Shown: one piece after another, positions 1 to 64,000 of the stretch | How positions within the stretch are numbered: position 1 is the first letter of the stretch | How the letters are laid out: each line of letters begins with the position of its first letter | Assembly (NCBI GenBank): GCA_944376495.1 | Contig: CALWCW010000068.1 | Location: 14,456 to 78,455, forward strand | Direction of reading: 5' to 3' | Length of the DNA stretch: 64,000 nucleotides | Origin: an uncultured Clostridia bacterium | GTDB lineage: Bacteria; Bacillota; Clostridia; Christensenellales; UBA1242 | The notes under the pieces: generated by a model | Databases searched by the model: none | Told to the model about the DNA's origin: nothing | Seen by the model: only the letters and a program-made list of their open reading frames with translations | Translations under genes and position numbers: made by a program

Positions 1-3000
1 TCAAGTGTTCTCTCTGCTTTTTCAAATTTATCTTCATTATGAGGTTCCTTAAGTGATTTTAATCTTTCTTCAGCAGTTTCTCTTCCTAAAATACGTCTAT
101 AAGTGCTTGCAATAAATGCAGAATTGACTTTTCCCGTGATAATACAATTTAAATATGTTTCCGCTTTATTATAAACACTCAATCTTGCTTGTAATTTTTC
201 TTCATCACGTTCTTCTCTCGGTAATTTTTCATAATCCGCCACGATTTGTTGTCTTATAAGTTCAATTCTTATCAAAGTTTTAACAATATTCTCAATTTCT
301 TTATCATTGAAATGTTTTGGAGCATGAGCCCTATATTCAGGGAATTGGTGTTCAAAAACCTCTTTCAAATATCCTGAATCAAATTCACTATCTTTAATAA
401 CAGGCTCAACACCTTGAATAAGTTTTGTGACATCAGAATAGTTGGCTTTGAATTGCTCATTTTTGGCAATTATTTCGTAAGCAGAAATAACTTTTTGAGC
501 ATTTTGATATTTTTGATATTCTTTTAATATATTTTCGTTTTTAGGATCAAGTGGTTGAGTTGTTCCACTAGCATTTTTTCGAGATATTGAAACAATTTCT
601 TGTTTGCTGTTGGTTTGAAATTCATAAATTCTTTCAAAGTGACGAACGTATTGATCTGCAAATCGTTTAGCGACTTCTGGATAAGAATTATCTCTACGTG
701 GGGTATCGCCAGGGGTAGGAATAAGAGATGATATATCTACTTTTCCTCTTTCTTCAATTTCTAAAAGGTCAGTTGCAAGTCCAAATTCTTGTCCTGCTTT
801 ATAAAGTTCTTCGACTGCTGCCGCATAATTTGTGGGGTAAGGATTTTTAGTGTTTTTATAAACAGGCTCTTGTCCAGTCCAAATTGTTTGAACGTATTGA
901 TTTATTGTGTTTTCAAGTTGAATATCATTTTCAGATAGTAAATCTTGATTGACTTCTTGACCTAAACCATGGATTGCTAAAGCACCTTCAGACCTATCAA
1001 AATAGGTCATAGTATATTCGCTTAAATAATTTTCTATTTGAGCAGTATGTTCATCTGTGTTCACTGTTGTTGAAAGAATTTCTGCAAAAGCCTCTTGGTC
1101 ATGCAAACGTCCAACTATTTCTGCTTGTTCTTTTGCAGAAGTTTTAATTGTTTCAAATGAATCAGAAAGTTCTTTTTGCTTATCTATCATGATTTGATAA
1201 ATATCATCTCTTTCTCCTTCAGGCACTTTTTGCAAAAGTTCTTCTATTTGATTAAATGATACACCTTCTTGTGCAGAATAGAATTTTAAAATAGTATCGC
1301 CATATCTTTCAAAGAAACGTTTTCTTGATTCAACATCAAATCCAGTGTGACCAACAAGACGTTCTATTCTTCCTGTATCGTTTTCATTATCAACAGCATT
1401 TAAGTAGAATTTTTGACGTCTTAAAAGTTCACGTTCTTTTCCTTGAGTTGTGTGAGCCTCTTGCATAGCAGTTAAAAATTCAACGAGTTGTGGTTGATTT
1501 TTTTCATCAAACATTTCAGAGATTTTTGCTCTTTCTTCTTGAGGAACGTCTTTAAAATAACCATCTATAAATTTATCAATTAATTGATTTTTTACCTTTG
1601 GATCGGTTTCTTGTCCAATCATTCTCATATCAGTTAAAAGTCCAGGGCGGGTAACGTTTCCATTTTCGTCAACACGGTCTTGTCTTATTGAATAGCCGTC
1701 CATTGATTGCAATTTTTTGAACCTCTCTTGAGGATTTACATTTGCAAATGTTGCACCATATTGGTTATATGCTTCTGCAAATTGTTTGGCTACGGCATTT
1801 CCGCCGTTTTCAAGTTCGTTTTGGACAAGTTTATCAACTTCAGCAAATTTTTCCAAAGTATTTTCATGAAGAAGGTCAAGTTCGTTTTCACGTTCAATAA
1901 ATTCTTCTTCTAAAGATTTAAATTGTTTATATTCTCTTTCTGCTTTTTTGTAAGGGTCCCAAATAAACTTATCTGCATAGACGGTTCCAGCCATTCCGAT
2001 AACTGTGAAAGCCGTTCCAAGAGATGCAAGAATTGGTCCAACACCTGGAATTAAAGCCGCAATGAACATTAGAAGTCCAAGGCTTGTTATGGCATTGCTT
2101 ATCGTTTCGACAGGTTTTTTCAAATCGATTTTTGGATAAATAGGGTCTGTCTTTGGAGCATCCTCTTGCTCTTCTTCTGATTTTTCTTCTTCATCTTTTT
2201 CACTTTCGCCACTTTCACCACTTTGGCTTTGCCTTATTTGGTCTTTATAAATGGTATTAAAAGAATCGTTGATTCTAGCCACATTATTATAAAGAGGCCC
2301 AACTTCTTCTTTTTTATCATCTGGCAGTGATTTATAATAATTATCGAAGTTAGTAAAAAGTCGAGTGAGTTGATCATAAACTTGAAAATAATTATTATTG
2401 ACACCATTAAAATTGTTGTGTATATCTTGAACTTTATTATATAAATCATTGATATCAGCAAGGATTCCATTTAAAGTAGGGTCAATATCAGAGTGATTTG
2501 ATTTGTAATCAGTGGCTACATTTTGAAGATTGCCAATTAAATCATAAAAATATGCGTCACCATTGCTTTCAAAACTTGCTTCTTTAGAAGAGGCATCATA
2601 TGTTCGTGGTTTGTTAATATATCTATAAGCAGTGTAATCACGGACATCTTCTTGATAAGATATGATTTTACGTTTATCAACATTGCCACTTGCATCTTGA
2701 GTATAAATAGTTTGTCCTATTCTATTTTTATCGCTTGCATTGTTTCTTTGTTTAACACCATTATTTGCAAGAGATTGAATGAAAGCACAATTTTCTTTTG
2801 ATAAAACTTTTTCAGTCTTGCCCTCTATTTCGACCTCTTCAGTTTGAAGGTCAATTGCATAGTAAAGAGGTTTTTTAGTCCCTCCAGTTGATAAAACAAG
2901 TCTTTGAGTTTGAGTTTCAGGATTATATTGGAAGAAATATTCACGAACTCTTTTACACGCACCATCAGTAAAAAGATATGTGCTTTTTCCACCTTCTTGA

Positions 3001-3686
3001 TTAGTTTGAGTTACCAAAACATAAGGAGCAGGTGAAGATCCTTTAAAATCAACCATATTAATATTGTATTTACCAAAATCCAAAGAAGCATTATTGTCAA
3101 GTTTTGCTGTATAAAGATATAGAAGATAACTTGGCATTTCAGTAATTGTTCTTGGAGTTTGAATTAAATCATTTTCATCATTAAGCATTGCCTCAATTAC
3201 ATCTTTTTTCATATTGACGTCAATACAATGCTGATTTTTTGTCGAATAAGAATAAACTTCTTCTCCATACTTAATATTTATGCCTGTTGCACTTGTAGTA
3301 ATCTCATAATCTTTTCCGTCTTTAGATTTAACTTTGACAACCATTTGTTCGGCTTTAGAAGAAATAGAAATAGGTCTTTGAGCATTTGTCCCTGGCTCAA
3401 TATTTAAAGTAAGTTCGTCTAAATCTTTTGCGATTTCGGTGTTTGTTATAGGGTTACCATTTTTATCGGTAAAAATATTTGGAATGTGAAGTTTAATTTT
3501 GTAACTATCACCTTCTTTTACAACCGAAAAGATTGACGTTGACTTGATTGCATCACCTTGAGGAAGTTGTCCTTTAAAATCTATAAGTGTTCCGTCACTT
3601 CCTCCTAAAGATTCTTCTAAAGTGACTGTTTGAGTTATTTTTTTATCTCCGACTTTTACATAATTGACAACTGAATTTGATTCCAT
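1..3686 (-). CDS. Large uncharacterised protein, 5' part only (1228 codons in window, continues past left edge); long soluble N-terminal region, central hydrophobic hairpin, long helical/charged region
   Basis: Absent from the ORF track because there is no stop in the window. ATG at 3686-3684 (MESNSVVNYVKVGDKK...) follows GGAGAG (3691-3696) and an in-frame TAA just upstream. I checked every codon of this frame down to position 3 and found no stop. Hydrophobic block: ..ISNAITSLGLLMFIAALIPGVGPILASLGTAFTVIGMAGTVY... No family recognised. Confidence 0.7.
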   Translation of the reverse strand, partial: MESNSVVNYVKVGDKKITQTVTLEESLGGSDGTLIDFKGQLPQGDAIKSTSIFSVVKEGDSYKIKLHIPNIFTDKNGNPITNTEIAKDLDELTLNIEPGTNAQRPISISSKAEQMVVKVKSKDGKDYEITTSATGINIKYGEEVYSYSTKNQHCIDVNMKKDVIEAMLNDENDLIQTPRTITEMPSYLLYLYTAKLDNNASLDFGKYNINMVDFKGSSPAPYVLVTQTNQEGGKSTYLFTDGACKRVREYFFQYNPETQTQRLVLSTGGTKKPLYYAIDLQTEEVEIEGKTEKVLSKENCAFIQSLANNGVKQRNNASDKNRIGQTIYTQDASGNVDKRKIISYQEDVRDYTAYRYINKPRTYDASSKEASFESNGDAYFYDLIGNLQNVATDYKSNHSDIDPTLNGILADINDLYNKVQDIHNNFNGVNNNYFQVYDQLTRLFTNFDNYYKSLPDDKKEEVGPLYNNVARINDSFNTIYKDQIRQSQSGESGESEKDEEEKSEEEQEDAPKTDPIYPKIDLKKPVETISNAITSLGLLMFIAALIPGVGPILASLGTAFTVIGMAGTVYADKFIWDPYKKAEREYKQFKSLEEEFIERENELDLLHENTLEKFAEVDKLVQNELENGGNAVAKQFAEAYNQYGATFANVNPQERFKKLQSMDGYSIRQDRVDENGNVTRPGLLTDMRMIGQETDPKVKNQLIDKFIDGYFKDVPQEERAKISEMFDEKNQPQLVEFLTAMQEAHTTQGKERELLRRQKFYLNAVDNENDTGRIERLVGHTGFDVESRKRFFERYGDTILKFYSAQEGVSFNQIEELLQKVPEGERDDIYQIMIDKQKELSDSFETIKTSAKEQAEIVGRLHDQEAFAEILSTTVNTDEHTAQIENYLSEYTMTYFDRSEGALAIHGLGQEVNQDLLSENDIQLENTINQYVQTIWTGQEPVYKNTKNPYPTNYAAAVEELYKAGQEFGLATDLLEIEERGKVDISSLIPTPGDTPRRDNSYPEVAKRFADQYVRHFERIYEFQTNSKQEIVSISRKNASGTTQPLDPKNENILKEYQKYQNAQKVISAYEIIAKNEQFKANYSDVTKLIQGVEPVIKDSEFDSGYLKEVFEHQFPEYRAHAPKHFNDKEIENIVKTLIRIELIRQQIVADYEKLPREERDEEKLQARLSVYNKAETYLNCIITGKVNSAFIASTYRRILGRETAEERLKSLKEPHNEDKFEKAERTL

Positions 3687-3965
3687 TTATCTCTCCTAAT
3701 TAATTAAGATTAATACTAATATAATTATATAATATCATTATTAAGGCCCATTGTCAAGTAAAGACTTTAAATAACTTTGTCAGACATATTTATTTTTCTT
3801 GTTATTTTAAGAATTTAAGACATAAACCTCTCAAACAAATTTAGAGAATTTTGGTTTAAAATGTCAAAATTTAATAAATTTACACTTAAAAAGATTATTT
3901 ATGCTTGCAATTATTTTGATTTTTCAAAAAAATTTGTTAAAATATCTTTACTTTAAGGAGAAAAA

Positions 3966-6701
3966 ATGGGACTTTTTGGAAATGAAAATAAAGCTCAAGT
4001 AAAAAAATTAAGAAAAATTGCTGATAAAGTAATTGCTTTAGAGGACAAATATAAAGATTATACGAATGAACAACTGCGAGCTTGCACTGATGAATTTAAA
4101 AATAGATATAAGGTTGGTGAAAGTCTTAATGACCTTTTACCTGAAGCATATGCTGTTGTCAGAGAAGCGGCAACAAGAGTTTTGAATATGCGTCATTTTT
4201 ATGTTCAAATTTTGGGTGGAATTGCTCTTCATCAAGGAAGAATTGCAGAAATGGCAACAGGTGAAGGTAAAACCTTGGTGGCGACTTTACCTGCTTATCT
4301 TAATGCTATCACAGGAAAAGGCGTTCACGTTGTGACAGTCAATGAATACCTTGCTAAACGTGATGCCGAGTGGATGGGAAAGGTTTATAAATTTCTTGGA
4401 CTTACTGTCGGGGTAACTTTAAACGGACAAAATGAGGAGCAAAAGAAAAAAGCATATCTTGCCGACATAACTTATTGCACAAATAATGAACTAGGTTTTG
4501 ACTATCTTCGTGACAACATGGCAAGAAGTAAGAATGAAAGAGTTCAAAGAGGATTAAATTTTGCAATAGTCGATGAGGTTGATAGCATTTTAATTGATGA
4601 AGCAAGAACACCTCTTATTATAAGCGGACGTGGCGGAAAATCTTCAGAAGGCTATGTTATAGCACAAAAATTTGTCAAAACTTTGAAAGAGGAATCTGAC
4701 GTTGAAATAGATGTAAAAACAAAACAAATCAATTTGACTGACAAAGGCATCTCAAAGGCAGAGGCTTTTTATAAGATTGACAGCCTTTCAGATATTGAAA
4801 ATCTTGAAATAAATCATTATATTAACAATGCACTACGTGCAAACTTTATCATGCACAGAGATGAAAATTATATTGTTAATAAAGATAAAGAAGTGGTTAT
4901 TGTTGATGAGTTTACTGGTCGTTTATCTCCTGGACGTAGATTTTCATCTGGACTTCATCAAGCAATTGAGGCTAAAGAGGGAGTCGATATAAAAGATGAA
5001 AACCAAACTTTTGCGACAATAACATTCCAAAATTTCTTTAGATTATATTCAAAATTATCTGGTATGACAGGAACTGCTAAAACAGAAGAAGGGGAATTTA
5101 GAACAATTTATAATTTAGATGTTGTTATTATTCCACCAAACCTTCCAAAACAGAGAATAGATTATCCTGACATCATGTATGTTACAGAAAAAGGAAAAAT
5201 TCCTGCAATTATTGAAGAAATTAAGGAATGTCAAAAGAAAGGACAGCCAGTTTTGGTCGGAACAATAAACATTGATAAGTCAGAAGAACTTTCAAAAGAA
5301 CTTAAGCATGCTGGCATCAAACATCAAGTTTTGAATGCCAAAAACAACGAAAAGGAAAGCGAAATTGTTGCTCAAGCAGGAAGAAAGGGTGCGGTCACTA
5401 TTGCTACTAATATGGCAGGTAGAGGAACTGATATTTTACTTGGCGGTAACCCTGAATTTATGGCTACTAAGGAAATGAGAGAAAAGGGATTTAGCGAAGA
5501 AGAAATCTCATATGCAACCGCATTTAACTATGTTGATGATGAAAAATTAAATCAAGCAAGAGATGAATATAAAAAACTTTATGCAGAGTATAAAAAGGTT
5601 ACAGATAATGAAAAAGAAGAAGTAAAAAAGGTTGGCGGATTGCATATTGTCGGCACTGAAAGACATGAATCACGACGAATTGATAATCAGCTTCGTGGTC
5701 GTGCTGGACGTCAAGGTGACCCAGGTTCTAGTGTATTCTTCATATCTCTTGATGACGACCTTTTCAAAAGATTTGCTACTGATAAACTTAAAAAAGTGCT
5801 TTCGATTTTCAAATTTGATGAAAATATGCCAATTCAAATGAAAATGATTTCACGTCAAGTTGAAGCATCTCAAAAGAAGATAGAACTTCAAAACTTTGGA
5901 ATTAGAAAGACAGTTTTACAATTTGATGATGTTATGAATAAACAAAGAGAAATCATTTATCAAGAGCGAAATGAGGTTTTAGATGGAAAACCTGTCCATG
6001 ACCAAATTATGAGAATGTTCCCTGAAGTTGTTGCTAAAGCAGTTTATAAAGTAATAAGCGATGATAAACCTTATTATCAATGGGATTTACAAGCACTAAA
6101 TAAAGAGTTAGAAAATGGATTGCTTGAAAAAGATAGCAATCAAATTACAGAAGAATTTGTTGAAGAGTGTGACGCACAAGATGTAATTGAAAAAGTGCTT
6201 GACCTTATTGATAAACGTTATAAAGAACGTCAAGAGGAAGTTAAGGAAATTGGAGCAAACTTTGAAGATATTGAAAGAAATGTGCTTTTGCGTATGGTTG
6301 ATATAAATTGGATGAGTCAAATTGAAGATATGCAAATCATGAAAGATGAGATAATTTCAAGACAGTTTGGGCAACAAGACCCTGTTCTTGCTTATAAGAA
6401 AGAAGGGTTTGAAATGTTTGATAATATGATTTATAAGATTAAAGAAAACACTTGTAAAGTATTATTAAACGCTAAAATTCAACAAGCACCAACAGTTCCA
6501 CAGCCACAACCAGTAAAAATTATGTTTACAGGCAAAGAATTGACTCCAGAAGAAAGAGCCGCACAAAAAGCAAAAGGGAAATTGCAAGTTCAAAAAACAG
6601 TTTATAATGATAAACCAAAAGCGGGCAGAAATGACCCTTGCCCATGCGAAAGTGGAAAAAAATATAAAAATTGTTGTTGGGATAAAGACCATATTTCATA
6701 A
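3966..6701 (+). CDS. secA: Preprotein translocase ATPase SecA
   Basis: 911 aa. Shows the DEAD-like motor (MATGEGKTLVATLPAYLNA, DEVDSILIDEARTPLIISG) and the C-terminal zinc finger CPCESGKKYKNCC. GGAG RBS upstream. Confidence 0.97.
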   Translation: MGLFGNENKAQVKKLRKIADKVIALEDKYKDYTNEQLRACTDEFKNRYKVGESLNDLLPEAYAVVREAATRVLNMRHFYVQILGGIALHQGRIAEMATGEGKTLVATLPAYLNAITGKGVHVVTVNEYLAKRDAEWMGKVYKFLGLTVGVTLNGQNEEQKKKAYLADITYCTNNELGFDYLRDNMARSKNERVQRGLNFAIVDEVDSILIDEARTPLIISGRGGKSSEGYVIAQKFVKTLKEESDVEIDVKTKQINLTDKGISKAEAFYKIDSLSDIENLEINHYINNALRANFIMHRDENYIVNKDKEVVIVDEFTGRLSPGRRFSSGLHQAIEAKEGVDIKDENQTFATITFQNFFRLYSKLSGMTGTAKTEEGEFRTIYNLDVVIIPPNLPKQRIDYPDIMYVTEKGKIPAIIEEIKECQKKGQPVLVGTINIDKSEELSKELKHAGIKHQVLNAKNNEKESEIVAQAGRKGAVTIATNMAGRGTDILLGGNPEFMATKEMREKGFSEEEISYATAFNYVDDEKLNQARDEYKKLYAEYKKVTDNEKEEVKKVGGLHIVGTERHESRRIDNQLRGRAGRQGDPGSSVFFISLDDDLFKRFATDKLKKVLSIFKFDENMPIQMKMISRQVEASQKKIELQNFGIRKTVLQFDDVMNKQREIIYQERNEVLDGKPVHDQIMRMFPEVVAKAVYKVISDDKPYYQWDLQALNKELENGLLEKDSNQITEEFVEECDAQDVIEKVLDLIDKRYKERQEEVKEIGANFEDIERNVLLRMVDINWMSQIEDMQIMKDEIISRQFGQQDPVLAYKKEGFEMFDNMIYKIKENTCKVLLNAKIQQAPTVPQPQPVKIMFTGKELTPEERAAQKAKGKLQVQKTVYNDKPKAGRNDPCPCESGKKYKNCCWDKDHIS

Positions 6702-6836
6702 TGTCATAATAAAAATTTTTCAATATTCAAGCATGAAATTAAGTTATATTGAATAAATTTAAAAAAAACAAAAAATATTGTGCATTTGTTTTGAAAAACT
6801 TTTCTTTTATGATAAAATCATTTCATAGGAGCATTC

Positions 6837-7118
6837 ATGAAGAGTTATACTTATCCTGCTATTTTTATTAAAGACCAAGAAAATGATGGTTATCAAGTGT
6901 TGTTTCCAGATTTAGAGGTTACAACAAAAGGTGAATTTATTGAAGAAGCTTTCTTGTATGCAAAAGCAACTTTAAAAGCATACTTTGTTTATATTGAAAA
7001 ATATGACCTTGATTTTAATATGCCTACAGAATATGAAATTGTAAAAAGTGCATGCGGACAAGATGAAATTGTTATGCTTGTAGATGTGGATGTTAATGAA
7101 AATGACTATGAGGAATAA
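6837..7118 (+). CDS. HicB-like (UPF0150 antitoxin-fold) small protein, no partner toxin visible
   Basis: 93 aa. The N-terminus YPAIFIKDQENDGYQVLFPDLEVTTKGEFIEEAFLYAKATLKAY matches the HicB N-domain pattern from memory. There is no DNA-binding tail and no adjacent hicA-size ORF. Confidence 0.5.
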   Translation: MKSYTYPAIFIKDQENDGYQVLFPDLEVTTKGEFIEEAFLYAKATLKAYFVYIEKYDLDFNMPTEYEIVKSACGQDEIVMLVDVDVNENDYEE

Positions 7119-7155
7119 AATTTTATATATTTTTTGTAAAATTTTTAATTAATTG

Positions 7156-7184
7156 TTGACAATTATTTTAGTATGTGTTATTAT
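7156..7184 (+). promoter_or_regulatory. Sigma-A type promoter of the rpmG-secE-nusG operon
   Basis: TTGACA (7156-7161), 17-nt spacer, TGtTATTAT extended -10 (7176-7184). Confidence 0.5.
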
Positions 7185-7188
7185 ATAA

Positions 7189-7221
7189 CTAGCACTTTCC
7201 GAGAGGGGTGTTAGTTTTTTT
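7189..7221 (+). promoter_or_regulatory. Terminator-like hairpin plus T7 in the rpmG leader (possible attenuator)
   Basis: CTAGCAC (7189-7195) pairs with GTGTTAG (7208-7214, one G-U), followed by TTTTTTT (7215-7221). It lies between the promoter and the rpmG RBS. Confidence 0.3.
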
Positions 7222-7236
7222 GTTAGGAGAAGAAAA

Positions 7237-7398
7237 ATGGCATTACCAAAACGTAAAAATATTATACTTGCTTGCACAGAGTGTCAAGAAAGAAATTATG
7301 CAACAAGCAAAAACACAGCTGCAAATCCTGAAAGAATTGAAATTGTTAAATTTTGCTCACGTTGCGGGAAAAGAACTGTTCATAAAGAAACAAAATAG
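7237..7398 (+). CDS. rpmG: 50S ribosomal protein L33
   Basis: Hand-translated 53 aa: [53 protein letters not shown]. Shows the CxxC...CxxC zinc ribbon and an AGGAGA RBS. It is below the 60-aa cut-off of the ORF track, which lists a spurious 7208..7402 frame instead. Confidence 0.9.
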
Positions 7399-7413
7399 TT
7401 AATCGGAGGTTTT

Positions 7414-7842
7414 ATGGCAAAAAATAAAAAATCACAGAAACCAAAGAAAAATGTGACAGAAGCTGTAACGCCTTCTGATGTTTCTATTGAAACTGAAACT
7501 CAAAATCAAGTAAATGAAATTGAAAATAGTGAAGAAACAGTAGAAACAAAACAGGTTGCTGTTGAAAAAGAACAAGACAACAAGAAGCAAAATAACAGCA
7601 AAGATAATGACAAAAACAAAAAAGATAAAGAGGGCAAAAACAAAAAGAAACCTAAAAAGGAAAAGGGCAAATTAAAAAGAAAGACAAAAGAAACCTTTTC
7701 TGAACTTAAAAAAGTGACTTGGCCAACTTTTGGTGAAGTTTGCAAAAAAACAGGTGTCGTATTGGTTGTTGTTCTTATTTTTGCAGTTGTTATTTTTGGG
7801 ATTGATTATTGTTTAGGCCTACTTGTTGGGTTGTTAAGATAA
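7414..7842 (+). CDS. secE: Preprotein translocase subunit SecE with a ~95-aa Lys/Glu/Asn-rich N-terminal extension
   Basis: The C-terminus ELKKVTWPTFGEVCKKTGVVLVVVLIFAVVIFGIDYCLGLL is the canonical SecE TM segment. The position between rpmG and nusG fits. GGAGG RBS. Confidence 0.85.
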   Translation: MAKNKKSQKPKKNVTEAVTPSDVSIETETQNQVNEIENSEETVETKQVAVEKEQDNKKQNNSKDNDKNKKDKEGKNKKKPKKEKGKLKRKTKETFSELKKVTWPTFGEVCKKTGVVLVVVLIFAVVIFGIDYCLGLLVGLLR

Positions 7843-7853
7843 GAGAGGTTGAA

Positions 7854-8549
7854 ATGGAAGAAGAAACAATTTTAAACCAAAATCAAGTTGAAAATGAAAC
7901 TCAACAAATTAGTGAAGATTCTTTAGAAAATGCTGCAAAAGAAACTAAAGCAGAAAATTTGGAAGAAAGTTCTACGCAAACTGAAGAACTTAATGATGAC
8001 CAAATCGCCTATAAAGAATTTGTAGATTCTCTTCCAACGCATTGGTATGTGTTGCATACTTTTTCAGGGTATGAAAATGTTGCGAAAGAGAATTTGGAAA
8101 CTATGGTTGAAAAATTCAACTTGCAAGATAGAATTTTTGACATTATCATTCCTATGGAAGATGTCGTTGAAGAAAAAAATGGCAAAAAGAAACTTGTTCA
8201 AAGAAAATCAATGCCTTGTTATATCTTTATAAAGATGAAATATGCAGATGATATTTGGCATAATGTTATAAGAACACGTGGTGTTACTGGCTTTGCTGGG
8301 CCAAAAGGCCGTCCATTGCCACTCCCTGAACATGATATAATGAAATTTAAACTTGAAAAAATTAAGGTTGATGTTGACCTTTCAGTAAATGATAAAGTTG
8401 AGATTATAGATGGACCATTAAACGGACAAGTTGGGACTGTTTTATCAATTATTACAGAAACAGGTATTGTCAGTGTAGAAGTTGAAATGTTTGGTCGTGA
8501 AACCGCTGTTGACGTTGAAATTTCACAAGTTCGTAAAATTAATGCCTAA
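7854..8549 (+). CDS. nusG: Transcription termination/antitermination factor NusG (about 60-aa acidic N-terminal extension)
   Basis: NGN domain WYVLHTFSGYENVAKENLE and a KOW region (VEIIDGPLNGQVGTV). I prefer ATG 7854 (GAGAGG RBS, just after the secE stop) over the track start at 7809, which overlaps secE. Confidence 0.9.
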   Translation: MEEETILNQNQVENETQQISEDSLENAAKETKAENLEESSTQTEELNDDQIAYKEFVDSLPTHWYVLHTFSGYENVAKENLETMVEKFNLQDRIFDIIIPMEDVVEEKNGKKKLVQRKSMPCYIFIKMKYADDIWHNVIRTRGVTGFAGPKGRPLPLPEHDIMKFKLEKIKVDVDLSVNDKVEIIDGPLNGQVGTVLSIITETGIVSVEVEMFGRETAVDVEISQVRKINA

Positions 8550-8636
8550 TTTTAATTTAGTTAAAGCATAAAGTTAGATATTTTAGACTGAAAAGTTTAA
8601 ATATTGTCCAAGCATGACATTAAACTGCTATAGGAA

Positions 8637-8673
8637 TGTGGGAGAACGGAACTGCTACCGTTTGCTTACCACA
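8637..8673 (+). promoter_or_regulatory. Possible L1-binding leader hairpin of the rplK-rplA mRNA
   Basis: TGTGG-GAG-AACGG-(loop)-CCGTT-TGCTTA-CCACA forms a helix with an asymmetric internal loop containing GGGAG, immediately 5' of the rplK RBS. The resemblance to the L1 autoregulatory site is from memory only. Confidence 0.3.
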
Positions 8674-8687
8674 AAAGGAGGGAAAAA

Positions 8688-9116
8688 ATGGCAGAGAAAA
8701 AAATTGCTGCAGTTGTAAAATTACAACTCGATGCAGGTAAAGCCACTCCAGGACCTCCAGTTGGTTCTACGTTAGGACCTCATGGAATAAACCTTGGTGC
8801 CTTTACAAAAGAATTTAATGAGAAGACAGCTTCTCAAGCAGGACTTAAAATTCCTGTAGTAGTGACTATCTATGCAGATAGAAGCTTTTCGTTTGTGCTC
8901 AAAACTCCACCAGCAGCTATTCTTATTATGAAGGCTATTGGACTTGAAAAGGGTTCTGCAGTTCCAAACAAAACAAAAGTCGGACAAATTACTAAAGCAC
9001 AAGTTAGACAAATAGCCGAAACAAAAATGCCTGATTTGAATTGCACATCAATTGAATCTGCTATGTCTATGATTGAAGGTGCCGCTCGTAGTATGGGCGT
9101 CGTTGTAGTTGACTAA
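8688..9116 (+). CDS. rplK: 50S ribosomal protein L11
   Basis: 142 aa. [37 protein letters not shown] is the typical L11 N-domain. Confidence 0.97.
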
Positions 9117-9127
9117 GGAGGGCGAAA

Positions 9128-9808
9128 ATGAAAGTTACAAAAAAACAAGCTCAAGCAAATGAGATGATTACTCAAAAATCTTATGATGTAGCAAGCGGAT
9201 TTGAAACTCTTTTATCTCTTCCTAAAGCGAAATTTGATGAAACAGTTGAACTTCATGTTAGACTTGGTGTAGATGGAAAAAATGCTGACCAACAAGTTAG
9301 AGGTGTTTGTATTCTTCCTCATGGAACAGGAAAAACACTAAAAGTTCTTGTTATCGCTAAAGGTGATAAGGCTGACGATGCTGTTAAAGCAGGTGCTGAT
9401 TATGTTGGTGCAGAAGAAATTGTTGCTAAAATTCAAGGTGGATGGCTTGATTTCGACGTTTGTATCACAACTCCTGATATGATGGGTGTTGTTGGACGTG
9501 TTGCTAGAGTTTTAGGACCAAAAGGTTTAATGCCAAATCCAAAGAGCGGAACTGTTACTATGGACGTTACAAAGGCTATCAATGATGCAAAAGCTGGTAA
9601 AGTTGAATACAGACTTGATAAAACAAATAACGTTCATGTAATTTTAGGAAAAGTTAGTTTTGGAAAAGAGAAGTTAATTGATAACTTTAATACAGTAATT
9701 GAGGCTTTAATTAAGGCTAAACCAGCAGCAGCAAAAGGACAATATCTAAAGAATGTTGCAATTGCTACTACAATGGGACCTGGACTTAAATTAAACGTTA
9801 CAATGTAA
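9128..9808 (+). CDS. rplA: 50S ribosomal protein L1
   Basis: 226 aa. Motifs: [24 protein letters not shown] and [15 protein letters not shown]. Confidence 0.97.
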
Positions 9809-9825
9809 TTAAATAATGTTTAAGA

Positions 9826-9882
9826 CAAAAACTACGTTTTAGAATAAATAAAACATTTATTCTTCCAAACGTAGTTTTTTTG
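9826..9882 (+). terminator. Rho-independent terminator after rplA
   Basis: AAAACTACGTTT...AAACGTAGTTTT outer stem with inner stem AGAATAAAT/ATTTATTCT, followed by a T run. Confidence 0.7.
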
Positions 9883-9974
9883 TTATAATTTGACAATTGA
9901 TATTATCATAATAATTTAAATTTAAGACAAAATAATATTATTATTAAAAAATGTTTATTTTGACACCATTTTTC

Positions 9975-10002
9975 TTGACGGGGGGGGGTATTGTGGTATT
10001 AT
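9975..10002 (+). promoter_or_regulatory. Candidate promoter with a poly-G tract in the -35/-10 spacer
   Basis: TTGACG (9975-9980), 16-nt spacer mostly made of the G run, then TGgTATTAT extended -10 (9994-10002). It lies about 30 nt upstream of ATG 10034. Confidence 0.5.
9980..9988 (+). repeat. G9 homopolymer
   Basis: Read directly as gacGGGGGGGGGta. It is the only long G/C homopolymer I noticed in this AT-rich window. Confidence 0.95.
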
Positions 10003-10056
10003 AAAATTGAAAATGATAAATAGGCGGTGACAAATGATAAAATTGAGATATTATAA

Positions 10057-11241
10057 TTGTTTATTATTTGCTTTTTTTTAATAATTAGTGGCATTATTTT
10101 AATTTTCATTCCATTTAACACAAATGCAGCTGAAGCTCATTTATATATTGATTTAATATATTTTGATGAAAATGGAAATCAAGCACCAATACCTTCATCT
10201 TTGACATCTAGTAATGTTAAAAATTTGTTTACAGTCACATGGGGTAATGGTTCTAGTCAAAGTGTTGATGCTCTTATTTTTAATGATTACGATTCTTCTT
10301 TTACTTTATATAACTTTTATATGTCTGATGTAAGAAATATAAGTGTTTATTTAGCATATTCAAGTGGAGGAATTTCAGCCTTTAATTACTCTTATAAACC
10401 TTATGCAATGTTGGGGATGAGTTCCTATTCGGGTGCTTTTTATAATTATACCATGTCACAAGCCTCATCTCTACAAAATACATACAATTTTCCTAATAAT
10501 TATCGAGTATATTTGATTTTTAGTTATTGTTATGATATAACAATTATTGATACTCAATTTGGTGAAACGCAAACTTATCAAGCACCTGCAAATTGTTGGT
10601 TTGGGTTAAGTTCTCCAACTTCTCATATAGGCTATACATTTTTAGGTTATTTTTCCTCTTATTCTGGAGGGACGGGATTGAGTTATATTGCTCCAGTTAC
10701 TTCAAATCAAACCATATATGCTAGATGGGAAGCGAGTAAATATGCTATTGTATTAGATAAGCAAGGAGGGACAGGAGGAGATTCAAATGTAACTGCAACA
10801 TATAATACAGCAATGCCAACAATTCAAATACCGACGCGAGAAGGTTATACTTTTAATGGTTATTTTACAAGGACAAATGGAAGCGGAACAAAATATTATA
10901 ATTCAGACGGAACTAGTGCTAGAAATTGGACATCAACAAGTGGAACAACTTTATATGCTTATTGGACGATAGAAAGATATAATATTAATTACTATGATAT
11001 TAGCACCAGTGATGGAATTACAGGGACTGCAAGAAATATTACATATAATTCTTCACTATCATTAAAAACACCAAATTCTAGAATAGGTTATACATTCGTT
11101 GGGTGGCAATACACTGTTAATGGAATTGAATATATTATTAGTAATTTAAATTGGACAGTGGAGGATTTAGGTGATAATAATGATACAGTCAATTTTATAG
11201 GACAATGGACTCCTAGAACTGATTACCTGTTTCAGGTGTAA
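10057..11241 (+). CDS. Secreted Listeria-Bacteroides repeat (InlB B-repeat / Flg_new) protein; start ambiguous because of a T8 tract
   Basis: 394 aa. Three repeats of the type GYTFxGYF...G...Y......TLYAxW (GYTFLGYFSS..IYARW, GYTFNGYFTR..LYAYW, GYTFVGWQYT..FIGQW). The hydrophobic N-terminus ends in NTNA-AEA. The track start is a TTG with no obvious RBS; the RBS-associated ATG at 10034 is one frame off. Confidence 0.75.
   Translation: MFIICFFLIISGIILIFIPFNTNAAEAHLYIDLIYFDENGNQAPIPSSLTSSNVKNLFTVTWGNGSSQSVDALIFNDYDSSFTLYNFYMSDVRNISVYLAYSSGGISAFNYSYKPYAMLGMSSYSGAFYNYTMSQASSLQNTYNFPNNYRVYLIFSYCYDITIIDTQFGETQTYQAPANCWFGLSSPTSHIGYTFLGYFSSYSGGTGLSYIAPVTSNQTIYARWEASKYAIVLDKQGGTGGDSNVTATYNTAMPTIQIPTREGYTFNGYFTRTNGSGTKYYNSDGTSARNWTSTSGTTLYAYWTIERYNINYYDISTSDGITGTARNITYNSSLSLKTPNSRIGYTFVGWQYTVNGIEYIISNLNWTVEDLGDNNDTVNFIGQWTPRTDYLFQV
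10072..10079 (+). repeat. T8 homopolymer inside the signal-peptide coding region
   Basis: Read directly as gcTTTTTTTTaa. Read from ATG 10034, the frame stops at TAA 10079-10081. Inserting one T would fuse MIKLRYYNCLLFAFF to LIISGIILIFIPFNTNAAEA. Confidence 0.95.
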
Positions 11242-11420
11242 TATTTGATATAATCCAATTATAGCCGAATGTTATATTCGGCGAACTCGGTTCATTATCT
11301 ATATGATTTAAATAGTTATATTTTAAAAAACTAACTAATAAATCTTTATAATAAAAGGTTAAAAATAAAGTTTTGAATTTAATGCAAATAAAAATTACAA
11401 TATATTCATGTTATTTTGTA

Positions 11421-11456
11421 AAAAAATCTCTTAAGAATTTTCTTAAGAGATTTTTT
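11421..11456. terminator. Bidirectional terminator between convergent surface-protein genes
   Basis: AAAAAATCTCTTAAGA-attt-TCTTAAGAGATTTTTT is a perfect hairpin flanked by A and T runs. Confidence 0.7.
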
Positions 11457-11620
11457 GTCGTCAATTGTGAAGTTAATTTCAAATTTATAAATTAATCTCA
11501 AAATTAATGTTACATTTAAGCATTCTATATTAAAGAATTCTAATTAATTAATTTGGAATTTTAGAAAAGTAAATGTAAAAATTTAATAAATTAATTAATT
11601 TTTTTGTTTTTTTCTTTCTA

Positions 11621-14600
11621 TTATTTAACTTTTTGACGTTTTCTTAATGCTAATGTAATACCAATGATTGCGGCAACTGCAATTACTCCAAATACAATAG
11701 CCATAATTGCAAATCCATTCAATGGGTCAGTTTTTTCTACCTTATAAGAGTAAAAAAGGTGACCGCTGGCTGTATAGATTTGAATATAATGAACACCGCT
11801 AGAAGTAATAGTTATAGTTGATGTTTCTCCCATTGAGGCAATTGTATCAGAATTGTAATTATATATAGATGAGCCAATTCTAATATAGGAATCACCAATT
11901 GCATCATAGTAGTTTTGAACATTTAGAGTGATTGTTATATTGCTAGTTGTGCTTGTGCCTTCTGGAATTGAAACAGTAATTGGAGGAGTTGCAACATTTA
12001 TCCATATTTCAAATGTAAATTCTTCACCGATAGTGTTTAAATACACGCTATCATTAGGACAAATAGTAATTGTATATCTTCCACCGCCTGTTTTTTCATC
12101 TAAATATGAGAGAAGCAATTCAGACAAGTAAACTTTATTATTTATAACTACTGTATCAAGATTTGAAATTTCAATCAAATCTTCTGTAATATCACGAGTA
12201 TCTTTTATGACTGATTTAATGTAATAATTTCCGTAAGTTGTAAATTCAAAAGCATAACGCGATTCATTTTTATTTATAATAGAGAATTTAAATTCAACCG
12301 TTCTAATTGGAATACCTGTTGTGCTAGTTGCTGTGAATGTAACTACATAATATCCAGCCTCTTCAAAGGTATATTCATTGTTTCGAGCAATATAGCCTGT
12401 TGTGCTGTCTGCATTTGTTCTTGCCGAATATTCTACTCCATTACGTTTTACAGAGATTGTTGGATAACCAGTAGGGTGATAATAAGTAGAAAGGTTAACG
12501 AGTGATAATGTTACAGAACTGTTATAAACGGCATTTTGAATAGGTTCTGTTATGACGGTATTACCTTCACTATCTGTTGAAGTTACTAAAAGTGGAGTAT
12601 AGTTCAAGAAGATTAAATCAAAGTATTCACTGCTACCAAATAATTGGACATTAGCAGGAGTGCATGAATCGTATAGTCTTAACCTATAAGAACCAGCCTT
12701 TTCTAGATAGATGTAAGAAGCATCATTTTCTTGATAAATTTCTGGGTAAATATTTATGTATTGTCCATTGAACAATTTTAATACCTCAATATGAACAACA
12801 TTTTGCTCAATGCCGTAATATCTTGAGAAACTTATCTTTAATCTGTCAAAATCGGCATTTTGAGCAGTTATAAGAGCAGAGGTTTCACTTTCTATTGATT
12901 CAATATTTCCAGACGCATTTTCATAATTAAATTGTGAAACAATGTCGTCAGTTTCTTCAATATATATAATTACAAAATCACCTCTAGATTCATCACATAC
13001 ATAGTTATATATTTCAACTCTAATATCTGTGCCAGTTGGGTCTTCGGCAATTAGATTTACGTTTACTCCTAATTCTTCATTTGGAATAATACTCAATCGA
13101 TTTCCCTTATCATCATACCTAACACTAACAATATAAGTTGTAGGATATTGAATACCTGATGTGCTAACATAAGAAATGTCACTTCGTTCTACATTAATTC
13201 CATCAACAGTAATATAGTAATAAGATGAAGCTGAATCTAAAATAGAAATTTGGTATATTGCACAAAGATTAGTAAATATTGTGTCAGAATCATACTTGAT
13301 TAAAATTAAATAATCACCAACACCGCTTATTGTATATCCACTTGTGGCAGAATTGTCACTATTCATATTTTCCCAAGTAGATCCGTTATCTCTTGAAAGA
13401 TAAACAGAATATGAATAACCTTTTTCATAATTAAATTCGCCTTCATAATCAAGAGATTGACCATCTTTAAAGTAAACGGATATGTTTTGAGAATAGGTTG
13501 TTATTGTTCGAGCAGAGGCGGTGTAAGGTGTTCCATAGAAGTTTACTGTATATGATGGTAAAGTTCCTAATTCAGTAATAGGATTTTGATTTTTATCATT
13601 GAAGATAATAGCTCCATTTGGAATATCATTCATAGTTGTTGTTACAAAAGGAAGTTGATAATATATAACAATGTGATAAATATCAGTTAGAGTACCTGTT
13701 TCAACATCAAATACTTCAATTCTATAATAATCGTTGTAAATATTTGCATCTGTTGGAGATAGGTTGTAATAAGAAATGTTATTTGCTCCATCATTTCTTT
13801 CGATAGTTCTTGTAATTTCTTCATCATTGCTGTTATATATTTGGACTGAATAGAGTAGAGTATTATACGAGAATCTTATTGTTTGGTCAGAAATATAAGT
13901 TGTTGAGCCATCACTTTCACTAATTTCATATATTGTGGAATCTCCAGATATTTCATCATATGCAACTTCGTTTGCAAGTTGAATTATAGTTTGAGTTCCG
14001 CCAAAATTATCAGTAATTTCCCATTTAATTTTTTGAGATGCGTTTGCACCTAAATTAATAGAAATTTGCAAAGTTGTACCATTTGCTAAAGTATTAAATG
14101 TGATGTAACTTGGCATAGGAGTGAAATCTTCTGTTGGTACCCATGTCCCATAAGGAGACTGATAGGCATCCATTATAAGAACCCACTTGTCAGTATCAAC
14201 AATACTATCATCAAATTGATATATTTTTATATCAGTAGGGAAGATGTAACTTGTTGTTGTGCTTTCAACTTCACTGTTTGTAGGAACAGTTATATTTAAA
14301 ATAGCAGATTGTATTAATGGGTCTTCAACTTTATCAGATCTTATAGAAGCATCCCTGATTGATAGATAAATTATAGTACTTGTTCCATTATATCTATCTG
14401 TTAAAGTCATGTTATGTTTATTGCTTGACGATGATACAGACTCAAAAATAGAATCCAATGTAGTTTGTTCAAATACAACACCTGTAGAGTTGAAGATTAC
14501 TCTGTAAAGTTCATTTTCGTTAAGCCATGGAGATTTCATGTATCGAACTTCACCTTGACCTGAAATTTGAACATAGAACATAGCCCATGGGTCTGATTGA

Positions 14601-17600
14601 TAACTGAAACTTGTCAATTCAAACCCGCTGTTTGAATAAATGTTAAAACCGCTTGTTATTTGACCATTGTCAATTATAATATCTTCTTCATTTTGAGAAT
14701 TAATATATGATAACGCATTTGTATTTACATTTTGGTCGTTTTCATTTGAAGAGTCAATAACATAAACAATATAAACTGACATATTTTTTGCATAATCAAG
14801 TTCTACTATTTCATAGTAACCGCATTGAACTTCAAAGTTTTCAGTTTCATAAATTCTTTCATAAAGGTTGTTATAGTTTCCTGCAGTAAATGAATTTTTA
14901 TCCACTTGAGTGTAACCGTTGTTTAAGTTATCAATATATCTATAATAAACATTTTGAGTATCATAAGGATAACGAGAAGAATTATCAAGAGTTTCTTTAA
15001 GTGTAGTAGTAAAATAATCTTTAGTTACATTATAACTATAGTATCTTAAGTTTCCTGTATCTAGCGAATATGAATAACTATAAATATTTAAATTGCTATT
15101 AGAGTTTACTTCTTGCTCTTCATTTTTATAATCATAATATTTACGCATATATAGTTCTTGATAAGACTTAGTAAAGGCACTCTTTGTAGCGGTTTCTGTG
15201 TTAGTCATTAGGTTTTGAAGATTTTGAGTTGGTGCCGACCTATCAAAATATATACGTTTTGTTATTTGATTGTAATATGCTGAATTATAACCATAATATT
15301 GCATTGTAATTTCTATATAACTGTTATCAGCAATGATTAAATTTGATGTATCTATTGTGAAATAACGTGTTCCTTCACCACTGATTTCACTTCTTGTGAA
15401 TGATTGAGGATAACTTGTAATATAAATATTATCTTCATCAATTCTTGCTTCATATTGACTTGTTGGCACTTCCCATTGTATTGTTAAAGAATCAGAATTT
15501 GTATAATAAACATTTGTGCTATTGTTATTGGTTGAGGTTAGGGTATAGCCATCAGAGCCAATTATTTCAAAATCAGGTTCTTGAGAGGTTATATTCCAAC
15601 CGAATTTGTAAAATTTGTAAAAATCACTTGTTGCACCTAAATTGTTTGCTTGATACATGGTTACAATGTATTGTCCAGGTTCATAGAAATAAGTTGTTGG
15701 TTGTGTTGTAGCAGATATTGTTCCACCTTGAGTAGAAACTTGATATAAATTTAAGAAACCATTAGTAGTGCTTCCATTTGAGCGATAGTAATAAGTTCTT
15801 CCTGCGTTTGTTCTCGCTTCTACTTCAACGTAAACCTCATATTCAGCAATAGATGCGTTGTTGTTTAAGTAGTTATAAGCGGCAATTTCTGTTGAAAAAC
15901 TTTCAACTGTAAGCCCTTCAATGATTACATCATAATATTTTGTTTCCTCATTGAAAACAACAGTTCCGCCACCATAATAAGAAAGGTTATCATTATGGTC
16001 AACTGAATATTCTTTTGCGTTAGTATCATTATTAGTAGAAGAACTTGTTGATACTGTATATTTATATTTTGGAACATATAATGTCATTGGCAGTTTATTT
16101 CCAGAAACATTAAATGTTTCCAAAGTTTCATCTACAGAAGCAAAAGAGTCTTTGGTATAGAACGAACCGCTATTCAATCCATCTCCGTTGATATAAGGGA
16201 ATGAAACTTCAATTGATGAGTTATTATTTCCGCTATACATGCTTAAGATAATATCTCCACCAACAATACTTTCAAGTGACGATGAACCATCTTCTTTTTG
16301 AATAGATTCAAGTTCTGAAATAAGGTTGTAATTATCTACATTAAAAGTAATTGTCCTTTTGAAATAGTCGTATTGGTCAGTTGCATTTCCATCAATATAT
16401 GTTCTTTCAATAACATATCTTCCTGCTCCAAAAGTAGAAGAATTAAGTTGAAGCGTATATGTAAGTTCATAATCTGAATCATAAACCACATCAGGTGAAT
16501 AAGTGTAAACATCAATTGTCCTGTAAGGACTATCTTCTATATCATAGTAGAAATAGGTTGCATTTCCAATTTCTGTAGATTTTGCTTCATATCTATAATA
16601 ATAAAGTTTAATTGATTGGACAATTGAACCATTTTCAGCAAATGGAACATATGAAATTATAATATCTTCAGTTGCACTGAGAGGAGTGTAGTAAGAAAAC
16701 TTGTAAGGCAAACTTGTCAAAACAGGCTCCTCAACATCTGTAGGCTCTAAATGTGAATAAATAGTATTTCCGCTTTCATCTTCGTATGAATAAAGGTAAC
16801 CTGTTAAATTAAAATAAGCAACTTCATATATACTTCCATCAGAACTTCCAATTGATATTTTGGATGCGTCAGATGTGACATTAAAAATTAAATAACTGCT
16901 TGGATAATTTCTAAAATTTTCACCTGGTGCAACTTGAGTGTTAGAAGCATCTTTAATTAAGATTCTATAAGTTCCTTCCAAAGCTTGTCCGTCGTCATCA
17001 ATAAAATCTATTTCATAACTAAAACCAGTATAATTTTCATAAGTAGAATGTAAAGTATCTTTTAAATAAGCATTTTCATCAATAGGAATAATGAAATAAT
17101 TACCATTATAACTTGAAATTCCAGTTGCTATTGCACCATTTGAGCCATCGTTTGTCGGAACTGAACCAAGATTTGTTATATTTTCTATAGATGAGTTATT
17201 TACAAAATAGTCGTTTAAAAGAGCATCTAATTTTTCTTGTGCACTTTCGACGTTTTTTCCATATTGATATGCTTGATACAAACTGCTTCCAGACGTAATT
17301 AAATCAAGATTGTCAATATAGATTGCTTTATTACTAGTCCATTCAATAGAAATTGATGTATTTTCATCTGGAACTGATATGCTTTCGTTGTTAGATATAA
17401 GATTTCTTGTTGTTATACCATTTGCATAAATACTTTGTAAAAATATTGGTGCAGAACTATCAAGCAAATAAATACCGAATGTAGAATTTCCTGCTTGGTC
17501 GTAAACTTCTAAAATGTAGAAACCATCGTTAGATTTTACATAAGAAGTATTTATAGTTGAAGTATAAGATTTTGTATTTTGATATTCAGACCAATCTGTT

Positions 17601-20056
17601 GCATTTGCCAAATCTATTTTATAAGATACTGGTAATGTATCATTGAAAGTAACTAATAAGGTTAATAAGTTATATAAATCATCTTCATTTTGTAAAGCAG
17701 AGTAGTAGTTTATTGCCTGAGTAGGTATATATTTTACAAAACCATAAGTAGTCGCTCCGCTATCCTTTTCGTCCCAAGAGAAAATCATAGGTTGATTTGT
17801 GCTATTTGAAGAGAAAGAAGAGCCAATCCTATAAGTAGTTGATGTTGATAAAGATACGTTTCGTGATGTTATAGGGCTAATTTCATATGTATCTATTGTG
17901 AACGAACTAGTGCTTGGTTTATCTGAGTTTATAGACCTTATATAAATTGTAAATTTTGCATTAGCAATTGAATTTGTATTTTCAATGAAAATTCCATATT
18001 TACCTGCAACGTTTTCGTTGTAAGCAGTGTCGGTGTCTTCTGAAGAAGGTTCAAATTGTCGATAAGTTATTCCATAACGAGAGAGAGCATCGATACTTGT
18101 ATTTTCAAAAATAGGTCTTTCTGCGACATAATCGTAAGCAGATAAAGTTATTTCAACTTTGGCATCATAAATATTATTTTCAGCATCATTCAAAATATAA
18201 ACACCTTTGTTTGTAAAACCATTAGAGTAAATTTCATTAAAATCAGTATCTAAAACTGTAACAGTAGGAATGGTGTTTGTCACAGTAAAATAGAATATTT
18301 GGTAATTATAGAACGCACTTTGCAAAGTTCCGCTTTGTGACATATAACTATCAAATTGATATTGTATTATATAAATATAAGTTCCAGCATCATTTTGATT
18401 GAATCCTTGAAAACTATTATTAGAATCATTAATGTTAGTAATGGATATAGTTTTATTTCCATCATTTTCAATAGTTTCTACATTATATATTTTACTATAA
18501 ACAGCATTTAAATTAGTATTGTTTAAAAATTTAATAGGAGTTTGGTTTGTTGAAACTGGCGTTATTTGTTTCTCATTAATGAATTTTACAACATTTGTTC
18601 TCAAAGTATCAATTGAAAAACTTGCATTACTAGTTGGTGCAGGATTTCGTAAAATACTTTGTAATTCAGATATGTCATTATCGTCTGTGCTTGAACTATT
18701 TATAATATAATTGTTAAATGAACTTGTTATATCTGCAGAATCGTTGTAAGTTGCATTGTCAAAATCAAAAGTTTTAAGTTCGACAGATTCAGGTTGGTTT
18801 GTTAGTGGGTCTATATTAGCATAATCTGAATAAACTGCTTGATAACCATATATATAAACCCTTTGATTTTTATTGTTGAAAACGGTTGATGAGTCCATAT
18901 TTTCAAGAGGCAGATTATAAATTATTTCTTCGTTGCCAGTTTTAGCAATGTAAAGATAATTGAAAGAAATATCGTAAGAGCCAAGATTATAGAATACTAA
19001 TTGAACCTCATTTTCGCTTAAAAGCGATGTTTCTATAAAATATTCATCTTCGTTATATTCGTTTCCATTTTCGTCATATTGCCTTATTCTTCCGTTTAAA
19101 TATTCTAATGTAGTTGAATATGTGTTTTGGTCAACGTCAGTATAAGCAATTGTCAATTGGTAAATATTAGGATTGTATTTAATGTTCGCAAGGGTGTTTG
19201 CACTTTGACCATAACCACTATTGAAATAATAATACTTTGAAAAATTATTAGATGTTGCAAGAGTGGTTTGTTGCATATTAGATGAGATGGTAAGGTTAGG
19301 TAGTCCAGTTGTTGAGTTAAAGTATGTATTTGCATTAAAAACCATAAATGTATAATAAACTCTTATTGGTTCAGATGTGAAAGTTATTCCTCCATTATCT
19401 GTATAATAAGCAAGAAGGGGAACAACAAGTGTATAGCAACCCTCTTGATTTAATTTTACAAGTCCGTTTGCTTCTGGTGAAACTGAAGATAAACTTGTAT
19501 CAAGTTCAAATTGAATTTTAAATTGTTGAGGTGTGAATGACTCATTAGATGGCACGAATCCTTTTTCATGTGATTTTGTGAATGATCCTATATCAGAATT
19601 TTGTAAAAGGTTTGTGCCTGTTTGACCTTGCTGAATTTGTTCGTTTGTGAGATTATAATAAAGAGAGAGTGATTCTTGAAAGTCAAAGTAATAAAATTCT
19701 TGATGAGTTGTATCTGCATCGTTTACAAGATAGGCATAGTTTGTATCTTTTCCTATTTCGGAAGGATTGCTAGTAGTAAGTTCATCATTTCCTATTATGA
19801 CTTGTTTATAACTATTTTCTTGGAAAAGATATATTGTATTATCAACTTGACCAACAGTTGCGTTAGTGCCTTGTGAAGTAATTATTTCAAAATAATCAGG
19901 CAGTGAATTTGAAATGACATCATAGTCAGAAATAGCAGCCTGCGCATTCAAATCATTTTTATTAAAAGAATTTGGCATGAAAATTCCTAAACATAACACA
20001 CCAATCATAATGAAAGAAAATATTAATGAATTAAATAATCTCTTTGCTTTATTCAT
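11621..20056 (-). CDS. Giant (2811 aa) Asn/Tyr/Ser/Thr/Ile-rich surface protein with signal peptide and C-terminal TM anchor
   Basis: Uninterrupted ORF. I prefer ATG 20056 (AGAGAGGTG RBS; MNKAKRLFNSLIFSFIMIGVLCLGIF...AQA) over the track start at 20107. The C-terminus GFAIMAIVFGVIAVAAIIGITLALRKRQKVK is a TM segment plus basic tail. There is no LPXTG and I recognised no domain. Confidence 0.85.
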   Translation of the reverse strand: MNKAKRLFNSLIFSFIMIGVLCLGIFMPNSFNKNDLNAQAAISDYDVISNSLPDYFEIITSQGTNATVGQVDNTIYLFQENSYKQVIIGNDELTTSNPSEIGKDTNYAYLVNDADTTHQEFYYFDFQESLSLYYNLTNEQIQQGQTGTNLLQNSDIGSFTKSHEKGFVPSNESFTPQQFKIQFELDTSLSSVSPEANGLVKLNQEGCYTLVVPLLAYYTDNGGITFTSEPIRVYYTFMVFNANTYFNSTTGLPNLTISSNMQQTTLATSNNFSKYYYFNSGYGQSANTLANIKYNPNIYQLTIAYTDVDQNTYSTTLEYLNGRIRQYDENGNEYNEDEYFIETSLLSENEVQLVFYNLGSYDISFNYLYIAKTGNEEIIYNLPLENMDSSTVFNNKNQRVYIYGYQAVYSDYANIDPLTNQPESVELKTFDFDNATYNDSADITSSFNNYIINSSSTDDNDISELQSILRNPAPTSNASFSIDTLRTNVVKFINEKQITPVSTNQTPIKFLNNTNLNAVYSKIYNVETIENDGNKTISITNINDSNNSFQGFNQNDAGTYIYIIQYQFDSYMSQSGTLQSAFYNYQIFYFTVTNTIPTVTVLDTDFNEIYSNGFTNKGVYILNDAENNIYDAKVEITLSAYDYVAERPIFENTSIDALSRYGITYRQFEPSSEDTDTAYNENVAGKYGIFIENTNSIANAKFTIYIRSINSDKPSTSSFTIDTYEISPITSRNVSLSTSTTYRIGSSFSSNSTNQPMIFSWDEKDSGATTYGFVKYIPTQAINYYSALQNEDDLYNLLTLLVTFNDTLPVSYKIDLANATDWSEYQNTKSYTSTINTSYVKSNDGFYILEVYDQAGNSTFGIYLLDSSAPIFLQSIYANGITTRNLISNNESISVPDENTSISIEWTSNKAIYIDNLDLITSGSSLYQAYQYGKNVESAQEKLDALLNDYFVNNSSIENITNLGSVPTNDGSNGAIATGISSYNGNYFIIPIDENAYLKDTLHSTYENYTGFSYEIDFIDDDGQALEGTYRILIKDASNTQVAPGENFRNYPSSYLIFNVTSDASKISIGSSDGSIYEVAYFNLTGYLYSYEDESGNTIYSHLEPTDVEEPVLTSLPYKFSYYTPLSATEDIIISYVPFAENGSIVQSIKLYYYRYEAKSTEIGNATYFYYDIEDSPYRTIDVYTYSPDVVYDSDYELTYTLQLNSSTFGAGRYVIERTYIDGNATDQYDYFKRTITFNVDNYNLISELESIQKEDGSSSLESIVGGDIILSMYSGNNNSSIEVSFPYINGDGLNSGSFYTKDSFASVDETLETFNVSGNKLPMTLYVPKYKYTVSTSSSTNNDTNAKEYSVDHNDNLSYYGGGTVVFNEETKYYDVIIEGLTVESFSTEIAAYNYLNNNASIAEYEVYVEVEARTNAGRTYYYRSNGSTTNGFLNLYQVSTQGGTISATTQPTTYFYEPGQYIVTMYQANNLGATSDFYKFYKFGWNITSQEPDFEIIGSDGYTLTSTNNNSTNVYYTNSDSLTIQWEVPTSQYEARIDEDNIYITSYPQSFTRSEISGEGTRYFTIDTSNLIIADNSYIEITMQYYGYNSAYYNQITKRIYFDRSAPTQNLQNLMTNTETATKSAFTKSYQELYMRKYYDYKNEEQEVNSNSNLNIYSYSYSLDTGNLRYYSYNVTKDYFTTTLKETLDNSSRYPYDTQNVYYRYIDNLNNGYTQVDKNSFTAGNYNNLYERIYETENFEVQCGYYEIVELDYAKNMSVYIVYVIDSSNENDQNVNTNALSYINSQNEEDIIIDNGQITSGFNIYSNSGFELTSFSYQSDPWAMFYVQISGQGEVRYMKSPWLNENELYRVIFNSTGVVFEQTTLDSIFESVSSSSNKHNMTLTDRYNGTSTIIYLSIRDASIRSDKVEDPLIQSAILNITVPTNSEVESTTTSYIFPTDIKIYQFDDSIVDTDKWVLIMDAYQSPYGTWVPTEDFTPMPSYITFNTLANGTTLQISINLGANASQKIKWEITDNFGGTQTIIQLANEVAYDEISGDSTIYEISESDGSTTYISDQTIRFSYNTLLYSVQIYNSNDEEITRTIERNDGANNISYYNLSPTDANIYNDYYRIEVFDVETGTLTDIYHIVIYYQLPFVTTTMNDIPNGAIIFNDKNQNPITELGTLPSYTVNFYGTPYTASARTITTYSQNISVYFKDGQSLDYEGEFNYEKGYSYSVYLSRDNGSTWENMNSDNSATSGYTISGVGDYLILIKYDSDTIFTNLCAIYQISILDSASSYYYITVDGINVERSDISYVSTSGIQYPTTYIVSVRYDDKGNRLSIIPNEELGVNVNLIAEDPTGTDIRVEIYNYVCDESRGDFVIIYIEETDDIVSQFNYENASGNIESIESETSALITAQNADFDRLKISFSRYYGIEQNVVHIEVLKLFNGQYINIYPEIYQENDASYIYLEKAGSYRLRLYDSCTPANVQLFGSSEYFDLIFLNYTPLLVTSTDSEGNTVITEPIQNAVYNSSVTLSLVNLSTYYHPTGYPTISVKRNGVEYSARTNADSTTGYIARNNEYTFEEAGYYVVTFTATSTTGIPIRTVEFKFSIINKNESRYAFEFTTYGNYYIKSVIKDTRDITEDLIEISNLDTVVINNKVYLSELLLSYLDEKTGGGRYTITICPNDSVYLNTIGEEFTFEIWINVATPPITVSIPEGTSTTSNITITLNVQNYYDAIGDSYIRIGSSIYNYNSDTIASMGETSTITITSSGVHYIQIYTASGHLFYSYKVEKTDPLNGFAIMAIVFGVIAVAAIIGITLALRKRQKVK

Positions 20057-20479
20057 ACAAACACCTCTCTTTGATTTATACAATATGATTTTATCACATA
20101 CTAGCAAAAAATCAAAATAATTTTGACGAAATATATAAGATTATAATATATATTTTATATATAATTTAATATAAACATAAAATTAATTTTTAAGCATAAA
20201 AAGAGCAAATTGTCTGGAATAATTGAAAAAATAAATAGAATTAATATAAAAATAAATTTTTGATGAAGATATTTAGATAAAATCATGTATTTTTGCTATA
20301 AAATACGTAAAAAACACTGTATTTTTCAATTTTGCGTTAAAAATCTTAAAATTTATGTTTTTTATTAAAATTTTAGCCTGATGAATTTAATTTAGATTTT
20401 GTAATTATTCTGAAATGACTTTTGAACACATTTTGTCATTCTGATAAAAAAAATCATATAAAGAATAAGGAGAATAAAT

Positions 20480-21568
20480 ATGAAAACACTTTCCTTATGT
20501 ATGATTGTCAAAAATGAAGAAGAAAATTTAGACAATTGCCTTAAAAACGCAAAAGATTATGCTGATGATATTATCATAGTTGATACAGGTTCGACAGATA
20601 AAACAAAAAAAATAGCATTAAAATACACAAAAAATGTCTTTGATTTTGAGTGGCAAGATGATTTTTCTAAAGCAAGGAACTTTTCTTTTGACAAAGCAAA
20701 AACAGAATATGTGATGTGGCTAGACGGGGATGATATAATTTTAAATGATAGTGTTCAAAATATTATTAAATGGAAAAAACAAAATTCAAATGAAGATGTT
20801 TTGATGTGTCCATACGTCACTGGTTTTGATAGCGAATATAAACCTACATATTCATATAGTAGAGAACGAATTTTAAAAAATGTTCCATATTTAAGATGGC
20901 AAGACCCAATTCATGAAGTGATAACGCCAACAGGAAATGTAGTTTTTAAAGATGATATTTTAATATATCATAATAAAAAAAACAAGGAATATACTGATAG
21001 AAATTTAAAAATTTATCAAAAAATGCTTAAAAATGGTCAAAATTTGACTCCAAGACAGCAATTTTACTATGCAAGAGAACTTTATTTTAATAATAAAATT
21101 GATGACGCAATTCATGAATTATCAAAATTTATTTCAGAGCGAAAAGGGTGGGTTGAGAATAATATTGAAGCGTGTTTAAATTTATCAAGGTGTTATAAAT
21201 TAAAAGGAGAACTTGACAACGCGTTATCAGCATTATTTGGCTCTTTCATCTATTCAGTCCCACGTGGTGAAATTTTGTATGATATAGGAAACATATTTTT
21301 AGATAAAAATCAACTTGACAACGCAATTTTTTGGTTTAACCTTGCTTTGAATAGTAAATCTGATGTCCAAAGCGGTGCATTTGTCAACGAGGATTGTTAC
21401 AATTTCCTTCCAGCATTGCAATTGTGTCTTTGTTATTACAAAAAAAAGGATTTAAAGCAGTCGTACCACTATCATTTGGTAACTAAAGCACTGAAGCCAA
21501 ATGATAGTAGAGTTATATATAATGACAAATTTTTCAATGAAAATTTAAAGAAAAATGATAAAAAATAG
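20480..21568 (+). CDS. Family-2 glycosyltransferase with C-terminal TPR-like helical domain
   Basis: LSLCMIVKNEEENLDNCL...IIIVDTGSTDKT...DDFSKARNFS...WLDGDD is a GT-A/GT2 signature. The C-terminal half is helical-repeat-like (YYARELYF.., LNLSRCYKLKGELDNA, IFWFNLAL). AAGGAG RBS. Confidence 0.7.
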   Translation: MKTLSLCMIVKNEEENLDNCLKNAKDYADDIIIVDTGSTDKTKKIALKYTKNVFDFEWQDDFSKARNFSFDKAKTEYVMWLDGDDIILNDSVQNIIKWKKQNSNEDVLMCPYVTGFDSEYKPTYSYSRERILKNVPYLRWQDPIHEVITPTGNVVFKDDILIYHNKKNKEYTDRNLKIYQKMLKNGQNLTPRQQFYYARELYFNNKIDDAIHELSKFISERKGWVENNIEACLNLSRCYKLKGELDNALSALFGSFIYSVPRGEILYDIGNIFLDKNQLDNAIFWFNLALNSKSDVQSGAFVNEDCYNFLPALQLCLCYYKKKDLKQSYHYHLVTKALKPNDSRVIYNDKFFNENLKKNDKK

Positions 21569-21680
21569 AATTTTTTATAAAATTCATATTATTTTAAATA
21601 TAATTAATTAGGTTTTTTAATTTTATGTATCTTTTGAAAAAATAATTAATAGGATAAATTATTAAGACTTTATTCAATGA

Positions 21681-21706
21681 AAAAACTCCTTAAAAAAGGA
21701 GTTTTT
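21681..21706. terminator. Bidirectional terminator
   Basis: AAAAACTCCTT-aaaa-AAGGAGTTTTT. It overlaps the stop codon of the nucleoside hydrolase gene. Confidence 0.7.
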
Positions 21707-22634
21707 ATGCTTTTAACTTAAAATTATCAAATTCATGCAATTTTTTCATCATTAAATCTAAAAATTTTTCTCGTTCTATGCCAACAGTTAAAAGAATATT
21801 TCCATTTTCGTTTAAAGTAGCGACCGTTTTTCCTGGAGCATCGGTAGTGTTTACAGTTAAGTCAATTTTTTTAAAAGTAAAAAGTTCAGGATTGGTCAAA
21901 TAAAGATATGCACAAGTATCGTTAGTTGCAATTCTTTTATCTTTATAGCCTCTCTCCCAATAAGTTTGATACATTTCATATAGGAATTTACCTACATCGT
22001 TAGTATCACGGATTTGATAAACAAAATCTTCAGCCAAATAGGCTTTATTTCTTCCCATATCAGAAGGAACCATGACTAGCGGAATTTTGCTATCTAAAAC
22101 TATTTTAAAGGCTTCTGGGTCAGAGCGAATATTGAAAGAAACGTGTAAAGGGAATCCTGGCATTCCATAAGGAGCACCACCCATAAAAATAATTTTAGGA
22201 ATTTTCTTGATAATGTCAGGGTGGTCTATCAATAATTGTGCTATGTTTGTGTGAGGTCCAAAGACAAGCGGTATAATATCTCCATCTCCTTCATTCAAAA
22301 CACGATACATTGCCTCGACTGCATTTTCTTCTAGAATTTTATGTTTGACTTCTTGAGGTGGGACATATCCGCCCATGCCTTCTTTTGAGTGGACGTGTTC
22401 AGCCGTTGGACTAATCCTTTCTAAAGCCTTGTATGCTCCTTCAGCGACAGGGTAATCTACGTCAAATTTATCTAAAAGATGCAACAAATTTCTTGTGCAA
22501 GTTTTCACGCCGACATTTCCTGCGACTGTTGTAAATAGTTTTATATCAAGAGCCTTGTCAAAAAGTGCAAAGACTAAACAAGCACTATCATCAACTCCTG
22601 GGTCTGTATCTATTATCACTTTAATTTTTTTCAT
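21705..22634 (-). CDS. Inosine/uridine-preferring nucleoside hydrolase family protein
   Basis: 309 aa. The N-terminal IIDTDPGVDDSACLVFAL is the IUNH aspartate-cluster signature. Confidence 0.85.
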   Translation of the reverse strand: MKKIKVIIDTDPGVDDSACLVFALFDKALDIKLFTTVAGNVGVKTCTRNLLHLLDKFDVDYPVAEGAYKALERISPTAEHVHSKEGMGGYVPPQEVKHKILEENAVEAMYRVLNEGDGDIIPLVFGPHTNIAQLLIDHPDIIKKIPKIIFMGGAPYGMPGFPLHVSFNIRSDPEAFKIVLDSKIPLVMVPSDMGRNKAYLAEDFVYQIRDTNDVGKFLYEMYQTYWERGYKDKRIATNDTCAYLYLTNPELFTFKKIDLTVNTTDAPGKTVATLNENGNILLTVGIEREKFLDLMMKKLHEFDNFKLKA

Positions 22635-22942
22635 AATATTAGTATTCCTTTTAATATTGTCTAAAAAACATTATATTCAAAAATTAAAAAAATAACAAAC
22701 GATTTTGCTAAATTATTTGTAATTAATAATAAAATATGTTATAATAATAAAGATTTTAAATCGACGATTTTTATAATATTTAACTCAAATTAATTAAATT
22801 TGTATAAAATTAATAAAAAATTGTATTATTTTTTAAAAAATACTTAAAAAACAACAAAATTTTATTAAAAAATTATAAACTTAATAAATATTTGATTTTA
22901 ATGTGAAAATTATAAAAAAGTCGTTAAAAAAGAAAATCTAAT

Positions 22943-23033
22943 GGAGATGTATCGAAGTGGTCGTAACGAGACGCACTCGAAATGCGTTTGTCGGGAAACT
23001 GGCACGTGGGTTCGAGCCCCACCATCTCCGCCA
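22943..23033 (+). tRNA. tRNA-Ser (anticodon CGA), class II with long variable arm, CCA encoded
   Basis: Hand-folded. Acceptor GGAGATG/CATCTCC; anticodon stem ACGCA/TGCGT with loop CTCGAAA; variable arm TGTC..GGCA; T arm GTGGG-TTCGAGC-CCCAC; discriminator G plus CCA. Confidence 0.9.
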
Positions 23034-23082
23034 TATATATTAATCTAAATCCATATTTTAAGATGTTTAAGAGGTGTAATAT

Positions 23083-23388
23083 ATGATATTATATTATTGG
23101 ATGGAACATCCAGAAGAATATGAAAATGTGGAGGAAAATACAAATAATGTTTTAGGTTTAGAACCTAAAGAAATGGCTTCTAAAGAGGCTATACATGATT
23201 TATATCATTTTCTAGTTATACAACAAGATAATAATATAGCAAGTAACGCAGAAGAGTTATCTAAACGAATGATTGAAAAATTTGTTAACAGCAAATGTTA
23301 TCATTACAAAACAGAAGAAGAAAGAAAAGAAATAATAAAATATTTAGAAGACAATCCTAACCCAGAAAATCCATTTATAGACTATTAA
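23083..23388 (+). CDS. Hypothetical small acidic protein
   Basis: 101-aa ORF with an AAGAGGTG RBS. No family recognised. Confidence 0.5.
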   Translation: MILYYWMEHPEEYENVEENTNNVLGLEPKEMASKEAIHDLYHFLVIQQDNNIASNAEELSKRMIEKFVNSKCYHYKTEEERKEIIKYLEDNPNPENPFIDY

Positions 23389-23621
23389 AAATTACACAAT
23401 AGAATACATAACTCTCAAAGAATTATTCTAATTCTATGGTAATATTAAAATTTATTTATTTAATCACATTTTTAGTCACAAAAATGAAAACGATTAAAAA
23501 AAATAATAAATTTTTTTTAAAAATTTATTCTAAATCTACTTGTTTAATATAAACATTATTAATTAATTTTGTTTGGGAAAATATAGTTTTATGTTATAAT
23601 AATGAACAAGTAGGTGATAAA

Positions 23622-24134
23622 ATGAATCTTATCGTTGCGGTTACAAAAAACAATGCAATTGGAAAAAATAATAAATTATTGTTTCATTTACCATCTGATT
23701 TAAAATATTTTAAATCAAAAACGATAAACAATGTAATAATTATGGGGAAAACTACTTATCTTTCATTACCAAAATGCCCACTTCCTAATCGAACAACTAT
23801 TGTAATGAGTAAAGATATGTTATTTAATCCTCCTAATACAATCGTTGTAAGAAATTTAAAAGAGTTGTTTAAAATCCTTAATAATTATGATGATGATAGT
23901 ATTTATGTTTGTGGTGGTGCAAGTATATATAATTTACTTATGGACTATTGTAAAGTTGCTTATGTAACGGTTGTTGATGAAATCATATCCGCTGATACAT
24001 ATATTAGAGATATTGAAAAGTCAGGATTTAGGCTGGAAAGTTCTAGTGACCCTTTTTTAGAGAATGGGCACATTTTTAGATTTAAGACTTTTGTAAACAA
24101 TAATCCTAAAAAGTTTCAAAATATAGAAATATAA
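23622..24134 (+). CDS. folA: Dihydrofolate reductase
   Basis: 170 aa. MNLIVAVTKNNAIGKNNKLLFHLPSDLKYFKSKT..VIIMGKTTYLSLP..PLPNRTTIVMS matches the DHFR pattern. Confidence 0.85.
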   Translation: MNLIVAVTKNNAIGKNNKLLFHLPSDLKYFKSKTINNVIIMGKTTYLSLPKCPLPNRTTIVMSKDMLFNPPNTIVVRNLKELFKILNNYDDDSIYVCGGASIYNLLMDYCKVAYVTVVDEIISADTYIRDIEKSGFRLESSSDPFLENGHIFRFKTFVNNNPKKFQNIEI

Positions 24135-24327
24135 GAAAAATTTACATTTTAGTAAAGTTAAATGTTAAAATAAAATGTAAAAACAGTTGGCAATTTTCAA
24201 TATTCATCTATAAAAATAAAAATTTGACGTAATAAATACTCAAATTTTGAATGCTTTTATTTAATTTGAAGATTATCTTGAACTTAAATAGTTCATTCTT
24301 AAATATTTTTTTGATAAGGAGGTAAAA

Positions 24328-24999
24328 ATGGAAAGAATTTTAAGAATTACAGGAAAGGGTGAAGGGGCTTGTCCGCCAGACACAATTATTGTCACTCTCA
24401 CTACTTCGGGAGAGGATAAAAATTATGATAAGGCAATGCAATTGGCAGATAAGGCTACTTTAAATTTAAAGGAAAAACTAGTCAAAGAAGGGGGAATTGA
24501 AGAAAAGAAAATTATTACTACAGATTTTAGGGTTAGAGCAGTAAACAAGTATGTAAAAAAGATGACAGAAAACAAATATGTATTTGATAGATATGAAGTC
24601 TGTCACGACCTTACTATAAAGTTTGAGTTTAATACAAAGAAACTTGCAAAATGTGTTGACGTAATAGTTGACAGTATGTCAGAACCAGTTTTTAATATTG
24701 ATTTTACTGTTGAAAATACTGAAGAAATGAAAAAACAAGCATTAACTATGGCAGTCAATGATGCCAAATCAAAGGCTGAATTGTTAGCAGAGAGTGCTGG
24801 AGTAAAACTTGGAGATATAGTAAGTATTGACCATTCTTTTAGCGAAATCAATATTTACAGACCTCAAAGAATGCGTATGGATTATGCTTATGAAGGAGCA
24901 ATAATGTCAAAGGCATCGGCAAGTGCAAGTATGGAAAGCATTAATGTCCAAGATATAAAGGTTAATGCAAATGTTACAATTCAATGGGAAATAGAATAA
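24328..24999 (+). CDS. SIMPL (DUF541) domain protein
   Basis: 223 aa. ITGKGEGACPPDTIIVTLT..., then ..AVNDAKSKAELLAESAGVKLGDIVSI resembles the SIMPL family pattern. No signal peptide. Confidence 0.55.
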   Translation: MERILRITGKGEGACPPDTIIVTLTTSGEDKNYDKAMQLADKATLNLKEKLVKEGGIEEKKIITTDFRVRAVNKYVKKMTENKYVFDRYEVCHDLTIKFEFNTKKLAKCVDVIVDSMSEPVFNIDFTVENTEEMKKQALTMAVNDAKSKAELLAESAGVKLGDIVSIDHSFSEINIYRPQRMRMDYAYEGAIMSKASASASMESINVQDIKVNANVTIQWEIE

Positions 25000-25316
25000 A
25001 TTTCAGTTAAAATAAGAAAATTAGTAAAATATAGTTGTTTTTTAACAAAAAAGTGCAAAATCTTAATAAAATCAAACAATAAAGAAAAAATCCAGTGTTT
25101 ATTCATTGGATTTTTTATCATTTTCAAGAAAATATTAAAGATAAAATTAAATTTCAAACTATTAAACAACTATTGAGATGTTCTTATCAAAGTGTTTTAT
25201 TAACTCATGATTTTCACAATTTTTTAATTAATTTTATACAATATACATATTTTTAATGTTTTAATTGACATTTTTAAATGATATGAATTATAATTTTATG
25301 ATAAAAAGGAGGTAAA

Positions 25317-25847
25317 ATGATAGGATTAAACAAAGACGAAGTTCAAATTTCCCCATATGATGAAACATGGAAAGAGGAGTTTGAAAAAGAAAAGCGAATT
25401 TTACAAAATGCACTAAAAAATTATGATGTTGTTATTGAGCATGTTGGAAGCACGGCTTTACCGGGCTTAAGTGCAAAACCAATAATTGATATTGCTATAG
25501 GAACTAAAAACAAAGAAACGCTGTTTGAACTTGAAAAAGTTATGATAGATAATGGTTATGATGTTTTAAATGAATATGAAAAGAAGGGCGAAATTTTAGC
25601 ACGTAAAGGTCCGCCAGAGAAACGCACTCATTATATACATATGCAAATAATCGGAAGTGAATATTGGAATGAATTTATGTATTTCAAAAAATATATGCTT
25701 GAGCATCCAGAAGAAATAAAAAAATATGAACAATTAAAGAATACATTATCAAAGCAATACAAAAATGATAGAAAAAAATATACAAAAGGAAAGAATGAAT
25801 ATATTTCAGGGATATTAGAAAAGGCATATAGACTTTATAAAAAATAA
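25317..25847 (+). CDS. GrpB (UPF0157) family protein
   Basis: 176 aa. IEHVGSTALPGLSAKPIIDIAIG is the GrpB signature. Confidence 0.8.
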   Translation: MIGLNKDEVQISPYDETWKEEFEKEKRILQNALKNYDVVIEHVGSTALPGLSAKPIIDIAIGTKNKETLFELEKVMIDNGYDVLNEYEKKGEILARKGPPEKRTHYIHMQIIGSEYWNEFMYFKKYMLEHPEEIKKYEQLKNTLSKQYKNDRKKYTKGKNEYISGILEKAYRLYKK

Positions 25848-25901
25848 CATTATAAATCAAAAATTTAAAATCTATTTTAAATGGTAAAAGGTGGAAAGTA
25901 A

Positions 25902-26519
25902 ATGAAGAAAAAGGAAGTTTTAAAATATTCAAATTTTAGAAAGAATTTTAGATTTGATTATAAACCATTAGAAATTAAAGAATATTGTATTTATTTTAAT
26001 GGAGAACTTGTCGAAGATGAAAATAAAAAATATTCAGAGGGGAAAACTTTTTTAAATATTGGTTATAATTTTAAAAACAGTTGTGCCCGTGTATTATCAA
26101 ATCTTTATCCTTTGAAATTCAAGTTTAGAGGAAAGTGGGTTGCAAGCATTGAGGGCATTTTGCAAGGAATAAAATATAAAGATAAAAAAATGCAAAATTT
26201 AGTCTTAAAATATTCGGGGCTTGATGCTTATCACACTAGAGCGGCAAACACGTCAGATTTTTGGGGAAAAGAAGGTTTGCTATATTGGCAGGGCAAGGCA
26301 ATAAAAAGAGATAGTGAAGATTATCAAATATTTCTAGACGAACTTTATCTTTCTGCTTTAAAAAATCCTCTTTATAAGAAATTTTTACTTGAAACGGGCG
26401 AAAAATACCTTTTGCACCATATTGGACATGAAAATATTAATGAAACAGTTTTAACTCGCTTTGAATATGAGCAGAGGCTTAATAGTTTAAGAAGTTATAT
26501 AAAAATGGCAAGGAAATAA
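25902..26519 (+). CDS. Hypothetical protein, possibly NADAR (DUF1768/YbiA-like) domain
   Basis: 205 aa. VLSNLYPLKFKFRGKWVASIEGILQGIKY ... LKNPLYKKFLLETGEKYLLH loosely fits the NADAR pattern (SNFYP..F...G..Y.S.EH..Q..K ... LL.TG...L.E). The ORF is likely real; the function call is weak. Confidence 0.45.
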   Translation: MKKKEVLKYSNFRKNFRFDYKPLEIKEYCIYFNGELVEDENKKYSEGKTFLNIGYNFKNSCARVLSNLYPLKFKFRGKWVASIEGILQGIKYKDKKMQNLVLKYSGLDAYHTRAANTSDFWGKEGLLYWQGKAIKRDSEDYQIFLDELYLSALKNPLYKKFLLETGEKYLLHHIGHENINETVLTRFEYEQRLNSLRSYIKMARK

Positions 26520-26561
26520 TAAAATAATAAAAAAATTATAAATAAATTTGTTAAAATGATA

Positions 26562-26577
26562 TTTTTTTTTTTTTTTT
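26562..26577. repeat. T16 homopolymer in a convergent intergenic region
   Basis: Read directly as gataTTTTTTTTTTTTTTTTaaaaag. Confidence 0.9.
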
Positions 26578-26636
26578 AAAAAGTTAAAATTAGGTCAAAA
26601 GCATATAAATGTTAAATAATTTATTTAGATTAAAAT

Positions 26637-26686
26637 AAAAAAACTTCTATAAAATAGTGATTTTCACAAATTATAGAAGTTTTTTC
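26637..26686. terminator. Bidirectional terminator
   Basis: AAAACTTCTATAA...TTATAGAAGTTTT is a 13-bp stem flanked by A/T runs. Confidence 0.65.
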
Positions 26687-26744
26687 ACGTAAGAGAATTA
26701 TTAATAAAATAAGTTATTTCTATTAATAGTTTATCTTAAATAAA

Positions 26745-28028
<1,284 letters not shown>

Positions 28029-28045
28029 TTATAAATTGATGTATA

Positions 28046-28555
28046 ATGGAATTAATGATAAGTATAGAGAAATTCAATTTTGTTAAAAAACGTTTGGAAG
28101 ATGCACAAAAGTTGTGTGCAGAATGTATGCGAGCGCTCAATTTGGCTAAAGAATATTATATTCAAAATGGATATGAATTTAAAATATCTTTGGATTTCGG
28201 TAAAATTATTTATGATTACAAAAAAGAGGCTTTGGACAAGGCTGACAAAGTAAAAGCCGCTTTAAAAGAAAAACTTTTGCATAACCAAAGTGAAAATAAT
28301 ATAAAAAGGTCAATAAATATTCTTCAAACATTGAAGGTCGGAAATAACCAAATGTTTGTTGAGGATTTAGAAAAAATAGTTGATATGGCTCAAAAACAAG
28401 ATTATATACAAAAATTCGGAAGCAAACTTGTGCTTGATTATTATTTAAATTTTGTTGTTGACCAACTTAATTCAAGTAAACTTGATGTAACTTTATATGA
28501 TTTATTATATAATCTTTGCTTAAATTATGTTCAAGATAACGATAAAGAATTATAA
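28046..28555 (+). CDS. Hypothetical helical protein
   Basis: 169-aa ORF. No family recognised. Its 3' end overlaps the convergent gene by 25 nt. Confidence 0.55.
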   Translation: MELMISIEKFNFVKKRLEDAQKLCAECMRALNLAKEYYIQNGYEFKISLDFGKIIYDYKKEALDKADKVKAALKEKLLHNQSENNIKRSINILQTLKVGNNQMFVEDLEKIVDMAQKQDYIQKFGSKLVLDYYLNFVVDQLNSSKLDVTLYDLLYNLCLNYVQDNDKEL

Positions 28556-28959
28556 TTATCTTGTAAATTATTTTTGATTAAAGATGTTGTCCTATTATAT
28601 TCGGGAATATTTATGGCTTTTTCAAGTTCACTTGTTAAAGCAATTGCTCTTGGATAAAGGTTTTTGAGTTCATTATTGTCACTATTCTCTGGAAGTTCAA
28701 GGGGAGAGGTAAAAAGATTGTAATAAAGGTTTGAAATCATCAGTTCGGTTTCATCAAGTCTGGTCATCTGTGCTTCATCAGTGGTCAGTTCTTTTATTTT
28801 AACAATAAGTTCATATAAAGATTGAATGTTGTTCTTAATTTCTGGAAGCAGTGTATTTTCGGCTTGAACAAGAATTTTATTATTAAATATGCCTCCTCGA
28901 TAATTTGAAAGTTCGTATCTTTCTGTCAAATAGTTATAATTACAAAAAAACTTGCGCAT
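28531..28959 (-). CDS. Hypothetical protein
   Basis: 142 aa from ATG 28959 (AAGGAG RBS; MRKFFCNYNYLTERYE..). No family recognised. Confidence 0.6.
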   Translation of the reverse strand: MRKFFCNYNYLTERYELSNYRGGIFNNKILVQAENTLLPEIKNNIQSLYELIVKIKELTTDEAQMTRLDETELMISNLYYNLFTSPLELPENSDNNELKNLYPRAIALTSELEKAINIPEYNRTTSLIKNNLQDNYNSLSLS

Positions 28960-28997
28960 AGAAATCTCCTTACACAAGTTTTATATGATATTAATAA

Positions 28998-29345
28998 TTA
29001 AATGGTTAATTTGAAATTCATAAGTCCGATAGATGAATCAACAACTTCTTCTGGGAATGCTGCGTGAAGTATCATAGGTAAAAGCAAATTTACAAATAAA
29101 ACTAAAACCAAAAGGACAGCAATACCGATTATTGTATTTTTTAATCTTGATAGTGCTGTTTTTCTTTTATCTTCTGACTCACTTTTTGCAAGATTGACTC
29201 CAAGAACAATCGCATAAACTGTTCCCGCACCACCAACAACGGCTAAAACTGCATAAAGAATTGTTGGCAATGTGGCATAAACATCATTAAGCCATGCTAA
29301 ATTTCCTAAATAAGTATAGTTTAATAGAGAAGTTAAGATTTGCAT
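28998..29345 (-). CDS. Small two-TM membrane protein, paralogue of 29503..29853 (VirB2/T4SS-pilin-like topology)
   Basis: 115 aa with an AAGGAG RBS. TM1 (ILYAVLAVVGGAGTVYAIVLGV), charged loop (NLAKSESEDKRKTALSRLKN), TM2 (TIIGIAVLLVLVLFVNLLLPMIL). Confidence 0.6.
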   Translation of the reverse strand: MQILTSLLNYTYLGNLAWLNDVYATLPTILYAVLAVVGGAGTVYAIVLGVNLAKSESEDKRKTALSRLKNTIIGIAVLLVLVLFVNLLLPMILHAAFPEEVVDSSIGLMNFKLTI

Positions 29346-29394
29346 AATATCTCCTTATTTTTTATTATTTTATCACATTTTACTTAAATATGCA

Positions 29395-29425
29395 AATAAA
29401 AAATACTGCTTTTAAGCAGTATTTT
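29395..29425 (-). terminator. Terminator between the two paralogues
   Basis: AAATACTGCTT-tt-AAGCAGTATTT hairpin followed by a T run on the minus strand. Confidence 0.65.
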
Positions 29426-29502
29426 AAAATTATCTATGTTGGTATTAATAATTAAAGTAAGAAATTTTTGTCTTTTAAAAGAAAGCGTCTTTTGACTATT
29501 TT

Positions 29503-29853
29503 CTATTCTTGACCACCTACGGTCGTGCCTTGGAATGCTTGTAAAATAGCAGGCAACAAATATAAGAAGAATATTACTAATACAAGGGTAACAACAATGG
29601 CTATGATAACTGTGATTAAGTGTTTCTTTGCCTCTTCACGTTTACTTTGGTCTTCTGCTCTTGCAAGTTGAATACCAAGATAAACAGCATAAACAACTGC
29701 GGCAAGTCCTACAATACCAATAATAATCCAAAGTATAGTTTGAACAGTGTTAAAAACTTGATTCGCTGCATCTTTTGCGTCTTGATTATCACCAAAAATT
29801 GTGTCAAAGTACCCACCCCAGTTAAAAACCACATTGAGTAAAGATGTTAACAT
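29503..29853 (-). CDS. Small two-TM membrane protein, paralogue of 28998..29345
   Basis: 116 aa with an AGGAGGAAAA RBS. TM1 (ILWIIIGIVGLAAVVYAVYLGI), charged loop (QLARAEDQSKREEAKKH), TM2 (LITVIIAIVVTLVLVIFFLYLLPAIL). Confidence 0.6.
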   Translation of the reverse strand: MLTSLLNVVFNWGGYFDTIFGDNQDAKDAANQVFNTVQTILWIIIGIVGLAAVVYAVYLGIQLARAEDQSKREEAKKHLITVIIAIVVTLVLVIFFLYLLPAILQAFQGTTVGGQE

Positions 29854-30091
29854 TTTTCCTCCTTTAATAATTAATAATTGCTCGACTTTTGTTTTACAAA
29901 TCTATAATATCATAAAAAAAATATATTACCAAACGATTTTTTAATTTTTTTTAAAAAATCTAATAATATTTTTTTCAAATTTATAAAATTTATTTATGAA
30001 TATAATATTTTTTTTAATTTTTTAATTAAAAAACAAAAAAAGTATCTTTTATAATAATATTAAAAGATGTTTTTTGTTACATATGTTCAAA

Positions 30092-30289
30092 TTAGAAGAA
30101 GTTATTAAAATTTCCAAAATTACCCGGGCAAGTATTTTGTGTGCAACAATTAAAGCCATTATTGAAGTTGTTATTATTAAGTGCAAGAAGCAAAAGAAGT
30201 AAAAAATTTGTGTTTGTGTTAAGATTAGTATCTGTTGCATTTGTAATAACTGACAGAAGAAGTGCAAATAAAATACTTTGATTGTTCAT
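30092..30289 (-). CDS. 65-aa Asn-rich peptide with two hydrophobic segments and a Cys-containing tail
   Basis: MNNQSILFALLLSVITNATDTNLNTNTNFLLLLLLALNNNNFNNGFNCCTQNTCPGNFGNFNNFF. A consensus AGGAGG lies 5 nt before the ATG. A hairpin plus T run follows the stop (about 30040-30085, minus strand). Confidence 0.55.
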   Translation of the reverse strand: MNNQSILFALLLSVITNATDTNLNTNTNFLLLLLLALNNNNFNNGFNCCTQNTCPGNFGNFNNFF

Positions 30290-30442
30290 GATGACCTCCT
30301 ACTTTCAAAATTCTTTTATCTATGACAAAATATAACAAATTATTATTTTGACTTTTTCTTCTGTAAATGTAACATATAATTGTGATACAAAAATATTTAT
30401 GAAATAAAATAAAAAAATGTTCACAAGCAAAAGGAGAAAATT

Positions 30443-30778
30443 ATGCAAAATAAATTTTTATTATTATCAGAGCGAAATAAAAGAGATATTTTATCGGCAT
30501 TACCACAGGAGAGTCAAATTTCGAAACTTGCTGAATATTTTCAAAATTTTTCAGATTCAACAAGAATAAAAATATTAACTTGTCTTTCAATGATGAACAT
30601 GTGTGTCAATGATATATCAACAGTTCTTGGTATCAATCAAACAACTATTTCTCACCAACTTAAGCAACTCAAAGCACAAAATATTGTTTCATATAAGCGA
30701 GATGGGAAAATTTTGGTTTATTATCTAACAAATAATAATGTCAATGATATGATGATGTATGCTGTCAATGTTATTTAA
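30443..30778 (+). CDS. ArsR/SmtB-family transcriptional regulator
   Basis: 111 aa. FQNFSDSTRIKILTCLSMMNMCVNDISTVLGINQTTISHQLKQLKAQNIVSYKRDGK is the ArsR wHTH signature. AAGGAG RBS. Confidence 0.8.
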   Translation: MQNKFLLLSERNKRDILSALPQESQISKLAEYFQNFSDSTRIKILTCLSMMNMCVNDISTVLGINQTTISHQLKQLKAQNIVSYKRDGKILVYYLTNNNVNDMMMYAVNVI

Positions 30779-30987
30779 TATAATTCGATAATATTCAACT
30801 TATAAATAAAAATATTCTGAATGAATAATTAATTAATTTTTGTTTTGATAACTATAAAACATAAAAACAGCCATTTAGAAAAACAAATTTCCGTCTATAG
30901 ACTTTTTCTGCCTTGCTAGTTTATCTTTACCTTAACTTTTATTTGAATATCATTTGAATAAATTAATTTTATTGATTATTAAAAACG

Positions 30988-31030
30988 AAAGTCAAAGAAA
31001 AAATAATAATATCTTTCTTGACTTTTTCTT
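30988..31030 (+). terminator. Rho-independent terminator-like hairpin about 210 nt downstream of arsR
   Basis: AAAGTCAA(A)GAAA...TTTCTTGACTTT stem (one bulged A) followed by TTTTTCTTT. Confidence 0.5.
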
Positions 31031-31066
31031 TGTAAAGTGTCATACTATTTGAAATGGAGTAAATTT

Positions 31067-31531
31067 ATGAAAAGAGTAATTGATACTTTAAATAATATGT
31101 CTTTTGAATTGCCGAAAGGTTATCATGTAACTAAAGATAGATATGAGATAGCAAACGGGCAAGGCTTTCATAACAAAGAAAACTATCTTTCAGATGACGG
31201 AAAGGTTATTTCATTTTTTGAAATTCATCGTGACCCAGACGAATTTTTTGAATATTACAATTCTCTTGCTGAAAAATATAATAGTGTGACTGACAGGTTT
31301 GAACTTGAAAGTTCTTTTTCATTTAAGGTCAATGATTTTAATTTCCCAGTCTATATTATAAAAGGTTATAGAGAAAAACTTATATATCTTGTTCAGGTAT
31401 TTATAAATTGCGGTGATTGTCTTGGTTGTTTTATGATTTACATTGATAAAATAGATAGTGATATCAAAAAATTAATTTCAATTAATCCTATTTTTTCAGA
31501 TTTAGTGAAAATTTTAAGGACAATTGAGTAG
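31067..31531 (+). CDS. Hypothetical protein
   Basis: 154 aa from ATG 31067 (GGAG RBS; MKRVIDTLNN..). No family recognised. Confidence 0.55.
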   Translation: MKRVIDTLNNMSFELPKGYHVTKDRYEIANGQGFHNKENYLSDDGKVISFFEIHRDPDEFFEYYNSLAEKYNSVTDRFELESSFSFKVNDFNFPVYIIKGYREKLIYLVQVFINCGDCLGCFMIYIDKIDSDIKKLISINPIFSDLVKILRTIE

Positions 31532-31538
31532 GTGAGAA

Positions 31539-32117
31539 ATGAAACAAAAGATATTATTGCATAGTTGTTGCGGGCCTTGTAGCACTCATGTAATCAATGT
31601 TTTGAAAGAAGATTATGATGTGACAATCTATTATTATAATCCCAATATTGATACTGACGAGGAGTATCAGCATAGGCTTAATGAACAGAAAAGATATTGT
31701 AAAGAAGTTGGAATAGAAGTTATAGAAGATGGCTATAACCCAGAAGAATTTTACTCTAAAGTTAAGGGACTTGAAAATGAGAAAGAGGGCGGAGCCAGAT
31801 GTCCTGTATGTTTTAAGTTAAGACTTGCAAAAACAGCACAAAAAGCAAAAGAACTTGGATTTGAACTTTTTGGAACTACTTTAACTGTTAGTCCTCATAA
31901 AAATTCAATGCTTATTAATGCGATAGGCAAGCAAGTAGAAAGCGAGGAAGGGATTTCGTATTTAGAAGGAAATTATAAAAAGCAAGATGGCTATAAAAAA
32001 AGTATTGAGCTTTCTAAAAAATATAATTTATATAGACAAAATTACTGTGGTTGTGTATTTTCAAAAACACATTTAGGAGAAGATGTTGGAAGAACAAAGA
32101 TTATATCAATATTATAA
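31539..32117 (+). CDS. queH: Epoxyqueuosine reductase QueH (DUF208)
   Basis: 192 aa. LLHSCCGPCS ... CPVCFKLRL ... TTLTVSPHKNS ... YRQNYCGCVFS is the typical QueH Cys pattern. Confidence 0.8.
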   Translation: MKQKILLHSCCGPCSTHVINVLKEDYDVTIYYYNPNIDTDEEYQHRLNEQKRYCKEVGIEVIEDGYNPEEFYSKVKGLENEKEGGARCPVCFKLRLAKTAQKAKELGFELFGTTLTVSPHKNSMLINAIGKQVESEEGISYLEGNYKKQDGYKKSIELSKKYNLYRQNYCGCVFSKTHLGEDVGRTKIISIL

Positions 32118-32919
32118 AGATGAAAAAGAAGGAAAGATTTCTCAAAGGGTGCTAATTTGGTGTCTTGTTATTTTGGTGGTCTTTTATGTCTTGCTTTTTA
32201 TCACAAATAGTTGGTTTCAAAATAATTATAGATATGTCACAATAAACGGAACATCTATGCAACCAACATTAAATCCCAATCCTGTCAATATAAATGGAAA
32301 TGATGTTCAAGATGCAGTTTATATTAAGTTGACTAGTGAAGATATTACCTATGGAGATATTATTATTATTGATAAATCAACATATAACTACAATACGTCA
32401 GTTATTAAAAGACTTTTGGCTCTTGATGGTGACCAAATCAGCATTGCAAAAGTTCATGTAGTTCAAGGTAATGATAACTATACAGAATATAGATTTATGA
32501 GAATTAAAGAGGGAAGCAGTGAAATAGAAATTGTTTATGAGGATTACATTGCTGGCTATGGCATTTGGAATAGTTATGTTCCTATACTTGATAATGAAGT
32601 TTATTATGAACCTTATTTTTATAGAATGTTTTTAGAAGATTCCCAAACAACAACACACTATGTTGAAGGAGTTGGAAATGTTAAATTTTACACTGTAATG
32701 CCAGGACAAATTTTCTATATGGGCGATAATAGGACAGGAAGTACTGATGCACGCTGGACAGGCACTGATTCTCAAGAAAATGTTATAGGGAGAGTTGTAT
32801 CCATTGTTCATAATTCTACAAGTATTCAAAACAGTTTATTTTGGTGGACTGGTCGAATTAAAGAGTATTTTGCAATTGTCTTTGATGAGATAATTAAATA
32901 TTTTGCTTGGACTTATTAA
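32083..32919 (+). CDS. lepB: Signal peptidase I (S26 family)
   Basis: 278 aa. N-terminal TM, NGTSMQPTLNP (catalytic Ser box), VIKRLLALDGD (Lys box), GDNRTGSTDAR. It overlaps the queH 3' end by 35 nt. Confidence 0.8.
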   Translation: MLEEQRLYQYYKDEKEGKISQRVLIWCLVILVVFYVLLFITNSWFQNNYRYVTINGTSMQPTLNPNPVNINGNDVQDAVYIKLTSEDITYGDIIIIDKSTYNYNTSVIKRLLALDGDQISIAKVHVVQGNDNYTEYRFMRIKEGSSEIEIVYEDYIAGYGIWNSYVPILDNEVYYEPYFYRMFLEDSQTTTHYVEGVGNVKFYTVMPGQIFYMGDNRTGSTDARWTGTDSQENVIGRVVSIVHNSTSIQNSLFWWTGRIKEYFAIVFDEIIKYFAWTY

Positions 32920-32996
32920 ATTTAGTTGGAAAATTTTAAAAAGTATGCTATTATATACATATAAGGTGCAAACCGATAATTAAAAAGGAGAGGATA

Positions 32997-33272
32997 ATGA
33001 ACAAACAACAATTTATCAAAGCTTTTGCAGAAAAAGCAAACTTTACTCAAAAAGATGCAGGAATTGCTTTTGATGCTATGGCTGAAACAATCGCAGAAAC
33101 TTTAAAAACTGGTGAAAAAATCCAAATCGCTGGATTCGGAACTTTTGAAATGAAAAAGAGAGCGGCTAGAGAGGGAATAAACCCTGCTACTAAAGAAAAG
33201 GTTACTATTCCTGAATGCTCTGTTCCAACTTTTAAATTTGGAAATAGTTTTAAAGATACAGTAAATAATTAG
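32997..33272 (+). CDS. hup: DNA-binding protein HU
   Basis: 91 aa. MNKQQFIKAFAEKANFTQKDAGIAFDAM...IAGFGTFEMKKRAAREGINPATKEKVTIPE. Confidence 0.92.
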   Translation: MNKQQFIKAFAEKANFTQKDAGIAFDAMAETIAETLKTGEKIQIAGFGTFEMKKRAAREGINPATKEKVTIPECSVPTFKFGNSFKDTVNN

Positions 33273-33294
33273 CTTTTATTTGTAAATTTCAAAC

Positions 33295-33345
33295 AAAAAC
33301 CAGTTTTTGAAAGATTTTATCTTTTGCGAACTGGTTTTTATTTAT
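33295..33345 (+). terminator. Rho-independent terminator after hup
   Basis: AAAAACCAGTT...AACTGGTTTTT outer stem with inner AAAGAT/ATCTTT stem, followed by a T-rich tail. Confidence 0.7.
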
Positions 33346-33443
33346 TTTATAAAAAATTGCAATTTATTATAAAAAAATTAGTTTAAGATATTGAAATATT
33401 AATTATTTTGTGCTATAATAAAATATATTAAAAAGGGGGACCT

Positions 33444-34010
33444 ATGCTAAAGTTTTTAGATGAACTTAATATGTTTTATCATATTGAACCTTTCTCGTTG
33501 GGCATTTACAGAACAAAGTCAAAGGAAGATGCAAAAAAGATTATGAGTAAAGGACTTGTTTTAACAGGTAAAAAATCACTTGAAAATCTTTCTTTAGAAG
33601 GTGATTATGGAAACTTATGTAAAAGAGATTTTGATCCTTATTTGCAAGATGAAACTATTGTCTTAATTGCAGTCCCTAATGGAATAAATTTCCAACCAAC
33701 AGCAGAAGATAATAATGAACTTGCGAACGAACTTTTTGCAATGATTGAACTTGGCAAAGACCAAGAACTTTCATCAAAAATAGCCGATAAAACAAAAGTT
33801 TTAAAAGAATATAAGCAGGGTAAAGATGGTAAAATACCTTCAAAGTTTATTTTAGGATATGTCAATGTTCAAGATGATGAACTTGTTTTGAACGGTAATT
33901 CACTTTATATCTTTTTAGATAAAGATAAAATCAAAGAGAACATTGCATCAGAAGTTAACTTGATTGATAGTATATTACGTGATGAAAACGAAGACGAAAA
34001 TAATATGTAA
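33444..34010 (+). CDS. Hypothetical protein
   Basis: 188-aa ORF with a GGGGGA RBS-like element. No family recognised. Confidence 0.55.
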   Translation: MLKFLDELNMFYHIEPFSLGIYRTKSKEDAKKIMSKGLVLTGKKSLENLSLEGDYGNLCKRDFDPYLQDETIVLIAVPNGINFQPTAEDNNELANELFAMIELGKDQELSSKIADKTKVLKEYKQGKDGKIPSKFILGYVNVQDDELVLNGNSLYIFLDKDKIKENIASEVNLIDSILRDENEDENNM

Positions 34011-34049
34011 TTTTAATTTCTTTGAATATAAAGAAAATCAAAAAAATTG

Positions 34050-34078
34050 AAAAGACTGATAATAAATCAGTCTTTTTT
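34050..34078. terminator. Bidirectional terminator overlapping the rubrerythrin stop
   Basis: AAAAGACTGAT-aataa-ATCAGTCTTTT followed by a T run. Confidence 0.7.
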
Positions 34079-34660
34079 CATTTGAAGATTGAACTTGACA
34101 TATCCTTTTGGATAGTTACAGAGTGGACAGTTGTCCCATGCTGCTTTACTCTCATCAGCATATCCACAATTAGAGCATTCCCACAATACCCTCTCTTTTG
34201 ATTTATATAAGGTTTTATTGTCAAATCTATCGGCTAAATAAAATAATTTTTTGGCATTATTATCATTTACAAAAGTTATTGCTTTGAAAATATCAGCAAC
34301 TTTATTAAACCCTTCATCTCTCGCTATTTTTTCAAAATGCTTGAAAGTGTTTTTAGCTTTATATTGCTCTAGTTCTCCATAATCTCTTATACTTGCACTT
34401 AAAGATTGACTTTCAAATGGATAGCCTGATTCTATACAAACATTATCATTTGTCTTTTCTAAATATTCTAGCATAAGTTCATATATGATAGTCGCATGTG
34501 CCATTTTATTCTTTTGCATTTGCTCTAATTCTAAAGCTATAAAAGCAAAATTTTCATTTTTGGCTTTTTTTATAATAAACCCGAGTCTTGCATTATCTTG
34601 ACAAATTTCTGCAAATGCTCGCACTAAATTTTCCTTTGTTGAACTTTCTTTAAATCCCAT
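34067..34660 (-). CDS. rbr: Rubrerythrin
   Basis: 197 aa. Ferritin-like four-helix region plus a C-terminal rubredoxin-type CxxC...CxxC (WECSNCGY...DNCPLCNYPK). Confidence 0.8.
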   Translation of the reverse strand: MGFKESSTKENLVRAFAEICQDNARLGFIIKKAKNENFAFIALELEQMQKNKMAHATIIYELMLEYLEKTNDNVCIESGYPFESQSLSASIRDYGELEQYKAKNTFKHFEKIARDEGFNKVADIFKAITFVNDNNAKKLFYLADRFDNKTLYKSKERVLWECSNCGYADESKAAWDNCPLCNYPKGYVKFNLQMKKD

Positions 34661-34776
34661 AACACTATTTCTCCTTGCTTTTTTTATTATTCCTCATAAA
34701 AAAGATATTAAACATTTGATTTTTTTTTAGAAAAATTGTAATATTAAATTAGATATATTAAAAAGGTGGTGACACT

Positions 34777-35532
34777 ATGAAAGTAAATGATAAGTTAGAA
34801 CAAACAAATGTGCACAGTTATCATTATGTTATGCTTGGATTTGCTGATTTTAAAAAGATTTTTAAAAAACTAGAAGGTCTATTGAAATTTTATCGAATAG
34901 AAAATAAAGGTAAGGAGTTTGCTAAAGAAATTATTTATGATGTTCCAAGCAATCTTTTATCAGATGCTGGTATTGTTCTTTCAAAACAATATGAAGCAAA
35001 ACGAATTTATCTTAAGGTTCGTAAAATAAGCAAACTACCAGGAGAAATGAAAAGACCTAGTAAGAAATTTATTCTTGGAGAACTTGAGTCTGATATTGAA
35101 CCTAGAAATTACTCTTTACAAATATCTTCCGCTATTGAAAATTCTTTTTCAACAACTTTTACGGTCGATTTAGATTCTATTGTAAAACAAACTGTTCCTA
35201 AAATTGAGATTAATATTAAATCAAATAAATATCATATTATTGGAGGGACAGGATTTAGAGCTGATTTTTTCTATGAAGTGGCAACTTATAAAGACATTAA
35301 AACAGGTAAAAAGGTTGATAGAGAAGGTGTGACTTTACAACTTTCAACTGACGAAGAATACACCCAAGAAAATAAACAGATTTTAGATTTGATTGATAGA
35401 CAAATTAAAGAACTTGCTCTTTATAATCTTTCAAGATTTGAAATTGCTCAAATGCTTCTTTATCCTAAAGAAATAGAAGAAGATGAAAATCGTTTTGAAA
35501 ATGAAGATGATGATAAAGAGGGGAATGAATAA
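34777..35532 (+). CDS. Hypothetical protein (acidic C-terminus)
   Basis: 251-aa ORF with an AAAGGTGG RBS. A weak impression of a CYTH-like beta-barrel protein, not supportable. Confidence 0.55.
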   Translation: MKVNDKLEQTNVHSYHYVMLGFADFKKIFKKLEGLLKFYRIENKGKEFAKEIIYDVPSNLLSDAGIVLSKQYEAKRIYLKVRKISKLPGEMKRPSKKFILGELESDIEPRNYSLQISSAIENSFSTTFTVDLDSIVKQTVPKIEINIKSNKYHIIGGTGFRADFFYEVATYKDIKTGKKVDREGVTLQLSTDEEYTQENKQILDLIDRQIKELALYNLSRFEIAQMLLYPKEIEEDENRFENEDDDKEGNE

Positions 35533-35651
35533 GTTTTAATAGATTGTCGAGGTTAGTGTTTAAATTTTATTGATTGGTTAAAGTTGTTTTTAAATTACAT
35601 ATTCGAGAGATTATGTTTGAAAATAGAAGAATGTTGGTGACGGGAAAGGGT

Positions 35652-35740
35652 GCTAAAGAAAGCATCTTTTTTCAGGTTAACTGAAAAAAGATAAAAACTT
35701 TCGTTTTTACTAGCACCACTGGTGCTAGGCTTTCTTTAGC
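35652..35740 (+). other. Perfect four-helix-junction (cloverleaf-shaped) element upstream of the GPH transporter
   Basis: P1 35652-35663/35729-35740 (12 bp). P2 35664-35675/35681-35692 (12 bp). P3 35693-35698/35703-35708 (6 bp). P4 35710-35717/35721-35728 (8 bp). There are no mismatches and one unpaired junction nucleotide (A35709). The pairing is read directly from the sequence; the function is unknown. Confidence 0.5.
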
Positions 35741-35798
35741 CGTTATTCAAAAGACATATTTTAATCAAAAATATCAATTAGTAACATAAAAAAAGGGC

Positions 35799-37238
35799 TT
35801 GTCACATAAATATAATTTAGTGAAATCAAAACTTAATTTTAGAACTAAATTTTGTTATGGAATAGGTGGGCTTGGTTATAGTTCAATGTCACAGACTTTG
35901 AACAGTTTTATAATGTTTTTTGCAACCGCAGTTATGGGAATTTCTGGATCTTTAGTAGGAATTGCGATAGCAATATCTTCGTTATGGGACGGAGTTAGTG
36001 ACCCACTTATAGGTTATTTGTCAGATAATACAAAAAATAAGTTTTTTGGTAAAAGACTGGGTTTTATGTTCTTTGGAATATTTGTCATAGCCTTTTTAAA
36101 TATTTGCATATGGTCAATGCCGGCTTCAATGCCAGAAATAGGAAAGTTTTTATGGCTTTTAGTAGGTATGCTTGCAATAGAATCAGCGAATACCTGTTTT
36201 GGAACTCCATATGCAGCACTTGCAATTGACATAGCACCTGATTATAACGAACAATCAAAGGTTCAAAGTTATAAAACTGCTTTTAATATTATTGGAATGA
36301 TTTTACCAAATATATTAATGTATTTTTTCATGTCGTCAATATCTTTAAGCATTCAAACAGGTTATACGCAAATGGGCTATATAAAAATTGCTTGTATTAA
36401 TTCAAGTTTGCTTATAATATTAGGACTTATAACAATTTTCTCAACTTTACATTGGACACGCAAAAATCACATTTATTCAATGGATGTTAAGAAAGAAAAA
36501 TTTAGTTTTGGACAACTTTTGTCGGGATATTTTGATGTTCTTAAAAAGAAGGATTTTAGAATTGTAATTCTTGGTTATTCATTTGCTACAATTGCATCAG
36601 CATTTTTGACTTCAGTAGGTATGCACTTATTTACTTATTGTTATCATTTTTCAAGCACACAAATATCAATAGTTTTAATTTCTCTTTTTGGTGGGGCAAT
36701 TGCTTCTCAGCCTCTTTGGGTATATGTATCAAAACGAATTGAAAAAAAGAGAGCATTGATAATATCATTATCAACAATAGTGTTTGGTATATTTTTGACA
36801 GTTATAACATTTTTATTTAGAGATTATTTATCAAATCAAGTGATGTTTTATTTAGCAATTCCTTGTTTAGTTTTTTGCGGAATTGGTGCTGGTGCCATGT
36901 ATTCACTGCCGTTTTCAATGTATGCTGATGCTGTCACATTAGAGATGTTTAAAACTGGACAAAATAATGCGGGTGCATATACAGGCTACTTTACTTTTAG
37001 TTATAATTTGGCAAATTCGGTTGCTCTATTAATTATAGGATTTTTGCTTGATTTTATAAAATTTGATTCAACTCAACCAGTTCAAGCAATGTCAGTTCAA
37101 AATGGACTTGGCTGTATTGTATTTTTTGGTTGCACAATCTTTTTATCTTTAGCAATTATGGTTTTTTCAAAGTTTTCTATCAAACGGTCAGATGTATTAA
37201 AAGTTCAATTGTTAAATACAAAAAAGAAAGAAAAATGA
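35799..37238 (+). CDS. Glycoside-pentoside-hexuronide (GPH)/MFS-type cation symporter
   Basis: 479 aa, about 12 TM. The N-terminus FCYGIGGLGYSSMSQTLNSFIMFFATAVMGISGSLVGIAIAISSLWDGVSDPLIGYLSDNTKNKFFGKR matches the MelB/GPH signature (D-P..G...D). The start codon is uncertain: TTG 35799 or GTG 35820, and neither has a good RBS. Confidence 0.75.
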   Translation: MSHKYNLVKSKLNFRTKFCYGIGGLGYSSMSQTLNSFIMFFATAVMGISGSLVGIAIAISSLWDGVSDPLIGYLSDNTKNKFFGKRLGFMFFGIFVIAFLNICIWSMPASMPEIGKFLWLLVGMLAIESANTCFGTPYAALAIDIAPDYNEQSKVQSYKTAFNIIGMILPNILMYFFMSSISLSIQTGYTQMGYIKIACINSSLLIILGLITIFSTLHWTRKNHIYSMDVKKEKFSFGQLLSGYFDVLKKKDFRIVILGYSFATIASAFLTSVGMHLFTYCYHFSSTQISIVLISLFGGAIASQPLWVYVSKRIEKKRALIISLSTIVFGIFLTVITFLFRDYLSNQVMFYLAIPCLVFCGIGAGAMYSLPFSMYADAVTLEMFKTGQNNAGAYTGYFTFSYNLANSVALLIIGFLLDFIKFDSTQPVQAMSVQNGLGCIVFFGCTIFLSLAIMVFSKFSIKRSDVLKVQLLNTKKKEK

Positions 37239-37302
37239 TAAAAAATTAATACAATTTTAAATTATTTAGAATTTATAGAATGATTTTGCAAATAATAAAA
37301 TC

Positions 37303-37785
37303 ATGAAAAAATTGCGAGTTTTGATTTTAATAATTTTTATAGGAATAGGTCTAGTTTTATCTGGATGTGGAGAAAAGACTTTTGCTTATTCTCGTATCTA
37401 TAGAGATGATTATTTGACGGGTGGAGATTTGAATTTTAAATATGATGAACGCACTCATACAGCATATTTTGGTGGAGAAAATCAAGTTGTTCAATACTAT
37501 GAACCTGACATTGCAAAAGGCTGGAAAGATGCAGGTTGTAGAATAGGAATAAAGATTTATCTGCCTAGTGATGTAGAGGATTATCAATCAGGACAAGTAG
37601 AGATTAATGGGAATAAACTTGAAAATGATAAGATAGTAAATGAGGAAGGTGGGTATTTACAATTATTCCCTTTAGTAAGTGAAAATGAACAAGACTTTCA
37701 AATTAAAATCATATGGCAAGATGGAACCCAAGAACAAAATTATTATGTTTATATTGAAAAAGGAACGATTTTTATGGGAAAATAA
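37303..37785 (+). CDS. Lipoprotein, function unknown
   Basis: 160 aa. Signal peptide with lipobox LVLSGC (MKKLRVLILIIFIGIGLVLSGCGEK). Confidence 0.7.
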   Translation: MKKLRVLILIIFIGIGLVLSGCGEKTFAYSRIYRDDYLTGGDLNFKYDERTHTAYFGGENQVVQYYEPDIAKGWKDAGCRIGIKIYLPSDVEDYQSGQVEINGNKLENDKIVNEEGGYLQLFPLVSENEQDFQIKIIWQDGTQEQNYYVYIEKGTIFMGK

Positions 37786-37830
37786 AATTTTTATAAATAA
37801 ATTTATCAAATTGTTTGTGTTTAATAAAAT

Positions 37831-37860
37831 AAAAAAACGAAGAAACGTTCAATTTCTTCG
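37831..37860 (-). terminator. Rho-independent terminator
   Basis: CGAAGAAA-loop-TTTCTTCG followed on the minus strand by TTTTTTT. Confidence 0.6.
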
Positions 37861-37870
37861 ATATTATCTA

Positions 37871-37950
37871 ATGGTTGCCTCAAGGGGAACCATACCCTAA
37901 AAATCTGACGATTTTCAGGGAACCCGTAACGAACCCAGGGGTTCGATTCC
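37871..37950 (-). other. tRNA-Glu-derived fragment element (not a functional tRNA)
   Basis: 37872-37889 repeats the tRNA-Glu 3' end (38006-38023) in direct orientation, 17 of 18 nt identical. 37936-37950 is a perfect inverted copy of T-arm bases 38020-38034. An internal 10-bp hairpin lies at 37895-37920. There is no acceptor 5' strand or anticodon arm. Confidence 0.5.
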
Positions 37951-37963
37951 TTCTATATAAAAT

Positions 37964-37995
37964 AAAAAAACAAAGAAATAATATACTTTCTTCGT
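37964..37995 (-). terminator. Rho-independent terminator just after tRNA-Glu
   Basis: ACGAAGAAA...TTTCTTTGT (one mismatch) followed on the minus strand by TTTTTTT. The stem sequence is similar to the terminator at 37831-37860. Confidence 0.55.
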
Positions 37996-38005
37996 CTTAA
38001 TTTAT

Positions 38006-38080
38006 TGGTAGCCTCAAGGGGAATCGAACCCCTGATTCCGCCGTGAAAGGGCGATGTCTTAACCGCTTGACCATGAGGCC
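38006..38080 (-). tRNA. tRNA-Glu (anticodon UUC), CCA encoded
   Basis: The reverse complement GGCCTCATGGTCAAGCGGTTAAGACATCGCCCTTTCACGGCGGAATCAGGGGTTCGATTCCCCTTGAGGCTACCA closely resembles Bacillus tRNA-Glu. Anticodon loop CTTTCAC. Confidence 0.9.
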
Positions 38081-38195
38081 ATATATCAAAAAAGGGAGTG
38101 TTTTTGATACTCCCTTATTATAAATGAAAATTTTATTGTTGTCAAGTGTTTTATTTAAAAATTTTTATTATTTTATACTTTTTTTGTAACTTTTG

Positions 38196-39023
38196 CTATT
38201 CTACGTTAGTTTCTTTATCATTTTTATCATTTTTTGTTTCTATCGAAATTGCTTTACTTGTTGATACTTTATTTTGTATTCTTTTTTCTGGAAAGTATAA
38301 ATATAAATCTTTATATGTTTTATACCATCTATCTTCTTTTTTCCGAGTAAAATATTCCCACAAAGATGTGAATGCAAATATAATAACAAGCATTACTAAC
38401 GCAAACATCCACCATTGAAATTCTGGAAGTTCAACAGGCCCATGAACTAGATACATTGCGTTTGGACTTGGCAACCCGCCCAAAAAGAAAATTAATTCTA
38501 CAATACCACCAACAACTCCACAACTTAATAGTCCTAAAGTATAAGGAACTAAATTGTAAACATTAATCTTTAGATATCCACCAACAAATAACCACAGACA
38601 TCCAACAAGCATACAACTATGTGAGAAAGCAGATTGCAATGTCGTCCAATCATTAAATCCAGGAGGTGTAACAAAAAGGGTGATAAGTGAACCAAATGTT
38701 CCACCATAAGCTACAAAAGTCGCCATGTTTTTAAAGAATTTTGATTGTTTATTACTCCACAAACTGACTGCTAATAATAAATACATCATATAATTGCAAA
38801 AATATATAGGGAATAATTGATTGTCATAAGCATTTCCAACACCACCGTTTGTAAAGAAGGTTGTGTACATGGTTGAAATATGCATAAAGAAGCATAAAAA
38901 TGCCCAAAAAAGTAAGAATGTATTTTTATATTTTTGACTTTTTATAAGATGTGCTCCGAATAAAATAAGCCCAATTGTTAGTAGTGAAAATATTATATAT
39001 AAAATATGTTCTGTGCTATACAT
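38196..39023 (-). CDS. Polytopic membrane protein (possibly YwaF/TIGR02206-like)
   Basis: 275 aa, about 7 hydrophobic segments, AAGGAG RBS. The family assignment is an impression only. Confidence 0.55.
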   Translation of the reverse strand: MYSTEHILYIIFSLLTIGLILFGAHLIKSQKYKNTFLLFWAFLCFFMHISTMYTTFFTNGGVGNAYDNQLFPIYFCNYMMYLLLAVSLWSNKQSKFFKNMATFVAYGGTFGSLITLFVTPPGFNDWTTLQSAFSHSCMLVGCLWLFVGGYLKINVYNLVPYTLGLLSCGVVGGIVELIFFLGGLPSPNAMYLVHGPVELPEFQWWMFALVMLVIIFAFTSLWEYFTRKKEDRWYKTYKDLYLYFPEKRIQNKVSTSKAISIETKNDKNDKETNVE

Positions 39024-39100
39024 AAAAAATCTCCTTAACTAAATAATAACATATTATTTTACATAAATCAATAGAGATTTAAATAATAATTAAAACATTA

Positions 39101-39823
39101 TTAAAGCTGATTTCTTGCAACAGCACAAGCATAAACATTTCTTGCTCCAACAAACAATGATGCACAAACTTCTATTGTTGCAGAGGTAGTGATTATATCA
39201 TCAACAATTAATACATTCTTGTTTTTAATTTGTTTTTTGTCTGTTAAAATAATGCTATTTTGCAAATTTTCTTGTCGTTCTTGATAATTTAATATTTTTT
39301 GATTTTTTGTTAGGACATTTTTGCATAAAATATCAGCAACAGGTTTTGAAGAGATTTTCCCAAGTTCATCTGCTAAAAGTTTTGCCGGATTATATCCTCG
39401 TTTTTTAATAGTCTTTTCATGTGAAGGAACGGGAACGATTATATCATAATCCACATTATCTTCAATCAATCTTTGATGAATAAGTTTAGCAAAAGGTTCG
39501 GCTAGATATCTAGCATTGTCACTTTTAAATTTTAAAAGAGCTTGTCTAACCATGTTTTTGTAGTTTAAAGGGCAGTGGCAACTATCAAAATGCCTTTTAT
39601 GTTCTTTGCAATGGTCACAAATGATATTACCTTCTTTTATTTTAGTGTCACATTTTTGACATCGATTTCCATTATTAAAAATATCATCTTCTAGACAGGA
39701 ATCACAGAAAAACTTGGTAAAGTCAGGTATATCTTTACCGCATAAAATACATTTTATTTTGCTAGGGAAAATCATTTCTAAAATTTTATCTTTTAATGTG
39801 ATTAATTTTGTTTTTATTGTCAT
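39101..39823 (-). CDS. comFC: ComF family protein (ComFC-like phosphoribosyltransferase-fold competence protein)
   Basis: 240 aa. N-terminal Cys4-type zinc fingers (CILCGK..CDSC.., CQKCDT..CDHC) and the PRTase motif VLIVDDIITTSATI. Confidence 0.75.
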   Translation of the reverse strand: MTIKTKLITLKDKILEMIFPSKIKCILCGKDIPDFTKFFCDSCLEDDIFNNGNRCQKCDTKIKEGNIICDHCKEHKRHFDSCHCPLNYKNMVRQALLKFKSDNARYLAEPFAKLIHQRLIEDNVDYDIIVPVPSHEKTIKKRGYNPAKLLADELGKISSKPVADILCKNVLTKNQKILNYQERQENLQNSIILTDKKQIKNKNVLIVDDIITTSATIEVCASLFVGARNVYACAVARNQL

Positions 39824-39832
39824 ATGTTCTCT

Positions 39833-42070
39833 TTAATTAAATAATTCTTTAATTTTTTTGTCTGAAGATATAATAAGGTCTTTGAGTAATGTAAATCTTT
39901 GAACTGTATAGTTATTTGAAACCATTCTCTTTAAATTTTTTTGTTCGCCAACAATTACGACCATTTTTTTAGCCCTAGTTACAGCGGTATAAATTAGATT
40001 TCTGGTTAAAATCAAACTTGGTCCTGCTATTGCGGGTATTATAACAACATCAAATTCAGAGCCTTGACTTTTGTGAATTGTTATAGCATAGGCAAGTGAA
40101 AGTTGATTAATGTCAGTTCTTGGATAAATACAACGCCTTCCATCTTCAAACATAACAACCATTTCGTTTGTTTGAAAATCAATCATTTCTATAAAACCAA
40201 TATCACCATTAAAAACGCCTTCGCCTTCTTCCTCAATAAAGCCATTTATTTTTTTCCAAACAAGATTATAGTTGTTTGTTGTTTGCATAACTTTATCACC
40301 AACTCTAAAAATATTTTCTCCGACAGGCAATTCAAGTTTAGTTACAGATGGGGGATTTAAACTTGCTTGTAAGGCTCGATTAAGGTTTGATATTCCGCAC
40401 ACACCGGCTTTTAAAGGTGCAAGCACTTGAATTTGATTGCTGTCAAGTCCTGTATATTTTGGAAGCCGTTTAACAACCATATCAACTATTGAATTTTTTA
40501 TACTTTCTAAATCGCTTTTTTCTTCAAAGAAGAAATCTTTAGACGAATTATTGATAAAGGGCATTTTCCCAGAGTTAATAAGGTGAGCGTTAGTTATAAT
40601 CAAACTATCATCACTTTGCCTAAAGATTTTTGTCAGCATGGATACGGTTATAACTCCGCTTTTTAAAATATCATCTAAAACATTTCCTGCACCAACACTT
40701 GGAAGTTGGTCTTTATCTCCAACGAGAATAAGTTTGCAATCTCTAGGAAGTGCTTTGCAAAGATGGTTCATAAGAGCAACGTCAACCATTGACATTTCAT
40801 CAACTATAACAACATTTGTCTTAAAAGTATTATTTTCGTTATAGACAAACCTGCTATTTAATGCTAAATCGCCACTTGCAACCTCCAATGCTCTATGTAT
40901 GGTTTTAGCCTCTTCACCAGTGCTATCACTCATACGTTTAGCAGCTCTGCCGGTTGGTGCTAAAAGCATAAATTTAAGTTTGTGTTCTTTCAAAATTTCA
41001 ATTATACATTTTATTATTGTTGTTTTTCCAGTTCCTGGTCCACCAGTTATGACAGAAACACCACTATTTATAGCATTTATGATTGCGTTCTTTTGCTCTT
41101 CATGAAAAAGAATATGATTTTTTTCTTCAAAATGTAAAATTTCATCTTCTAAATCATATTTTTCTGTTATTTGTGAGTTATTAAGCAAGGTTATTTTTTG
41201 AGCGACTGAAGTTTCGTAGAAATAATATTTGGATAATATTACTATTTCAGTTTCATGATGCCACATTACAAGAACAGTTTTATCAAGCGTAAGTCCGTTT
41301 AATGCATCATCAAACAAATCTTTATTTACATCTTGGTCAAGTTCAAGAAGGGTTGAAGCATTTGATAAAAGCATATTTTTAGGTAAAAACGTGTTTCCCG
41401 TTTTTTCAACAGATTATGTAATAGAATAAATCAGTCCAGCTCTTGCACGATATTCGCTATTTTTGGGTATGCCTAAAGAAGAAGCGATTTTATCGGCGGT
41501 TAAAAATCCAATACCATCAATATCTTCTACAAGTCTATAAGGATTATTTTTTACTATATCAATAGTTTTTGCACCATAAACATCATAAATTTTTAAGGCC
41601 ATATTAGTTGTAATATTATACTTTTGTAAAAACATAACAGAATTTTGAAGTTTTTTAAGTTCCTTAAATTTGTCGCCAATTTCAAGAGCCTTTTTCATGC
41701 TTATATTTTTTACTTCAGCAAGTGAAGACGGGCTCATTTCAATTATATCAAAGGTTTGTTTGCCAAAATGTTTTACAATATTTTTTGCAGTTATTGGTCC
41801 AACACCTTTTATAAGCCCTGAAGAAAGATATTTTTCAATTCCGGAAAGGGTGGTTGGAAGGACAACTTCATAAGAGTTGAAAGAAAATTGATAACCATAT
41901 TTAGAATTGTTGACATATTCGCCTTCCAATGATAAATTCTCACCAATGTTAGCATTGATGAGTTTACCTACGCACACGACAGGTGTTGTTTTAAAATCTA
42001 TAACAAAAACGGTATAACCATTTTGTTCGTTTCTAAAAATGATTTCTTCTATAGGTCCTTCTATTTGCAT
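39833..42070 (-). pseudogene. recD2: RecD2-type (SF1B) DNA helicase interrupted by a single in-frame TAA (41416-41414)
   Basis: Track ORFs 41414..42070 (218 aa, RecD2 N-terminal OB/HhH part) and 39833..41374 (513 aa, VITGGPGTGKTT Walker A, VIVDEMSMVD, ITIHKSQGSEFD) are in the same frame, 13 sense codons apart. Across the stop the reading is ..GLIYSIT-TAA-SVEKTGNTFLPKNMLLSNAS.. The combined length of about 744 aa is typical of RecD2. Confidence 0.8.
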
Positions 42071-42164
42071 AATTATATTTTAATATCAAATGCTTTTAAA
42101 ATCAAGCAAAAAAAGTTGCATTTCAATATTTTTTTATTTATACTATTATAGAGAGTAGAAAAAA

Positions 42165-42548
42165 ATGAAAAGAGCAGAAAAATTAATCGAGATTGAATCA
42201 TTATTAGAAAATTTAATGAAAAGTCGCAGAGATGGAAGTATATTGAGAATGAAAATTTTATTTTTTTGTTCAATTTATGAAAATCTTTCTGTGAGTATGA
42301 TAATAGAGAAGTTGGGTATTAAAAAGACAAATTTTGCACTAATGACAAAAGACCTTGAGAAAGACGGTTGTTTGATTATTAAAAAATCAAGCATGGATAA
42401 ACGATGTCATCTTGTTGAACTTACACAAAAGGGGAAAGAAGAACTTGATAGATATTTAAAAGAGTTTGATAAGGCTTTAGGGCCTACTTCTCCTGATGTC
42501 GATTATGCAGTTGAAGTCTTGAGTAAATTTTTGAATAAACTTGTTTAA
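42165..42548 (+). CDS. Small MarR-like winged-helix regulator
   Basis: 127 aa. ..LSVSMIIEKLGIKKTNFALMTKDLEKDGCLIIKKSSMDKRCHLVELTQKGKEELD fits the MarR wHTH layout. Confidence 0.5.
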   Translation: MKRAEKLIEIESLLENLMKSRRDGSILRMKILFFCSIYENLSVSMIIEKLGIKKTNFALMTKDLEKDGCLIIKKSSMDKRCHLVELTQKGKEELDRYLKEFDKALGPTSPDVDYAVEVLSKFLNKLV

Positions 42549-42709
42549 TCTTTTAATGTTTAGATTTGCAATTTATAAATAATTTAGTTGAAAGATAAAA
42601 AATAAAACTAATAAAAGTAAAAATTATAATTATAAAAGATTAATATTATAAAAGATTAATTATTTTATATATAATTTTCATATATAAATAATAAATATAG
42701 GAGTTTATT

Positions 42710-44080
42710 ATGCTTAAATTTTATAATTCTCTTTCAAGAGAGAAAGAGAAATTTGTTCCACATGATAGGGAAATCGTTAAAATGTATTCTTGCGGGCCAA
42801 CAGTTTATATGCGACCACATATTGGCAATATGCGAGCATATCTTTTTATGGATAACATACGAAGGGTTTTGAAATATAATGGCTATAAGATAGAAGGAGT
42901 TATGAATATCACAGATGTTGGACATCTTACAAGTGATGCTGATGAGGGTGAAGATAAAATGCTTCTTGCAAGCCAAAGAGAGAAAAAAACACCTTGGGAT
43001 ATTGCCAAATATTATACTGATTGTTTTATGAAAGACGTCAAAAAACTCAATGTCGATCTTCCCGAACATATTTGTCCTGCTACATCAGTTATAGAAGAAA
43101 TTATTAGTTTTGTCAAAGAACTTTTAGATAAAGGATTTGCATATGAAACAAGCAAAGGAATTTATTTTGATATTACTAAATTTGCTGATTATGGAAAACT
43201 TGGCATGGACGTTAATAGTAAAAAAGCAGGCGCAAGAATTGCCGTTGATGACGAAAAGAAACATCCAGCAGATTTTGCCCTTTGGATTAAAGCACCGAAA
43301 GAGCATATCATGCAATGGTCAAGTCCTTGGGGAATGGGTTATCCGGGTTGGCACATTGAATGTTCAGCAATAGGAAAAAAATATTTAGGTGATTACATTG
43401 ATATTCATACGGGTGGAATAGATCACAAAACAATTCATCATGAAAATGAAATCGCTCAAAGTGATTGTCTTGAAGGTCATAAGGTTGTTCATTTTTGGAT
43501 GCACCTTGAGTTTTTGCAGATTGACGGCGGCAAAATGAGTAAAAGCCAAAACAATATATTGACAATAGAAGATTTAGAAAATAATGGTTTTAGTGCAGAG
43601 GACTTTCGATTTTTCTATTTCAATGCTCATTATTCAAAACAACAAAACTTTACTTATGATTCTCTTCTTGCATCTAAAAATGCTCTTAAAAACTTTAAAT
43701 TGGCAGTTGGCGAACATAAAAAGTCGAGCGAAAAACTTTCACAAGAAAAAATTAATGAATATGAAAAAGAATTTTTAGAATCTATTAATGATGACCTTAA
43801 CATGCCAAAAGCACTTGCAGTATGTCAAAAACTTTTAAAAGAGAAGAAGAGTCAAGATGTATATAACCTTATTTTAAAATTCAATCAAATTTTAGGGTTA
43901 AATTTTTGTGAAGAGGAAAAAGATTTGCCACAAGAAATAAGGGATTTAGCGGAGAAACGTTGGCAATCTAAATTAGATAGGGACTATCAAACCGCTGACC
44001 AGTTAAGACAAGAACTTTTAGAAAAAGGTTATGTAATCAAAGATAGCAAAGATGGCTACAAAATTCAACTAAAAGATTAA
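42710..44080 (+). CDS. cysS: Cysteine--tRNA ligase
   Basis: 456 aa. HIGNMRAY (HIGH motif), KMSKSQNN (KMSKS motif), and the GWHIECSA zinc site. Confidence 0.95.
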   Translation: MLKFYNSLSREKEKFVPHDREIVKMYSCGPTVYMRPHIGNMRAYLFMDNIRRVLKYNGYKIEGVMNITDVGHLTSDADEGEDKMLLASQREKKTPWDIAKYYTDCFMKDVKKLNVDLPEHICPATSVIEEIISFVKELLDKGFAYETSKGIYFDITKFADYGKLGMDVNSKKAGARIAVDDEKKHPADFALWIKAPKEHIMQWSSPWGMGYPGWHIECSAIGKKYLGDYIDIHTGGIDHKTIHHENEIAQSDCLEGHKVVHFWMHLEFLQIDGGKMSKSQNNILTIEDLENNGFSAEDFRFFYFNAHYSKQQNFTYDSLLASKNALKNFKLAVGEHKKSSEKLSQEKINEYEKEFLESINDDLNMPKALAVCQKLLKEKKSQDVYNLILKFNQILGLNFCEEEKDLPQEIRDLAEKRWQSKLDRDYQTADQLRQELLEKGYVIKDSKDGYKIQLKD

Positions 44081-44161
44081 ATAATCATAATTAAAATATA
44101 AAAAAATTAATTAAAAACAAGAATTAAAAGAAATGAAATCATATAAAAATTACGATTTCAT

Positions 44162-44210
44162 TTTTTTATAAATAACACTTTTTTATAAACAATATTTTTT
44201 ATAAACAACA
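44162..44210 (+). repeat. Three tandem 16-17-bp direct repeats upstream of the ThyX-like gene
   Basis: TTTTTTATAAATAACAC / TTTTTTATAAACAATA / TTTTTTATAAACAACA, directly abutting a TTGAAA hexamer. Confidence 0.8.
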
Positions 44211-44286
44211 TTGAAAAACTTATAGATAAATATTGAAAATTTATAACAAATGTGATAAAATGTATATGATTAAAAAAGGAGATAAA

Positions 44287-45666
44287 ATGGAAATTAAAAT
44301 AAAAATGAAAAGCACTTTAGCAGGTGAAAAAGGGTGCTATTCTAAAGAAGAAGTTGCACAAAAGGTTAGAGAGATAATAGAAGGCTATGGTGTCAATGCT
44401 GATTATAAATATGGGCAAAAGACTTTTAATGAAATATTAATAAATGAGATTTCAAATGAATATGCAAATATTATTCCTAGAGATTTTGATTATGATTTTA
44501 ACCGCTTGGTTGCTGGACTTATGGGTGGAACATGCTATATGCCAGATACTTTTGAAAAACTAAATCAAAAACCAAATGAAAATATTTTAAGAATTGCAGA
44601 TACGGTTGAAAACAATGGACATCATTCAACCTTTGGTCATTCTTATTTAACTTTAGAAATTACAGGATTGCCAAAGGCTTTAGCCATGATACTTAATAAT
44701 GAGCATGAATATAACACAAGTGAAAAATCAGCAAGATACACTGTGATGAAAGATATAGAGCCAGCACAAAATGCTCTTTATAATAAGTGGGTAGGAATTT
44801 TTGAACGTAAAATTCAAGAAAAGTATCCAAATGGTTGTAACAACTTTTTTGATGCTAATGGCAAGAAAGCACACAAACTTGCTCAAGAAAATGCTAGGTA
44901 TATGATTTCCGTATTCACTCCTACCAATATGGTTTACACGACTAGTTTTAGGCAACTTAATTATATTTGTCATTGGATGGAAAAACAGATAGATAAGCCA
45001 ACAAATAAATTTTACGAAACCTTAAAAAACGATATGATGCAGTTTGTTAACTTCTGTAAAGAAAATAAATTATATTCAGAAAAATTATCAGACGGAAAGG
45101 GGAGAGATTTTTCATTATTTGGTGACCCAATTTTAAAGACTGAATTTTCATCAAGTTATCAATGTGCTTATAAAATGAGTTTTGCCGCTCTTGCACAAAA
45201 ACAACGTCATAGAACAATTAATTATCATATTAATAATTTAAAATTCGTTAACGATTTTGAAAAAAATACTGAATTTTATTTGCCACCAATTATTAAAGAT
45301 GACCCAAAACTTGTTGAAGAGTATTTGCGAGATATTTCGTCAGTCGCATGGGCTTTACCACAAGGAACTATGATTGAGGTTGTTGAACGTGGGACCTATG
45401 AGAATTTTATCTTGAAAACTAAAGAAAGGTTGTGCGTTATGGCTCAAAAAGAAATTCGTGATATAACGAGGGAGCAAGCAACCGCATACCTTAAGGCATT
45501 AAAAGAAGATAGAGCAAATTGTAACGATGAAAGTTTATTGCCTATTTATGATAAATATATTGATGAACTTTCTTTGCGCTACTCAAAAGCAAGATGCACT
45601 GCAGGCTATAAATGTAATTCACCTTGTGGATTCAAAGAAGGGGTCGAATTAAGAAGTGACGTTTAA
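44287..45666 (+). CDS. Double-length ThyX-like (FAD-dependent thymidylate synthase family) protein, apparent tandem pseudo-dimer
   Basis: 459 aa from ATG 44287 (AAGGAG RBS). First half: NGHHSTFGHSYLTLEI..ILNNEHEYNTSEKSARY. Compare ThyX HGHETPFEH...RHRIASYNELSGRY; here RHR is replaced by NEH. Second half: LAQKQRHRTINY ... RLCVMAQKEIRDI, with RHR present and the S..S.RY part absent. Confidence 0.55.
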   Translation: MEIKIKMKSTLAGEKGCYSKEEVAQKVREIIEGYGVNADYKYGQKTFNEILINEISNEYANIIPRDFDYDFNRLVAGLMGGTCYMPDTFEKLNQKPNENILRIADTVENNGHHSTFGHSYLTLEITGLPKALAMILNNEHEYNTSEKSARYTVMKDIEPAQNALYNKWVGIFERKIQEKYPNGCNNFFDANGKKAHKLAQENARYMISVFTPTNMVYTTSFRQLNYICHWMEKQIDKPTNKFYETLKNDMMQFVNFCKENKLYSEKLSDGKGRDFSLFGDPILKTEFSSSYQCAYKMSFAALAQKQRHRTINYHINNLKFVNDFEKNTEFYLPPIIKDDPKLVEEYLRDISSVAWALPQGTMIEVVERGTYENFILKTKERLCVMAQKEIRDITREQATAYLKALKEDRANCNDESLLPIYDKYIDELSLRYSKARCTAGYKCNSPCGFKEGVELRSDV

Positions 45667-45686
45667 TTTTAATTAAAATATGTTAT

Positions 45687-45716
45687 AAAAAAATACGGAA
45701 TTTTCCGTATTTTTTT
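45687..45716. terminator. Bidirectional terminator shared by the ThyX-like gene and rplL
   Basis: AAAAAAATACGGAA-tt-TTCCGTATTTTTTT. Confidence 0.75.
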
Positions 45717-45744
45717 GCACAATATTCTTAAGTTTTTATTTGAT

Positions 45745-46116
45745 TTATTTAAGTTTAACAGTTGCGCCAGCTTCTTTAAGTTTAGCTTCGATTTCTTTAG
45801 CTTCTTCTGCTGGAACGTTTTCTTTAATAGCCTTTGGAGCACTTTCAACTAATGCTTTAGCTTCTCCAAGACCAAGTCCAGTAATTTCTCTAACAACTTT
45901 GATTACAGCGATTTTGTTTGCACCAACTTCAGCAAGTTCAACAGTAAATTCTGTTTTTTCTTCAGCAGCTGGAGCAGCAGCAGCTGGAGCAGCAGCTACA
46001 GCAACAGGGGCAGCAGCAGAAACTCCAAAAGTTTCTTCAAGTTCTTTTACAAGTTCAGAAACTTCTAAAACACTCATAGATTTAATTTCTTCAACTAATT
46101 TTTTAATATCAGCCAT
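45745..46116 (-). CDS. rplL: 50S ribosomal protein L7/L12
   Basis: 123 aa. [37 protein letters not shown]...Ala-rich hinge...[19 protein letters not shown]. Confidence 0.95.
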
Positions 46117-46178
46117 TTTAAATTCCTCCTAAATATTTTTTATTTTTATATTTTTATAAATTTTTACATTGTTCAAAA

Positions 46179-46694
46179 TTATTTTGTAGCAATAGCATTC
46201 AATGCTATTGTAAGCCCTTGAACAGGGGCATTGAGAACTCTTGCAAGTGCAGAAACAGGTGCATTGAGAGTTCCAAGTAATTTGGCAATAAGAACTTCTT
46301 TGCTTGGAAGTTTTGCCAAAGATTCAATTTCCTTGCCTTCAACGAAGTTACCATTAAGTAAACCAAATTTTACGGTTAATTTCTTTGTTTTTTCAGCAGT
46401 TTCGCAAGCAATTTTTGCACCACTTACTTCGTCATCATAACTGAAAGCAACCGCACTAGTGCCATGAAGATATTCTTCAGCACCCTTGATTCCAAGTTCG
46501 CCAAGTGCAAGGAGCAAAAGTTTGTTTTTATAAACTTTGTATTCAGCACCGTTCTTTTTGAAGTTACGACGCATTTCAGTATCTTCAGCAACGGTTAATC
46601 CATTATAGTCAACAAAAGTGACAGATTTAGATTTTGAAAGTTTATCTTTTATTTCTTCAACAATCTGTTTTTTTGCTTCTAAATTAGCACTCAT
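46179..46694 (-). CDS. rplJ: 50S ribosomal protein L10
   Basis: 171 aa from ATG 46694 (AGGAGGAAAA RBS; MSANLEAKKQIVEEIKDKLSKSKSVTFVDYNGLTVAEDTEMRR). The track start at 46787 would run through the leader terminator. Confidence 0.93.
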   Translation of the reverse strand: MSANLEAKKQIVEEIKDKLSKSKSVTFVDYNGLTVAEDTEMRRNFKKNGAEYKVYKNKLLLLALGELGIKGAEEYLHGTSAVAFSYDDEVSGAKIACETAEKTKKLTVKFGLLNGNFVEGKEIESLAKLPSKEVLIAKLLGTLNAPVSALARVLNAPVQGLTIALNAIATK

Positions 46695-46870
46695 GAAATC
46701 TTTTCCTCCTTTTAAATTTAAGAATATTGTGAGAAAAAATAAAATCTCTATGCCTTCAGGAAAAAAGACATAGAGATGGAAAACCAAACTATATAACTTC
46801 TTTCCTCGGCAAGCACACGCATGGTGTTTATGTTTTCACACTTGCTGTCTATGGACAAGATTTTATTTTA
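46695..46870 (-). promoter_or_regulatory. rplJL leader (L10-leader-like) with intrinsic attenuator hairpin
   Basis: About 175-nt untranslated leader. A G-U-rich helix GCAAGUGUG/CGUGUGCUUGC is followed by ATCTCTATG...CATAGAGAT plus a T run (46745-46787, minus strand). This is consistent with L10(L12)4-mediated attenuation described for Bacillus. Confidence 0.55.
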
Positions 46871-46878
46871 ACGATAAT

Positions 46879-46907
46879 ATTATACACATAATATTTTAGT
46901 TTGTCAA
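46879..46907 (-). promoter_or_regulatory. Consensus sigma-A promoter of rplJL
   Basis: On the minus strand: TTGACA, 17 nt, TGtgTATAAT. Confidence 0.6.
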
Positions 46908-47084
46908 CATTTTTTATCAAATATTTTCATTTAATTTCAATTTTTTATTTTATTATAATTTATTGCTTAAAAATTATGTTTTAAAAAATAGTTTTTAATA
47001 CCAATTTATTACATAAAAAGACAAAATAAAACTCTAGATTTTGAGATTTCTTTATTTTTAGAGTTATTATTTTTTTTAATTGTT

Positions 47085-47645
47085 TTATTCATTCTCACCT
47101 TGATTTTCTTCAAGTTGTTTAAGTTTTGAGAAAAGTTTTTCACCATTAGATTCTTTTTGTTCTTGCATTTGTTCCAACTCTTTTTTTCGTGCCTCAATTA
47201 TTTTGGTTTCAAGATTTTTGTCGTTAGTAAACATTTCATTAGGTAAATATTTTGCAAGTTCAGGCTCTTTTGCCACTGCTTCTATTATTGGTTGATATAA
47301 TGTATCGTAATAAGTTTTAGTTAAATCACTTATCATTGTTTTTCTTTTGTCATTTGGTAATGTAACTGCCACTCTCGCAAAACTAATTTCAGATTGTAAG
47401 TTTACTAAGTGTTCAGAAAATTTTTCCCAGTCTTTGCCTTTTATTTTGCCAAGTTCAACACCATCTTCTGAAAGAAGTACTCGATCAGAGATTATATCTC
47501 CCTCACGGCATACACCAATCATGAAAGGGTATGTTGCCTGTGCATTTTCTAAATATTTATATTTAGAATCTATATTCATTTCAAAAAAACCTGAATCCCA
47601 ATCTTCCTTTATAAGTTTTAAAGTCCTTTCATCTATTTTATACAT
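47085..47645 (-). CDS. Hypothetical protein
   Basis: 186-aa ORF with an AGGAGGAAA RBS. No family recognised. Confidence 0.6.
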   Translation of the reverse strand: MYKIDERTLKLIKEDWDSGFFEMNIDSKYKYLENAQATYPFMIGVCREGDIISDRVLLSEDGVELGKIKGKDWEKFSEHLVNLQSEISFARVAVTLPNDKRKTMISDLTKTYYDTLYQPIIEAVAKEPELAKYLPNEMFTNDKNLETKIIEARKKELEQMQEQKESNGEKLFSKLKQLEENQGENE

Positions 47646-47791
47646 ATAAATTTCCTCCTAACATAAAAAAAGTATAACATTAATCTAGTTGAAAGTCAAT
47701 ATATAAAACAAAAATATTGATTTTAAACTATTTAATTGACATAAATAAAAATTTGTTTTATTATATTTATAAAATTTAACAAGGAGAGATT

Positions 47792-50215
47792 ATGGACTAT
47801 AATTTTAAAGACATAGAAAAAAAATGGCAAGATAAATGGTTTTATGAAAAGTCATTTAAGGCAATAGATTTTCATCCAACGAAACCAAAGTATTATGTTT
47901 TATATGAATTTTATAACATAAGCGGGAATTTGCATATGGGACATCTTAAAGGGACTATACCTGCTGATGCACTTGCAAGATTTAAACGTTTTAAAGGTTA
48001 CAATGTTTTATTCCCAATAGGCGGTGATGCTTTTGGGCTTCCTGCTGAAAATGCTGCTATAAAAACAGGTATAAATCCTCATGATTTTGTCGAAAATGGT
48101 TTGAATAATGTTATAAATCAATCAAGAAAACTTGGTCTTTCATTTGACTATGATAGAACAATTTGCACTAGTGACCCAGATTATTATAAATGGACTCAAT
48201 GGATTTTCTTGCAATTATTTAATCACGGAAAGGCATATAAAGAGAAATCAAAAGTCAACTTCTGTCCTCATTGCAATACCGTTCTTTCAAATGAAGATAG
48301 TCAGGGTGGCAAATGTGATAGATGTGGAAGCGAGGTTGTTCAAGAGGTTCGCTGGAGTTGGTTCTTAAAAATGAGAGAATATGCTGAAAAGTTACTTGGC
48401 AATATTGATAGAATCAATATGGCAGAAAATCTTAAAGAAGCACAAAGAAATTGGATTGGTAGAAGCGAGGGGACTCAAATCACATTCCAAATATTTAATG
48501 ATAATGATGAAAATATCGGCTCTCTTGATATTTTTACAACTTGTGTTGAAACAGTTTATGGTATAACCTTTGTTGCTTTGGCTCCAGAAAATGAATTGCT
48601 TGACAAATTAAAATCTAATATTAAAAATTGGAATGAAATAGAAGAATATCGTAAGAAAACTGCTTTAAGAACTGAATTTGACCGTTTAAGCGACCAAAAA
48701 GACAAGACAGGTGCTAAAATAGAAGGAATTTATGTTGTTAATCCAATTAATAAGGCAAAAGTTCCTGTATTTACAGCAGATTTTGTATTGGCTGGCTACG
48801 CAACAGGAGCAGTTATGGCAGTGCCATCTCATGACCAACGTGACTATGAGTTTGCTCAAAAATTTAATATACCTTGTATTCAAGTTATAGAAGGCGATAC
48901 AAGCAAATGTGCTGTTGAGAAAAAAGAATATCTTTCTAAAAACAGCAAAATGATGAACTCAGGCGAATTTGATGGTATGAATGTCAAAGAAGCAAAGACT
49001 AAAATTGCTCAAAAATTGATTGATATGGGGGTTGCAGAAAGAAAAGTAAATTATAAAATGACTGACTGGGCTTTCAATCGTCAAAGATATTGGGGAGAAC
49101 CATTCCCTATTGTGCTTTGTCCACACTGCGGAGAGGTTGCACTTGATGAAAAAGACTTGCCTTTAATTTTGCCACAAGTAAAAGATTACTTGCCAAATGA
49201 AAAAGGTGACTCGCCTTTGTCAAAAGCAACTGATTGGGTAAATTGCAAATGTCCTAAATGCGGACGTGAAGCAAAGAGAGAAACTGATACTTTGCCAAAC
49301 TTGGCTGGTTTAAGTTGGTGTTGGCTTCGCTATATTGACCCACATAATAATGAAAAACTGGCTGACTTTGAAAAATTAAAATATTGGGGAAGTGTTGATT
49401 GTTACACGGGCGGAACTGAACACATAACTCGTCATGTTTTATATGCGTTTTTCTGGCAAAACTTTTTATATGAAATTGGTGCTGTTCCAACTCGTGACCC
49501 ATTTATTCGCAAAATGGGTAGCGGACTTATTCTTGATAGTGAAGGTAAAAAGATGAGCAAGAGTTCTGCAAATGGTGTTTCTCCTTTAGAAGTTATTGAT
49601 AAATATGGAACTGATGTTGCAAGAATACACGTTCATTTCTTGGGAGGATATGAGGACAACACTCCATGGACTTATGACGGAATAAATGGCATCACGAGTT
49701 TTCTTGATAGGGTTTGGTCATTGCAGGATATGATTAAGGGCGAAGAAATATCAAATGAGCATATTTACGAACTATCTATTCTCAATAAAAAACTTTGTGA
49801 AGATTATGAAAATCTTAAACTGAACACTGCAATCTCTGCTCTTATGATTTTTGTGAAGAAAGTAAAAGAAGACGGCTTTATCACAAGAGAGGAATTAAGA
49901 CAATTCTTAATCTTCTTAAATCCTTTAGCGCCTCATATTACAAGTGAAATGTTTGAGAGGGTGTTTAAAAAGCAAATTCTTGACCAAACTTGGCCTAGTT
50001 ATGATGAGAAAAATCTTGTTAAATCAAGTGTTGAAATAGCAGTTCAAGTAAACAGCAAAATGGTTGCAAAAGTAAACATAGATACATCAAAATCTCAAGA
50101 AGAAATATTATCGCAGGTTAAAGAAGAGGAGAAAGTTAAGAATGCAATCATAAACAAAAACATTGTAAAAGAAATTTATGTTCCAAATAGACTTGTAAAC
50201 TTGATTGTTAAATAA
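47792..50215 (+). CDS. leuS: Leucine--tRNA ligase
   Basis: 807 aa. HMGH motif (GNLHMGHLKG), KMSKS motif (GKKMSKSSANG), CP1 editing-domain length. Confidence 0.97.
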   Translation: MDYNFKDIEKKWQDKWFYEKSFKAIDFHPTKPKYYVLYEFYNISGNLHMGHLKGTIPADALARFKRFKGYNVLFPIGGDAFGLPAENAAIKTGINPHDFVENGLNNVINQSRKLGLSFDYDRTICTSDPDYYKWTQWIFLQLFNHGKAYKEKSKVNFCPHCNTVLSNEDSQGGKCDRCGSEVVQEVRWSWFLKMREYAEKLLGNIDRINMAENLKEAQRNWIGRSEGTQITFQIFNDNDENIGSLDIFTTCVETVYGITFVALAPENELLDKLKSNIKNWNEIEEYRKKTALRTEFDRLSDQKDKTGAKIEGIYVVNPINKAKVPVFTADFVLAGYATGAVMAVPSHDQRDYEFAQKFNIPCIQVIEGDTSKCAVEKKEYLSKNSKMMNSGEFDGMNVKEAKTKIAQKLIDMGVAERKVNYKMTDWAFNRQRYWGEPFPIVLCPHCGEVALDEKDLPLILPQVKDYLPNEKGDSPLSKATDWVNCKCPKCGREAKRETDTLPNLAGLSWCWLRYIDPHNNEKLADFEKLKYWGSVDCYTGGTEHITRHVLYAFFWQNFLYEIGAVPTRDPFIRKMGSGLILDSEGKKMSKSSANGVSPLEVIDKYGTDVARIHVHFLGGYEDNTPWTYDGINGITSFLDRVWSLQDMIKGEEISNEHIYELSILNKKLCEDYENLKLNTAISALMIFVKKVKEDGFITREELRQFLIFLNPLAPHITSEMFERVFKKQILDQTWPSYDEKNLVKSSVEIAVQVNSKMVAKVNIDTSKSQEEILSQVKEEEKVKNAIINKNIVKEIYVPNRLVNLIVK

Positions 50216-50245
50216 ATATATCATAAAATAAATTAAAAATAAATA

Positions 50246-50284
50246 AAGATGAATTTTATTATATTTAATAATTCATCTTTTTTA
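50246..50284 (+). terminator. Terminator after leuS
   Basis: AAAGATGAATT...AATTCATCTTT followed by TTTT. Confidence 0.6.
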
Positions 50285-50450
50285 ATATTTCAATAAAAAA
50301 TAAAATAAAAAAATAAAAAAATAATAAATAGAAAAAAATAAAATTTTATATTTTAATTAATATATAAAATATTTAATATTTAAAAAGGTTATAAATTAAA
50401 TTTATTTATTTTTTATATTTAATATTTATTATTAATTAATCAATTATAAT

Positions 50451-50479
50451 AAAAAAGCTTACAATTAAGTAAGCTTTTG
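50451..50479 (-). terminator. Terminator after the 50487..51311 gene
   Basis: AAAAGCTTAC-aattaa-GTAAGCTTTT with a T run on the minus strand. Confidence 0.6.
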
Positions 50480-50486
50480 TTGTTTG

Positions 50487-51311
50487 TTATTTGTTATCAT
50501 CATTGTCGTCTGTGTCGTTTTTGTTTTCTTCTTCAATTTTTTTCTTAATGCTTTCTAAAAATTCTTGGAAATCTGCATCGTCGTCATCAATATCATCAGC
50601 ATTTGTTTCTTCTACAACTTCTTCTTGAGTTACTTCTTTAGCATCAGTTTCATCTGTTTCGCTTTCTTCATTTTCTCCAGATGTTTCTTCTATTGTTTCA
50701 TTTGTTTCAACTGCATCACTATTTTCTTCATTTTTGTCAGCAATGTTATCTTCAATAGTGTCTTGACTTTGTGTTTCCATTGATACAACATTTTCATCTT
50801 TGACTTCATTATTTTCGTCAACAGCATTTTCGTCTTTTGCATCTTCAATTTGAGCAGGGGTTGTGTGTTCAAGTTGTTTTCTTTCTGAATCCTTTAAAAG
50901 TTTAATTTTAGCCTCTTCTTCAGCAAGTTGATTAAGTTCTTCTGCACTATAATCTTGATTTTCTTCTACAACTTCTTCTTCCTCTTCTTCAACAAATTTA
51001 TCTTTATTTTTGTTGTAAAGAGCTTTTGCGATAAAGATAATCATGCAACAGATAAATACAGAAATCAAAATAGCAATGATAAGACTTAAAACATCGTCAT
51101 TTCTAAATCCATCCAAGAAACTTAAAATTAAGTAAAGCCAAGCAACCATAGCGATGAATGGTGTTGCTAAACAAAGTGAAATAGCCTTTAAGAAAGATTT
51201 AAGTTTTTTGCCATACTTATAAGCAAGAAAAGTTGTTGCTATAGAAATAGCTGAAAACACGATTCCGACAACCATAGCTGCGATTTGTGATGCTGTCATA
51301 TATTCAAACAT
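50487..51311 (-). CDS. Membrane protein (4 TM) with a long Asp/Glu-rich C-terminal tail
   Basis: 274 aa. The N-terminal ~100 aa are hydrophobic; the remainder is low-complexity acidic (EEEEEVVEEN.., DDIDDDDADF..). Confidence 0.6.
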   Translation of the reverse strand: MFEYMTASQIAAMVVGIVFSAISIATTFLAYKYGKKLKSFLKAISLCLATPFIAMVAWLYLILSFLDGFRNDDVLSLIIAILISVFICCMIIFIAKALYNKNKDKFVEEEEEEVVEENQDYSAEELNQLAEEEAKIKLLKDSERKQLEHTTPAQIEDAKDENAVDENNEVKDENVVSMETQSQDTIEDNIADKNEENSDAVETNETIEETSGENEESETDETDAKEVTQEEVVEETNADDIDDDDADFQEFLESIKKKIEEENKNDTDDNDDNK

Positions 51312-51436
51312 ACCTATCCTCCATTTAACTACTATAATAATAACACATAAAATTTACTTTGTCAAGATTGTTTTTATTATTATTTAGAAAAATTGTTTTG
51401 AAATTTAAGATTTGTTGGTTATACTATATTATAGGT

Positions 51437-52369
51437 ATGAAAGAAAAAAATATTAAAATTATCATCATAATTTTATTTTCAATAGCAGGACTGCTTACAA
51501 TAGGTGGAATTCTGACCGCCTTTTTGTTAAATTATAATCAATATAAGCCTGCACAAGTTCAAATTTTAGATGACGGACAAAATATCTATGTTTCGACAGA
51601 ATTAAATGATAATTATTCTCTTTATAGATTTGTTTTTAAAGATAATGATGGTAATGAAATTATAATTGATAGTGAAAAAAATACTTTATCGGTTGAAGAA
51701 TTAATTAATCAAGGCATTAAAATAGGAACTTCATATGAAGTTACAACTTGTTATTTAAGTGAAAACTCTGGGAATAATAGTTTATATAGTGATAGCATAC
51801 CTTGGACTTGTTATACATATTTAGCTTCTCCAACTTTGCAATATGATGAGAATAACAACTTATTAAAATGGGATAGTGTAGATAATGCAGATTATTATCA
51901 AGTATTTTTTAATCATAATGAAAGTGAAAACTTTGTCAAAGTTGAAACAAACTCAATATGTTTAACCGAATTTGATAGTGGAAATAGGACATTCTATGTC
52001 ATTGCTTATTCAAATGACAATAGTTATAGACCAAGTATAAAATCAAATGAATTAAATTTGGACGTTGTTAGACAATTCAAAGAATTTAATAGTGTTAGGC
52101 TTGAAGGTAATGACTTAATTATAACAGGTGAGGAACTTTTAGAAAAAATTTTAATATATATAAATGATGAAACAGCAAAGGAAGTTGTGGATTTTCAAAT
52201 AGAATATGATGAAGAAGAAAATTTATATACTTTTACTATAGATATTAAAACAATTTTGCCTCAACCAAGCGGATTTGATATTATTGGTGCTTCTCCTGCA
52301 ACAATAGACGAATACAATGTATTTACAGGAGATATTGTTTATGTTCGTATAGAAACGCAAGAAATATAA
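51437..52369 (+). CDS. Single-pass membrane-anchored extracellular protein, function unknown
   Basis: 310 aa from ATG 51437 (MKEKNIKIIIIILFSIAGLLTIGGILTAFLL). The start choice is tentative. Confidence 0.55.
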   Translation: MKEKNIKIIIIILFSIAGLLTIGGILTAFLLNYNQYKPAQVQILDDGQNIYVSTELNDNYSLYRFVFKDNDGNEIIIDSEKNTLSVEELINQGIKIGTSYEVTTCYLSENSGNNSLYSDSIPWTCYTYLASPTLQYDENNNLLKWDSVDNADYYQVFFNHNESENFVKVETNSICLTEFDSGNRTFYVIAYSNDNSYRPSIKSNELNLDVVRQFKEFNSVRLEGNDLIITGEELLEKILIYINDETAKEVVDFQIEYDEEENLYTFTIDIKTILPQPSGFDIIGASPATIDEYNVFTGDIVYVRIETQEI

Positions 52370-52479
52370 TTATAAAATAAAAAATCTTAATTAAATAAAT
52401 TATAAAATTTTATTTATTAAAAATTTAAAGTAATATTATTAAAAATATTAAGACATACTATTTGCAAAAGGAAATAGCT

Positions 52480-53904
52480 ATGTCTTATTTTAATTTAAAA
52501 AAGAAAATTAGTGAAATAAAGACTACTTTAAATGAAAGTAGTGATTTTTCATATCGTTGTTATAAGAAAAATGGACAAGAACTTGGTTTCGTTTTTTTGA
52601 AAAGTATTATAGACCAAAATCTTTTATCAGAAGCTGTATTTATGCCTCTACAGACTTTTGATGAGAAAATAACAATTAAAAGTTTAATACATAACATTAT
52701 CAAATGTGCAGATGTAAAAAAGATAAAAGAAGAAGATATTATAAAAGAAATTTTAGATGGTCGAGTAGTTATTATAACAAATTTTTCAAAAGAAATCATA
52801 TCTATAGATTTGTTTAAATTTCCGTCACGTATTCCTTCAGAGCCTCCAACATCTCCAGTTATTCAAGGTCCTCGTGAAGGTTTTGTAGAAGATATGCAAA
52901 CCAACTTGACATTGCTTCGAAGGAGGCTTAAAACTGAAAATCTAGTATTTAAAACTTATAAAATAGGTTCTCAAACACAAACGAAAATAGTTGTTGCTTA
53001 TCTTAAGGGAATTGCAAATAATAAGGTTGTTGAACAAGTAGTAAGAAAAATAAAATCAATAAAAACTGATGGAATAGTTGATTCATATTATATTCTATCT
53101 TATCTAGAAGAACGTCCTAATTCTTTATTTAAACAGATAGGCAATGCTGAAAAACCTGATATAGTTACTGCTAAAATGCTTGAGGGAAGGGTTGCACTGA
53201 TTGTTGATAATTCTCCAATTGTATTGACAGTTCCTTTCGTGTTAATTGAAGATTTACAAAACAGTAATGATTATTATACAAATCATCATTATTCAAGTTT
53301 TGTTCGAGTAATAAGGCTTTTAGGGCTTTTGATTGCTCTTGTTGCTCCAGGCATTTACCTTGCCTTGCAGATTTATCATTATAATATTTTACCACTAAAT
53401 TTTTTGATAACAATTGCTGATACAACTCAAGGGCTTCCATTTACACCATTTTTAGAAATTTTATTTATTTTTCTATTGTTTCAAATTCTTTATGAAGTCA
53501 GTTTGCGACTTCCAAGTTATTTAGGGCTTGCGACTTCTGTTGTAGGGGCTTTAATTTTAGGTGATACTGGAGTTAAAGCAGGTCTTATTTCTCCACCGGG
53601 AGTTATTATTGTGGCTCTTTCCAAAATTGCTCTCTATACAATTCCAGAGCAGGCTTCTCAAGTGACTATTTTGCAAATAATTTTTATTATTTTAGGTGGC
53701 TCATTGGGACTTATTGGTATAGTGTCAGGATTTGTATATTTTCTAAATTACTTAAATGAACTTGATAGTTATGGAACTCCATATCTTGCACCTTATAGTC
53801 CAAGAATACCTCAAGACCTTAAAGATGCAATTTTTACAAGCCCTGTAGGAGATTTAAAACAGCGACCGAAAACATTTTCACCAACTAAAAAGGAGAGATT
53901 ATGA
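52480..53904 (+). CDS. Spore germination protein, GerA/GerKA family (A subunit)
   Basis: VIQGPREGFVEDMQTNLTLLRRRLK, GRVALIVDNSPIVLTVPF and C-terminal TM helices are typical GerAA features. The ATG at 52480 is preferred over the TTG at 52462. Confidence 0.8.
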   Translation: MSYFNLKKKISEIKTTLNESSDFSYRCYKKNGQELGFVFLKSIIDQNLLSEAVFMPLQTFDEKITIKSLIHNIIKCADVKKIKEEDIIKEILDGRVVIITNFSKEIISIDLFKFPSRIPSEPPTSPVIQGPREGFVEDMQTNLTLLRRRLKTENLVFKTYKIGSQTQTKIVVAYLKGIANNKVVEQVVRKIKSIKTDGIVDSYYILSYLEERPNSLFKQIGNAEKPDIVTAKMLEGRVALIVDNSPIVLTVPFVLIEDLQNSNDYYTNHHYSSFVRVIRLLGLLIALVAPGIYLALQIYHYNILPLNFLITIADTTQGLPFTPFLEILFIFLLFQILYEVSLRLPSYLGLATSVVGALILGDTGVKAGLISPPGVIIVALSKIALYTIPEQASQVTILQIIFIILGGSLGLIGIVSGFVYFLNYLNELDSYGTPYLAPYSPRIPQDLKDAIFTSPVGDLKQRPKTFSPTKKERL

Positions 53905-55028
53905 AGGAAATAAAGGAGCATACAATTTCTGCAAGGCAAGCATGTGTAATTATTGTTATGTGTATTTTTGCAAATAAGATATTGCTTTTGCCATCTCTAA
54001 TGTATGAAAAATCAAAAGCAGATGCAATTTTTGCAATACTGATTTTATTTGCACTTGACTTAATTGTCTTGCCAATATTTTTCAAATTAAAACAACTTTT
54101 TCCAAACGAAAAGTTATATAATATTTTATCAAGAAAAATAAGTCCTTTTTTGACGAAATTGATTTATTTAATTTTTAGTGCTTATTTTATGTTTAAAGCA
54201 CTTTTGGTTTTTAGTGTCACTTATGTTTATTTTAAACAACAAATTTATCAAGATGAATTTCTCTTTCTTGCAATAATTGCATTTATTCCTGTGATAAATC
54301 ATGCGACAGCCGTAGGATTGCGTTCTTTTGCTAGAAGCATAGAACTTTTGTTTTCGATTGTATTGCTAGGATTTATTGCTTGTTTGGCTTTTTCGCTTTT
54401 TACACAGTTATCTATGCCTATATTCTTTATAAGTAATGCTAAAAATTTTTTCACCACTATTTATGAGCATACCTTTGCCTTTGGGGATTACATATTTTTA
54501 TTTTTAATTATAGATAAAATTCAAATAAAAAAAGGTCAAGAGAAAAATTTTTATTTTTATTCACTATTAGGTATGGGGTTAATATTGGCTTTATTTTTCC
54601 TTTTTTATTCTAAATATCAAATCACTTCATTTATGCACAATAATGCACTTGCAGATATATTAGTTTTTTCAGTGCAGTTTAATGCAATTGGAAGACTAGA
54701 TATAATAGCAATGCTAACTGTGATGGTTATAACATTATTTCAACTTGAAATTTACAACTACGCATTTAGCGAGAGTTTCTTAAGTTTATTCCCGAAACTT
54801 AATGTTTATTATTCAATTGCCGTATTTGATATCTTATTTGCAATTTTATATTATATTTTTATCGGTAAGTATGAAATATTGGTTGGTTCGTCTGATATTT
54901 GGTCGCCAGTTCCAGCAATATTTATTAATTATATAATACCACTAATTTGTCTAATCATAATTTTAATAGAATTACATTTAAAAAAGAGAAAGAAAAAAGA
55001 TCAAACTTATTTATCAAATAAAAAATAG
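53901..55028 (+). CDS. Spore germination protein, GerAB-type permease (B subunit)
   Basis: 375 aa, about 10 TM. Its start overlaps the A-subunit stop (ATGA). N-terminus ISARQACVIIVMCIFANKILLLPS. Confidence 0.75.
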   Translation: MKEIKEHTISARQACVIIVMCIFANKILLLPSLMYEKSKADAIFAILILFALDLIVLPIFFKLKQLFPNEKLYNILSRKISPFLTKLIYLIFSAYFMFKALLVFSVTYVYFKQQIYQDEFLFLAIIAFIPVINHATAVGLRSFARSIELLFSIVLLGFIACLAFSLFTQLSMPIFFISNAKNFFTTIYEHTFAFGDYIFLFLIIDKIQIKKGQEKNFYFYSLLGMGLILALFFLFYSKYQITSFMHNNALADILVFSVQFNAIGRLDIIAMLTVMVITLFQLEIYNYAFSESFLSLFPKLNVYYSIAVFDILFAILYYIFIGKYEILVGSSDIWSPVPAIFINYIIPLICLIIILIELHLKKRKKKDQTYLSNKK

Positions 55029-55051
55029 AATTTAGCAAACGAGAGGTTAAA

Positions 55052-56416
55052 ATGAAAAAGTTTTTTAAAGGTTGCTTAAAAAATCCTATGGTTATTGTTT
55101 TTATATTGATTCTTATCTTTTTTATGCCAATTGCAATATATTCGCCGGGAGAAAATAAAAATAGAGGTGTTGTAACTGCTGTAGGCATAGATAAGGTGGA
55201 TGAGTTATATGAAGTTTCGTTATTGACTTTTATTCCTACAGCAAATCAGACATATAAAGATACAAATTCAGTGATTTCTGGAAAAGGGAAATCGGTTGCA
55301 GATGCTATTTACAAAGCCCAAATTGCTATGGGAAGAAAGGTAGGGCTTGCTCATGCAAAGACAACTATAGTAAACGAGGAACTTCTTAAAGAAGATGTTG
55401 CAACTCATATTGACTATTTAAGTAGGGTTGCCTCTCTTCCTGAAAATACTGTTTTTATATGCTCAAACAAAACAGCAAAAGAAGTGCTTGAAACTTCAAA
55501 GACGCTAGAAAGTAATGTTGGATTGAAACTTGAACAACTTATTGGTTTCAATGCAAATAATTTATATGTCACTGACACATCATTAGAGGCGTTTTATAAA
55601 GGATATTATAGTGATGTTAAATCATCTATAATAGGATATTTGACTATAATGGATGAAAATGAGGTTAATGGACATGCTACTCAAGATGAGAACAATTCAA
55701 CCGCAAGTTCAAAAAACAGCGATGGAAGTAGTGATAGTCAAGGTTCAGGCAGTGGAAATAATGAAGGTGAGAATATTGTTAGTCAAAAATCAGTTGAACA
55801 AAACTCAACAGGTCAATCAAGCGGTCAATCAGAAGGTCAGGCAGGAGGTGGCGGTCAGTCAAAATCAACTAGTAGTAAACAAATCTTAAATCAAGGTGAG
55901 GCAGTTTTATTAAAGAACGGGAAATTAGTTCAAAAATTATCAATCGAGCAATTAAATGGAATAAATTTATTAAATCCCAAAGCACTTAATCAAATTGTTA
56001 CAATTAATGATGTAAAATTTGAAGATAAAACATTATCTTTTAACTTTAGGATTAAAAATAAAAAAGTTCTTACTAGCACAAAATTTGAAAATGGTATTCC
56101 AATCTACTCGGCACAACTTATTTTAGGACTTGAACTTGTTGAAATAGTCGGCGAACATGAAGAAATAAAGATTAACACAGAATTTAGTGAAATTACACCA
56201 GAGATTGCGAAGAAATTAGATTATCAAATAAAAAAAGAGTTTACAGATGCACTAAAAGTTCTTCGAGAGAATAAAACAGATGTTATAGGCATTAATGATA
56301 AATTTTTTAGAGAAAATAGAAATAGTTACTTAAAATATATAGACAAAATAAAGGAAATAGACAATTTCATAAATTTTGTGAATTTCAAATTGAGTTTAAT
56401 TATTCAGCCTGACTAA
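55052..56416 (+). CDS. Ger(x)C-family germination protein (C subunit), atypical
   Basis: 454 aa. RGVVTAVGIDK near the N-terminus and the operon position fit Ger(x)C. There is no clear lipobox Cys after the hydrophobic segment, and it carries a ~70-aa Ser/Gly/Gln-rich insert. Confidence 0.7.
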   Translation: MKKFFKGCLKNPMVIVFILILIFFMPIAIYSPGENKNRGVVTAVGIDKVDELYEVSLLTFIPTANQTYKDTNSVISGKGKSVADAIYKAQIAMGRKVGLAHAKTTIVNEELLKEDVATHIDYLSRVASLPENTVFICSNKTAKEVLETSKTLESNVGLKLEQLIGFNANNLYVTDTSLEAFYKGYYSDVKSSIIGYLTIMDENEVNGHATQDENNSTASSKNSDGSSDSQGSGSGNNEGENIVSQKSVEQNSTGQSSGQSEGQAGGGGQSKSTSSKQILNQGEAVLLKNGKLVQKLSIEQLNGINLLNPKALNQIVTINDVKFEDKTLSFNFRIKNKKVLTSTKFENGIPIYSAQLILGLELVEIVGEHEEIKINTEFSEITPEIAKKLDYQIKKEFTDALKVLRENKTDVIGINDKFFRENRNSYLKYIDKIKEIDNFINFVNFKLSLIIQPD

Positions 56417-56533
56417 TTTTGTCACTAAATAGATAAAAAATTTTTGAAATTGTTTAAAAATACCTTTGTATTTGTTGGTAAAAAATTTTTTTTATGATAC
56501 AATATTTTGTAATAATTTTTAAAGGAGGCATTT

Positions 56534-58867
56534 GTGAACGAACAAAAACCAAAATTTAGATGGTCTTATGTGGTAGTCGCTTTACTTATAATCTTATTAA
56601 TTGTCCTAGTGTTCTCTAATAATGGTTATAGGGGCGTATATTTAGATAGGAACATAGAAGAAATTGAAGAACTTGTCAACGGAACTCACAACCAAAATGA
56701 ACAAGGGCAAAATGGTGAGCAACTTCAAGCAATTTATTATAAAGATAATATAATCTATTTCTTAATAAAAGACTCTCAATATGCGGGTAGATTCCCAACT
56801 TATTCTGATTATTATATCTACTATGAAGACGGAGATGGTGTTTTATCAGAAACTCTTCGTTTAATCAATGAAGAAAATCAATCTTTGACAGGTGAAGATA
56901 AAATCCTTATTAGAAAAGGTGTTGATGGAGTGAATTGGTGGAACATAGTTTATCCAATTCTTTACATTGGATTTGCACTCTTTATGATATGGATGATATT
57001 CAGACTTATAAACAGTTCAAATAAAGGGGCTATGGGCTTTGGAAAAAGCAAGGCTAAAGCATATACATCAAGCAAAGTAAAATTCTCTGATATTGCAGGA
57101 ACAGAGGAAGAGAAAGAAGAACTTGCAGAAATCGTAGAGTTTTTGAAATCTCCAAAAAAGTTTACAGACCTTGGTGCAAGAATACCAAAAGGTGTGCTTT
57201 TAGTAGGTAATCCAGGAACTGGTAAAACATTGCTTGCAAGAGCGGTTGCGGGTGAGGCTAATGTTCCATTTATATCAATAAGTGGTTCTGACTTTGTTGA
57301 AATGTTTGTCGGAGTTGGTGCATCTCGTGTTCGTGATTTGTTTGACCAAGCAAAGAAAAATAAACCTTGTATCGTTTTCATTGATGAAATTGATGCTGTA
57401 GGACGACAAAGAGGAGCAGGACTTGGTGGCGGTAATGATGAGAGAGAGCAAACTTTAAACCAATTGCTTGTTGAAATGGATGGTTTTGAATCAAATGAAG
57501 GTATAATTATACTTGCCGCAACAAATAGAGCGGACGTGTTAGACCCAGCACTTCTTCGTCCAGGAAGATTTGATAGACAAATTTATGTAAATGTTCCAGA
57601 CGTTAAAGGTAGAGAAGGAATTTTAAGAATTCACGCAAGAAATAAGCCGATTGATGAAAATGTAGATTTTAGAACTCTTGCAAAAATCACAGTTGGATTT
57701 ACGGGTGCAGATATTGAAAATATGCTTAATGAAGCAGCAATACTTGCAGCAAGAGCAGGCAGACCAAAGATTATTATGTCTGATATAACAGAGGGTATCA
57801 ATAAAGTTACAATGGGACCTCAAAAGAAATCTCGTTTAGTAACTGATAGAGATAGAAAAATCACAGCATACCATGAATCAGGTCATGCAATTTTAGCCAC
57901 AAAATTGGCTCATACAGATGATGTTCAAGAGGTTTCAATCATACCTAGAGGTGCTGCAGGTGGTTATACAATGCAAAGACCTGAAAATGATAATTCTTAT
58001 AGAACTTACAATTATTTAATGGACGAAATTGCCGTTTTTATGGGTGGAAGAATTGCAGAAGAGATAATATTCAAAGATATTACAACTGGTGCATCAAGTG
58101 ATATTCAACAAGCAACAAAAATTGCTAAAAATATGGTATTTTCTTGGGGTATGAGTAAGAATTTAGGATTTATAAGTTTAAATTCAAACGAACAAGTATT
58201 TATAGGTCGTGATTACCAAACTAAAAATGAGTTCTCTGAAAAATTAGCATCGGAAGCTGATGACGAAGTTCGAGGAATTATTGATTATAACTATAAACGT
58301 GCAAAGAAACTTCTTAACGATAATGTTGACTTATTAAATGAAATGGCAAACTTACTGCTTGAAAGAGAAACAATCAATAAAGATGAAATTGATATGCTTT
58401 TGGAAGGCAAAAAGGCAGATGAAATTGCTAAAATAATGGATGAAAGAGATAAGGCTCAACGTGAGAAGGAAAAACAAATTTTACAAGAGCAACAAATTGA
58501 ACAAAGAAAAAATAAACTTGAAGAGAAGTTAAAAGAGGGAGAAAGACTTGTTGAGGCTGGTATAATTACTTCCGAAGAATATGAGAGCCTTAAAAAACGT
58601 TATTCTGAAGAAGCATCAAAAGACGAGAATAATACTCAAAATGATTCAGATTCAATAACTCAAGGCCTTGAAATTAAAATTGAAAATTCAAAACCAAGTG
58701 ATGTATCATCTTCTCAAGATAATCAAGCAAATAAACAAGAACAGCCAAGTGAAATTGTTGTAGAAGAAACAAATCAACCTGAAAAAGAGAAAGAGAATAA
58801 GCAAGAGAAGGAAAAGACAAAAAAGCAAAATAAGAAAGATGATAAAAATAAAAAAGAAGGGGAATAA
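56534..58867 (+). CDS. ftsH: ATP-dependent zinc metalloprotease FtsH with a ~150-aa Lys/Glu-rich C-terminal extension
   Basis: 777 aa, GTG start after AAAGGAGG. Walker [22 protein letters not shown] region, and HEXXH as AYHESGHAI. Confidence 0.95.
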
Positions 58868-58870
58868 TGA

Positions 58871-59584
58871 ATGGAAAATGTGGAAGAAGTAAAAGAAGCA
58901 CCGCTTACAGAGCAGGATGACGAACTTTTCCAATCTGTAAGTGATGAATATTTGAATAAGAAAAAGCGAAATAGAATTATCTCTTTATCTATCATTTCAG
59001 CTGTTATTTTCGCTCTTGCTGTTGTTATCATTACACTTGCTTGTGTTAGATTAGATTTAAAACCTTATTTCCTAGAAGAAGGTTCTAAATATTCTGTAAT
59101 TATAAATGATAGTGAAGTTGCAACTTTTATATCAAATAGTGAAAATGAAGAATATGATGAGTTTTATAAGCATTTTCAATCTTCATTTTACACCTCTTAT
59201 TTGACCGCAATATTTACTGGTAAACTTGGAAGTTATACAATAGAAAGAACAAATGATACTTTTTATTCATCATGGAATTCATCAACTGAAACGGGGACAG
59301 GAATGTCAACTACACTTGACTCTGCATTAGGAAGCAATTACGTTCATATTTCATATGGTGTAGAGCAAACATTATTTAATGCTGATGGAACTCCTTGTAA
59401 ATCACAATTTAATTCTTCAGTTGACTTAAAATATGTTGACGTTTATTTCCCAATCAGCAGTGAAAACACAGATGGTGACTTGACATTCTATTTTGGTTCT
59501 TATGGTTATAGCCAACCAAGAATAGCAAAAATCACTATTAGAGCAAACACTTATGCAATTTACGATTATGTTGTAAATTTATAA
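58871..59584 (+). CDS. Single-pass membrane protein, function unknown
   Basis: 237-aa ORF starting 4 nt after the ftsH stop. TM segment IISLSIISAVIFALAVVIITLAC. Confidence 0.55.
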   Translation: MENVEEVKEAPLTEQDDELFQSVSDEYLNKKKRNRIISLSIISAVIFALAVVIITLACVRLDLKPYFLEEGSKYSVIINDSEVATFISNSENEEYDEFYKHFQSSFYTSYLTAIFTGKLGSYTIERTNDTFYSSWNSSTETGTGMSTTLDSALGSNYVHISYGVEQTLFNADGTPCKSQFNSSVDLKYVDVYFPISSENTDGDLTFYFGSYGYSQPRIAKITIRANTYAIYDYVVNL

Positions 59585-59590
59585 TAATAT

Positions 59591-59641
59591 AAAAAAGAAT
59601 TCATTTAATTGGAGTGCATCCATATTATGAATTCTTTTTTT
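59591..59641 (+). terminator. Rho-independent terminator
   Basis: AAAAAAGAATTCAT...ATGAATTCTTTTTT. Confidence 0.7.
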
Positions 59642-59784
59642 ATTTAAAATATTTCTTTTTTTATTAATTAATATTAAAAATTAATAATTTTATTTTTTTA
59701 TAAATTGTTTTTAAAATAATTATAAAATTATACAAATTTTATTCTCATTTTATTTTTTATTCTTATATTATTTTTTATTTATTT

Positions 59785-62388
59785 TTATTGTTGTTTTTGT
59801 AAAATGCTTATGACTTTATCTCGCAATTTATCAATTCGTTTTTTATTAAGTTTTATTATAATAATTAATAGTATTGACACAAGAATGATTGCAAAGAAAG
59901 TTATTAAAACGACAAACGAACTTGATGTTATAGAGAAAAGTTTTGGCAGTGCAATTATTGCAACTGTTATGCACACAAATGAAATGGCAAGTGTAAATCC
60001 TTTGAGTAAAGTTAGAGGGAAGCATAAGGTTGCTAAATTTAAAAAGCCTGTGTAAGTTAATATTAAACAGCATAAAGTTTTATATTCTTCATATGACATT
60101 GATAATGACTGACCTGTTTGGGAATTATATAAAACCATCACTATTAAAACATTGATAATCATTAGTAAGGCTCTTGGCAAGGCTCGTTTCATTACTTGAG
60201 GGATAAAGTTCCCTTTAATTGCCTTTGTGTTTGGTTCAAAGGTCAATAGGAATGAAGGTATTCCGATTACAAATGCTTCTAAAACCAGCATCATACTAGG
60301 AGTAAAAGGGTAAGGTTGTTGGATGAAAAGGGTTATTATTGTCAAAATTATTGCAAAGAAGGTTTTCATAAGGAACAAAGAAGAAGAATTTTGAACATTA
60401 TTGACAACTTGTCGTCCTTCTTTTACCACCGATGGAAGAGAAGAGAAATTAGATTCAAGAAGAACTAGTTTTGAAATACTTCTTGCAACTTCACTACCAT
60501 CTGCCATAGCAATTGAGCAGTCCGCCTCTTTGAGTGCAAGGGTATCATTTACACCATCACCTGTCATGGCAACTACTTTGCCTTTATTTTTCAATGCTTT
60601 GATTATTGTATATTTTTGTTCAGGTGTGACTCTTCCAAAAACGGTGAAATTATCTGCCATTTGTTCAACCTCTTTTAAACTGAAGTTTTCAAGTGATATG
60701 AATTTATCACTATTTTCAACTCCAACACGTTCTGCGATTTTTGATACGGTTGCAGGATCGTCACCAGAAATAATTTTTATTTCCACACCATTATCTTTAA
60801 ACCATTCAATAGTTTCAACAGCATCTTCTCTTATATGTTCTTCTAGTATAATAAGGGCAAGCAAGGTAGATTTTTCACCACTCATATTTTTTTCAAATTT
60901 CCCGCCATCTTGTTCTGCTAATGCCAAAACTCGCAAGCCTTTATTTTGTTGTTCTTTAATATATGCCAGTTGTTCTTGTGTTATGTTGCAACCAATTCTT
61001 GTTGAGGCACCTAAAAAATAGATTTTATGATTAGAAAGTTGAGTTATTGAATATTTTCTCTCTGATGAAAATTCTGCTAAATTCAATGCTGTGTAATCAT
61101 TATTTCTACCAAACTCTTTAATCATAGCACTGGATGTTGCATTTATTGTCTTTTGCAAATTCAAAATATTTGAAAGTATTTTCTTAATACTTGATTTTCT
61201 TTTCTTTGTATAAGTTATAAAATCAACAACTTTCATGGTTCCATCTGTTATTGTTCCCGTTTTATCCAGACATAAGACGTTTGTTCTTGCAAGCATTTCA
61301 ATGGAATATAAGTCACGGACTAAAGTTTTTTTGCGAGATAATTTTACAACTCCAATAGCAAGTGCAATAGTTACTAAAAGGAACATTCCTGCAGGAATCA
61401 TACTTGTAAGTGACCCAGCAGTGTTAGTTATTTGCTGTTTTATGGTTGAGCCTGCTTGTGCATATTCTTTTAAGAAGGTTAAAATTCCAATAGGGACAAG
61501 TGCTATACCAATGTATTTAATAAGTCTATTTAAGTCCTTGAAAAGATTAGATTGAGGAGCTTTAAATTCTTTTGCTTTTTTAGCCATTTGATAAATATAA
61601 TTATCTCTGCCAATTTTATCAACTCGTGCATAGCATTCTCCAGAAACAATAAAACTACCTGATAAAAGATAAGCATCTTTTTCTTTGTCAATTGCGTTTG
61701 ATTCTCCAGTCAATAAACTTTCATTAACTTCAACATGACCTTCGAGAATTTTGCAATCGGAAGGAATTTGATTTCCACTTGAAAGAATTATTATGTCATC
61801 TAAAAGTAGTTGGTCGGCTGGCATTTCTATTACTATTCCATCACGAACTGTTTTAACGAGTGGGGTGGTGACAATGGACAATTTTTCAACAGCAATCTTC
61901 GCACGTATTTCTTGTATTATAGCAATAGCCGTGTTTGCAATGATAACAAAGATAAAGATAAGGTCGCTATAAGAGCCAACGATAATTAAAGCAATTGCTA
62001 TTAAAGCCCATAACATATTGAAGAATGTGAAAATATTCTTAACAAAAATGGATGTATATGATTTTGTTGATTTGACCTTTGTCCTATTTATTAATTTATT
62101 GTTTGTCCTTTCTTTTACTTGTTCGCTGTTTAGACCTAAATTATAATCAGTTTCATATCTTTCAACGTTTTCAGGAACAGCGGGTTTTTCTTCTTTAATT
62201 TTCTTTTTTGAGGTGAATTTATTTTTAACTTTGTTTTTTACTTTTACAAAAAAACTTTTGTTGTTTTCTAATGCTTTTAAAGTATAAAAAAGCTCATCAA
62301 GTTCGTAGCCAGTAGGAATTTTACGTTTTAATTTACTTGATGATTTAATTAATGTTGGGTATTTAATATTAATTTTTTGTTTTTTCAT
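59785..62388 (-). CDS. Cation-transporting P-type ATPase (P2-like, Ca/Mg-type)
   Basis: 867 aa. LTGES, CLDKTGTITDG (phosphorylation site), MTGDGVNDTLALKEAD. About 110-aa Lys-rich N-terminal extension. Confidence 0.88.
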   Translation of the reverse strand: MKKQKINIKYPTLIKSSSKLKRKIPTGYELDELFYTLKALENNKSFFVKVKNKVKNKFTSKKKIKEEKPAVPENVERYETDYNLGLNSEQVKERTNNKLINRTKVKSTKSYTSIFVKNIFTFFNMLWALIAIALIIVGSYSDLIFIFVIIANTAIAIIQEIRAKIAVEKLSIVTTPLVKTVRDGIVIEMPADQLLLDDIIILSSGNQIPSDCKILEGHVEVNESLLTGESNAIDKEKDAYLLSGSFIVSGECYARVDKIGRDNYIYQMAKKAKEFKAPQSNLFKDLNRLIKYIGIALVPIGILTFLKEYAQAGSTIKQQITNTAGSLTSMIPAGMFLLVTIALAIGVVKLSRKKTLVRDLYSIEMLARTNVLCLDKTGTITDGTMKVVDFITYTKKRKSSIKKILSNILNLQKTINATSSAMIKEFGRNNDYTALNLAEFSSERKYSITQLSNHKIYFLGASTRIGCNITQEQLAYIKEQQNKGLRVLALAEQDGGKFEKNMSGEKSTLLALIILEEHIREDAVETIEWFKDNGVEIKIISGDDPATVSKIAERVGVENSDKFISLENFSLKEVEQMADNFTVFGRVTPEQKYTIIKALKNKGKVVAMTGDGVNDTLALKEADCSIAMADGSEVARSISKLVLLESNFSSLPSVVKEGRQVVNNVQNSSSLFLMKTFFAIILTIITLFIQQPYPFTPSMMLVLEAFVIGIPSFLLTFEPNTKAIKGNFIPQVMKRALPRALLMIINVLIVMVLYNSQTGQSLSMSYEEYKTLCCLILTYTGFLNLATLCFPLTLLKGFTLAISFVCITVAIIALPKLFSITSSSFVVLITFFAIILVSILLIIIIKLNKKRIDKLRDKVISILQKQQ

Positions 62389-62521
62389 AATTCCCTAATT
62401 TTATAATTTCACTTTATAGTATAATTTATTATTAATAAAAAGTCAACTTTATTCCAAATAGATTTGACAATGTTTTAAAAATAAGGTATTCTATTAAAAA
62501 AAATAAAAGCGAGGCGAGATT

Positions 62522-63760
62522 ATGCAAATAGAAATACCTGAATCTTTAAAAAAACTTGCAAAAAAATTCCCATGTGAACTTTATATTGTAGGCGGGTATA
62601 TTAGAAATTTAATTATGGACATTGAAAAAGACGACATAGATATATGTTCGTCTCTTACAATTGAGGCGGTTGAAAAACTTCTTGAAGGCAGTCAGTTTTC
62701 TGTTAAAATAAAAAGTAAGGCTCTTGGCAGTTGTATAATTAGTTTTAAGGATGAAAAATTTGAATATACAACTTTTAGAAAAGATTTTTATGCACCTGGC
62801 GGTCAGCATTTACCAGAAAAGGTTCAGTTTATTGAGGATGTTAGAGAAGATGCAAAACGAAGAGATTTTACTTGTAATGCAATTTATTATGATATAAAGA
62901 ATGATAAAATACTTGATTTTTATAATGGTATTGATGATATAAAGCGTAGAGTTTTAAAAACGGTTGAAACACCAGAAGAGGTTTTATCACATGATGGATT
63001 AAGAATTTTGCGTCTTTTTAGATTTCAGTGCGAACTTAATTTTAAGATTGATAAACAGACACTTTTAACGGCTTATAAATATGTAATTAATTTAAGAGAT
63101 ATTTCTGGCGAAAGGGTTATATATGAAATAACAAGGATTTTACATAGCCCATCTAGATATAAAAATGTTTCTAAACCACATGCTTACATGAAAACTTTGA
63201 GAATGTTTAACAAGGCAAAAATTTGGCCAATATTTGGTATTGATTGTCCTAAAATCAAATTTAATATGGTCAAGAAAGTTGAACATAAATCGCAAGGATT
63301 TTTGATAGATGTGATAGACACCGTAAATCCTATATCAATTTCGTATTATCTTAACCTTATTCTAACAAGTTCATTTGGATTAAATAAAAAGAATGTAGAA
63401 CAATATATTAATATATTGTCGGGCTATTATGAAGCATTGAATGGACTACAAAACAAACCTTACTTTTTTAAATATTTTGACAATTTTCCATCAATCTATC
63501 TTTTGCTTATACATAAGTCAAAATATCTTGCAAACAAATATAATTTCTTTTATAAATACATCATTTCACATAAATTGATTGTTTCTGTAAAAGATTTAAA
63601 AATAAATGGGGAGGACATTAAGAAAAATTATCCAACAGTCAGCCCAAATAGATACAAGCCTATATTGGAAAGTTTATTAAGTGATATATTTGATGGTAAC
63701 ATAAATAATGATAAGCAAGAACTTATTGAGGCAGTTGAAGGAAAGTTAAAATACTTGTAA
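62522..63760 (+). CDS. cca: CCA-adding tRNA nucleotidyltransferase / poly(A) polymerase family protein
   Basis: 412 aa. LYIVGGYIRNLIMD, DDIDIC, AKRRDFTCNAIYYD are class-II nucleotidyltransferase head motifs. CCA-adding versus poly(A) activity cannot be told from sequence by eye. Confidence 0.7.
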   Translation: MQIEIPESLKKLAKKFPCELYIVGGYIRNLIMDIEKDDIDICSSLTIEAVEKLLEGSQFSVKIKSKALGSCIISFKDEKFEYTTFRKDFYAPGGQHLPEKVQFIEDVREDAKRRDFTCNAIYYDIKNDKILDFYNGIDDIKRRVLKTVETPEEVLSHDGLRILRLFRFQCELNFKIDKQTLLTAYKYVINLRDISGERVIYEITRILHSPSRYKNVSKPHAYMKTLRMFNKAKIWPIFGIDCPKIKFNMVKKVEHKSQGFLIDVIDTVNPISISYYLNLILTSSFGLNKKNVEQYINILSGYYEALNGLQNKPYFFKYFDNFPSIYLLLIHKSKYLANKYNFFYKYIISHKLIVSVKDLKINGEDIKKNYPTVSPNRYKPILESLLSDIFDGNINNDKQELIEAVEGKLKYL

Positions 63761-63775
63761 AAATTTCAAAACAAT

Positions 63776-63821
63776 AAAAAGCAGAAAAATCATAAAAATC
63801 TAAAATTATTCTGCTTTTTTT
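63776..63821. terminator. Hairpin terminator
   Basis: AAAAAGCAGAA...TTCTGCTTTTTTT. Confidence 0.6.
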
Positions 63822-63914
63822 ATTTATATTTTAAATTAAATTTTTTTATTTTTATTAATAATTAAAAAAATAAATATTTTTTTAATAAATTATTTTTTTA
63901 TTAATAAAATTTTA

Positions 63915-64000
63915 TTAATCAATATGCCATTTTTTCTTTGCATTCTCAATTGTTTGACTTGTTACTTTTTGTGGAGAAATATATTTAACATTACTTTGCG
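63915..64000 (-). CDS. 3' end of an unidentified gene entering from the right edge
   Basis: The minus-strand frame reads ..QSNVKYISPQKVTSQTIENAKKKWHID-TAA. Only 28 codons are visible. Confidence 0.25.
   Translation of the reverse strand, partial: QSNVKYISPQKVTSQTIENAKKKWHID

Follow-up and report, generated by a model that had tools for sequence, protein, structure and literature searches.

Switching of gene expression by simple repeats is a well-known class of mechanism, described at porA, opc, hif, vlp and tp0126/tpr. In the vlp genes of Mycoplasma hyorhinis (poly-A) and hifA/hifB of Haemophilus influenzae (TA repeats), the repeat lies in the -35/-10 spacer of surface-protein genes, and one conserved promoter design is common to the whole vlp multigene family. 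In Treponema pallidum, the poly-G tract between the -35 and -10 elements of tp0126 is optimal at a 17-nt spacer, and misannotated start codons were corrected after the promoter had been located (PMC7864442). In Neisseria meningitidis, poly-G in the porA spacer and poly-C at the opc -35 element give high, intermediate or no expression via the -35/-10 geometry, and porA transcription is abolished on loss of the 17-nt spacing (both as summarised in PMC7864442). Among Firmicutes, the T9 and T10 states of the intergenic poly-T tract at Spy1336/R28-Spy1337 of Streptococcus pyogenes alter transcription of the R28 surface protein, a repeat-containing protein whose tract is polymorphic in natural populations (PMC7098570). 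At about 30% G+C, as in Campylobacter and Helicobacter, G/C runs of at least 8 nt stand out and mark phase-variable surface-related genes (PMC6321876, PMC8437040).

Studies of phase variation in complex microbial communities have dealt chiefly with invertible promoters, and nearly all of the gut-microbiome papers retrieved for this analysis concern invertons; slippage switches are known mainly from a few pathogens. Here, we describe a G tract in the promoter of a surface-protein gene in 64,000 nucleotides of DNA from an uncultured Clostridia bacterium (hereafter the window). We consider this locus likely to be a two-tier simple-sequence contingency locus, in which a slippage-driven expression switch at the promoter is combined with a frame switch in the coding sequence.

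Results

A G9 tract between the -35 and -10 elements of a predicted promoter

The locus is preceded by secA, a HicB-like gene, rpmG, secE, nusG, rplK and rplA (9128-9808). In the related species L030-L036, whose SecA is 86-88% identical, the next gene after rplA is the convergent giant gene in some cases, and in others an NT5C gene and an acetyltransferase gene come next; neither a surface-protein gene nor a tract is present after rplA. Since the gene is absent from this position in the related species, the gene and its promoter are an insertion specific to the lineage of the window. The giant gene is a 2828-aa ORF in the window (11621-20107, minus strand) without a Pfam or NCBIfam match, which ends in a hydrophobic stretch and a basic tail (…IVFGVIAVAAIIGITLALRKRQKVK) and is conserved at the same position in related species (2787-2858 aa). 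The usual rplKAJL cluster is split in the source organism; the L10 leader with rplJ and rplL is found at 46730-46872 on the minus strand, 36 kb from rplK-rplA and in the opposite orientation to it. The features between rplA and the ribosome-binding site are as follows.

9821-9885, plus strand: hairpin and T7 tail terminating the rplK-rplA operon (19-nt arms, 89% complementary, 27-nt loop; TTTTTTT at 9875-9881)
9960-9974, plus strand: conserved upstream element TTGACACCATTTTTC, abutting the -35 hexamer and 80-95% identical in L001, L028, L037 and L038
9975-9980, plus strand: -35 hexamer TTGACG, from the consensus scan; TTGAC invariant in 9 of 9 aligned promoters
9980-9988, plus strand: G9 homopolymer in the -35/-10 spacer, a hypermutable element whose first G is the last base of the -35 hexamer
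9992-9996, plus strand: TGTGg, a TRTG '-16' / extended -10 motif read from the sequence; TTGTG invariant in the promoter alignment
9997-10002, plus strand: -10 hexamer TATTAT, from the consensus scan
10003-10015, plus strand: conserved AAAATTGAAAATG, from the alignment

The terminator of the rplK-rplA operon would isolate the downstream promoter from read-through. The core promoter sequence of the window is cTTGACGGGGGGGGGtattgTGgTATTATaaaattg, and the elements and the 16-nt spacing (9981-9996) claimed in the earlier note are confirmed, with TTGACG at 9975-9980, TG at 9994-9995 and TATTAT at 9997-10002. The description of the spacer as mostly G tract does not hold, as the tract contributes only 8 of the 16 spacer bases. 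The extended -10 was understated; the TGn is present as claimed, but TGTG at 9992-9995 makes up the full TRTG '-16' motif. This motif, the definition of which reportedly comes from Voskuil and Chambliss in 1998, is typical of Firmicutes promoters.

Within 9000-12500, TTGACG-16-TATTAT is the top sigma-70-like site (10/12 matches plus the TG). Since promoter-like sites are common in AT-rich DNA (26 were found vs 20.5 expected), the hexamers by themselves are weak evidence. Transcription from the TTGACG/TATTAT promoter is predicted to start near 10009-10010, based on the usual distance from the -10 hexamer. The locus has the arrangement of the promoter-spacer repeat class, in which a homopolymer lies between recognisable -35 and -10 elements, and it is located directly 5' of a ribosome-binding site and an ATG.

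The upstream element at 9960-9974 may be an UP element or an activator site. It reads TGACGCC or TGACGTCA in relatives, and the DNA farther upstream in L001, L028, L037 and L038 is identical only at the level of unrelated AT-rich DNA. Across the window, L037 and L038, the element reads TGAC(A/G)(C/T)CATTT(T/C)TC, and the L038 version includes the palindrome TGACGTCA.

Several other candidates for control of the gene were rejected. The alternative promoter GTGACA-16-TATTAT (10027-10054) is located downstream of the ATG, and L037 and L038 do not share the weaker promoter sites found upstream. A leader or riboswitch, such as the L10 leader expected after rplA, was rejected since the region 9800-10100 contains no Rfam match at or above the gathering score. 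No credible inverted repeats were found flanking 9960-10015, and the promoter has the same orientation in all 20 or more related loci; an inverton (invertible promoter) was rejected on these two grounds.

The earlier note judged a G9 run improbable by chance and noticed no other in the window, and both points stand. The G+C content of the window is 29.8%, and the expected number of G runs of at least 9 nt is 0.004 with independent bases and 0.007 with a first-order Markov model. The G9 tract is the sole G or C run of at least 6 nt in the 64 kb, and the next longest runs are G5 and C4. The longest homopolymer of any kind is a T16 run (26562-26577), which is intergenic between a phage GP30.3-like gene and the convergent gene of a collagen-triple-helix-repeat protein (26745-27986, minus strand). 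A T9 run at 34720-34728 overlaps the promoter-like site TTGATT-17-TAATAT (34717-34745) in the region that separates two divergent genes, one rubrerythrin-like and the other encoding an uncharacterised 251-aa protein. This run may represent a further homopolymer within a promoter spacer, although runs of T are frequent in the genome. Neither mutS nor mutL was detected in the set of large window ORFs that was tested, a result that says little about mismatch repair.

A second tract puts the start codon out of frame

The gene downstream of the promoter has a second homopolymer, T8, at 10072-10079. The earlier note overlooked this tract, which is the clearer ON/OFF element of the two.

10023-10029, plus strand: ribosome-binding site GGCGGTG, 4-6 nt before ATG 10034
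10034-10036, plus strand: true start codon ATG, used in the T9 alleles P0018, P0019 and P0020 and in P0063
10057-11241, plus strand: mechanically listed ORF with a TTG start, 394 aa, the body of a Listeria-Bacteroides-repeat protein shorter than the 824-aa allele
10072-10079, plus strand: T8 homopolymer in the signal-peptide codons, out of frame with T8 and in frame with T9
10079-10081, plus strand: TAA stop, which ends the ATG frame after 15 codons at T8

With T9, the frame from ATG 10034 reads MIKLRYYNCLLFAFFLIISGIILIFIPFNTNAAEA, which looks by eye like a normal signal peptide, while the version starting at TTG lacks the charged N-region of the signal peptide. T9 versions are present in public data as proteins of 402 aa (P0020) and 824 aa (P0018 and P0019), and public protein sets contain both the 394-aa and the 402-aa versions. 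The sister allele P0063, which is 81% identical, has the same ATG and no T run, and reads GCTTTTGTGTTATTG. Since the T9 alleles and P0063 use the same ATG, ATG 10034 is the real start, and T8 is the out-of-frame state. The TTG start at 10057 is an artefact of the T8 frameshift. Since T8 stops the ATG frame after 15 codons, the window copy, the state of which is G9/T8, is translationally OFF. The T tract has the features of the translational frameshift-homopolymer class; it is a tract in the 5' coding sequence that sets the frame, and T8 and T9 both occur naturally.

The product had been described as a secreted protein with InlB B-repeats. The repeat is supported by a match of the window ORF to PF09479 (Listeria-Bacteroides repeat, Flg_new / InlB B-repeat; one match, 44.7 bits vs a cut-off of 27), but the listed TTG start cannot be kept, as it reflects the frameshift. 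PF09479 scores 46.9 bits in the long allele, and the paralogues match TIGR02543. No relative of the surface protein was found in the PDB, and no NCBIfam family was found for the long allele. The product is presumably exposed on the cell surface or released.

Both tracts vary in length on identical backgrounds

Exact-protein look-ups with L1 and the surface-protein variants retrieved about 20 contigs that belong to the species of the window and come from different metagenome assemblies. The tract lengths at the locus are listed below.

G9: window, L001, L002 (=L013), L004 (=L020), L005, L006, L011, L014, L018, L022, L024, L028
G10: L003, L015 (=L016), L017, L029
G10, less reliable: L021, at an error-laden contig end
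G9 followed by an extra A, giving a 17-nt spacer: L023
T8: 10 loci and the window
T9: 5 loci (L003, L011, L012, L023, L024)

G9 is found in about 12 assemblies, and G10 on at least three independent backgrounds (L003; L015/L016/L017; L029). The short allele, carried by the window, has G9 in the window, L002, L004, L006, L014, L018 and L022 and G10 in L015, L016 and L017. In the 824-aa allele, L003 has G10, and L023 has G9 and the extra A, which likewise gives a 17-nt spacer. L028 and L029 encode an identical 831-aa protein and have G9 and G10, respectively. As each of three allele backgrounds is found with both G lengths, the tract must have changed independently at least three times, and this recurrence suggests repeated change. 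All four combinations of the G and T tract lengths are found. The earlier note proposed a comparison of the tract across relatives, with an invariant length counting against a switch; among the related metagenome contigs, the length varies between G9 and G10. Of the spacer lengths of 15, 16 and 17 nt predicted from the gain or loss of one G, the locus shows 16 and 17 nt but not 15 nt in the species of the window.

The sequence around the tracts is almost unchanged. Over 1140 nt of neighbouring coding sequence, 14 of 16 loci show no difference at all, yet both tracts differ. Among near-identical short-allele loci compared over window positions 6128-12832, indels are found at the G and T tracts, apart from a 1-nt deletion in L024 and an altered terminator hairpin in L011; the more divergent L001, L003, L005 and L023 have a few further indels. 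As controls, ten A/T runs of 7-8 nt were compared, several of which are intergenic; each has one constant length in all of the 6-12 loci that span it. Outside the T tract, every A/T run of at least 7 nt in the shared region is invariant, including A8 at 6761-6768 and T7 at 9875-9881. The identical background and the invariant control runs form a pattern typical of hypermutable tracts, as opposed to general divergence or homopolymer sequencing noise. As expected for the promoter-spacer repeat class, tract length differs between close strains with conserved flanks.

It could be argued that the true lengths are fixed and that the differences are sequencing or assembly errors at homopolymers. Illumina sequencing is error-prone at poly-G, some G10 contigs have low coverage (about 4x in L015), the contigs with the highest coverage have G9 (L002 at 26x and L001 at 17x), and L019 and L021 are contig ends at the tract with obvious errors. 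Some assemblies may also re-use the same reads, as in L015 and L016. However, the ten other 7-8 nt homopolymers do not vary in the same contigs, the T9 alleles come from five different runs and give a coherent ORF, and G10 is present on three allele backgrounds and, in one sample, was called independently of the pipeline used (L015 and L016, from two pipelines). We therefore regard error as a highly improbable source of the variation.

The contigs of L012, L019, L021 and L024 start at window positions 9919-10026, so that several assemblies are interrupted less than 60 nt from the G tract. Obvious base errors are present near the G tract in L019 and L021, and L012 begins with Nextera adapter sequence. 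These breaks fit poor read quality or mixed tract lengths or cassettes, and are not specific evidence for heterogeneity. The full-length alleles (L003 and L023) both pair a 17-nt spacer with T9; with two loci, this association is suggestive only.

The window carries a truncated but widespread allele

The window allele encodes 394 or 402 aa, compared with 824 aa in the long allele, a truncation that the earlier note had overlooked. The structures at its 3' end are as follows.

11224-11302, no strand assigned: 79 nt that match an internal segment of the long allele in reverse orientation (L023 1806-1884), 100% identical in L003 and L023
11421-11456, no strand assigned: perfect hairpin of 17 bp (100% complementary, 2-nt loop) flanked by A and T runs

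In the short allele, positions 1709-2958 of the L023 long allele (about 1250 nt) are replaced by the 79-nt inverted copy, which causes the truncation. The last 30 nt of the long coding sequence persist as non-coding DNA in the region 11224-11334, and the junction has a 2-nt microhomology. The origin of the short allele looks like a template-switch deletion and not a regulated inversion. The hairpin at 11421-11456 is predicted to terminate transcription in both directions, for the surface-protein gene on one side and the convergent 2828-aa gene on the other.

The window allele, being frameshifted and truncated, looks degenerate, and variation on the short-allele background could reflect relaxed constraint. 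If the locus were a decaying pseudogene, the tract differences would be neutral drift in dead DNA. Such decay would account for the size of 394 aa vs 824 aa with inverted filler at the junction and for T8 as the majority state of the short allele, and related species lack the gene at this site entirely. On the other hand, G9/G10 variation is also found on intact alleles (L028 and L029; L003 and L023), and the short allele is T9 and in frame in L011, L012 and L024. The short allele is widespread, and its remainder is identical in more than 12 assemblies with no accumulating substitutions. We consider drift in a pseudogene very unlikely to explain the tract differences; moreover, it concerns the window copy and is compatible with a switch at the level of the gene family.

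The promoter is shared by different genes and by scattered paralogues

In L001 and L005, the G9 promoter precedes a different ribosome-binding site and a different, 848-aa repeat protein, and homology with the window stops at 10015 (+6). Paralogues with 37% identity are located at other genomic sites, between feoB and rpmB in L037 and adjoining spoIIR in L038. Since L037 and L038 are on the same contigs of about 200 kb, they are paralogues in one further genome; no housekeeping genes common to this genome and the window were found for comparison. Their module reads TCATTTCTCTTGACTGC-Gn-ATTGTGGTA..ATAAAA.TGAAA, with G9 and an 18-nt spacer in L037 and G11 and a 20-nt spacer in L038. Identity to the window is 80-92% over the 20 nt that precede the tract and the 26 nt that follow it, while the flanks of the module align at 60-67%, as does unrelated AT-rich DNA. 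The presence of the module before different genes and before 37%-identical paralogues argues that it is the functional promoter. A more distant homologue (31% identical) has G7 inside the promoter TTGACA-16-TAGAAT. Within the related species, the G7 of L034 was rejected as a length-variable tract, as it is a substitution variant upstream of another promoter.

The window's own genome contains a homologous promoter at the paralogue P0064 (855 aa, between uvrB and uvrA; L025 2360-2392). Where the window has the G tract, P0064 has a G-rich but interrupted, non-slippery stretch, GGAACGGG, and the interrupted spacer TTGACGGAACGGGAATTTGTGTTATAAT is identical in three assemblies. This promoter is a naturally occurring 'locked' control and gives a clue to the origin or decay of the tract. 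The paralogues sit among housekeeping genes (uvrB/uvrA, feoB/rpmB and recO/spo0A-like).

These relatives bear on the possibility that the G tract, although hypermutable, is silent with respect to function. A promoter with this extended -10 would then fire regardless of spacing, the switch would be limited to T8/T9 or absent, and the tract would persist fortuitously or on other grounds, for example DNA shape or the presence of a regulator site. The presence of the full TGTG motif, the unambiguous frame effect of the T tract and the restriction of the window's species to 16- and 17-nt spacers are all consistent with silence. A silent tract would not account for the invariance of TTGAC in every member of the module or for the retention of at least 7 G at four separate loci in DNA of about 30-35% G+C, where the expectation is about 0.005 per 64 kb. 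Furthermore, the 18- and 20-nt spacers of the paralogues are lengths that normally cripple promoters. A silent G tract seems unlikely to us, and a tract whose length sets promoter strength remains the reading that we prefer.

The distribution of the module was also surveyed with the pattern TTGACGGGGG..TTGTGGTATTAT (22 specified bases) in JGI metagenomes and GTDB genomes. By our own estimate, about one chance match per collection is expected for this number of specified bases. The scan did not recover the species of the window in either collection and gave three matches in other organisms, one of which (L008) was rejected as unrelated. The other two, L009 (317-345) and L010 (6511-6538), are on two unrelated contigs, read TTTGAC-G11 or G8(AC)-ATTGTGGTATTATTGGT with spacers of 17 and 16 nt, and have 6 further bases in common beyond the scan pattern. 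L010, labelled as an uncultured Phascolarctobacterium MAG, has 33% G+C and adjoins an integrase and a relaxase, and its site is upstream of a signal-peptide protein. The L009 site is upstream of a 338-aa protein without a Pfam match. A looser module pattern gave no match in viral contigs.

Discussion

A proposed two-tier switch

The likely two-tier switch combines what is observed, namely the anatomy of the promoter and tracts, the length polymorphism on identical backgrounds, the T8/T9 frame effects and the conservation of the module, with steps that we infer from sequence comparison. In the first tier, slipped-strand mispairing during replication would gain or lose a G. The distance and the twist between the -35 and -10 elements would be altered, to 16 nt with G9, 17 nt with G10 and 15 or at least 18 nt with other lengths, and the strength of the promoter would follow the length of the spacer. 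In the second tier, the T tract located 38 nt into the coding sequence determines the frame; T9 keeps ATG 10034 in frame, and T8 ends translation after 15 codons. The product is a signal-peptide-bearing Listeria-Bacteroides-repeat protein. Switching may be frequent and reversible within the population. In the window copy, translation is OFF, and the G9 promoter probably works, at a spacing below the optimum.

The two tiers need not contribute equally. Spacers of 16 and 17 nt are both normally permissive, and a full TRTG extended -10 lowers the dependence of a promoter on its -35 element. Since only 16- and 17-nt spacers are seen together with the full TRTG, the G tract may be a volume control, and the T tract the true ON/OFF element. 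The effect of G9 vs G10 on expression may accordingly be small.

A wider and more tentative reading, which we hold to be possible but would not yet favour, is that the promoter is a portable 'contingency promoter' module. The module would consist of TGACGYCATTTYTC, TTGAC, the G run, ATTGTGGTA..AT and AAAAnTGAAAATG, and would head a scattered family of Listeria-Bacteroides-repeat genes in several uncultured Clostridia. Within this reading, the module may also drive other cargo on mobile elements, as in L009 and L010. If the module is indeed portable, slippage phase variation would be for commensal Firmicutes, in general and so far overlooked, what invertible promoters are for Bacteroides, and tract lengths in metagenomes would report the ON/OFF state of surface proteins in situ.

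Since the mechanism itself is textbook knowledge, the conceptual gain is modest. Public assemblies alone reveal that an uncultured Clostridia lineage is naturally polymorphic for G9/G10 and for T8/T9, and the tracts provide a concrete marker, in that the tract length in reads should predict expression of the surface protein. There is also a lesson for annotation; a TTG start masks a frameshifted ATG, and a difference in protein length between MAGs corresponds to the state of the switch.

Comparison with known systems

Among the described systems, tp0126 and the tpr genes (E, G, J and L) of T. pallidum resemble the locus in having poly-G tracts of about 7-11 nt in the promoters of paralogous surface-protein genes. 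Their products are outer-membrane proteins of a spirochaete, the evidence for them includes 5' RACE, fragment-length analysis and GFP reporters, and there is no sequence homology with the Clostridia locus, which has Listeria-Bacteroides-repeat cargo and is known here by sequence comparison only. The porA gene also has a second tract in its coding region, which parallels the pair of G and T tracts found here. The Neisseria loci differ in that the host is a Gram-negative pathogen and the cargo a porin or adhesin. Whereas the functional range of porA extends from G11 (high) to G9 (off), only 16- and 17-nt states are seen at the Clostridia locus.

The S. pyogenes tract shares with this locus a Firmicute host, a repeat-containing surface protein and natural polymorphism, but it is a T tract between divergent genes that acts partly via a regulator gene and is not established as a simple spacer effect. 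In vlp and hif, the repeats are A or TA and the hosts belong to other phyla; the vlp genes are clustered, whereas the paralogues described here are scattered among housekeeping genes. The tracts of Campylobacter and Helicobacter are located mostly in coding regions, whereas the Clostridia locus has its G tract in the promoter and a poly-T tract in the coding region. What is new at this locus is the uncultured Clostridia host, the cargo family and the recurrence of one promoter module at scattered paralogues.

Follow-up and report, generated by a model that had tools for sequence, protein, structure and literature searches.

The combination of a frameshift at a 5′ homopolymer and a poly-G promoter, in a gene for a surface protein, relies on a mechanism already familiar from Listeria, Neisseria and other bacteria. 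In the opa genes of Neisseria, CTCTT repeats lie in the region coding for the signal peptide, and their high switching rates have been well measured. The porA gene of Neisseria meningitidis reportedly carries a poly-A tract in its coding region. Another tract, made of G residues, is located in the spacer of its promoter (PMC3639595), and gonococcal porA has retained a variable promoter tract despite its broken coding region (PMC5320596). In Listeria monocytogenes, shortening of the 5′ poly(A) tract of inlA from A7 to A6 leaves an 8-aa product (Orsi, Bowen and Wiedmann, 2010; PMC2831843).

The locus that we describe here belongs to an uncultured Clostridia bacterium (UBA1242; assembly GCA_944376495.1, contig CALWCW010000068.1). 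The window, that is, the whole stretch of DNA that was analysed, covers 64,000 nt and lies on contig C68 of a draft genome of 1.21 Mb (29% GC, 96 contigs). Its relevant features, all on the forward strand, are these:

9975..10002 (+): predicted sigma-70-type promoter, with -35 TTGACG, a 16-nt spacer containing G9 (9980-9988) and a TG-extended -10 TATTAT
10023..10030 (+): Shine-Dalgarno-like motif GGCGGTGA, its GGCGG core ending 6 nt 5′ of ATG 10034, with CAA between
10034..10081 (+): 15-codon stub MIKLRYYNCLLFAFF followed by TAA, the putative native start and signal-peptide n-region severed from the body of the gene
10057..11241 (+): 394-codon open reading frame from TTG, the 3′-truncated body of a predicted secreted or surface protein with InlB B-repeats (Flg_new)
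10072..10079 (+): T8 homopolymer, T9 in in-frame alleles, situated where the core of the signal peptide has its codons for Phe-Phe-Leu
11224..11302 (+): 79-nt segment inverted with respect to full-length alleles (blastn against L015 and L039), the mark of a deletion-inversion

Read from ATG 10034, the codons are ATG ATA AAA TTG AGA TAT TAT AAT TGT TTA TTA TTT GCT TTT TTT TAA. The T8 run spans codons 13-16 of this frame and its eighth T is the first base of the stop, TAA at 10079-10081, which leaves a stub of 15 aa. The sequence-only reading from which we started had described the Shine-Dalgarno-linked ATG, the stop after 15 codons and a run of exactly eight T, and all three are borne out. It had also held that the long frame can be started only at TTG 10057, a start devoid of Shine-Dalgarno motif and of charged n-region. 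A scan for starts agrees: TTG 10057 opens the long frame straight after an in-frame TAA at 10054, nothing resembling a Shine-Dalgarno motif is present in the 18 nt located 5′ of it, and the next canonical start of the long frame comes no earlier than codon 49. A peptide starting at this TTG retains a hydrophobic core of 20 residues but lacks an n-region altogether; its net charge there is 0, against +2 for the ATG form and +2 to +3 for paralogues; the n-region of the orthologue that we discuss below has a charge similar to that of the ATG form.

The length of the run sets the frame. The frame opened by the ATG ends at 10079-10081 when the run is T8 and continues into the body of the gene when it is T9. 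Adding one T gives ...AFFLIISGIILIFIPFNTNAAEA, which is the exact N-terminus of natural alleles, and the textbook signal peptide that had been predicted from a single extra T is recovered in this way, with the same n-region charge of +2 that is met in paralogues. The proposal that ATG 10034 is the native start holds as well: both its Shine-Dalgarno motif and the residues MIKLRYY are kept in T9 alleles and in an orthologue with 81% identity. Judging from this conservation, we take ATG 10034 to be the true start; the annotation of the gene should mark both the frameshift and the truncation, and no start should be called at the TTG.

Set beside the systems described above, this arrangement is closest to the poly(A) tract at the 5′ end of inlA in Listeria. 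Each combines an A/T homopolymer in the first ~15 codons with an internalin-family surface-protein gene and a repair-proficient Firmicute host; in each, the loss of one base leads to a tiny stub, and alleles of both kinds, in frame and out of frame, are met among natural strains. What characterizes the inlA type, an A/T run of 7-9 nt within the first ~20 codons whose frameshift gives a stub, is found here. By contrast with inlA, the run of the window is T8/T9 and falls among the codons for the hydrophobic core of the signal peptide, poly-G is present in the promoter spacer, and the putative OFF allele is also truncated at the 3′ end. With meningococcal porA the locus shares a homopolymer between -35 and -10 and another within the reading frame that follows, for a surface protein in each case, and with gonococcal porA a variable promoter tract ahead of a broken coding region. 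It differs from porA in its host, a Gram-positive-type uncultured gut Clostridia, in the run, made of T and not of A, and in the protein, which is unrelated. As in opa, the repeat that sets the frame is part of the sequence coding for the leader peptide of a surface protein and would give translational ON/OFF control, but opa has a pentamer repeat whereas the window has a short mononucleotide run. Poly-G of variable length is also present in the promoters of a family of surface-protein genes in Treponema pallidum (tpr, tp0126); there, however, the tract is in the promoter only, with no run in the coding region.

The 394-codon frame matches PF09479 (InlB B-repeat / Flg_new) with 44.7 bits, for a cut-off of 27, and the 824-aa allele described below matches it with 46.9 bits. 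The gene adjoins rplK-rplA on the downstream side and has its own predicted promoter. Loci from other strains were gathered by exact look-up, the neighbouring ribosomal protein L1 leading to 23 same-species contigs and the 394-aa product to 23 more; pattern scans for the flanks of the tract or for the 5′ end gave no match in JGI metagenomes or in species-representative genomes. The tract is T8 in 15 fetched loci, which come from several independent Illumina assemblies: SPAdes assemblies (names in BRZ_), a second scaffold set (names in ONAT22-1_) and Logan contigs (ERR4096xxx, SRR22360835). Certain samples are represented by two assemblies, but the agreement still extends to at least two studies and three pipelines. 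Four loci, from two contigs (L015 = L030 = L034; L039), have T9. The first, L015 (ERZ28613423), from a 98.8% identical lineage, has G10 and T9, and its gene is called from ATG with 824 aa; the second, L039 (Logan SRR14630083), has T9 and again 824 aa. The tract aside, fetched T8 alleles are identical across the 1185 gene bases compared, and over these 1185 nt L039 has 0 differences from the window and 11 T8 loci. Two marks of translational phase variation are present here: a repeat inside the open reading frame that sets the frame, and a length that differs between otherwise identical strains.

Clustered at 90%, the products fall into five forms, of 394 aa, 824 aa (two forms), 402 aa and 350 aa. 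The T8-type product of 394 aa is recorded in 18 contigs, the two 824-aa forms in 3 and the 402-aa form in 2. This 402-aa form is the truncated allele of the window read from ATG through FAFFL, i.e. with T9. The 350-aa form (P0056, from a Logan contig) has the in-frame N-terminus with another late truncation, and ends in ...SLSLKNQILE; it would represent a third way in which this gene is broken in nature.

Further away, the orthologue with 81% identity (P0057; loci L040 and L041) has kept the promoter cassette (with G9 or G10), the ATG, the Shine-Dalgarno motif as GAGGCGGTGACAAATG, and MIKLRYY. Its tract is interrupted as TTTTGTGTT (codons TTT GTG TTA), hence it has no homopolymer. The T tract is therefore not kept across relatives, being T9 in the 98.8% identical lineage and interrupted in this orthologue. 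A comparison of orthologues in search of the in-frame version had been suggested with the initial observation, and the T9 alleles and the 81% orthologue supply it, all of them open at the upstream ATG; orthologues that would start at the TTG and lack the upstream ATG segment, the outcome that would have spoken against the proposal, are not what these sequences are. Because the T9 alleles and the 81% orthologue are in frame from the ATG, with Shine-Dalgarno motif and n-region, the in-frame state would be ancestral, and we infer that T8 arose from it by contraction of one base, in the direction T9 to T8.

The gene is damaged at its other end too. Aligned by blastn, the window consists of positions 290-1708 of L039, then of the reverse complement of L039 positions 1806-1884, then of L039 from position 2959 onwards. 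This deletion-inversion removes about residues 398-814, i.e. about 52% of the protein (about 427 C-terminal residues), and the open reading frame ends 5 codons into the inverted 79-nt remnant. Every T8 locus has it, and so does the 402-aa form with T9. A site-specific invertible element at the 3′ end was considered and rejected, the left junction having only a 2-nt microhomology and the deletion being large. The 3′ lesion is irreversible. The inverted remnant (11224-11302) includes a palindrome, GCCGAATGTTATATTCGGC, that might have favoured template switching.

In other strains the same slot is occupied by another gene. Loci L013, L017, L031, L033, L035 and L036 have there a different B-repeat gene of 848 aa (MKKIKINHNYLFF...), with flanks that are 99.5% identical and the same G9 promoter (window 9809-11620 compared). 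On the strength of these alignments the locus 3′ of rplA is best described as a variable surface-gene slot, where alleles appear to be swapped, truncated and frameshifted. Elsewhere in the genome, a paralogue (43% identity) occupies C46:11808-14384 as an open frame of 858 codons. It has a homologous promoter, the spacer of which is G-rich yet interrupted (TTGACGGAACGGGAATTTGTGTTATAAT), and T7 in its signal-peptide codons.

The predicted promoter of the window is the top-scoring promoter match (10/12, with TG). Its cassette is present four times in the genome, on contigs C6, C37, C68 (the window) and C88. The copies of C6 and C37 precede genes with products that start with MK.. and continue with a hydrophobic core, while that of C88 is followed only by a 22-codon open reading frame before the contig ends. 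A free-gap scan of the genome contigs for the cassette was too permissive, none of its seven matches with at least six G in the gap being a poly-G cassette. Among near-identical strains the G tract has 9 or 10 residues. A homopolymer in the promoter spacer with a length that varies between strains is the signature of phase variation of the porA/opc/tpr type, and the predicted promoter would fall in this class. Window positions 9980-9990, when compared with L014, L022 and L039, come in the versions G9+TA (window), G9+AA, G10+AA and G9+AAA. The spacer varies beyond its G count, so that its total length is 16 or 17 by two different routes.

Runs of G or C in this genome peak sharply at 9-10 nt (n = 12), with a single run of length 7 and a single run of length 8. 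Those of 9-10 nt are located at C6:1203, C37:812, C88:5959, C13:20323, C85:9258, C9:1365, C10:18584, C10:29064, C76:3873, C79:595, C18:2444 and C11:2252; six runs of this length sit in -35/-10 spacers, and several others in other contexts. To us they suggest candidate slippage tracts spread over the whole genome.

A lone T8 run is, by itself, ordinary in a genome with 29% GC, which contains 152 T8 and 191 A8 runs. A run that splits a Shine-Dalgarno-linked ATG from a long open reading frame with no good alternative start is rare, with 2 cases genome-wide. The other case is an A8 run at C55:8555-8563, placed 63 nt past an AAGGAG-linked ATG, where the frame of a 183-codon open reading frame is broken with no alternative start. 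Coding sequences of the host genome avoid T runs: Phe-Phe is written TTT-TTT in 48% of cases when 70% would be expected from codon usage, and Phe-Phe-Leu is written TTT TTT TTA in 4 of 56 cases (7%) when 30% would be expected. The idea that mismatch repair is missing was rejected, since MutS (frame of 870 aa) and MutL (658 aa) are both found intact in the genome. In three places an A run breaks the frame in the middle of a gene and leaves 80 or more open codons on either side: C13:5185-5192 (A8), C64:4896-4903 (A8) and C66:2201-2209 (A9); these may be further slippage alleles, or pseudogenes. Much longer runs exist as well. A T16 is located in the window at 26562-26577, ~170 nt 5′ of a BclA-like collagen-repeat gene, and other A/T runs of 14-17 nt are at C52:160, C53:1107, C53:1151 and C82:27585.

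How should the T8 allele be understood? The obvious alternative raised with the initial observation was a sequencing or assembly error, the true tract being T9 and the 5′ end of the gene intact. Homopolymers are indeed error-prone, and the genome is a draft in 96 contigs, yet T8 recurs in its 15 loci through many samples and three assembly pipelines, while T9 is seen in other samples. Furthermore, out of the 11 A/T runs of at least 7 nt found in the fetched strain loci (6128-12900), the tract at 10072-10079 alone varies, the other runs of 7-8 nt, such as the A8 at 6761-6768, being invariant, and a mid-gene frame break coincides with a long homopolymer for only 3 of the 394 such runs of the assembly. 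An assembly riddled with homopolymer errors was rejected on this latter ground, and we find an error at the tract itself hardly credible. Another possibility is that the T8 allele is real and still expressed, being 'low' and not 'off', through addition of one U by RNA polymerase, -1 slippage of the ribosome, or initiation at TTG 10057. Insertion of a single base would restore exactly this frame, and single-base transcription insertions are known to predominate in A/T runs and to rise exponentially with run length (PMC5574713). The succession U UUU UUU followed by the stop UAA provides a slippery context for ribosomes, and the hydrophobic core is still there in the TTG-start peptide. Against this stand the want of a stimulatory structure downstream (fold z = -0.70), the TTG with neither Shine-Dalgarno motif nor charged n-region, and the fact that any product would lack its C-terminal half; the existence of in-frame T9 alleles and of an in-frame orthologue also implies that recoding would not be the normal mode. 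That T8 amounts to a 'low' state of this kind seems very unlikely to us: as far as the sequence allows us to judge, it would leak at most, recoding not being the designed mode. A programmed -1 frameshift and programmed transcriptional slippage were both rejected, relatives being in frame and the downstream fold unremarkable by the same z value; the slippery U UUU UUU alone is present.

A reversible switch, the two-level one put forward with the initial observation, is the alternative that we take more seriously. T8 and T9 would interconvert at high frequency as a translational switch on top of a G9/G10 switch in the promoter spacer, the window being caught in its OFF phase. Both tract lengths do occur on an otherwise identical haplotype, at the one A/T run of the region that varies; T9 is met on the truncated allele too (402 aa, 2 contigs), which could be a reversion. 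A surface protein associated with a promoter tract of 9 or 10 G in the same lineage bears the marks of a contingency locus, and the run persists where coding T runs are otherwise avoided. In a repair-proficient Firmicute, the 5′ poly(A) of Listeria inlA flips ~1000-fold faster than point mutation (PMC2831843). But a single slip event is enough to account for all the data, T8 is seen on the truncated allele only and never on a full-length one, and it persists unchanged in two flanking backgrounds; the 81% orthologue does not share the tract, the genome has MutS and MutL, and a run of 8-9 nt is on the short side if switching is to be fast. A survey of the genus (121 genomes) adds evidence on both sides. 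A second out-of-frame case combining G9 and T8 was found in another species, at G073:C3 (loci L166/L183; 30468-30576, minus strand), with TTGAC-G9, a Shine-Dalgarno motif and the peptide MKRCVIFFVY ended by a stop (codons ATG AAA AGA TGT GTA ATT TTT TTT GTT TAT TAA). It is one T short: T9 would join its ATG to an open reading frame of more than 240 codons. Yet such a run is present in only 2 of the ~11 G9-promoter signal-peptide genes found in the genus. In its T8 state, the G073:C3 gene has a second ATG 8 nt downstream and in frame, opening a signal peptide without charges. On balance, a fast two-level switch at the locus of the window strikes us as rather unlikely, and the stronger proposal, that a G9 promoter with T8/T9 in the signal peptide makes a recurrent two-tier switch selected in the genus (G073 included), with T8 kept 'low' by +1 transcriptional slippage, as distinctly unlikely.

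We prefer to the fast switch a mutation by slippage, at a hot spot able to flip, which has silenced an allele in decay. The window would probably carry a genuine, inherited T9-to-T8 slippage allele, silencing a decaying copy of a gene of the contingency type, whose promoter contains poly-G. Slipped-strand mispairing would have dropped one T from a T9 tract coding for Phe-Phe-Leu within the signal peptide. Translation begun at ATG 10034 would now end after 15 codons, at a TAA whose first base is the last T of the run; the 394-codon body would then not be produced together with its export signal, leaving the gene OFF or heavily crippled. Loss of expression in the T8 state is what the frame predicts, and the tract presumably switches at a low rate. 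The succession of events would be full-length T9, truncated T9, truncated T8. We read the window copy as a silenced, decaying allele because the C-terminal 52% has also been lost by deletion-inversion, and, from its sequence, it looks more like such an allele than like a switch at rest. T8 and the truncation are found together in two flanking backgrounds, 11 SNPs apart in 1400 nt, and the truncation being shared by both argues for one origin of T8, followed by recombination. With both lengths met on the same haplotype, the tract is nevertheless a likely mutational hot spot, one that can flip.

To our knowledge, control of surface proteins by slippage has hardly been described in uncultured gut Clostridia lineages of this kind. 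The natural in-frame T9 (ON) form and the T8 (presumably OFF) form of one and the same gene are now documented in such a lineage, and the surface-protein gene that appeared 'broken' in a metagenome-assembled genome is a real allele of the population, not an artefact.

Follow-up and report, generated by a model that had tools for sequence, protein, structure and literature searches.

A perfect cloverleaf between two genes of an uncultured Clostridia bacterium is probably one copy of a clade-restricted family of nested-palindrome repeats

What is a mismatch-free four-way junction doing between a conserved gene for a 251-aa protein and a gene for a putative cation symporter? The structure lies in a 64,000-nt stretch of an uncultured Clostridia bacterium of the UBA1242 lineage (assembly GCA_944376495.1, contig CALWCW010000068.1, positions 14,456 to 78,455, forward strand). 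We refer to this whole stretch as the window, and coordinates are those of the window unless another contig is named. An initial annotation, made from the sequence alone, had mainly regarded the structure as a riboswitch-like leader or leader-peptide attenuator of the symporter gene. The parts of the locus, all on the + strand, are as follows.

34777-35532: upstream gene for a 251-aa protein without a match in Pfam or NCBIfam; conserved across the genus, in synteny with the transporter gene
35613-35684: 23-codon ORF MFENRRMLVTGKGAKESIFFQVN, with its stop in the P2 3' arm; judged a chance ORF
35652-35740: focal cloverleaf copy, with the AT-rich hairpin first and the GC-rich hairpin last; best match of the covariance models R1 and R2 (see below)
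35652-35663: P1 5' arm GCTAAAGAAAGC, a terminal inverted repeat with 35729-35740
35664-35692: P2, 12-bp AT-rich hairpin ATCTTTTTTCAG-GTTAA-CTGAAAAAAGAT, arms 35664-35675 and 35681-35692
35693-35708: P3, hairpin AAAAAC-TTTC-GTTTTT, arms 35693-35698 and 35703-35708
35709: unpaired junction base, A
35710-35728: P4, 8-bp GC-rich hairpin CTAGCACC-ACT-GGTGCTAG, arms 35710-35717 and 35721-35728, followed by the T-rich P1 3' arm
35729-35740: P1 3' arm GCTTTCTTTAGC, pairing with 35652-35663
35796-35816: conserved box GGCTTGTCACATAAATATAAT, from an alignment of 30 orthologous upstream regions
35820-37238: GPH/MFS_2 cation symporter gene (PF13347, E = 9e-55), likely start GTG 35820

The element is 89 nt long and consists of four mismatch-free helices of 12, 12, 6 and 8 bp, which amount to 38 Watson-Crick pairs around one unpaired junction base. 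For the + strand, RNAfold returned exactly this four-way junction (-52.5 kcal/mol over 161 nt; z = -6.54), and none of 200 dinucleotide shuffles gave as good a fold. The - strand yielded the mirror fold (z = -7.15). The minimum free energy and centroid structures agreed, indicating a single dominant fold without alternative pairing. The perfect four-helix fold described in the initial annotation was thus confirmed by reading of the sequence and by RNAfold, on both strands. The same 89 nt were present in 11 other independent metagenome assemblies of the species, identified by an identical upstream protein or near-identical transporters, and only two single-base variants were observed within the element. 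The focal element is therefore not an assembly artefact.

We compared the locus with its orthologues. The upstream gene and the transporter gene are syntenic in most of the genus, and transporter orthologues align from residue 1 or 2 of the protein that starts at GTG 35820. Against TIGR00792 (gph) the transporter scored E = 7e-31, below the curated cut-off of that model. The 58-nt gap reported between the element and the transporter ORF is correct for a TTG start; the distance to the likelier GTG is 79 nt. The intergenic spacer is 287 nt in this species. It ranges from 65 to 804 nt in the 27 other species of the genus in which it was measurable, and it is shorter than here in 25 of these. Most of the 27 spacers carry a plain hairpin followed by a T run, a terminator placed right after the upstream gene, and none of them contains a cloverleaf. 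These relatives have the same transporter without the element, an outcome that tells against the role in transporter control first proposed.

Two other species carry different repeats in the same spacer instead of a cloverleaf. In one (G076, locus L021) there are six tandem copies of about 48 nt, TTTAGAAACGAGAGGAATAACACGAATGAAATGAGTGTTTTC, and in the other (G009, locus L026) there are several short repeats of the AAGATAAATTTT type.

Downstream of the element, the conserved box at 35796-35816 includes a -10-like hexamer, CATAAA (35805-35810), that lies 9 nt (10 positions) before the start codon; there is no Shine-Dalgarno sequence. The arrangement recurs in most species of the genus, where CATAAA, CATAAT or CATAT is found 10-13 nt before the transporter start with no Shine-Dalgarno sequence between them (loci L018-L046). 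Judged from these alignments, the box is likely the transporter's own promoter, producing a leaderless or nearly leaderless mRNA.

The element at first seemed to be unique. A BLAST search with the focal element found only the element itself in its own genome, with no near-identical copies, and no other copy in 154 genomes of the genus; the sole match outside was a 45-nt piece in one genome of the genus (G061). Structure-based searches overturned this reading. We built a covariance model, R1, from the focal element alone. Its full-length matches, alike in architecture but not in stem sequence, came from four other species and from one further site in this genome. The suggestion in the initial annotation that copies be sought by sequence and by structure therefore had two outcomes: by BLAST the element finds only itself, and by covariance model it has relatives in other species and at a second genomic site.

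We then scanned the 1.2-Mb genome for perfect outer inverted repeats of 8 bp or more, spaced 40-100 nt apart, and kept those that RNAfold folded into three or more branches with 78% or more of the bases paired. The scan recovered 25 elements, the focal copy among them (listed as G000:C68:50107-50195), compared to 0, 0, 2 and 0 in four locally dinucleotide-shuffled versions of the genome. Three further copies came from a stricter descriptor and from R1, so that this genome has at least 28 elements of 76-100 nt. Every one of them lies between genes, although crude ORF calls make about 84% of the genome coding.

These copies follow an ordered plan: an outer helix, a long AT-rich hairpin, a short AAAAGC-loop-GCTTTT hairpin and a GC-rich hairpin. 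The same ordered plan was seen in 27 copies from other species. The outer helix usually has 11-14 bp and its sequence is often related to GGGCTA(nn)GAAAGC, and the short hairpin corresponding to P3 is the most conserved module across the family. The focal copy conforms in every respect. It has the length (76-100 nt), the outer helix (at least 8 bp), the three adjacent hairpins and the 0-2 junction bases of the family; its modules occur in the expected order, with ATCTTTTTTCAG, AAAAAC and CTAGCACC opening the three hairpins inside the outer arm GCTAAAGAAAGC; it is intergenic; and its outer arm belongs to the GGGCTA(nn)GAAAGC subfamily.

To follow the family further we used a second covariance model, R2, built from about 30 copies, for which the focal copy was the top match. 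Of 150 other genomes in the genus, at least 16 proved to carry the family by R2, an undercount given that scoring covered only 28 candidates in each. Every R2 match that could be placed fell in the clade closest to this species. R2 gave nothing at E <= 1e-5 in 146 genomes from 94 other genera of the order. A family-specific pattern had no match in viral contigs and found eight true cloverleaves in low-GC metagenome contigs. A scan of genome contigs with the exact outer-arm consensus performed poorly, giving only two unrelated matches, because that pattern is too strict for such a variable family.

Three individual copies or fragments deserve description. The closest paralogue (contig C88 of this genome, 2385-2480, compared with window 35630-35755) has an outer arm alike at 11 of 12 bases and about 10-15 nt of similar flank on each side (GGGAAA...AGG upstream, GTTATTCAA downstream), while all three inner hairpins are unrelated to those of the focal copy. 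This paralogue hints that inner hairpins turn over or are swapped faster than the ends. In another genome (G165, contig C11, 1470-1625; locus L075) the outer helix extends to about 29-31 perfect bp near an ORF for a Cys/Gly-rich peptide of 70 aa. The 45-nt BLAST match (locus L055; contig C29 of G061, 570-614) is 85% identical to the focal P2 3' arm, P3 and P4 and has no outer helix. Some 40 nt downstream of it is a gene for an XRE-type HTH protein of 59 aa, divergent from nth; the species is a distant one within the genus. The fragment may have arisen by truncation of a copy or by exchange of a module. As the P4 palindrome is also found upstream of this small XRE gene, we considered P4 as the operator of a regulator. 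The idea was dropped since it involved two genomes only, the focal copy has no XRE gene as a neighbor, and P4 changes freely from copy to copy in the family.

What is conserved in these elements is pairing. The 27 copies from other species contain 1003 Watson-Crick pairs and 9 G·U pairs (about 1%). The pair statistics of our alignment of copies, A3, gave 98.4% paired with both strands included, a figure that is inflated and not independent proof because the copies had been picked for perfect folds. Nor did the elements prefer an orientation. Relative to co-directional genes, element polarity was the same in 13 cases and opposite in 5 in this genome, and 6 and 11 respectively in other species, for a total of 19 and 16; an early count of 10 co-oriented against 2 anti-oriented copies was not upheld in the larger set. 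From the few G·U pairs, the equal folding of both strands and the lack of orientation bias we infer that the constraint acts on the DNA palindromes, or equally on both strands, and not on one RNA strand.

At the focal site itself the pattern of change is a purifying one. In the sister lineage, whose upstream protein is 91% identical, none of the 76 stem bases has changed compared to 6 of the 13 loop and junction bases. The changes fall in the P2, P3 and P4 loops and at the junction base, and the 3' flank differs by about 10%. (The two lineages co-occur in one metagenome sample, ERZ28613746, the source of both L065 and L069.) The only stem changes seen at this site were two rare single-strain variants, T35708C, which breaks an A-T pair of P3, and G35724A, which breaks a C-G pair of P4; the breaks are on the + strand, and on the - strand both variants would form G·U pairs. 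When copies at orthologous sites of other species are compared, the differences are compensated double changes, and one such pair has an inverted loop (GA versus TC); segment-wise comparison of diverged orthologues is partly unreliable because of shifts in sequence-based alignment. What keeps the arms perfect could be selection against unpaired arms, or else the correction of quasi-palindromes by template switching, a known process of replication.

Are the elements still moving? At the focal site only this species and the sister lineage have an element. Two further sites, window 42535-42720 and contig C63 of this genome (9285-9369), are empty here, and two to four other species carry copies there. 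Both lie between orthologous genes and are useful as presence/absence pairs for gain and loss. Since some sites are filled elsewhere and empty here, while the focal site is filled only here and in the sister lineage, gain or loss appears to be ongoing but slow. We did not see flanking direct repeats, the sign of a target-site duplication, around the elements. In this genome, which is 84% complete, there was no insertion sequence with matching ends and there were no matching long-range inverted repeats, and each outer arm sequence occurs only within its own element. Among the element-bearing genomes, the Y1 transposase domain (PF01797) was absent from G000, G103, G106 and G112 and represented by one fragment in G009, and a TnpB gene was not found.

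We asked what the focal copy does where it stands. In a consensus scan for terminators, P4 followed by GCTTTCTTTAG was flagged as terminator-like on the + strand, and P2 likewise on the - strand, again followed by GCTTTCTTTAG. P4 (8 bp, 5 of them GC) passed the scan with GCTTTCTTTA, in which the U tract is interrupted. The remark in the initial annotation that a T tail is missing was right insofar as the tail GCTTTCTTTAG after P4 is weak and interrupted, and has to be amended insofar as it is flagged as terminator-like. No other terminator-like site was present in the 287-nt spacer. Similarly, none of 22 element-bearing intergenic regions facing a gene 3' end had a separate terminator-like site, where about 4.9 were expected (P ~0.004) from element-free regions of similar size (such sites occur in 19% of co-directional and 37% of convergent regions). 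The position of the terminator in relatives, the lack of another site in the spacer, the behavior of P4 in the scan and the result for the 22 regions together suggest that the focal element serves as the 3'-end structure of the upstream transcript.

Termination cannot be the general role of the family, however. Only 9 of 24 copies have a motif that passes a simple terminator rule, two copies lie between divergent genes, and several lie in gene leaders just downstream of -10-like boxes; it is the copies in leaders and between divergent genes that preclude such a role.

We think it probable, taking the local role together with the rest, that the focal 89 nt are one copy of a clade-restricted family of nested-palindrome repeats. 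According to this explanation, the element would have taken the place of the hairpin-plus-T terminator of the upstream gene in the ancestor of this species and the sister lineage. P4 and the T-rich P1 3' arm would act as a weak intrinsic terminator of the upstream transcript, and the whole cloverleaf might block 3' exonucleases. Transcription of the transporter gene would start at its own conserved promoter box, past the element, and the element would be neither a sensor nor an attenuator for that gene.

This leaves the regulatory reading to be weighed, and with it the short ORF. The ORF at 35613-35684 does exist and stops within the P2 3' arm, as first noted. GAGAGA ends 2 nt before its ATG, which is too close for a Shine-Dalgarno sequence. 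In the sister lineage the corresponding ORF has a different ATG, a different N-terminus and a stop 15 nt further on, and that frame is open through P1 and P2 only because the stems are identical. Comparable ATG ORFs occur on 10 of 56 element-strands in this genome; none has a Shine-Dalgarno sequence and the peptides are all unrelated. On these sequence features we judged the ORF to be a chance feature.

The position of the element upstream of the GPH transporter gene and the ORF running into P2 are points in favor of a riboswitch-like leader or leader-peptide attenuator. Attenuation, however, would need a translated and conserved ORF and a choice of folds, and here there is no usable Shine-Dalgarno sequence, the start and stop are not conserved, one fold dominates without alternative pairing, and the orthologous site is empty in other species of the genus with the same gene pair. 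A leader specific to the transporter is likewise contradicted by the at least 28 copies in unrelated intergenic contexts, and the promoter-like box of the transporter lies downstream of the element. Riboswitches have a conserved unpaired core, whereas the loops and the junction are the least conserved positions of this element. Rfam 15 covariance models found nothing at gathering score, with chance-level matches only at E <= 10, in agreement with the initial statement that no known riboswitch class applies. We therefore regard control of the transporter by the element as scarcely credible. The alternatives offered alongside it, a 3'-UTR element of the upstream gene or a cruciform palindrome at the DNA level, fit the evidence much better. 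It could also be speculated that the element acts in trans, either as a small RNA that is discrete and stable or as a processed 3'-UTR RNA. The fold is very stable and compact, and in a few cases (C39:162 and C66:35663, for instance) a copy starts directly behind a -10-like box; however, this is very unlikely, as there are almost no unpaired bases to provide a seed region, the 28 copies are diverged and in both orientations, and Rfam has no match.

Another possibility is that the cloverleaves are strand-symmetric RNA devices selected by the host, working as factor-independent bidirectional terminators or insulators, or as stabilisers of mRNA ends, whichever strand is transcribed. The focal copy would then be a bona fide terminator of the upstream gene that also blocks antisense transcription. 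The same stable fold arises from either strand, with the last hairpin followed by GCTTTCTTTAG in both directions; element-bearing regions have no separate terminators; relatives have a plain terminator at the focal position; and G·U pairs are scarce, as would suit an element that has to pair on both strands. Nevertheless, no T-rich tail results from the outer arms found in other subfamilies (ATGTGATG, GCGACTTGCA), some copies are in divergent regions or gene leaders, and most of the genus does without the family, and we consider this possibility rather doubtful. It is also conceivable that the element works as DNA: a cruciform or four-way junction would be extruded, and a protein specific for junctions (HU, a recombinase or a resolvase) would bind or cut it, in the service of nucleoid organisation, recombination or its own propagation. 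Watson-Crick-only pairs, tight junctions and independence of orientation are consistent with this, as is the divergence of loops, faster than that of the flanks (6 of 13 versus about 10%) and expected if loops are exposed as single strands; the inverted loop (GA versus TC) points the same way. Yet no associated recombinase or transposase gene was found, and selection against gene disruption would account equally well for the strictly intergenic location, which makes this reading improbable. A broader speculation is that cloverleaves are strand-symmetric genome punctuation, either bidirectional insulators or docking sites for junction proteins, with palindrome-corrected arms and fast-evolving loops; we hold this to be an unlikely account.

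The cloverleaf family is undescribed, and it is closest in kind to the pneumococcal BOX, RUP and SPRITE repeats, to MITEs and to REP elements. It is unlike all of these in that the fold is conserved rather than the sequence. BOX, RUP and SPRITE are dispersed non-coding intergenic repeats of about 100 nt in one species group, have extensive predicted secondary structure, are co-transcribed with their neighbors and rarely make new insertions; they were judged to be parasitic rather than dedicated regulators (Croucher et al. 2011, PMC3049150). The likeness, that of short, structured, intergenic and clade-restricted repeats, was assessed by comparing properties only. The pneumococcal repeats can be recognised by sequence, BOX being modular (A-B-C) and RUP resembling the end of an insertion sequence, whereas the copies of the cloverleaf are too diverged for BLAST and share instead a closed four-way junction with perfect arms. 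The hosts of the cloverleaf, too, are of another kind: low-GC gut bacteria, uncultured, whose genomes measure about 1 Mb.

MITEs such as the Correia elements of Neisseria are similarly short, intergenic and found in either orientation, and can provide neighboring genes with terminators or promoters. P1, a perfect 12-bp inverted repeat, corresponds to the terminal inverted repeats of a MITE. In contrast to MITEs, the cloverleaves have no target-site duplication, near-identical copies or parent insertion sequence, and their outer arms vary yet stay complementary, where a transposase would need a conserved end sequence. REP and BIME elements, with their RAYT transposases, are intergenic palindromes that can stabilise upstream mRNA or end transcription and are thought to form DNA hairpins during mobilisation. 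The cloverleaf resembles them as an intergenic palindrome. REPs, however, are single and imperfect palindromes, 20-40 bp long, whose GTAG or CGTC heads are conserved (PMC3733652), compared to four helices and about 90 nt here, and four of the five element-bearing genomes have no Y1 transposase gene.

The focal copy also bears comparison with bidirectional terminators, having P4 with a T-rich tract, a matching A-rich tract upstream, and the ancestral terminator site. It departs from an intrinsic terminator in the two extra hairpins between the A tract and the terminator hairpin and in its weak, interrupted T tract, and other cloverleaf subfamilies have no T tract.

Three further identities were considered. 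ARAGORN reported no tRNA in 35400-35950 and the Rfam tRNA model had no match there. The tRNA-mimic families of a 2026 preprint were rejected because they have conserved tertiary cores and are motifs held in Rfam, where the element has no match. An integron attC site was rejected by inspection, as the helices are perfect, with no extrahelical bases and no R''/R' core consensus (RYYYAAC/GTTRRRY).

These results remove a false lead, that a novel riboswitch or leader peptide controls the transporter. They have a practical side as well: screens based on structure will mis-call cloverleaves as candidate riboswitches or small RNAs, and repeat finders based on BLAST will not see them. Small-genome uncultured gut bacteria carry a dispersed repeat that is conserved in shape, a closed four-way junction, and not in sequence. 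The combination of massive compensated change across copies and species, almost no G·U, unbiased orientation and the lack of a recognisable transposase is uncommon for bacterial repeats, and it raises the question of whether perfect nested palindromes are upheld by selection on both strands or by template-switch correction.
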